Below are positions 1-64,000 of a stretch of DNA of 64,000 nucleotides, piece after piece. This stretch comes from Ginglymostoma cirratum. Lineage: Eukaryota. Both the position numbers and the translations under genes were made by a program. The stretch is taken from contig JAHRHZ010000222.1 of the NCBI GenBank assembly GCA_024137785.1, positions 29,726,838-29,790,837 of the forward strand, in the 5' to 3' direction. A model generated the notes under the pieces. That model was not told the origin of the DNA. It saw only the letters and a list, made by a program, of their open reading frames with translations, and did not search any database. Within the stretch, counting starts at the first letter, position 1; each line of letters starts with the position of its first letter.

Positions 1-24200: not shown

Positions 24201-24639
24201 GAATGCATCTACTTTCTCACCGTTGATGCCCTGAAGAGTAGTTTTTGACTAATGTCCTTTAAGACCAAGGAGTTACTGGCTACTGTTGAGTCAACATGTT
24301 ACTATCAAGGCCTGTGATTTGTTCAGAAGCTCCTAAGCTAATTGGCATTGATTTTGGCAGGCATTTTTTAATTATGGGTGGCAGGTTAATCAAACCCTAG
24401 CACGTCTGTTCACGCATGGAGGGTAGAATATTTTCCTCCCTTGACATGGCGTGAAGGGGAAATTATTGGATGAGTTGGCCCTGGAGAGATCTCCCCTTCT
24501 TATCACCTCGCCAACTGAATTATGGATGAGAAGGTTCACCTCTCTATCTACCACTAATTAAAGCCGTCTTGGCCAATTCACGTAAGTACTGTGGCTGCAA
24601 GAGCAAGTCGGAGGCTAGGAGTCCTGTAAGTAACTTGCC

Positions 24640-25170
24640 TCGTGATTCTATAAAGCTTGCTCACCATCTACAAGGCACAAGTCAGGAGATGATGGAATAC
24701 TCTTCACTTTCTAGATGAGTGCAGCTTCAACAACAGTTGAGAAGCTTGACACTGTCCATGGCAAAAGAGCACTCTTGACCGGCACCACATGCTCAAAAAA
24801 AATCAGCCTGTTGACTACCAGTGTTCAATAGCAGTAGCAGCAAGGTGTACACATTTACAAGATGCACTGAAGAAATTCTCCAAAACTGTTTATGCAACAT
24901 GTTCCAAACCCACAACCACTCTAATCTAGAAGGACACGGATGCAGATACACCACCATCTGTGAGTTCCCCTCCAAGCCGCACACAAAACTAAAATATGTT
25001 GGAAATATATTGCATTCCTTCAGTGTCCTCTGGAACTCTCTCCCTAATGGCACTGTGGATCCGCCCACAGCAAATGGACTGCATTGGTTCAAGAAAGCAA
25101 CTCATGACCACCTTGGGATGGGTAACGAATGCTGGCCAAGCTCGCAACGCCACAGCCCATGAATAAAGGC
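24640..25170 (+). mobile_element. L2/CR1-group LINE 3' fragment
   Basis: ctcaccatctacaaggcacaagtcagg = LTIYKAQVR, then atggaatac (MEY) and aagcttgacactgtccat; collinear with 32800-33540. Confidence 0.75.
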
Positions 25171-25496
25171 TCTAAAGAAAAAACTGCCTTCCGGACAGGC
25201 ATGAAACTTCTCATCTTCCAACTTGGATACAAGGACAAAGTGTTCCTCTTCTGTGAAGTCGTGCACTGGACATCAAGCTCCACTATTCCCAGATTCACCA
25301 TAAAAGTTAAAGATTTTCAAAATAATGGAAAATTCCCCAGCTGACCTTTTAGTTGGCAGGAAGCATGGATTCCAGGTTTCTGTACTTAATAAGACTGACT
25401 ACTTTTTAAAAATTAATAGATTCTAACTATGGATAAACAATTACGAGCCATCGACATATGACTCCTTATTACTTATAGTCCTCTTCATAAACTGCC

Positions 25497-25500
<4 letters not shown>

Positions 25501-25529
<29 letters not shown>
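25501..25529 (+). repeat. (AC)n microsatellite
   Basis: Directly visible. Confidence 0.95.
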
Positions 25530-25530
<1 letters not shown>

Positions 25531-25622
25531 TTTAAATAAAAAGGACGTTATGAACAGAGGGAAAGACTGGGAAGGCCATTCAATGATCCCTACCACAGGA
25601 TTTTCTGAGATGATTCTTATTT

Positions 25623-25805
25623 AAAGTTTTGGTAAAGATCTGTAGCTCGGGTTCGTGAATGAGGTTTTTGACTTGCTCGCCGAGCTGGCTTGTTTCTGTT
25701 CAGACATTTCGTCTTCATCGGAGGCTCCACTGATGATGTCACCTGGCATGCTGTTGAAACATCTGAACAAAAACAAGCCAGCTCGGCGAGCAAGTCAACA
25801 ACCTC
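25623..25805. mobile_element. Palindromic Penelope-related mini-element, second family
   Basis: Inverted arms 25659-25710 and 25756-25807 (48/52 matches by eye); ATGATTCTTATTT direct repeats at 25610-25622 and 25806-25818. Confidence 0.75.
25728..25765 (+). ncRNA. Minimal type I hammerhead ribozyme motif (degenerate stem II)
   Basis: ca-CTGATGA(25730-25736)-T-gtcacctggcatgctgtt-GAAA(25756-25759)-CA-TC-tg. Confidence 0.55.
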
Positions 25806-26765
25806 ATGATTCTTATTTTCATCAGAACGCTGCTTCTCAATTTTCTTTCTCCAGGTACCTTCACTTGTTTGTAGGAGAAACAATGTAACTTATCAATTAA
25901 AAACCACAGCTTAAAGCAACAGGAAAGAGGAAATAAACTGACCATATCTAGACCTTGGATGTTTTTTACTGCAGAACAAATACAACCTTTTCTCCTCCAA
26001 AGGTCTGACTATTTATCCATAATCCAAACTATCCTGGAAGCCAGTCACATTGTTGGCAGACAAAACTGGTCACTAGTCTACTGACCAATTAGCTACTTGT
26101 TGCTAGCCAAAGCTCCATTCATGCTCACCCTTTGACTTTTGAATAAGCAATTGCATAAACAGTATTTAAAATCAATTTCAGGCTACTTGCTTTGAAAAAG
26201 TGCAGCAGTCCTTTGTCTTTAAAACACTTATTTTCCCATTTCAATCCATAATCAAAATTACAGAAAAAAAGTATAGTCTTTTCACTAGGCTGGGGGCTTC
26301 ACCAGTTGGACGTGTAAGGTGGCTTCTACCCCCTTGAAATTCTGTTGACCTTAGCACTGAGCACCCGCATTCCCCTCTCTCCACGACCCCTATCCCGTGA
26401 TGAAATAAAAATCACTTAGCTTTTCACTTTTTACTTTCACTTACCTTTTACCCCAAGAATGGGCTTCATCCATTGATCTTCAGGAGCCTGAAACTGCCAG
26501 CTTCTGATTGGCCAACTGCTTCTTGTGACCTGAAATGCCAGTATTGAGGCCTTGTGTTGGCTGATACGCTCCCATATGAGCCTGTCAACTCTACCAAGCT
26601 GTCTGGCATGCGATTGCCTCAGTTATCTCAGCAGTGAGGAGTGGTGTGTTTCTCATCACCTAATATACCCACTTCCACTTTGTAAATTGGAAAATTGCAT
26701 TCTTAGTCTGCGAAAAGGAAAATTGTGACCAATATTTCAAGTTTGTACAACTGTTATGATTGGTG

Positions 26766-26907
26766 ACAGTTCTGAATAAGGGTCACTGGACCCGAAACGT
26801 TAACTCTGCTTTCTCTCTACAGATGCTCCTAGACCTGCTACGTTTTTCCAGCAATTCCGGTTTATGTTTCTGATTTCTAGCACCTGCAGTTCTTGCATTT
26901 TCTTTTC
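26766..26907 (+). mobile_element. Single-arm Penelope-related mini-element that starts at its hammerhead
   Basis: Matches the right arm of the 51371 element plus tail; flanks are TTATGATTGGTG (26754-26765) and TTATGATCGGTG (26908-26919). Confidence 0.75.
26768..26805 (+). ncRNA. Minimal type I hammerhead motif with a G8-to-U core mutation
   Basis: AGTT-CTGAATA-A-GGGTC-ACTG-GACCC-GAAA-CG-TT-AACT: 4-bp stem I, 5-bp stem II, palindromic ACGT stem III. Confidence 0.7.
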
Positions 26908-27369
26908 TTATGATCGGTGTGCAGCCTGCTTTTTAGATTCTCTGCTATTGGTTTTCTGAATTTTGAATACAAGCCTGAATGTTACAGCTGTTTGTTTTTT
27001 ACTTTTAGATACCAAAGTTATTTGTGAATGTTGCGGTCTATATTTTGTGGATACAGGTTTCAGCTTGTAAATGAAGGTAAATAACTGGAAATGTGTGAGG
27101 ATAAGTGGGAACCCCATCTCTGTTTTAAATCCATGTTTGTGAGATTCACAGCTCATTGGCAGGCAGCGTTTTGTCATGCATTTCTGTCTGTCTTGGTCAG
27201 TTGGACAGCTCGTGGGTATTGATCTAACTGGCAAAATACATGATTGTCTTTATCAGTGATGGTCTTTACAGATTGAGTGAAATGCATCCTGGAAAGAGGC
27301 ATTGAGTATCTATTCACACAGTGTCCCGTCCAGTCTTTATCACCAGGGCACCGATTTTTGTAAGGTTAG

Positions 27370-27790
27370 TGCCTTACAGGTTGTAACAATTAGGTTTTGA
27401 TTCCCTTAAGTAGAAAAGACTAAGGACTGATCTAATTGTGGGGTTAAAGATTTGATCAGGTGAATAAAGAGAAATTACCTGGTCTGGTGGAATGTCCACA
27501 AGAAGGGACATAACCTAAAAGCTAACACTAGGTTGTTCACCCACAACGTCAGGAAGCATTAATTTGTACAACAGATTGTGAACATCTGGAACTCCTTCCT
27601 CTAAAAGGCTTTTGAAGCCAGATCAATTGAAAATTTCAAAATTAGGAAGGATAGATTTTTGTTCAGCAAGTGTATTAAGAGATAGAGAAACATTGTGGAT
27701 AATTTGAGTTAAGGTTCCTATCAGGCATGAGCCAACTGAATGGCAGGGCAGGCTCGAAGCGATGAATGGGTGTCTCCTTTCCTATGTTTC
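27370..27790 (+). mobile_element. Decayed CR1 3' end
   Basis: Relic of the FSLE-RRLRGDLI motif at ~27400-27440 and a CR1-like tail ending ...tttcctatgtt. Confidence 0.6.
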
Positions 27791-28004
27791 TTTGAAGAGG
27801 CTAAAATGACTGAATTTGAAATGTACTACTTTAAAGTTACAAACAGCTGGGTTTTTTTTACAGCAATAATGTAATTTTAGCTCCTGCACGTGGTGCAAAT
27901 TAATGTTCAAATCTGGAAATTGATTTTTAAAAGCTACAGCTGCTTACAGTAAAATACTGTGGATGCAGGAAATCTAATTCACAAACTAAAAATGCTAGAG
28001 ATCT

Positions 28005-28090
28005 AGAACAGAAAATGCAGGAGAAACTCTGTATTGTCTGAGGAGAGTGAAACAGAGTTAACATTTGAGTCTGACGTGAAGAGTCTTGTG
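28005..28090 (-). mobile_element. Decayed Penelope-related terminal arm
   Basis: acagaaaatgcaggagaaactc...gagagtgaaacagagttaacatttgagtc aligns with 51415-51490. Confidence 0.5.
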
Positions 28091-31000
28091 GAGTTTCTCC
28101 ACCACCTTCTGCTTTTAATAGGTTTGGAGGGATTTTCAAAATGCTGATAATCACATTTACTGATTTCTTGATAATCACATTTGTTACATATTCAAAGAGC
28201 AAGATGCCAAATTGAATTGAAAAGATCACTTAAACTCTCCGTTCTCAAGCTATTGCTCATTCTAAAACAAAATAATTAAATCTTCAAATCATTTTTTTGT
28301 GGGAGTGGGTTCTAAACCAGGCAGCACAGCCTCCTTGATACTATGTGTAGGTCAAGTGCAGTGACAGATCTAACAGCAAGCCTTCCAGTTTTATCTTTGT
28401 AGCAAATACTGTTAAATAGTAGAGATCAAGTTGCAGGTGAGCAAGACCAATCTTTGAGTCCCCAGTTCACGGATGGAAACAAAAATTGACAGAGCAGCTC
28501 CAAAAGTAACATTTAAACAGTTTATTAATGTCATATGTGTTGTATGCTTTCTATTAATTTGGAAAATCAAAGCAGCATTGTATATAATGTCTTTTTGTTT
28601 CAGTGAATTTTTGGAATTGAGCCGATTGCAAGGCGATGTGCCCAATGATGGGATATTGGAACTGAGTTAGTTTCCTGTGGCAGACACAGTAATATGATAC
28701 CTGAGGTGGCAACGTCCGCATAATCTCAGGTCACTAATACTGTTTGACCAGTGCCTGATAGGATTTGAGGGGTTAGCCACCCTATGTACATTACTGAGAC
28801 ATTGGAAAATAGCTATAACTGAACCACGTTTCTTTATGTCAGTTACATTAAGACCTTATAGATTCTTAATAAGCAGGAGATCTATTATTGGACAAGTTGC
28901 AGACTTTCCTGGACTGTTGACCTGGGGTTAATTATAGTAGAACACTTGGGTCTCCCTACATTTTGTCAGTCTAACTCTCTCTGAGTTTAGTTAAGTTAGA
29001 ATATACACTCAGCACACTCCATATACTCCAAAATGAGTGTACACTCCATAGTAGCCAAATAGAAACTTCGACTTGCAAGGCATATTCAGTCATTTGACTG
29101 GGATATAGTTATCCATAGAGGTTGGTTTTTTCAAATCGCAGACCAAGCTGATCCCCCAATATTTTGTAGGTAATTCTTTTGCTAATAACTTAGTATGAAG
29201 GTGCCCTGCTCCTTAAAGATGTATTAACCTTGCAGTGAGAGATCACGTGTGTGTGGTTTGTACACCGTGACAATTAGATGTACAGCACTAGTTTTTGCAC
29301 TGTGATTGAAAGGAATTGGTGTCAGAAGTTTGATTTTGTATTTTGTAGACAGAGGTTTGCTTTTCAAATGACAAAAAATTCTGAAAATATTCAAATGTCT
29401 TGAAAGATCAAAATATAATCTTTAGGATTTATACGCTAATCTTGTAGACTGACAGTTACTTCTTAATAATCGTGTTGATTATGGTTTGATAAACGTGCCA
29501 TGATTTTTTTCACAAGCAATGGTCTTTCATTGCGACTATTAATCATATAGAGCATGCTTGCTGTTACTATCCATCAGAAAAGCTGCTACAAAATTATGTA
29601 AAACCACCCATAAAAAACATAAGTAGAAATATACTTTTATTTTACAACATGATATCAAGGCAACAAACTTATCTTGGATTTCAGACAATGGTTGTATACC
29701 ACTTATGCAATTGGCCATCACCTGAACCTATTAAAGATTGTTGTGTCTAATTACTCCTCCAATATGTTCATTTTTTTTAATGTATCTGCGTGGAATTTAC
29801 AAGATGAATATTGATGTTTAACCAGCCCAGACCATTAGCAAGTACAAAAGAATTAAATGTGTACAGCTTGAATTTTAGATTTTCCTCTTACAAAAACAGA
29901 TTATTGTGCATCATAATTAGATTGGATTTTCAAGAGCTTACACAGTTCTTTTGTCTCTTCAGCCAATATGTTGATGATCAGAAAGTAATATACATATCAT
30001 GTATAGTGCATTTTAAACTTCACAGTGAAATAAGCACCAGGTTGAGACATGTTATTTACTGGAAATGTTACATTCAATAAATTCTAAAGCCAAAAGATGA
30101 GGCTGGAAATTGGGGGGGGATAAAAGTTCTGTTCCCTTGAGCAGCATAGACAGTGGTGAGAAAATTGGGTAAATACGGTGAGATTGAAAAGAGTGAATTT
30201 TGACATTCAGCAAGTATTTCTGATTTTGACCATAAAGTTTCAATGGTGACTCACTATTAAGAGGCAGCAACCTTATTTCCCTCATTTGCATTTTATTATT
30301 AGCCCAACTCACCTCATTTCTCTGCTACTTGCAACTCTACTGTCCTTCCTTGAGAAACTAGATAGCACCAATTCACACCATGAAAGCCAGACTAGTTATC
30401 TGGTGCCTGCAGCTCACCACTTGCTTGCCCAGCCCCTTATCTAACTCTGTCTTCACTACAACGTCCTTGCAGCCTCCGTGAACACAATATCCTTCTCCAC
30501 TCTTTGACTGTGCAAGTTAGCATCAGCAATTTACCAGCCTCATCACATCATCATGCTTGCTCTCAGACTAACTCTCTCATCTCTTCAAATGTTCAAGAAT
30601 TTGGAGCTCAGGGATACTTATGATTTGCATGTTTCTGCCAGGGCACTTTTTGTGCAGACAGATACATCTCACACATCTACACAGGATGTAGCTTCATTTC
30701 TTAGTACTCACTCAGCTTCCACTAACTTAGGGGGTGCCACACTCTGTGGCTTGCACTGCATTTTAGTACAGACGGAGAGGCAGGCAGCTTGTTGTAGTGG
30801 GGAGCACTGAACAGTCAAAGGGCGTGGACGTATTGCTATATGTCAATGTCACATCTCCCACCATGTACCGCCAACTACGTGGCAAACACAATGCATGTAC
30901 TTCATTGCAAATGGACATGAGTGGAAGTGAAAGGAGACCAGCCGTTAGCGGGATGAAGGGGGATTACAATCGATTAGCAGCTACGGCCACAGTCAGTCAA

Positions 31001-31186
31001 GGGACTCATCTGATTTTAGTCCAGGGAGTTGGTCACAGTTACTTAGTCTTCCCAGAGCCTGGATTTCCCATGTCTTTGCAGTTTGGGCATTGGACCATGG
31101 TAATTCCTGCAGGTCATGTACAAACAATCTAGGGATTACAGGTACATCAGATGGGGTGCTTTGGAGACATCAGTATTTTCAGGTAA

Positions 31187-31850
31187 GGCCCAAGTGGAGG
31201 CATGGGGACCGCTTTGCGGAATACCTACGCTTGGTTCGCAACAAACAACTGCACCTCCCAGTCGCGAACCATTTCAACTCGCCCTCCCACTCCTTAGACG
31301 ACATATCCATCCTGGGCCTCCTGCAGTGCCCCAACGATGCTACTCGAAGGTTGCAAGAACAGCGCCTCATATTTCGCTTGGGAACCCTGCAGCCCAATGG
31401 TATCGATGTGGAAATCACAAGCTTCAAAATCTCCCCTCCCCCAACCATATTCCCAAAACCAGCCCAGCTTGTCCCCACCTCCCTAACCTGAACTTCCTCC
31501 CACCTATCCCCTCCTCCCACCTCAAGCCCCACCCTCATCTCCTACCTAGAAGCCTCATCCCGCCCCCTTGACCTGTCCGTCCTCCCTGGACTGACCTATC
31601 CCCTCCCTAACTCCCCACCTACACTCACCTTTACTGGCTCCACCCGCACCTCTTCGACTTGTCTGTCTCCTCTCCACCTATCTTCTCCTCTATCCATCTT
31701 CTATCCGCCTCCCCCTTTCTCCCTATTTATTTCAGAACCCCCTTCCCCTCCCCCATTTCTGAAGAAGGGTCTAGACCCGAAATGTCAGCTTTCCTGCTCC
31801 TCTGATGCTGCTTGGCCTGCTGTGTTCATCCAGCTCTACACCTTGTTATC
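31187..31850 (+). mobile_element. 5'-truncated Penelope-like retroelement (C-terminal part of GIY-YIG endonuclease, C/T-rich 3' region, hammerhead)
   Basis: ORF text GDRFAEYLRLVRNKQLHLPVANHFNSPSHSLDDISILGLLQC...RRLQEQRLIFRLGTLQPNGID; diverged TSD TCAGTATTTTCAGGTAA (31170-31186) / TCAGTATCTTCATGTAA (31851-31867). Confidence 0.88.
31757..31788 (+). ncRNA. Minimal type I hammerhead motif, catalytic core intact
   Basis: tt-CTGAAGA(31759-31765)-A-GGGT-CTAG-ACCC-GAAA(31779-31782)-TG-TC-ag; predicted cleavage after C31786; stem I is weak. Confidence 0.7.
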
Positions 31851-32789
31851 TCAGTATCTTCATGTAAACCCACTTTAAGTATCTACACATTGCAGGCTGT
31901 ACTAACTGTTAGGGGAAAAAGCAGCAGTCAGTGATATAAGGTACTAACATCACACGATACGAAGGTCAGGTAGATTTAGTCAGCATGTGATATTCGAATG
32001 TCATGCATTTAAGTCTCCCATGATAGGCAGCAATTTGTACAGAATCTTGAGGCACCTCCTTTCGACCCTTAAATCATCGGTTGGCCTTCAACATTTTAGA
32101 GTTTGCAAAGTCTGCTAACTTGCCGTGAAATGTTTGAACGTCCTGTAGGGTACTGTTGAACCTGAGGGAGGCAGTGCTCTGTGCAGTTTCTCTCTGCAGA
32201 CCACTGAGGCAGAGTGAACGTGCGAACTGCTTATTGTGGTTTAGGGTGGGAGATGTGCAATGTGCTCCCCTGAAAAGCTGATAGATAGAATGAACCTTTT
32301 GCTGCAAAAATGTGTGAAATCAACACTGGATTCAAATTCTCACTAACAAGTGTGAAATGTGTGTGCAGGGCAGGCCCTAGCACAATCACTGCATATTGTG
32401 TTTAGCTTCAGTGTTGTCTACATCAAGTGTAGCATTAAGCACTAAAATTCAGGAATCGCAATGTTTGAGGTTATCTGCGGTCAAGAAGTCTGTTGCTTCT
32501 GAGAAATAAATAATGTTTGGCTATTATAACTTCCTTCACCCTTGATGTCTGAATAGCCTGCTCATCTCTAACATGGATGCAACTTAACCAGGTCCGCCCG
32601 CAACAAAGAGAACATATTAAGAATGTAAGTATGTATAGATTTTCAAAAATACAAGGTTATTTACAACTTTGTGTTACCCATTCCAACTATGTACCTTCAG
32701 ACGTGAAGGTTACCATTGATTAGAAATTGAACTGAACAAGTCTTTTAGAATACAATGGCTACAACAGGAGGTCAGATATTAGGAATCCT

Positions 32790-33540
32790 GCAGCAAGCAA
32801 CTCACTTCCTGACTCCTCAAAGCCTGTCCACCATCATCAAGGTACAAATCAGGATTATGATGGAATACTCACCACCTGATTGGAAAAAGATGTACAGGTT
32901 AAGTGGAGTGGCCATGCTAAATTGCCCATAGTGTCCAGGGATGTTTAGGCTAGGTGGTTTAGACATGGGAAATGCAGGGGTAGGGGAATGGGTCTGGGTG
33001 GGATGCTCTTCGGAGGAGCGGTGTGGACTTGTTGGGCCGATTGGCCCGTTTCCACACTGTAGGGATTCTCTGATTCTTTGAAGTGCAACATAAGCAACAC
33101 TCAAGAAACTTGACACCATCCAGGATCAAGTAGCCCACTTGATTAGCACCAGAACCACAAACATTCAACCAAAGATCAGAGAAGCAGATTGTACCATCAA
33201 CAAGATACACTGCAGAAATTCATCAAGGTTTCTTAGACAGAACCTTCCAAATCCATGACCATTATCATCTAGAAGGACAAGGGCAGCAATACCTGGGAGC
33301 ACCAACATTTCAAGATCCCCTCCAAGCCACCTGCCATCCTGACTTGGTGATATATGTTCATTCCTTCACTGTCACTGGGTCAAAAACCTGGTATTTCCTC
33401 CCTAACAGCATTGTGGGTGTATCAGGTGGACTGCAGTCGTTCAAGAAGGCAGCTCACCACCGCCTTCTCAAAGGCATCTAGGGATGGGCAATAAATGCTG
33501 GCCAGCCAGTGATGTTTGCATCCTCTAAATGAGTTTAAAA
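32790..33540 (+). mobile_element. L2/CR1-group LINE 3' fragment interrupted by a SINE
   Basis: Reads THFLTPQSLSTIIKVQIRIMMEYSP, resumes after ~33080 with TLKKLDTIQDQVAHLI, and ends at gggatgggcaataaatgctggcc...aaatgagtttaaaa. Confidence 0.8.
32888..33078 (+). mobile_element. HE1/V-SINE-like SINE, 5'-truncated
   Basis: V-domain-like aggttaagtggagtggccatgctaaattgcccatagtgt and tail ggtgtggacttgttgggccga..gtttccacactgtagggattctctgattct. Confidence 0.75.
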
Positions 33541-33544
33541 CTAA

Positions 33545-34655
33545 AAGGTGGAGCTGAAGGCCTCCAATGCTGGACTGTTTAGTGTGGGTTTACTGAATAT
33601 TGCCCATGCCTGCTTAAGAAAAGAGTGAAGTAGTTGTGTAATTGGGATATACCTTGTGTGGGTGAAGAATAAGTTAGTGTTGGTTGTAATGGGAGAGCGG
33701 CAGAGCACAGCGCAGTGATGTTTACTGGGTTTGTTGCCTATTGACGTCTGCCTGACCCCACATGAGCAGCTGTGCTGTTCCTTAGCCAACTCTGGTATTT
33801 TTCATCAAGTTGTGAGGAGCCTTACACTCACTATCTGACCACGGGTCTTGGCACTTTCAGCCCAGTTATGAGACAGGTTTTCCTGCAGTCACACAGAAGA
33901 AAGGTTGAATCTAATGGAAGTGCATGGCAGAGCCATTTGTGGTGATACGAAAACAGGAGAGGTGGTGAGGTGTCCCTAATGAGTGAGTAGGAAATACAGC
34001 AGGCAGCAGGGTCAGTGGTTTGGGAGGATAAGGTGGATGAGGGCTGTTGAGTGGTGTGACGCATGTAATAATGAGAGGTGTACTCCATGAGCCTTGGTGA
34101 GAAGTATGTGCAGGACACCTACCCTTATGAAGTGAAGAAGATCCTTAATCTTCTGTCTGCACTACTGTGCATTACATTTTACCCAAGATACAACATTGAC
34201 CTGTGCTGCTATCTGTAGCAGGCTAGTTGTGTGGGTGGTATGGCCTGCTTTGCCAGTCAACAGGATAAAGCGCTGCTCTCCTTTCCACCACTGTGTCTAC
34301 CACTAATCTTCAGTTCCTTGTCAGTTCCTGGCAAGTGAGCTTTCGTTTCCTCTGGACCATGTCCTGGCTATAGCGGCTCGAGCGCCACAGAGTGAGGGGT
34401 AGTTTCAGGCTTGTAGCATCTGAAGTGTGCAGCTGGACTTCAAATATGATGCCAGAGATACGAATGCCGGAAAGTCGTGGGTGTGGTGACCACTTCTGCA
34501 TCTCTTGCTGTCTAATTCCACAAGAAGGATGCTCTAGAGCCCGGCTACATAACTAATGAGGTGATGAGCAGACGATTGCATGAGAAAAGTCATTGTGAGC
34601 CATGAATCTCACTGGAAAATATACTTTGACTGAAAATGAGAAAATTCTTCCCAAA
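33545..34655 (-). mobile_element. Harbinger-like DNA transposon remnant with Myb/SANT pseudo-exon (34121-34360)
   Basis: With frameshifts the minus strand reads MVQRKRKL..TDKELK..LVVDTVVERRAALYP..LLQIAAQVNVVSWVKCNAQ*CRQKIKDLLHFIR followed by GTAGGT; candidate terminus GGGAAGAATTTTC near 34640-34652. Confidence 0.6.
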
Positions 34656-34755
34656 GTGTTTCCCACACTCCAACAGTGACTGCAATTTACAAGTACTTAA
34701 TTGGCCATAAAGTGCATTTGGACATCCTGAGGTTAATGGAAGTTTCATTTTTCTT
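34655..34755 (+). mobile_element. Deu-domain SINE-like 3' tail
   Basis: tttcccacactccaacagtgactgcaatttacaagtacttaattggccataaagtgcatttggacatcctgagg; similar to 50840-50915. Confidence 0.55.
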
Positions 34756-35570
34756 TAAACAAATTTGAGAGCAGGTTTAGAAATCCACACCTCTATTGTA
34801 AAGAGGTAAAAGAAAGGAATGAAGAGCAGAAGATAGTAGTACATTGCAAAACCCTGCTAAAAGTTCAATAAACTCATCTTGGCAGGGTAATTGTTAATGA
34901 ATTTTTGAGAGGTAGCTGAATCTTTCAGATTTAGTTCAGTTGACACAGGGAATTAAATTACATGGTATCTTGCAAAAACCACAGAATGCATATAACCTTG
35001 TACATTGGAGGCCAAGTGCCCAGTATTCTTATACCAACAAATGCAACAAGCTGATTCCTACTCCTAGGTATTTGGAGGCGAAGCAACATGAGGACACATC
35101 ATGAAGTGCCTGCATGGCTTCCGTGAAGTATGAAGCAACCCAGCTATAAGCTGTGCAACCAGAAATGGAGTCTGTTGGTGTCCCAAAGAATCCTCTAATT
35201 TCAATTCAAGTTAGTTATTTGAAAAAAAAAGGAGAATGAATCCTTTTATTCCAGGTCACATCCTCCATCTTCTACATATGCATCACACTAATAGCAGCAA
35301 CTGTAAACAAGCCAGCCATGGAAGTAATGTAAATGCTGAAATTACCTCATAACTGGTGTGCAATATGCATAAATAAAAATTGGATTCTGAACTATGTACT
35401 CTATGTCTCCACGTGCATACTTTTGTTTGTGGAGAGGTACTATATATAAGTTCCTGCTCCAAACATCTATATTGAGCTACAGATAGGAGTTTGACTCATT
35501 GGCTTTCGTCATTTTACATTAACATCAACTCTTCACTGGATTGGTGGAACAAAGAAGAGTATAAGCCATT

Positions 35571-35883
35571 GATAACAAGGTGTAGAGCTGGATGAACACA
35601 GCAGGCCAAGCAGCATCAGAGGAGCAGGAAAGCTTTTTCTCGTTTCGGGCCTAGACCCTTCATCAGAAATGGGGGAGGGGAAGAGGGTTCTGAAATAAAT
35701 AGGGAGAGAGGGGGAGGCGGATAGAAGATGGATAGAGGAGAAGATAGGTGGAGAGGAGACAGACAAGTCAAAGAGGCGGGGATGGAGCCAGTAAAGGTGA
35801 GTGTAGATGGGGAGGTAGGGAGGATGGACAGGTCAAGGGGGCGGGATGAGGTTAGTAGGTAGGAGATGAGGGTGCGGCTTGAG
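35571..35883 (-). mobile_element. Penelope-like 3' fragment, same young family as 31187-31850
   Basis: Near-identical reverse complement of ~31520-31850, with a short internal deletion. Confidence 0.88.
35639..35668 (-). ncRNA. Minimal hammerhead motif with disrupted cleavage triplet
   Basis: The minus strand reads tt-CTGATGA-A-GGGT-CTAG-GCCC-GAAA-CG-agaaaaagc where the sister copy has ..G-TC-agc. Confidence 0.65.
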
Positions 35884-36054
35884 TTATGCTAAAGTCGGAG
35901 ACTTTAAAGTTCGAGACTGCTAAAGTCCCAAACTGTTTTTGTTGATTATGAGAGCCTGTTTAAAAATGCCGCAGTTCCCACATTCCCTTGAGAACGTCTA
36001 CCCTGTGAGGAAAGTAACAGTTCACCCTAACAAATTCAGAGCAGCAAGCCAAGG

Positions 36055-36410
36055 ACCACAGAATCTGGAGCAGGCAGTTGAGTCATTCAGCAATCCAGGC
36101 CCTTCAGCCTGCTTTGCCATTTGGTGAGGTCATGGCTATTCTGTAGTTCAGTTCCATTTTGGCCATATTTGATCCTTATACTCTGATCACCATACCCTAA
36201 TGCACAACTCTGAACTCAGTCTTGAAAATTCCAATTCACGCAGTATCCAAAGTATTTTTACAAAGAAGATACCAATTCCCACTATATTAATATTGGGAAA
36301 ATGTCCTTCCTGAATTCAAACCAATTGCATTGGTCTAATTTTACAATTCCATCCTACTTTCTCTTTTTTTTTTTTCAGGAATCTCCCATTAGAGGAAATA
36401 GTTTCCTAGG
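36055..36410 (-). mobile_element. Decayed CR1 3' end
   Basis: ggcccttcagcctgctttgccatttggtgaggtcatggctattctg...agaggaaatagtttc is typical of reverse-strand CR1 tails. Confidence 0.5.
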
Positions 36411-38629
36411 GACAAATAATTCAGAAACAATAACGCTCATTTAAAGATGATGCATCTACGTAACTGAAAACGGCCCCACTCTCTGGATGATCTAGTAGGT
36501 GAAGATCCTGGTTTCAATACCTTACCTGTTCTGAGTAACAGAATGTAGTGGTTGGGGTATTTAACTGACCTTGGTACCTCTTGTTCAAGAAAGGAAAGTT
36601 TGCTGAGAGTTTGTCCTCCTTATTATTGATCTTGCTAGGTGTGCACTTGCATAAATGTTTGGCAGAAAAACATCAGAATTAGGTTGTTTGGCTACAGAGG
36701 GTGTTACAACTATCAGTACTTCTACTAAGTGTATATATTGAGAACAGTTAGTTGAGGAGAGCTGACAGTTTTAATGCATGAGATGCCAGCAAAAGTCAGT
36801 GTTTTTGGGAGATGAAGAGAAAAATTGAAAGTGAGGAATAATGACAGGACACTTATTCTGTATTATTGCAAATATTTGCTCTGGTAGGGTTAATAAAGAC
36901 AAATGAAAATGATAAAATGTTTTATTAATTGTGATTCTAGATAAAGGATTGCGTGCAAGCAATACAACATTAAAACTGTCTCACTGCTGAATATTTTGGC
37001 CATGTAGTTTGATGACCAGTCACCACAGTCCTGAAACTTAATTTGTTGTGTAAATCACTTTTGAGATATTTTTGAAGTATTAGTCATTAAATAAGTTTAG
37101 GAATATTGTTACTGCCACAATATAGTTGGAAATTAGCAATATGACTTCTCCCATTGAAGACAATGAGAATGGAATACCGCATTGAACTGTAATGCGCTAT
37201 AAAATATCATCCTTCACTAGCTTACTCTGCCATTGTTAGCGGTGAGAAACCTGTTAGGAATGTGCACGCTTGGCGTTCTGCTTAGATTCCATTGTTTGCA
37301 CTGGGCCATGTGCCATGCATGCATCAGAAGATGAAATCATGGTAAATGTTTCATTGTTGCAAATTTCAGAGAAGAAAGCATGGGACAATAGTCTGATCTC
37401 AGGAGATTCTTATTTGGAATAAAGGACAGATTTAGAATGAAGAGTATTTTCAGACTTGCACACCATTCTCCAATTACATATAGTTATTCTCTGCTACTTT
37501 CCAGTGAGCAAAAGCTGGTTATTCTGATTAAATGAACTTTGGAATGGGGCAACTTGGACCAAATGAAGCCAGTAATGCAATGTGTAACTGCCTTGACAAT
37601 GGGCTGATACTTTATCCAATTTATAGGCTTGGCTTGCTTGTGTTCCTCGGCCTGTTTCACACATACATGCATGGGAACCTTTTACATTTTTTCTGCATCT
37701 AAAGTTTGCATTTCATAGAGTACAATTTTTGTTGCCTTAGAAAGTACTATTTATTAATACTGTTTTGTAGGACAAATCAGTAATTGCTCGCTAATTGATT
37801 TCTTGGTTGCTTCAGAAGAGTTTGTAGAAATGTTTGCTTTTTTATCTCTGACTTATTTAAGACCACAACGAGAACTCACTTGGTATTGAAAGGTGTGATT
37901 TCACAGGCCATGTTGAACCCAGAGAGGACAGGAAATTAGAAATCTCATACATACGTGAACGAGTTCTGAAGTGCACAATTTAAAAAGGCTATCTTCTGAG
38001 CTGCCATTTTCATTTTTGGAAGATTAGAAATGTGTGGAATTTTACCCACTGGATTTTTTTTCTTAGAAAGCTGATATGTACTGATTAATTTGGAGAATAC
38101 CAGCAATGAGGAATGAATAAATTCCTCATTTTGGTACCCACACTCAGCACTAAACACTTCCAAATCATGCTCAGGTCTGTGGAACAAACCTCACTTTACT
38201 CCCCTGCAAATATGTTTCTGAAAACCAGCCACAGAAGACTTAGTAGTACCAGTGCACATTTCCCAAATAAAGTATCCTGACACTTAGACTCTGCCCGCAA
38301 AGAGTTGGATTGAGGATTTTCAAAAAGGGTAATGATATAGACTCCCAAGAGCAGTAGTTCCTAGTCCAGACCTTGAAGGTGAAAGAAATTTGTGGGAACT
38401 CCTCATTCCTGGGAAGCAGGGAACATACATTTCACATTGCACTTTCCTAAAAATAACTTTGGTACGTTTAGCTACAGTGTGACTCAATGGATAGTACTCA
38501 AATTCCCTGTGACCTCACTTATGCCAACGTTGAGCATGATTTAAAGGTTTAAGAATTAATAACTGTGAAGCAGATGTCCATTTGTGTCAGTATGTGTCAA
38601 AATTACTGTGATACAAATAGTATTATCTT

Positions 38630-39330
38630 GTATTCATTCATAGAATATAGGTGTTGCTGGCAAGGCTAGTATTTACTGACCTTGCGAAGATTGTGCCTTC
38701 TTGAATTGCTGCAGTCCATGTGATTATAGGTACACCCCACATTGTCATTAGAGAGGGACTTCCAGGATTTTGACCCAACAACATTGAAGAATTGGCAATA
38801 TGTTTCCAAGTCAGGGTGATGTGTGGCTTAGAGGGGAGCTTGCGGCTGATGGTGTTCCTCTGTATCACTGTTCTTGCCTTCCAGGTAGTCAACGTCACAT
38901 GTTTTGAAGGTGATGTCTAAGAACCCTTTGTGAGTTGTTGCAGTGCATTTTATAGACGATACACACTGCTGTTATTGTGCATTAGTCTTGTAGAGAGTGA
39001 ATGTTGAAGATGATAGGTGGGGTAGCAATCAAGCAGATTGTCTTGTCCTGTATGGCATTCAGCTTCTCAAGTGTTGTTGGAGCTGCAATCATCCAGGCAA
39101 GCTAAGAGTATTTAATTACATTCCTGACTTGGGCTTTGGAGATGATAGGTACTGAAGAATTAGGAGATGAGTTGCTCGCTACAAGGTTCCAAGCCTCTGA
39201 TCTACTCGTGTAGACACAGTATTTTTATAACTAGTCCAAAACAGCTTCTGTAACTCCTAGGATATTAGTTGTGGGGTTTCAGTGATAGCAATGCCATTGA
39301 ATGCAAAGGGGTAATGGTTGGATTATTTCT
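38630..39330 (-). mobile_element. L2/CR1-group LINE 3' fragment
   Basis: Collinear with 10430-11120 and reverse-complementary to 32800-33540. Confidence 0.8.
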
Positions 39331-41189
39331 TCTTGTCTCAATTAAACACCAGGAAAGTGGAGTGCTTAGATTTGCAAAGAAAGCTTCAAAAATATAAGTT
39401 CACGTTTTCTACAATAAACCATAAACAAATAAGATTAGATATTTGAGAAGTGCCTTAGAGGATAAACCAAAGAAGAGTAAATTTAACAATTATGGTAACA
39501 TTTTCTTCCAATTGTGATTATGCTCTGCCATTGTGAGGTGAGAATGATAAGATGCATAACCTCAAGTTTAGAACTGCTGTCATGTTCCATCTGTGTAAGT
39601 GGATAAGCTGTTTTATACATAATCACTTAAAATTAGGTAGAAACCCAACTGAATGGCTTTGGAAGCTTGTGATACCAGATAGAACAGATGTGCATGCATA
39701 GGACGCTGATTTAATAACTAAGGTGTACAAATATGAAGGCAGACATCAGCAAAATTACTATCACAGAGGTGAAACCATACACAACAATGTCAGCTTTAAA
39801 TTTGGAGTGTTTCGCTTATTTGTTTATTTCCTTCAGTTGCAGCTTTAGTTTTAAAACAGAAGGGTCTAAATGTAATGTTACACCAATTTTGCGAGCACAA
39901 GACAAATGCAACAAGAACCCAGTATGGTAGGTTGGATCCGATCTCTTTGGGCAGTCAAGTTAGGATCTGTTTTGAGATGATTCTGGTATACATCTGAAAG
40001 TGATTTCTGGGTCATTTCCAAATCTAGTATATATGTTTACACTAGTCACTTCTCTTCCTGGACTCTGCTGTGTTGGATAGTTACTAATGGGGTCCAATAT
40101 TGACCTCCGTGGCTGAGACTGAGGGAGAAGAAAACCTAATGGGAATTCAACCTCTTTTTGCTACCTAGTGATCCCTGTTGGAAAGTACATTTGTGTGACC
40201 AAAATAGGACTCTCTTTGCGACCTCTGATAGTCATACCCATGCCACCATTCTTCATTACTGAGATTTTAGAGGACTTTTGGTGCGCCAGTAAGAAACCGA
40301 ACATTAAAATGGGATGAAAGTACTGGAGTGGAATCAAAAATTGCAGCTGTTAACTGTATTTCTAATTCACAAGTTTATTAGGCTTTAGGTTAATATTAAT
40401 GAAGGCTAGATTTTTGTGTGAAGTTATTGTAACATTAACCCTATGAATTTAACTTCAGAAATCTTTGACGTGTAGCCCTAGAATGTGCAACGTAGAACAC
40501 ATACTCTATAGAATATACATTGTGTTAGTTTTCATTAGTGCTGTAAGTGAATCAACACATGGTATTCAATAATTTTAAGCTGAAAGTTCGAATAGATTCA
40601 GTTTGGTTTTCAGATAAATTTGACTGGTTGGGACAACTTCTTTTAGGTGGTTGCTCTGATATGGTTTTGTGATTTATTATTGTTATTTTTAAGACTCAAA
40701 GTGTAGCTATTTTTTCCTAAAATGTCATTGTGTCACAGCATTTTCATGAGCTTCCATATTTCACATGAGGGTATTATGTCTCACTCTGGCAAAAAGAAAG
40801 AGACAGAAATCCCTTCCCATTTCCCCCACCCCCAAACCAAGTGTACTGTGACTTATTTGATTGTCTGCCATGTTACTTCACTGATGCAGCAGCAGCTCCC
40901 CGTGGAAACCCTACCAAGATGAACCTTGAAAGTTCAGCCACAGGACTTCACAGCTCACCAGCATGGGTTGGAAGTTTTGTCTAAACTGGATGAATATTAG
41001 ATAAAACTGTTCAGCTCTTTGAGAACAAAAGCCTCTATAATGTTGTACCTGTACGGTGTATTGGGGTTGGTGCAATACATAAAATAGTTGAGTTTCAAAC
41101 CAGTATTTGCAGATCAAGTACAACAGCTATTCAGCAAACCGGACTGACATCACCAATTGCGCATTTCTGTGAAATCAAAGTTGCAGACG

Positions 41190-41890
41190 CATAGAGATTA
41201 TATTTTATGTTCACTACCCCCCTGCCCCAAAACCCCACCCTATCTCTAGTTTAAACAGACAGGATGTTGATGAGTTGGGACAATGCCACCCCCTGCCTCC
41301 ACACCAATTAAATCCATGACCGGAAGGCCCATGGATTACTTTGCTGCTGCATCGCCACTTAAAACCCTTATGCAATCAGTGCATACCCAATGGCCTCAAC
41401 ACATTGGTGTTGGTATTAAACCAGTGCCAGGCTCTGGCTCATGGGGAGCAGGAGACCAAATCTGTGTGGGGTTATTTGTGGTCTCCAGGGAGTGATGTAC
41501 ATTGGTTTCTTCATTCAAAGGAAAGTGGTGCCAGGTCGAGGCATTCAACATCAAAATTAGGGAGGAATGGTGAGAGCCACCTTTCTATCCCACCCCCTTG
41601 TCCAATACCCTACCAAACCCTGCTCCTCATCACCTCTGACCTGGAGCATTCCGTGATCCCAGGCCTATTTCCCACGGCAGCCATCATCTCCCCAACGGTG
41701 CTGCCGATCAAAAGAGTTATTGGCTTCTGATTGAACAGGGTCCTCGCCCCATGGGAGACCCATAGACTGCCTGATTTTTTTCTTTTCTCTGATAATTTGG
41801 TGGACCTGCCCAAGGGTGACGATGTTGGTGTCTTGCCTGCTCCCCTGCTGGTGGCCGAGGCTCCTGTAAACTCAGTAAAATTCCTCCCAG
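41190..41890. mobile_element. GC-elevated non-autonomous DNA-transposon-like remnant
   Basis: GC-rich block ending GTAAAATTCCTCCC, similar to the 34640-34652 terminus; left end uncertain. Confidence 0.35.
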
Positions 41891-44800
41891 ACATTTGTGG
41901 TTGTATAGCTACTCAACACTTTACCTCATTAATATTGTATGATTACAGGCAGGATTTTGATTCCTTTTGGGAGCAGCTTAGTACCACAATGGCCCCTTGA
42001 AAAGGGTATCTCCAATTCTGTAAGATTAGAAAGGTCAAACAACAAGTTTAGCAAATCAACCATGAATTCTATCATATCAGCTGAATACTACTCAAATGTG
42101 GCTATTCTTATTGCTTGAACTAGTCTGTCACTGTGCCATCACCCTGGCCTAAAACACACAAGAAGGTCCTATTCATCCCATTGCACGGCACTGAGCACTG
42201 CAGGAACCCAGTATGTTGGAAGCATCAGAGGCAGGACGACTGAGAATATGGCATGTTACATCACCCCACTGTTTCCTACTTCTGTGTCATCATGTTTCTG
42301 AGAATGAATGGACTTATGAATTGCTCCCACATCAGAGTAAACTTTCCGAGAATTAAATTGAGTGAAGATCCAGCATTGCCACACCTGCCTTGACTTACCT
42401 CACAAATCTGCCTTCACCCTGAAGAAATCTGGTGCTGTAATCTTTAACGTTGCCGTTGGTATGTGCATGCTTGGCTGCTCTGATCTCCCACATGAAGCAG
42501 TTATGCAGCTAGATATTTATTGTTCAGTTATTATTGATTGAATAAAAGACTACTGGTCAAGATAATTAGATTTTTTTTGTACTCAATTAGATACATGTTG
42601 AATAGATGAGTTCTAGTTTGTCTGGATTTTGATTCCTTTTGGGAGCAGAGCAGTACCATTTATGGCTTTTTTAAAAAAGGTATCTCCGATTTTTAAGCTG
42701 TGCATCAAGGATTTGTATGTTCTCAGCTGAAAACGGGATATTGACTGTGCTCTCCTGCAGGGAGGGGCTGAAGATTATAGTTTGTCAAATGTATCACCAA
42801 TATTACAAGAATTGTATCATTGCCAAGAATTGGAATCAGTGGGATTTAGTCAAAAAATAGCTTCAGGGTCTGGGGAAGCCTGCAGCTATCGAGAGGTCTT
42901 CAAAGATCTTAAAATTAATGCAAAAATTAAAATCATCATAAGGAAACTGAAAATGCTTCTGGCAATGGCAGACTGCAGAATCTCAAAGTGCATTCTGATT
43001 TCTTTGAAACAATAAGCACATTTATCTGGTGATGCAGAAAGTGTGGAAAATGAACCCCATATGCTTTCTTGAAGGTAGCTCCAATAATCCAAATTTATTA
43101 CTGGCTGGAGGGTTCATCCATTTTGAAACAAATAATCCGATGCTATGTATGTATTCGAATTACTTTGAATATTTTTGCAGATAAAGAAGTAGCTGTTTTA
43201 AAGTAGAAGGTTTGGCAATTTATACTATCAATTGTTTTTAGCAAAATCAATAATTATTGCGCAATACCACTTCATGTCATTTATAAAAAGCAGCTGTTAT
43301 TCAATTAACCAAGCTTTAGAATGGCAGTTAGTTACTAATTCAGAGCAAGAGTTGATGTCATTAAAAGCACTGCTCACCCAAAACAATTCATAAACCATCC
43401 TACTCACCCAAGTTTCTGCTTTGCCGAGTACCACTTGAATGATTCAGTGTTACTGGCAAAAAAAAGCTTACAACACATAGGAAATAGAGAGTCAGATGTG
43501 TTTAATGTAAATATGCTGTCAGATCCCTTTCAGTAAATGACATGAGCAGATGATTAACAGTGTTCTCAATAGTTTTTTGCATAATCTGCCAATTTAGTGG
43601 AACACTTCAACTATTCTCACAGAACATTAATTTTGTCATTTAAGGTTTTGTAAATGTTCAACTATGAAGCTGTTATACGAATAAAACTATAGTTACTACT
43701 TGTAGCAGTAAGAACCTATAAATCCCCAGATTGCTACATACTTGAATGCATTCTTGCTGGACAAGAAGAGTAGTTTTAGGAAGATAATGTGCATTTTTTT
43801 TAACTCTATTCTGCCTACATATATCATATTTATTAAATTGAACTGCATTGCCTATCATTATTTCAACGAAGTTAAAAAATTCAGAGTAACATCTTAATTT
43901 ACATTTTCAGGACTGACATAAAATATCAGGGTCAGAGCAGGTGAGTAAAGATTCTGGAATTTATATATTCTTTATTACTTTGGAATAGTGAGGCTTTTTT
44001 TTAACAAGGGCCAAAACAAAGCAACTTAAAAGAGAGAAAAGGGAATCCAAACTCGTGTCCCTTGTGTGTTCTAAGATCTATGAGATTGTAAAAATTCTGT
44101 AGGATTTATGATTCATTTTATAGGTTTTTTAGAATTTATTAAAATAAAAGCTATGCTAACAGTTTTGTGGAGCCTGTAGAAATTCACTGAATAATGTCCT
44201 TTGGAGTATTTTGCACCAACAGACAAACAGAGCTAATCTCCTCTGGGTTTGTGGGAAGTATCGTTTTCTGTGTTTGTCTGTGTGGGCAGCTATGAATTGA
44301 TATTTTCAGGCTTGCAATTCCACGAAGTGCTATTAAAAGATGCCTTCACTGTACAAACATTTAAACCTAACAATAGGGTGCTGACATGCTCAAAATCTCT
44401 AGAAAAAGTGTCCTGTGCCCACATAGTTTCATTTAGAAAGGTAGAGTGTGCCATAATAATTATTATGAAATTGTTTGACAAGATTCATGCACATGATACA
44501 TGGCGCAAGTAATGAAATCTACATATGACAATGTATGGTACAGTAACTGTACATCTGACATAGCCAAGTGGACAAGGAGAGCAAAACACCAATTGTTTCA
44601 AATCTAAACGTAAGTCAACAACATAAATTTAGAAAATCTAATATGAGTTTTAAAAGAGATTATAGGGAAATAATGGAACATACAAGAAACAAATATTCAG
44701 GTTCTGATGATTTAGACCCTTGGGAATTGAGTGAAGAAGAGGTAGAAATTGTACATGCATTAGATATAATTTTCCTGGGTGACTCCAGCTTGCTACTTGC

Positions 44801-45611
44801 TCCTCCAGACCTCATTCTTGGACACCTGGCACCAACATCTTGAGGCACACTCCAGGGCACCAGCCAACTTCTCCTCACCATCATGGTACATGTGCAGTAT
44901 ACTTCTTCGTTGTGATACTGGGCTTCGAAACTGCACCAGCACCTCACATTTGCAAGGCTGCTGCACAAACACTTCGCATGCAGGGATAGATGCCCCGATC
45001 AGAGACTGGACTAGGCTACGTCTCAGGGCTGCTCAATTGTTCTTCCTTACCTTGCACCTACATGGATCCTCTCAGTATCTCTGCCTTGCCTTTTAGATCC
45101 AAAGCCAGGTGACCTGTCATGGTTGTCAGCAGTTAGTAGTCCAAGAGATGAACGTGCTGCTGCTGGTCACCATGCTACATCAGTATTATGCTGCTACTGT
45201 GTGTAGCAGCTTCCGCAGCATGCATACTGCTTGTGCATCATCCAAATGGCCATGTCCCAAAGTCAGAGGGATGGGGTGCTCAGTCTCCTCAAGGGAGACA
45301 CCCTTCCATTACATTAAGTCAAGGACAAGTTCCAGTTTCAGTCCAGGGGCTTGTGCACAGTCAGACTGTCACTGAGGGCACATGGTCAGGACCTTCTTGT
45401 AGGGGTTGAAGAGCCAAATGTCAGGCACCCCAACACCCATCTTGGCACTTTTTTCCCTAATATGGGCCATTTCCTCCTGCACTGAGAGAAAGAAAACAAT
45501 TAGGGGAGTTATTGCTGGTGCATGTCAGGGAAAGGTGGTGAGGTGTTCTGAGTGAATGAATAGGCAGCATGGAGAGATGCAGGATTTGTAATGTCTGGGA
45601 TTGGCTGCTAG

Positions 45612-46045
45612 TTCGCTAGAATAATCCCCAGTATGGAGAGATTGTGTTACGAGCAAAGGTTACTCAGGTTGGGACACTACTCGTTGGAGTTTAGAAGAAT
45701 GAGAGGTAATTTAATTGAAACATGTAGGATTTTTAAGGGGCTTGACAGGGTAAATGTTAAGACAATGCTTCCCATTCATGGGGTCTCTAGGACTAGAGGA
45801 CGTGGTCTCAGAATAAAGGGGCGCCAATTTAAGATTGAGATGAGGAGGAATTTAGAACAGAAATCTGTGGAGGCAGAGTCCTTCTGTATATTTAAGGCTG
45901 AAAGAGATCGATTCTCCTATTGTTCAAGAATTTAGGATTATTGTGAAAACACAGGAAAATGGAGTGAGGAATGTCAGGTCAACCGTGATCCTATCGAAAG
46001 GCAAAACAGGCTCGAGGGACTGAACATCCTACTCTTCTGTTTGAA
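45612..46045 (+). mobile_element. CR1 3' fragment
   Basis: YEQRLLRLGHYSLEFRRMRGNLIETCRIFKGLDRV...SRTRG is the classic CR1 ORF2 C-terminus, followed by a CR1 tail. Confidence 0.85.
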
Positions 46046-46075
46046 TGGTTGGATGGCTGAGCATAAATGAGCAAA

Positions 46076-47009
46076 CACATAAGTTGCTGGAAAAGCTGAG
46101 GAGGTCTGGCAGCATCTGTGAAGAAAAACTCAGTAAACATTTCGGGCCTGGTGACTCTCCCTGAGAACTGATGGTAGCTGGGAAAACGTTAGTTTGTATG
46201 CAGAAAATAGGGAGAAGGATGGGGTAGGGAGTAAACGATAGGATAGAGGCCAAAGAGAGAGAAGAAAGAGCAGTTAAATAGACAACAGAGTTGATAACCA
46301 TCAGGCTGGGAGGGTGAATAGTTGTTAATGGGGACTGTTAGTGACAAACAACAGGGGGTGTGTAATGGCAGGCTATGTGATAACAGGGCCTGGTGTATGA
46401 GGTAGGGGGCTCGGACATGGGAGAGTTTAGGCCCTAAAATTATTGAACTCGGTATTGAGTCCAGAGGGCTGCAGGGTCCCCAAGTGGAAAATGAGGTGTT
46501 GTTCTTCCAGCTTGCGTTGAGCTTCTCTGGAAGACTGCAGCAAGCCTGAGACAGAGATGCTGGCCAGGGACAGGGTGTTGAGTTAAAGTGGCAGGCAACA
46601 GGTAGTTCAGGGTCTTTCTTGCAGGCAGAATGTAGATGTTCTGCGAAGCGGTTACCCACTCTACGCTTCATTTCCTCAATGTAGAGAAGACCACATTGTA
46701 AGCAACAAATGCAGTAGACTAGATTCTGGGAAGTGCAGGTGAAGTGTTGCTTCGCCTGGAAGGTATGTTTGGGCCCTTGGATACTGGGGAGGGAGGAGGT
46801 AAATGGGCAGGTGTTGCACCTTCGCCGGTTACAGGGGAAGGTGCTGTAGGGCTGTGGTGGGATGTTGGGGATGAAGGAAGAATGGACCAGGGTGTCCTGG
46901 AGAGAACAGTCCACACTTTTTCTTCACAAATACTGCCAGACCTGCCGAGCTTTTCCAGCAACTTCTGTTTTTGTTCCTGATTTACAGGATCCATAGTTCT
47001 TTCGGTTTT
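46076..47009 (-). mobile_element. 5'-truncated Penelope-like element with GIY-YIG region and inverted terminal segment
   Basis: ORF 46189-46914 contains CNRRRCNTC, TCTSQNLVYCICCLQCGLLYIEEMKRRVGNRFAEH and LPVACHFN; 46915-46965 is an inverted copy of 46078-46130; perfect 14-bp TSD CATAAATGAGCAAA at 46062-46075 and 47010-47023. Confidence 0.9.
46131..46170 (-). ncRNA. Degenerate hammerhead motif
   Basis: The minus strand reads cagtt-CTCAGGG-A-GAGTC-ACCA-GGCCC-GAAA-TG-TT-tactg, with two core substitutions relative to CTGAGGA. Confidence 0.5.
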
Positions 47010-47439
47010 CATAAATGAGCAAAGTTGTTGCAATCAGTTATGATAGTCGTAGAGCTGAGACTACATTGACCCAAGTGGCAACCTCAGACCAGGTTGGCAG
47101 GGTCTGGTGTTGTGGCCTCTATTGCCTGATTTGGGGGTAGTGGATGCTCCACACCAACAATCAGGAACCCCAGGTCCCTGTTGGAAAAGCAGGGTGCTAC
47201 TTTCCCTCATCTGCCAAATCTAGGCAAATGTTGCAAACAATACAGGGTGTCCCCACATTGACAGTGCTTCTTAAGGCATGCAACAACATCTTAAAAATGG
47301 CATCAACCATTTCTAGGATAGAAAGACAGTGGTAAATTTTTCCACTGTGATGATTGATAGAATTGGGCATGCATTCGACAAGAGGAACACCATGGGAACT
47401 TGGTAAGCAGCTAAGGGAGTGAGTTTGGACTGATAACAT

Positions 47440-49530
47440 GAGAAAACGAGAACTTGCTGCAACCCTTCATGAAATTGGAAAAAAGATGACAACTTGCCAA
47501 AATTTAATATGATTCAGCCCAAAGTGACTGAGCACTTGGACAGGCATCCGTGATCATTGACTATCAGCTGGTTTTTGTAAAGGCTAGGACATGTGTGACT
47601 CACCGTGAATTTGTTTGAGGAGTTTACGCGCTTGGTGGTTGGCAGAGTATCAATGGATATTTTTGATATGAATTTCCAGAAAGAGATATTTGATATTTGC
47701 CTCACAAGAGATTATTAGCAAAAATGAAATGTATGCAGTTGGAAGTAAACTTGTGACATCTATTGATAATTTTTTTATTTGGCAAAAAAAAAGTAGCGAT
47801 GGAGAACATTTGGTAAAAGGCAAGATCTAATAAGTGGTGTTTCCCAGGGAGTTGTACTCTGGCCTCAGCTTTCCAGTGTGGATACCAGGCCAAAAATTGC
47901 TGGCAGTGTAATGACAATATTAATGCACATGGCATCATTAGTGATGTAAACGTCCAGCAATTTGTGACAAGAAAGAGAAAACCCACTGAATGGTCTGCAC
48001 CACTCCACAGTCAGCTTTGCAAAAGCAGCAGCTCACCTGCAATCTTCCTGTAAGTTTCAAGAAATTACTGCATTTGTGCATTAAATAACATTTTTTTTCT
48101 CTCAATCATTCTTTCTTTTCCATTCTAGACCTGATTTGACCCTTACACAACCTATTTCTTCTTACTTTCCTCTATTTCTTTCTCAATCCTTAATTCTCAT
48201 TGGTTACTTTGTAAACAACAGAACTAACAGTCTATAGCAATGTTCCCAAATACCCTATTGCCCACTCGTCGCCACATCACTGTCAACTTGAATTTCCGGC
48301 TATTTGTGGCACATAACAGGCATGAGGGAGATAGTCTAAATAACAGTATACACAATGACATGTACCTCTCTAGCAAATCCTCAACTTTCAATGAATCGGA
48401 TAAGTAGAGGGTTGTATATCCAAGTTCACAGATAACACTGAACTATGAGGCACAGTAAATTGAGTTGATGGAGTGAGCGCGATTCAAAAGTGCGTAGACA
48501 GATTGAGTAGGGAAAATTTTAACAAGTTGATTTCAATTTGGGGATGTGAGTCATCATCTGATTTCAATTTGAGAAGTCGTATCAACGTTTTCTTAATGAC
48601 GAGATTAATAGCTGAGTAGAAACGAAGGGATTTAGTTGTCCACGTGCACAACTCACTGAAAGTTAGTGCACAGGTACAAATGTAAAACAAAAGGCTGACT
48701 GGGAGTTGGCCTCCATGCACAAGGAGTTTGGAACATAAAAATGAGGACATGATGCCTCAGTTGTACAGTATCATCCTGAGACCAAGCTGAAGTATCACAT
48801 TCAGTTTTGTTCACTGATTCAGATATTAGATGGTAAAACATAGATTAATTGGCTTTGGTCTGTTGTTCATCTATCGTTCGCTCTCCTTCGTGGTTGTGCC
48901 TGTGCTGCAGAATTTGTTCTCTAAACCTTCCTACCCTCCCAGTAAGGCCTTTCTGAAGACTTATTTCTTGAACCAGGCTTATCCAAATATTCTGAAGTGT
49001 TCAGTATTAATTTTTGTCTGAATACCATTCTCTGAACCCATTGTAATGTTTTTCCCTGTTTAATGCACTATATAAATGTTTAGGCTTAAATCCTGAGCAC
49101 CGATTTCCTAAATCTGGGCTCTATTCTCCTGAGCTTAAATGGATGAAGAATGCCCTAATTGAGGTATTTACAATTATTCAGAAAGTCGGTATGGTAGATC
49201 AGCAAATTATTTTCTATGGCGAGGAAGTCGAGAACAAGGAATATAATTGTATGTTCTAGAACTAGATCACCTTGGAATGAAATTAGGAAACTTTGTTTAT
49301 ACAAAAGATGGTGGGAATTAAGAACTAGTTTTTAAAAGACTAAGTGTTCTGTCAATTGAAATATTGGAGAAAGGTGATAGATTTTGGTTAGGTGAAAGCG
49401 TTAAGAGAATTGAAACAAGCGGGTATAAATTAAACTGTGGTTAGGATCACGGTTATCAACCACAATCTAATTAAGTAATAAAAAAAATGCTTGAGTGGCT
49501 GAATGATCTACTCTGTTCCTCCTATTGTTT
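47440..49530 (+). mobile_element. Fragmented old CR1 LINE (pieces ~47440-47880, ~48410-48800, ~49110-49530) with intervening inserts
   Basis: Relic RT motifs: NLFEEFT (~47607), SGVSQG (~47833), KFTDNTEL (KFADDTKL-like, 48422), LGSILL..ALIEVFTI (~49114), CR1 tail to ~49525. Confidence 0.6.
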
Positions 49531-50574
49531 AGATTCCTTGGGGAACAAAAGATCCAGTTGCACATAAATAAAGGCAATGAATGGTGAAGTTACGTTATTA
49601 AAATTATGGCATTAATGTAAGCAAGAGGAGAACAGAGTACGGAGAATACTGTAATTTTCTTGTAGGCCAAAATAAATCCATACATTGAAGTGTGTGCATG
49701 TGCACATGTTTTCTGATTTGAGAATTTATTAAACATTCCATCCATTCAATTTTGCCTAAAACTGCTGCAGCTTACATTCTTTGATGCTGAATGGTGAAGT
49801 TAAAAAATGCTTTGCATTCAAGGATGCTTAAACAACCTCAGAGGGACAGTATTGGTGACAAGACCTAAATCAAACAAAATCAGAACTTATTTATATAGAA
49901 ACTAATACAGAAGTTGGGACTATAGCCTCATTTCAAGGATAAGACAATATTTCAACTTTTATTTTGCAGTTCATATTATTTGAACCCCCACAATGAAATG
50001 TCTTGTCAGCATCATATACTGAACTCCTAACAATGGAAGACACTGATTAAAAACTTTCAGTTTTCTTGCCCTACAAGTGAATAGAATGGTACTTTTGTTG
50101 AAATTGAAGTTATTGTCACTTAGAATGAATTCAAATACAGCAAAATGCTGTTAATAATGAAAAATGCAATGATGCTCTAATTCACAAACTTGAGACTGCA
50201 CAAAATAAAATTCCATTCCTTAGTTTCACTGAGAAATAAAATTTGTAATCTCTTCATGCTTATTAAATCTGGAGAAGTTAAATATATCTTTTGGTAATAA
50301 GGTTGGTTATTATTTAATATTTGTAGTGAGCCTGTTAACTTTTTATGAATTCCTTTGTCCATTATTTAAATTTGATTTACAGCTCTGTTAGAATAGAGGA
50401 TAAAGGAATTTGACATTTGTTCACTACTATTTCAGCCAGCCTGAAACAATGGATCAGTGTTTCTAGTCATGAAGTGCTTAATATCTCTCTATGCAGTGAT
50501 GGCTTCAGTTGAGGAATTGTGCCAGTACCGGCAAGATAGGCTAGGCTTCCTCCATCTATGTTTAGTTTCTGTAA

Positions 50575-50920
50575 TTCTACTCAGGACTTGAATACATAAT
50601 CTAGGTCGATTAATTCAGTGTAAATCTAGTGAGCCCTGATTTGTTACAAATGGCTCAAAGAAGAGATTAAACTGTAGCTGTGTCTGCTACTTCCAGCAAT
50701 ATATTAATGATCTCGTAGTTTGATTCCGTGTAGAGTGGGGAGTTCTAACACCTCAACCAAATGCACCAAAATGGATTCACTGGAATTTCATCTTATTTCT
50801 GTTTTGATTTTGCTATGTTTTTTTAAAAAAAGTTGGTGTTTTCACTGACATTATAGCAGTGAATATACTTCCAAATAATTAATTATACGTGAAGCAGTTG
50901 GGATCATTCTGAGAAACCTG
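50575..50920 (+). mobile_element. Decayed Deu-domain SINE (SacSINE1/AmnSINE1-like)
   Basis: gacttgaatacataatctaggtcgat..cagtg, ttaaactgtagctgtgtctgc, ggggagttct, cctcaaccaa, cagtgaatatacttccaaataattaatt..gtgaagcagttggga occur in the order I recall for the Deu domain and tail. Confidence 0.55.
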
Positions 50921-51472
50921 ACAAGTCGCGGTTGATGTACAGACTAACTGTGATCTAATCAAATGGCAGTGCATGCTTTAGGGGTTGAATGGCATACTTC
51001 CTATTTCAATATTCCTATGCAGTATCATTCCAAGTTTTGAATTTTGCAAAATAAAAACTGCACGCTCAATATTTGCTTTATTCTGTTATTTTAAAGAAAC
51101 ACCATTACAACACACGTGATAAATTAATTTAGAATACACCTTTCGTGATCATTGCATTTTTTAACGTTATTCATGGGATGTAGGCATTGCTGGCCAGGCC
51201 AGCATTTATTGCCCATCCCTAACTGCAGAAGGCAGTTTAATGGTCTGCCACATTGCTGCGGATCTGGAGTCACACGTAGACTAGACCAGATAGGGAGGGT
51301 ATATTTTCTTTCTTAAAGGGCATTAGTGAACCAGATAGGTTTTTGTGATAATCAACAATGGTTATGTGGTAAATAAAAACTGAAAGAATGCGGATGCTGT
51401 AAATCGGGAACAAAAACAAAGTTGCTGAAAAAGCTCAGCAGGTCTGGTAGCATCTGTGAAGGAAAATACAGA

Positions 51473-51508
51473 GTTAACATTTCGGGTCCGGTGACCCTTC
51501 CTCAGAGC
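51473..51508 (-). ncRNA. Minimal type I hammerhead motif, core and stem II intact
   Basis: The minus strand reads gct-CTGAGGA-A-GGGTC-ACCG-GACCC-GAAA-TG-TT-aac. Confidence 0.7.
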
Positions 51509-51509
51509 T

Positions 51510-51545
51510 GTTCTGAGGAAACGTCACCGGACCCGAAACGTTAAC
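51510..51545 (+). ncRNA. Minimal type I hammerhead motif, base of stem II mutated
   Basis: gtt-CTGAGGA(51513-51519)-A-ACGTC-ACCG-GACCC-GAAA(51535-51538)-CG-TT-aac. Confidence 0.65.
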
Positions 51546-54500
51546 TTTGTATTTTCCTTCACAGATGCTGCCAGACTTGCTGAGCTTTTCCAGCAATGGT
51601 TATGTGGTCACCATTAAGCTAGCCTTTTTTAATTCCAGATTTTTTATTGAATTCAAATTTTACCTTCTGTCATATTTGTGAATCTCTATAATTCACAAAA
51701 TCAGAAATACTTGGTTAGGACTAAAAATTTTATTTCTGCAGTCTTTTCCATTTTTGTCTAACTTTGCAATTGTGTATCTGTGACATGGCATAATTAAGGG
51801 CCTAAATACTTCATAAGTATGCATTGGTTTCCATTGATCTGTGAAGGGCTCAGCAATGGTTTAATATTGTTATAGATGTGGTTTTCATTGCAGTGTTAAG
51901 TAAATAGTTATTTAGAAGGTTGGAAATACAGATAGGATAGTGAATGATAAATTATTACAATCTGGTTAATTTCCATCTTTCCTCTTCCAAACTAGAGTGC
52001 AGTTTCATGGGTGACTCCAACAGTGATTGTTGGATGATGATAAAGAGCTGGAGGTTTTACCAATTTTACCAGCTAAACCAGCAGGGCTGTAGCCCACTGC
52101 AGAGCATTTTCCTTCTTCATGGCCAAGATCAGGTAACTCCATACAGAATGAGCTAGGATCTTCTTGGTTTATGTCTTAATCACTCATAAGCCAAACTTTC
52201 TCCTTCCATACTTAACTTCTTCGATTAAAACAAACCTAATAACTGGGGGAGCTTAGCCACATCCACCGAGTACTGCTGCATAGAGTAGCTACCAGCTTCT
52301 GTGAAAACTATTGAGCTAGTCATCAAGACTAGTGATCAGCAAAGCTGGTGCTGACGTTAGATTACCTTTTGGCTCTTTACTAATGTAAGCTTGTTATTAG
52401 AATCATAAAACTGGTTAGTTATGTTAGTTTTTATCAATTATGATCTAGGTAGCTACTTTTGCAGCCTGGATAATTTGACAACAATATTTACTTTCTAATG
52501 TTTAAAAAATGTAAAAGTGTACTGATCAAAACTGATCCAGCCATCAATGTTACTTAGTCCTGAATCATTTCCAAATCTTTGGGTTGGCACCATTTATATC
52601 AAGAATGGGAGATTGAGCAAAAATGGACAATTCAATCAAATTTTAATTTTTGTCATTTTTGTTTTTGAAATCAATTGCTTTGCGATTAAGAATGAAGTAC
52701 GTTGAAGTCTGAGACTGTTTTCTGCTGTTATCTTTCAATACAAGTATAGCTGCACCTATGGCACCACTGGGTGCACCAGAGGTGGAACTAGTAAAAAGTA
52801 TTATCCTATGAATATGATGTTGGCATGGAAATAGGCAAGATTGGAGACATTCAATACTGGAATTTCATAATGGAGAAAAAAGACTCGGATATCTTGGTAA
52901 TCAAATTTCAACCAACCCACAGACTGATATTTGTCATAGAATACTGTCTGTTAACTCCTGTGACCTAAACCTAGGTCAATCGAATGTAAGTTTCGTCTAT
53001 GTTGGTAGCAGGTGGTATTTCATAAATGAAGTTAGTTCGACAGTTTTAATGGAGTTCTCAATTGGACGCATCTCTATCAAAGTGTCCAAGATTCAACACA
53101 AATTGCCATTAAACTGGTAACTCCTTTGAGAGAGGTTAAAAGGTTGGTGGAGTGAGAACAGGGAAAGCATGATATGGTATGTCAGGAAAGTACAGTATAG
53201 AGGTTGGTGTTAAGACACATTGTTGAGTTAAAGTGTAAATGTCACACAAAGGGCAGACTTTTTTCAATCCTCATAGGAAATGGGACTAGAGAATAGATGG
53301 TCCACAGTTTCCGGGCAATAACTGTTGCACTGGTTTGTCATCATCACCTCACCTCCAGGCTATTTCAGAATATGCCAGTGGGAAAAGGTTGTGCATCACA
53401 AGTGACAGGAAGCCAATTAAGTATATTAATGGGCCCATTATGGCCTCCCTTTGAATTTTACTGTTGGAACTTGGAGCCCCCTGAATCTAGCCCGAAGATG
53501 GCGGTGACTGCCTAGCATCGGACTGAGAGGGGCTAAGGGAGAGCAGTGCACCACTTGGTTTGTTAAATATTCCCTCCTCCCTCCCACCACACCCACAACA
53601 ACTTAACAGCTGTACTTGAGTTCAGAGTGCACTTTGTGGTGGTGCTCGCTTGTCTCTCTCATTCGTTATTGGTAGCACTCACCTCTGATGAGCTGCTAAA
53701 TAGTCAGTGTTGGAGGCCTTCCTGTTCCCATGGAAACCCACCTACTGTTCTTAACTGGACAGTGTACATGCAGACCTTGGCCACAAATTGTCTGTACCTT
53801 CAAGAATCACAGTGACAGACTCCATAATGCTCCTGATATAAGAGTCCCAAACCAAGAGCAAAACCTCTGCCAAAGTATGATCTGATCAATTATTTGGATA
53901 TTACCTCTGTTGTGATAATGAAATATTAGTGTTTGAGGTAGAAACATCTGTCACCGGTGGTGAATGTGCCAGTGAAATTGTCATTGGCTTTCCTGTACCA
54001 CAGATAGTTATGGAAATGAGAAATGATCCATGAGGTAAAGGAATAGTTGACCTTGTCATGCTGAGGGTAACAAAACTAAAATTGCCTCAGCATCCATTAG
54101 AACAGAATTAAGCTCAGCTTTGATGCCACAGCGATTGAATTGTCTGTCAATACTCACATTCACAGTTGAATAATGACCACTTGGGCAAAATCTTGGAAAG
54201 CAACTGACTGCACCTCAGAGAGGGGTCAATAGATTTAGAAAAAGACTGGCTTGGGAAATAAAGGTTGGCAGAAAAGGGGAAAGATGCCCTCCGTTTGTCA
54301 TTATTGTTGTTACAGAATGCAATACATTTTTTCAAAGATAGCATGTAGATTTCCATGTTAGGTGGTCCATTTATTGTGTTCTTTCTGGAGGCAGAATGGC
54401 TACAACTGAGCCACGTACCTACGGTAGTTTTAATAGGGATTCTTTTCCTTTCAGTGTGCAGGATTTGAGGAAGAAAATGAAATGATAGCTTTGTCAAGTG

Positions 54501-57500
54501 TATGTGCCAGGTTCTCCCTAGGGCATGTGACTAAGGACAACGATGCTGGAAGTATTCCTAACGCTACATCCAGTGGGTCAAGTGGCTGTCTTTTTTTTTT
54601 GTTGTTCAAAAAGTTTTCATGAAAATTAGTTTGTCACTGATGCTGTGATTGAAGTAGTTGATCGCTATGTGCGTAGGTTTCCAGTTGTGACTGGACTATA
54701 TGCCACCTCAGCTCCAATGATCAGAGACTTGTGTATTTCAGTTTGCTAGTGACAGCTAATGTGAAATACACCAATGGCTTGGTTGATAGAGGTACCCATC
54801 AGCAAGAATGTGCCACAGCATCCAATGAAAAATCAAGACCTATATTGTCAACTCCCAGTTGTCATCAGCAAAGAGAAAGCTATTTTTGCACGGAGCATGC
54901 AGCAATATGATCAGCATCATGCAAGCAACATTACTGGTGATTATAGATTTCCAACATGGGATTTGACATTTTCTTAAATAATACACACCTGGAACTTGTT
55001 ATTTAGCATGACTCGTAAAAGGCCGGTTATACTATATCCATGCAACGACAATTTATAGGCTAGATACTGCAAAAAAAAATGACCGCAATGGTGAATGTCA
55101 CTGATACTGTTATAAGAGCAGATCACAGCAAGTTGATTTCAGCCATTCAGGAGAAGACTGTTGTTTGTAGAAACCTAATAAAAATGGAGAGTTGATAGTC
55201 AGAAAGCTTCTTTTTATTGTATTTTCTAATGAAGTTTTAATGCATTTGCTACAATTGATTCAAACGCTTTTAATGTGTATGTGTACACCACTCCTGAGCA
55301 AAGCAATATATTTCAAATGACATTCTTAGAGAGCTGGGACTGTATAGCCTACATAAATAATGTTGGGATATGGGCTGTAGCACTAAATGTACAAAAGCAA
55401 CATACATTTCTTTCAAGCATGTGGCCATATTAATAGCATTAAATAGATGATATTCCATTTATTACCCTGGGCATGTTGGATTTTAAAGCTGGTGTATTAA
55501 GCTTGAACCTGCTGAGCAGTCCTGTGGCTTCAGAATTCTCAGTCATTTCAAAACATCACCAATAAATTAAGTCAAGGATGACCATAGCACTACAGTAATT
55601 GGCATGCTCAGAAATGTACTATATTAACAGTAACTCCTTATGAATTTCTTAACCCCTTGCCTTTAGTTAAGAATATAACAACTGTACCCAAGTTACTATT
55701 GGATAATATCATGCTATGACTGAAGTTTCTGCTTAATGTCACACTAAGTTGAATTGTATTGTTCATTTTAATATTGCTGTGTGTAGAACATGTATTGCTC
55801 TGAGAAGAGTAAACAACAGTCAAAATGGATCTGAGTGTTAAAGAATTGCGTGAAATGTGTCAGATGCTTACAGACAGAATAAATGTTATATAATCTTGGA
55901 GTGAGTCATAAGTTATGAGTCTCGTTTTGAGCAACATGTTAATATGCTTTAACCAAAAATTCAGTTTGCCTCTCATTCACTCTCTAGTGCCCATTATAAT
56001 AGTATAATGTTAGATACACTTAGAATTTTAAATACAAGTTATGTAATTGTTGTAAAAGTTTCTAATGATTTACTTTAGATCAACCCAAATTTCTTTTTCT
56101 TTAAAAAAGAAGTTTGGGGGGATATGTTAAATAGACTGTCAATTCATTATTAACTGTTTCACTCTACGGGTTCTTGCTGTTCAGTTCAGCATCTCATGAC
56201 CTTGCAAGTGTTAAAATACTCTAATGTTAAAATAGCTGCAAATCTTTAGTAATCTTAATGGATTAGAAATGAGTTGCTTTAGTGCATGGGAGAGACAATT
56301 TCACAATTTTCAGTCACAGTGTGAGTGCCACAAGATCACTTTGATTAAAGTACAAGTATTGCACATGGGAAATATATCTTCATGATATGATTCCATGATC
56401 TTAGTCAACTAGTTGGAAACAAAGATGCACATAATGATGAGCTCCTGTTACGGGTTAAAAAATTCCTTTGCTAAGGAGGCTAATCTTAGACAACTTTGAC
56501 ACTAACAAGTTAATCTTAGCCAGGGCTATAGTTTTTCTGCTCAACCAGTTCCTTTTCTTGAAAGAGTCATCCAGTGTTCTGCTGTGGGCAATACAACATA
56601 ACCACACAGGGGCTCATTTTAGGTGTCTGGAGAATATCTGTGAAAGTTGTGTTCCTTTATATTGTACTCATTCCTTTCTTTTATTTATCAGCATATTCAA
56701 ATGTGTGTTTAAGTCTATATAATAGATCCCTGTCCAGCAAAAGGGCCATGGAAGTTCATAACATGGATATTTCTGGAAGGCTAGAGTTATAATTTAAATT
56801 TCATTATCTACATTTCTGTTCAAATCTGAGTATGAAAGCAGTATCTGAATCACTCGGAACAAAATGTTCAGCATTTATTGGGGAGAAGGTGGGGAGGTAA
56901 AGAGTTAGTAGTATTCCCATTTCTATCAAGCCAGATGTCCCATTAAGACCAGATGTTTACTTTTAAGTTCTAATAGTCATTCTTTCCATTCCAAACTGAA
57001 GCAGACTTTAGGACAGTGTTGAACTGGATATGGTCAGGGACAGCAGTTAAAGCATTCATATGGAATGCTTATTTGCAGTTATATGGTGATCACATTTGTC
57101 AGAGCATTAGTCAATTGGATTATGCACCAATCGATTGTAGGTCGCTGTGATTTCTCAAAGGCTACAATGTACTTGCCTCTCCTGGAATACTCTCACATTT
57201 TCTCAAGTCACAAATCCATTCATCTCACAATGTCAAATTGTAATAATTAAGCATTATTGATCTTAGATTCAATTAACTGCATTAACACTTGACTAGATCG
57301 AAGTGATTGTAGGGGCTGGCCAGACAGAGCATGTGCCAACACCTAATTGAACAACGCCCACCAGAACTGGTGAGGTTTATGTTGTAAACTACAGCAGCAT
57401 GTGATTGTTTCAGGCCCAGACAGTTCCCACCCAGTATAAGGAACCTACACCTGTATCTCATTATAATTTTAATTTTAAAAAAATCCCACGAGCAGAAAGC

Positions 57501-60464
57501 CTGATTCCAATAATGGATCAATTCTACAGTTAGTATTAATCAAAGTAAATGGCTGCAAAGGAATAAGAAAGGGGTTTAATGATAAAATTTACATTGATAC
57601 ACTTATTTCAGGCTTTTGCTGGAGCATGTCTGAATAGTGTTTGTCTTTGTGTATATCTCTTTTCCTTTTCATTAGGACGGTAGGATCATTACAGGCACAG
57701 ATATTGGGACAGGGAGGGGGTGAGAACAGAAGCTGGCAGGCATGTAAATTGGTGCAGCCGACTACTACATTGTTTGCCAGCACTGTCCCGTCTCTGGGAA
57801 TTTCCCTAGAGGCAGGATGGAGGCAAAATAGCTCCCTGCCCACAGCAATGGGTAGCCAATTAAGGTAGTGAATGGGTTACCAATTTTCCGAGACCACATG
57901 GAGCTTTTCAGTTGGCTTCCAGGTCCCAGCAGTGTTGGGTATGGGGCAACTGCCTAGAGGTGACCTTCCAGCAGCAGACCTGATGGGGCGGGGTGAGAAG
58001 GCAATGCTCCCAGCAGGCTATGACCCCGTTCCCCGTCCACCTTATTACAGTCACAGTTGGACATTACCCTGTGGGGTGGTTCCTGCTCTGTAATGTGGCC
58101 CTGCTTCTGGAACCAGTTTTAAATGCAATCAATTGAGACCTTCTAAGAGGCACTAATATAGAGGCACCCTCTCTCTAGTTGCAATGACCAGCTTCATCTC
58201 CCTTCCAGGTGGGTCTTGTTTTTGACTTCATTGGACAGTGAGTACACACTCTCTGGTCGATTTAGTTAGTCAATTCAACAAAGTGTTGCTTCCAATTTAA
58301 TATATCGAATACCACAAGACTCCTGTTTGATCCTGACCCAAAACTCTGTCCAGGTTAACTTCCCCAGATGTCACTGTTTGAATGGTGTATGTTGATGTCT
58401 AGTCAGCTTATTCCCCTAGAGATTGTGACTCATCTTTAAATAAAGGTTTTAAGAGTAAATGGCAGTTAAGACTCCATTTTCTATTCAGGCTCAGCAATCT
58501 TGCTTTGTTGATACCATACCATCTAAGAGTGTATTTCTTTAAATATCAAGACCTTCCTTGGCCACAGGCAATGCTGTGACCTGCAGTGAGAAAGTTACAA
58601 ATCGAATGTTAACTTGAAAATTATCAAGAGGCACTGAGGGAGATAAGCTGAATGCCCCACATCTGACAACATTTAACACCAGAAACCATTCTCTGAAAGC
58701 TTGGTTGATTTGAGTCTAAAATGTTCAACTTTCTGCGTGATAATTTTGGCAAATATGTCTTGCAACTCGATATTCTGTGTATACTCCTTTGCCTGCTATT
58801 AATAATATTGGTCTGTTAAAGAAGCTACTGAGGGAATTGAATACTCACAGCCACTCAACAGCACCTTTAGTCAAAACCACAAATTACTACACGGCAGCAA
58901 ACTACAACATATATTTAATAGTTTTCATGCATGTTTTATGTTGGTATTGTAAATGTTATTGTTCTGTGTGTAACATAGTGAATTAATGGTGCCACAATTG
59001 AAATGCACCTTCAAGAGAGGCAGAACTCATGGCCCTGGCATTTTTTTAGTGAGAAGGTAGACTTGGCACTTGTGAACAGGGAAGGCTGATTATTACAAAT
59101 TCCTCTTACGCTTCTCATGAATATTTTAAGGCAGAGTCCTGTTTGAATTCTTGCAATATCTGGTGTATTTGTTATGTGGATACAAATCAAAGATGCAACA
59201 CTTAGAAGAGTTTGAAGCAAACCATCTTTCTGTGTAGAGGAATTCAAGTCACAGGCCACAATTTTCCATTTTGTCACCTAAATGTGAGACAGGAATATAA
59301 AGTGACCACTGATTCTCCAGCCCCACTAATAAGGAGGCTCACCAGATGGAGCTCCAACGAAATTGTTAAAGGCTGACTGGTGAGTTTCTTGGCAAAATGT
59401 AGCTGATACCGATGTCTGGCTGACACCTGGTGAGCCAGGAGTTCAGCTGCTTCTTGATCCTCATTTTGAGGCGTAAGGTGGGGTGATGGGGGAGGAGAAT
59501 CACGGGAGTTGAAGACAAGGGCATTGGGGTGACTTCCATCTGCCACCACCTTGTCCCCAACCCTGCCTAGGTAAGCCACAAACTGAAGGATAAGATAACG
59601 ACATCATGCCATGACTGATGGTGCTGGAAACTAAACTGATAATGTTTAAAATATCTGTACAAACTGCGTGCTAATAGTACAAACGGAAATATATCCGGTA
59701 GCAATGAAAAGGTATTGTCTCTGAGAGTTTGCTCCAGTAATTGAGCTTGCATGAAAATTGATACTGCTTCCTTTATACAGGATTCCTACTGAAATATGGT
59801 GGTGTGATATGTGGAGCTCCAATGTATCGACGCATGGATTGATGGCATGTGGAGAGTTCACAGTGTTGTTGAATTGCCAGCTTTAGGGATAATACTGTGG
59901 GAAACTGCCAACAGAGGCTAGATATTTCCCTACAGGGACCATCTTGCTATCTAGGTATGTTGGCATTGGTAAAGACCTGAGCATATTGAACAGTCACTTC
60001 ATTGCAATGGGTATGTTATTAACAGGGACTGGAATACAGGGGTGAGAACAGAAAATCAACCATAATTCAATCAATAAGGAGAAATATGAAGAATCACAAT
60101 GAATTCTAAAGTTTTGTTTTAAGGAGGAGTGTTTATTTAAAATTTACAAAAATGGCTCTGTTTTAATTTAAATGTGAAATCCACATATCCCATTGCAGAG
60201 CGCACTTCTAAAAATGCGCTTTGCAATCTGTCAATTTAAAATATGCTAAAAGTGTTGTTTTAAACACACAAAATACCTGAAGATACTGTGATGAAATACT
60301 TGTCCCCGTCCCCACACTTTACTGAGAAGCACTGACCTGTCTTTTAAGGCATACTGCTTGAAAAGAAATAATTTCAGCAGCACAAATGGATATATTTATC
60401 TTTCTTGCAAAGTGCAAAAAATGTTGTCCTACTTAATAGCCAACAACTCTCTAAAGTAGAACAG

Positions 60465-60760
60465 CGGGTGGAATTTCCCCCTTACTTGAGCTGGTGAGAA
60501 GGGAAATCATTATTTCAGTGAGTTGGCCCTGGAAGGATTCTTGCCCATTTCTCGCTACCTTGCCAATTCAGAACTGAATGAGTAGGTCCACCAGGGACTT
60601 TCTGCGCTCAGAAGTAAGGTCCTTGAGTGGTCCACTGACAGCCAATTGAGACCCTCAACTTACCCCCAATCTGTTTACTTGCCTTCGCAGCAGGCGGAAA
60701 AAGTGACAACAGAGAAGCCAAGCTGACATACCTGACGTTACCTTAATCCGGGGGAAATTG
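60465..60760 (+). mobile_element. Old interspersed repeat, homologous to 24420-24620
   Basis: Both begin GGGT(A/G)GAAT and share GAAGGG.AA, GAGTTGGCCCTGGA, ACCT(C/T)GCCAA and ATGAG.AGGT.CACC in the same order. Confidence 0.5.
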
Positions 60761-61244
60761 GAGGCACAGTTGTGCAGCCAGTGGTAGTTTCTGAAAGCTA
60801 CCCTTGCCTTTGACTTCCCATAAACTCCGTGAAGCAGTAGAAATCCACTGCCTTCTCACAACTGAATCCTTTTTAGCATTAAGATTCAGCAAGCTATCTT
60901 TAATGTCCTGATACCAGTAGCTTCTAGCAATGAGTGACTCCACTGTTGAGGCTTGCAATAGGCTGCGAAACTGACTTATCTGCTGTTAACAAGCTGATTG
61001 ATGTGCAATCCAGCAAACTTTCTCAGCTGTCAGGGGAATGTTTCAGTTGTCACTAAGCACACCTGTCCCATCACTTTAGACTGAAAACTGGAGAATGGCG
61101 GCTAGTTTGTATAATTTGAATTACAGGCATCATTAAGACTATAATTTATAGTTGATGAATTAGATCAGTCTTCTATCAAAAGATATTTGGACAATAAATA
61201 TATTTTGTTCAAAAATAAGGTTGCAACATTTGCAATGGCTTTAT

Positions 61245-61470
61245 GCATAGCTAACCTGGCATATGATGATGATCCAAGGTTTGATCCCAAGTCTGTGCTG
61301 TTAACTGATCTCGATGTTCGGTATGGAAAAAATAGCTCCAGTGCCTAAACGAATAAGAGTGAAAAAATGGGCATGGGTTTCCACTCCTGCTATCCAGACA
61401 TCTGTGGCTGATACCATGTGCATGTTGGCCTCAGCAAGGATAGAATCAAACTCCGTGCAGCCCAATAGCC
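61245..61470 (+). mobile_element. Decayed tRNA-derived SINE-like repeat (possible relatives at ~36500-36690 and ~40050-40220)
   Basis: B-box-like GGTTTGATCCC then gtctgtgctgttaactgatctc; weak similarity between the three sites. Confidence 0.3.
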
Positions 61471-64000
61471 TGCCAAATCTCTCTGCAAGTTTAATCAAGA
61501 AGAATTGCTGCTTGAGCAAGATATTGGAGGGTACCTGGTGGTTCTGGAATTATATTCCATCAAACCAGTAAAATCCAGAAAGGGGCTGGTGAGAAAACTA
61601 CCAGTCAACACAGAACTAGAATTGAAACTTAAGAATGTAGGGCACTAAGAACTGATGTGAAATCGGGTACTACTGGGTTCATGTTAAAGGTGAATTTTCT
61701 GCTAAACATATTTCATCACTAGTAATGAGTAAATTGCAACAGAAAAGATTTTATGTAGCTTTCGATCACATTATTAGAACTAGCTACATATGATGTAGAC
61801 TCAAATTCATTACGCTATTAGTGTTTGCAAAACAATATGGGAATTTTTAATCAACATCAGTTGCCATTAAAGCAAATAAACAGAAGCTTCAACTTGTCTT
61901 GAACTGGACTGAGGTGGTGGAAGACTTGCACAATTGAAACCTGGCATAAGGAGATGAGACACAGGCATGGGCTTGTGCTTAAACAGTCAGATATGTCAAA
62001 CTCAGATCATTTTTTTACCTCACCAGGTTTAAATTGTGCAAGCTTGCCACACAACCTCAGTCAACCTTAGGACAAAGTAGCATTGCTAAAGTATTGCAGG
62101 TCTCTTCCCTTCTATCGCTAATAAGCACCAGGAAAGGGAGAGAAATTCTTCTAGCGTGAGATCTTCTGTGACAATCCTGTTTCATTATCAAAACCCGGTG
62201 TGAGTTAAAAGCCTTTAAGGCATGTTAGTAACATTTATTCAGTTTATTTTATGAAAGTTAGTTTCTAGAAGGAAACAGAAAAACAAATTAGGCTGTACTT
62301 TCTATCATTAGATATGGTCCGTAGTTTTATTTTCCACACTTAGGACGAAAATGTTATGGGTTATGTAAAAATATGCTAACTCAATAATCATACTAATTTT
62401 TAACCATGACAATGGTATTCAGAATTTCTGTATCCTAGCAACCTAGTGATTAGTTTGTCAATCGTGAAAAGCAGAATTCTACTGAGTAAAATATTTGATT
62501 CCATGCTTGATTCAACAAAATGATTTAAACCATTAGTGGGAGTCGAGTCACTCCGTTTTGTTCTTCAAAATCAGTGAATTACTTTGTGCTGAGATAGGGC
62601 AAACAACTAAACCCTGCTCATACCAAGTCAGGGTATTCGGTACACTCTGCAAGGGAAGGACAGTGTGAATAATATTTGACAGAGATTAACAAATGATTTT
62701 TTAGTAAAGAAACTACTTACTGACACAATGGGAAAGGAGCATTCTGAGTATAAAGGAGAGTTGTTTCTCTTATGGGTTGTGAATATTTCTAAAGATGTGT
62801 TTACCATATTGAAGAGCATAACAGCTTTTGTTCAATTTATGAAACATAAAGGTGAATTTTATTTTGTGATGACATCAGAATTTCTGAAAAATCACTTATT
62901 ACTTACATTTTGCTTTGATTTGTAAATTAAAAATATGTAATTTATTTCTTGCAGGTTTTACATAATGAGGAAAATAAATGTGTAATTACTTGAACCAGGA
63001 AGTGGTCGCACAGTAATCAAAGGGTTATATTTTTGTGTATAAGTGACACCATATTTGGGCTCCACTGAAATCCATTACAAGGCTACAGTCATGTCTTTAG
63101 TGTTCACCAGATTGCTCTGCATTATAAGGCCTTCACCACAACTAAAGCATTTGCCAAAGCCTGCATTACATTTCTGTCTGTGTTGTTTTATTGTCTTATT
63201 GGCCACGCGTCCCACCATTATAAAGCTTTTACATGTAGATTTCCAGGCGGTTTCCAGGCTGTTTACTTTCAGAGATTTTTCCTGAAAATTTTGAGAGGTT
63301 TTATAGTAGTGCCTGCTCGGAACCACTTGACTACTTTGGCCTCAAATAGTGAACGCTTGGCATTATCACATTTGTAGCACAAAAAGTAATATGTCACTGT
63401 ATATCTTTTGCTAAATCAGAATTCATAAAGCTTTTACAAACCTCCTGTGATGGTGTAATTATTAATTACATATGTTTCATTCATAATTCTAAAGAAGAAG
63501 ACAAATGGCAGAAAAAAATTGAAGTGTGCAGTAATTTATTAGGCAATAAAATTGATGTATTCACCCAGCCTTCAAAATTCATCTGTTATGAAAAGTTTAG
63601 GGCCAAAGCCCAGCAAGGGGTTATGGGACATCCTCCCCTTGCGTACTGTATAATTTGAATAAACAAAAACAGAATTTGATTTTTGTGATGATACAGTGCC
63701 TTTTTGTTTTAAACTGAGGATAGGCAAATGGACACCATATTAATAATTCCTATTACAACAAAATAGATAATTCACACTTGGAAGTAAGATCACATTCAAT
63801 GTAAATGGGCATGGCTTGCCTCCAGATGTATAATGTGCAGATTCTTTAAGTTACCCTGAATAATTAGTGTCAACATTTTTAAAATATTCATAAAACCAAA
63901 GGTAATGCTGACTTTAGTGTCGAACCCCTCCTCCAACATGTGAGTAAAGCATCTCCGTTTCCTAGTCCCACACAGACTGTTTTATGGCCTCTGAAGGTAA

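What the first reader, a model, noticed from the sequence alone, without database searches (positions are those of the whole stretch)
51356..51608. Non-coding palindromic mini-element with two back-to-back hammerhead ribozymes on opposite strands
Seen: a ~220-bp insertion between perfect 15-bp direct repeats, made of two 85-bp inverted arms plus a ~50-nt one-sided extension. At the centre each strand carries CUGAGGA-A-stem II-GAAA-(C/U)G-UU. The arms match the terminal segment of the GIY-YIG element at 46076-47009. Established: Penelope-like elements carry minimal type I hammerheads with a palindromic stem III that are thought to work as dimers (Cervera and De la Pena 2014), and they often have inverted ends. 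Inference: this may be a self-propagating non-autonomous hairpin element, MITE-like in shape but retro-derived, that yields a ribozyme from either strand. The 85-bp fold-back would compete with ribozyme folding and could act as a switch or a dsRNA source.
Basis: partly seen in the sequence, partly recalled or inferred. Interest (0 to 1): 0.85.

Follow-up and report, generated by a model that had tools for sequence, protein, structure and literature searches.

The report
Head-to-head Penelope retrotransposon end fragment
This 223-base palindrome is two short, decayed copies of the end of a Penelope-type retrotransposon inserted head to head, a known layout, and its main interest is that the join falls at a spot that looks like the element's transcription start.

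Summary
In detail: a 223-bp insert between perfect 15-bp direct repeats, 87-bp arms around a 1-nt centre (8 mismatches), a one-sided 51-54-nt tail, and a minimal hammerhead motif on each strand. It is the end of a Neptune-type Penelope-like element (PLE). Inverted ends with a one-sided tail, and opposite-strand hammerhead pairs, are already described for PLEs. The window holds four more such inverted insertions, three with other junctions, one of an unrelated family. The two-ribozyme or switch reading is not supported: both motifs are damaged, and any transcript through the element buries its ribozyme in its own antisense arm (52-55 kcal/mol). What is not ordinary: 5 of 12 arm ends of related copies stop within -5..+2 of one A at the ribozyme's 5' edge, which has an Initiator match and a weak TATA-like box at -31 in two subfamilies. 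Best reading: both target strands primed reverse transcription, both cDNAs ran off the RNA's 5' end and were joined. A self-copying palindrome is not excluded; no host genome could be searched.

The parts
51356..51370 (.). Left target-site duplication, 15 bp
   Evidence: identical to 51594-51608
51371..51421 (-). One-sided PLE 'tail', 51-54 nt; 3' end of the tail-bearing arm
   Evidence: same segment ends copies at 46917-47009, 26766-26907, 13873-14018; tail described
51422..51508 (-). Left arm (tail-bearing copy of the PLE end, +2 to +88 from the landmark A)
51472..51509 (-). Minimal type I hammerhead motif; core and 5-bp stem II intact, stem I 3 of 4 pairs, dimer palindrome weakened; predicted cut between 51476 and 51475
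51509..51509 (.). Single central base; corresponds to the A that begins stem I and to the Initiator-like +1 of the longer copy (46169)
51510..51546 (+). Minimal type I hammerhead motif; core intact, two basal pairs of stem II lost (51521-51522, including the G10.1 position); predicted cut after 51542
   Evidence: G10.1-C11.1 called highly conserved
51510..51593 (+). Right arm (tail-less copy); the first 3 bases of the right duplication continue the arm sequence (microhomology)
51594..51608 (.). Right target-site duplication, 15 bp
46076..47009 (-). Longer 5'-truncated copy of the same family: endonuclease fragment with CX4CxxC linker, 3' region, decayed hammerhead (46132-46169), tail-less end; short inverted tail-bearing arm 46917-47009; 14-bp duplication
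46193..46200 (-). TATA-like octamer (6 of 8) starting exactly 31 nt before the Initiator-like A at 46169 (7 of 7)
   Evidence: consensus motifs recalled
13805..14018 (.). Second, older head-to-head palindrome of a related subfamily, both arms ending at the ribozyme's 5' edge; 13-bp duplication (13792-13804, 14019-14031)
26766..26907 (+). Solo tail-bearing copy that starts 2 nt before the landmark A; 12-bp duplication with 1 mismatch
27952..28116 (.). Old inverted insertion of the same group with a different, asymmetric junction (about +16 and +65); flanking duplication uncertain
25623..25805 (.). Short head-to-head insertion of an unrelated PLE-like family: 52-nt arms, 36-nt one-sided tail, one complete but decayed hammerhead (+25730), perfect 13-bp duplication, asymmetric junction
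31182..31850 (+). 5'-truncated copy of a second subfamily (endonuclease end, hammerhead at 31759); TATA-like 6 of 8 at -31 and Initiator-like 7 of 7 at the matching A; a sister copy lies at 35571-35883 (-)

Best explanation
A dead-on-arrival insertion made de novo by an autonomous Neptune-type Penelope-like retrotransposon. (1) The endonuclease cut both target strands 15 bp apart (shown: duplication). (2) Each 3' end primed reverse transcription near the RNA's tail region, one at the far end of the tail and one about 54 nt further in by 3-nt microhomology (inferred from anatomy; both-strand extension and two internal start sites bounding the tail are shown in vitro for a Poseidon PLE). (3) Both cDNAs passed through the uncleaved ribozyme and stopped at its 5' edge, most likely because the template was a transcript that starts there (inferred). 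(4) The two cDNA ends were joined with 1-3 nt of microhomology, giving an odd palindrome with a 1-nt centre (inferred). The copy has since decayed neutrally. Any RNA read through it forms an 87-bp hairpin that silences its own ribozyme. Confidence by step: PLE-derived inverted insertion 0.97; made de novo rather than copied from a palindromic master 0.7; two primed cDNAs 0.65; landmark is a transcription start 0.5.
For: Homology to both ends of the endonuclease-bearing copy. [quoted passage not shown] All 5 inverted insertions seen in the window carry one tail, and 3 of 5 have other junctions, one in an unrelated family. In the 46-kb copy the tail is on the short arm (93 nt against about 840), which fold-back of either strand cannot make. 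Target sequence continues the arm at the tail-less end in 3 of 3 copies examined (3, about 6 of 7, and 2 nt). 5 of 12 arm ends lie at -5..+2 of one A. That A has YYANWYY 7 of 7 and TATAWAWR 6 of 8 at exactly -31 in both subfamilies whose upstream DNA is present, against 1-2% of positions in the element bodies. In vitro PLE data: both strands extended, uncleaved RNA is the main template. 4 of 8 arm mismatches in the ribozyme, 3.4 expected.
Against: Only 8 loci of this group in 64 kb; without the finding itself 3 of 10 arms and 2 of 7 loci hit the landmark, crude P 0.005-0.26 for loci depending on the span assumed; the unrelated 25.6-kb element, found later and not in that count, does not fit it. 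TATA matches are weak (18% of window positions have one at -33..-28) and no DPE was found. Three ends extend 1-5 nt upstream of the A. The solo copy's extra base at -2 matches the palindrome's continuation rather than the long copy, as a truncated copy of a palindromic master would. In Drosophila Penelope the same landmark is an intron's 3' end and the start site lies further upstream; acceptor-like sequence is present here too. The in vitro paper studied another clade and, in the parts read, does not propose double priming for inverted ends.
Confidence: 0.55

Rival explanations
1. A self-propagating palindromic non-autonomous element: a hairpin RNA is copied whole by the PLE enzyme, and solo halves arise when the cDNA folds back just past the centre.
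For: Two palindromes in 64 kb centre on the same landmark. The solo copy's two extra 5' bases match the palindrome's continuation. The tail stays single-stranded on the minus-strand RNA. Non-autonomous PLE derivatives exist.
Against: The two palindromes differ in subfamily (59-67% between them over 70 nt), core spacing (7 against 13 nt) and tail-less end (about +85 against +69-73). The element lacks the upstream TATA-like box. The arm region is locked in a -141 to -146 kcal/mol duplex. Inverted forms with other junctions are as common.
Confidence: 0.15
2. The replicating unit is the roughly 140-nt half (ribozyme to tail), a SINE-like module with an internal promoter; solos are its one-primer products and palindromes its two-primer products.
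For: A duplication-flanked solo of just this extent exists. RNA started at the centre folds stem II with probability about 1.0 on the tail strand. Drosophila Penelope has an internal promoter.
Against: No DPE match at +28..+32 in 3 of 3 copies tested; the TATA-like box lies outside the unit. Only one solo. No subfamily tree could be built.
Confidence: 0.1
3. One cDNA folds back on the small self-complementary patch at the ribozyme's 5' edge and copies itself (self-priming, as proposed for rotifer PLEs), then joins the second target strand.
For: Head-to-head junction palindromes were read as self-priming in PMC3846280. The extra 5 nt at the centre of the 13.8-kb copy are the reverse complement of its own core. 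It explains a one-sided tail in the finding.
Against: The finding's centre is 1 nt, too tight for a hairpin loop, and lies 2-3 nt from the centre that patch would give. It cannot make the 46-kb copy.
Confidence: 0.1
4. Ordinary random 5' truncation of two cDNAs; the shared landmark is coincidence in a small sample.
For: 7 of 12 arm ends lie elsewhere; leaving out the finding, P is 0.26 for loci if truncations fall within 100 nt.
Against: 5 of 12 ends within 7 nt; P 0.004 or less with the finding included; coincidence with Initiator and TATA-like spacing in two subfamilies.
Confidence: 0.09
5. An assembly or fold-back read artefact.
For: Palindromes can arise as library chimeras (general knowledge).
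Against: Arms differ at 8 of 87 pairs with changes on both sides, a perfect 15-bp duplication flanks the insert, and older copies share the layout.
Confidence: 0.01

Closest known systems
Inverted, 5'-truncated insertions of endonuclease-bearing Penelope-like elements with a one-sided tail (Craig et al. 2021, PMC8557442; Arkhipova et al. 2013, PMC3846280; passages read)
   Same: Head-to-head inverted ends, tail on one side only, target duplication, palindrome at the junction, TATA- and Initiator-like motifs in the pLTR.
   Different: Here nothing lies between the two ends; the tail is 51-54 nt rather than 30-40; both arms stop at the same base at the ribozyme's edge.
Minimal type I hammerheads of PLEs (Cervera and De la Pena 2014, PMC4209133; parts 1-2 of 4 and part 1 of 3 of the supplement read)
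   Same: Both core boxes, extra base between 9 and 10.1, short stem I, no stem III, palindromic 15.2-16.2; the paper reports pairs on opposite strands 100-700 bp apart.
   Different: The cores here are 7 nt apart and inside a near-perfect palindrome; both copies are damaged; 'milii', 'shark' and 'Leucoraja' were not found in the supplement's text.
Poseidon of Anolis (PAc) in vitro (Frangieh et al. 2024, PMC11167929; parts 1-2 of 4 read)
   Same: Ribozyme about 110-125 nt upstream of the tail end; two internal start sites bounding the tail; both strands extended; uncleaved RNA used.
   Different: Other clade; here the tail-less end varies (about +69 to +100) with target microhomology.
Non-LTR retrozymes (Cervera and De la Pena 2020, PMC7229834, passages; Li et al. 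2026, 10.64898/2026.07.22.740005, parts 1 and 3 of 5 and passages)
   Same: Short, non-coding, type I hammerhead, related to PLE pLTRs, reported in one cartilaginous fish.
   Different: Retrozymes are head-to-tail tandem repeats that yield circles; this is head-to-head, with one ribozyme per strand, so no unit can be cut out.
MITEs of DNA transposons (recalled)
   Same: Short, non-coding, inverted arms, target duplication.
   Different: Arms are copies of a retroelement end, unequal by a tail, with a 12-15-bp duplication that varies among copies.
LINE-1 twin priming (recalled)
   Same: Two primers on one target give an inversion with microhomology.
   Different: Twin priming gives non-overlapping pieces; here both arms copy the same sequence.

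Membership tests
Endonuclease-bearing Penelope-like element (fragment) | Homology to an element with RT and C-terminal GIY-YIG endonuclease | tested here: met
   80-85% to the ends of 46076-47009, whose fragment finds RT + GIY-YIG proteins, 8 of 10 long hits scanned. Pfam on the window's decayed fragment itself gave no family; no RT is present in the window.
Endonuclease-bearing Penelope-like element (fragment) | Inverted terminal copy with a tail on one end only | tested here: met
Endonuclease-bearing Penelope-like element (fragment) | Target-site duplication at an AT-rich site | tested here: met
   15 bp, 60% AT; 12-15 bp and 60-85% AT in 6 copies listed
Neptune/Nematis clade | CX2-5CxxC motif upstream of GIY-YIG | tested here: met
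   CX4CxxC in 46450-46923; criterion
Neptune/Nematis clade | Placement by RT phylogeny | not tested
   No RT in the window
Minimal type I hammerhead of PLEs | CUGANGA and GAAA..UH boxes with an extra base before stem II | tested here: met
   Both strands; 3 matches against 0.09 expected
Minimal type I hammerhead of PLEs | Stem II closed by G10.1-C11.1 | tested here: inconclusive
   Met on the minus strand (5 of 5 pairs), not met on the plus strand (3 of 5)
Minimal type I hammerhead of PLEs | Palindromic 15.2-16.2 segment for dimer pairing | tested here: inconclusive
   Perfect on plus (-3.5 kcal/mol self-duplex), wobble on minus (+0.8)
Minimal type I hammerhead of PLEs | Covariation in stems I and II | tested here: inconclusive
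   8 decayed arms: 77% of cells paired against 16-47% when slid, but 99 of 500 shuffles reach it
Minimal type I hammerhead of PLEs | Self-cleavage, as a dimer or with protein | not testable with these tools
   Needs an assay
Rfam hammerhead families | Covariance-model match | tested here: not met
   None at gathering score or at E<=10
Non-LTR retrozyme | Head-to-tail tandem units, each with a hammerhead on the same strand | tested here: not met
   One motif per strand, head to head
Non-LTR retrozyme | Circular RNA expression | not testable with these tools
   No RNA data
MITE of a DNA transposon | Equal terminal inverted repeats at both ends, fixed-length duplication, transposase partner | tested here: not met
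   One-sided tail, 12-15-bp duplications, retroelement partner
Self-propagating non-autonomous family | Many copies with the same junction and ends at different target sites | tested here: inconclusive
   2 symmetric palindromes in the window, with different spacing and subfamily; host genome not searchable

The most novel reading that the evidence does not exclude
The palindrome, or its 140-nt half, is a replicating non-coding retroelement of cartilaginous fish: a head-to-head pair of Pol II start sites whose divergent transcripts begin at the centre, escape the antisense arm, fold their hammerheads, and carry the tail that the PLE enzyme needs. It would be an inverted counterpart of tandem retrozymes, and its many copies would record the enzyme priming both target strands at once.
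Probability: 0.15. Interest if true: 0.7.

Novelty: new member of a known kind. Interest (0 to 1): 0.33.

Why it matters
How PLEs make their inverted ends and one-sided tails is called unresolved in the papers read. If these short palindromes are two run-off cDNAs joined head to head, a shark genome holds a large natural sample that maps the element's RNA 5' end and tests double priming by sequence alone (the central base should vary, the tail-less end should follow target microhomology). They would also be a steady source of 80-90-bp hairpins in host transcripts, and are easy to mislabel as MITEs or microRNA precursors. As a single locus it is a decayed repeat with no sign of function.

Tried and rejected
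Rfam: nothing at gathering score; only microRNA hairpin models below threshold at E<=10, which reflect the long stem. Search for copies elsewhere: two motif scans of bacterial and archaeal genomes, 0 matches each; plasmids and phages, no match. Viral and metagenome contigs and any fish genome stayed unchecked, as did Repbase and Dfam, which may already hold this family. Pfam on three window fragments: no significant family. Ribozyme cleavage as the cause of the junction: rejected, the cut site is at +34 and would remove the core. Stalling of RT at the ribozyme's structure: rejected as unlikely, it would stop at the 3' edge. Riboswitch-like behaviour: rejected, 52-55 kcal/mol gap. Selection against the intronic-strand ribozyme: no signal. 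Covariation: inconclusive. DPE: not found. In one search the ribozyme register for the 26-kb and 46-kb copies was off, and two start positions were off by one; searches use the right ones. Literature: ten searches listed no paper describing short symmetric PLE palindromes joined at the ribozyme's edge; this library lacks most subscription journals. Lunse et al. 2017 was not held and is known to me only through a review. PMC5753468 (passages) added nothing. A supplementary figure of PMC11167929 that maps genomic ends gave only labels, and the bioRxiv supplements were closed; both may bear on novelty.
Full report
Observation. The insert is real and as described. 51371-51593 lies between two identical 15-bp repeats. 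Counted outwards from T51509 there are 87 pairs with 8 mismatches, so the centre is a single base. The left side carries a further 51-54 nt with no partner. Either strand folds into one hairpin at -141 to -146 kcal/mol, with 0 of 200 shuffles as stable. A minimal-hammerhead pattern matches at +51513 and -51505, and once more at 31759; 0.09 matches are expected by chance. Rfam has no hammerhead match here; I infer that its models miss motifs without stem III. Independent changes on both arms and the duplication argue against an assembly artefact.

What it derives from. Arms and tail match both ends of the 46076-47009 element at 80-85%. That element carries the end of an endonuclease with a CX4CxxC linker, the mark of the Neptune and Nematis clades. 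[quoted passage not shown] The closest named hit is from the shark Heptranchias perlo, 63% identical, so the host is probably a cartilaginous fish (inference).

The layout is known. An inverted 5'-truncated copy and a tail on one end only are standard for PLE insertions (PMC8557442, passages). Head-to-head junction palindromes and TATA- and Initiator-like motifs in the terminal repeat are described for rotifer PLEs (PMC3846280, passages). Minimal hammerhead pairs on opposite strands 100-700 bp apart are reported in PMC4209133 (parts 1-2 of 4; supplement legend). The window shows the layout five times: the finding, 46076-47009, 13805-14018, 27952-28116, and 25623-25805, which belongs to an unrelated family and has its own perfect 13-bp duplication and 36-nt tail. 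All five have one tail. Three have asymmetric junctions.

The ribozymes. On the minus strand the core and stem II are intact, stem I has 3 of 4 pairs and the dimer palindrome is weakened (+0.8 against -3.5 kcal/mol). On the plus strand the two basal pairs of stem II are lost, including the pair that PMC4209133 calls highly conserved. Four of the 8 arm mismatches fall in the ribozyme, 3.4 expected, so no selection is visible. A transcript carries only one of the two motifs, and its antisense arm is made first. Forcing the ribozyme fold costs 52-55 kcal/mol and stem II probability is about 1e-17 to 1e-19, whereas an RNA started at the centre forms it with probability about 1.0 on the tail strand and 0.24 or less on the other. 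A switch or a double ribozyme is therefore not supported. Covariation across 8 decayed arms is inconclusive.

What is not ordinary. Number the A that begins stem I as +1; it is the palindrome's central position. Of 12 arm ends at 8 loci of this group, 5 stop at -5..+2: both arms of the finding, both arms of the older palindrome at 13.8 kb, and a duplication-flanked solo at 26766. The other 7 stop at about +16, +33, +44, +65, -213, -573 and -747. The ends were placed by hand from the alignments. Under a crude uniform null P is 0.004 or less with the finding and 0.005-0.26 for loci without it; the unrelated 25.6-kb element was found later, is not in this count and does not fit. Cleavage would give ends at +35 and structure would stall RT at the 3' edge, so neither explains +1 (inference). 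Where upstream DNA is present (46-kb copy; 31- and 35-kb copies of a second subfamily) this A has a full Initiator match and a 6-of-8 TATA-like octamer starting exactly at -31; 1-2% of positions in the element bodies, but 18% in the window, have such an octamer at -33..-28; no DPE was found (consensus motifs recalled). This is suggestive, not proof. In Drosophila Penelope the same landmark is the 3' end of an intron, and acceptor-like sequence precedes it here as well.

Most likely mechanism. For a Poseidon PLE in vitro, both target strands are cut and extended, reverse transcription starts at two internal sites that bound the tail, and uncleaved RNA is the main template (PMC11167929, parts 1-2 of 4). 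Applied here (inference): each end of the 15-bp staggered cut primed a cDNA, one from the tail's end and one about 54 nt further in, where the target continues the arm sequence for 3 nt; similar microhomology is seen in 3 of 3 tail-less ends examined. On a transcript that starts in the terminal repeat, both cDNAs run off at +1 and are joined. Two ends stopping at -1 could anneal by three bases with a central T-T mismatch, which gives just this 1-nt centre and predicts either base at the centre across copies. The 46-kb copy, with its tail on the 93-nt arm opposite an arm of about 840 nt, needs two separate priming events and cannot come from fold-back. I put 0.55 on the whole account.

Rivals. 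A palindromic master copy (0.15) fits the recurrence and the solo's extra base, but the two palindromes differ in subfamily, core spacing (7 against 13 nt) and tail-less end. A self-renewing 140-nt half (0.10) fits the solo but lacks promoter evidence inside the unit. Fold-back self-priming (0.10) fits the 13.8-kb centre but not the 1-nt centre. Chance (0.09) remains because the sample is small.

Context. An ATG exon at about 1797-1835 ending in a splice donor reads like exon 1 of a Teashirt gene (name recalled; a paper search for the peptide found nothing; sequence), and no ORF of 250 aa or more follows in the window. If so, the element is intronic and the plus-strand hairpin is made in pre-mRNA, a likely substrate for editing (inference, untested).

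Membership and novelty. It is a fragment of an endonuclease-bearing PLE with minimal hammerheads. It is not a retrozyme (no head-to-tail units) and not a DNA MITE. Ten literature searches listed no description of symmetric palindromes joined at the ribozyme's edge, but Repbase, Dfam, Lunse et al. 2017 and subscription journals were out of reach. No copies were found in bacterial and archaeal genomes, plasmids or phages; no fish genome, viral or metagenome collection was searched. Verdict: new member of a known kind, interest 0.33, with a testable lead on how PLEs form inverted ends.

Noticed in passing
window 25623-25805: Short head-to-head insertion of an unrelated PLE-like family with a perfect 13-bp duplication, 52-nt arms, 36-nt one-sided tail and one decayed hammerhead; no other copy in the window.
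   Followed up: yes
window 13805-14018: Second, older palindrome centred at the ribozyme's 5' edge; its 5 extra central bases are the reverse complement of its own core.
   Followed up: yes
window 1797-1835 (+): Short ATG exon followed by a splice donor, preceded by a GC-rich leader and GA repeats; resembles exon 1 of a Teashirt (TSHZ) gene by recall, unverified.
   Followed up: partly
window 51542-51567 (+): Branch-point-like motif right after the predicted cut site, pyrimidine tract and AG followed by ATG: a strong acceptor-like site in the sense of the presumed host gene, buried in the hairpin; on the tail arm the ATG opens a frame through the tail that may be the start of the element's ORF.
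   Followed up: partly
window 46168-46197 (-): Branch-point-like motif, pyrimidine tract and two AG dinucleotides just upstream of the ribozyme in the long copy; rival to the start-site reading.
   Followed up: partly
window 22294-22412 (-): Old solo fragment whose recognisable 5' end (about +33) lies near the predicted ribozyme cut site; no clear duplication.
   Followed up: partly
window 11160-11300: Inverted pair of 33-50-nt arms 44 nt apart; looks like a rearranged LINE fragment by recall.
   Followed up: no
window 61894-62075: About 50-bp imperfect terminal inverted repeats around 80 nt; may be a DNA-transposon MITE.
   Followed up: no
window 10581-11007, 24561-25166, 32749-33540, 38694-39247, 51159-51221: A second dispersed repeat family at 66-81% identity, probably LINE 3' parts; one piece ends about 135 bp left of the finding.
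   Followed up: no
window, several gaps (for example about 3250-3400, 17960-18150, 18420-18600): 516 N bases in all: a draft assembly.
   Followed up: no
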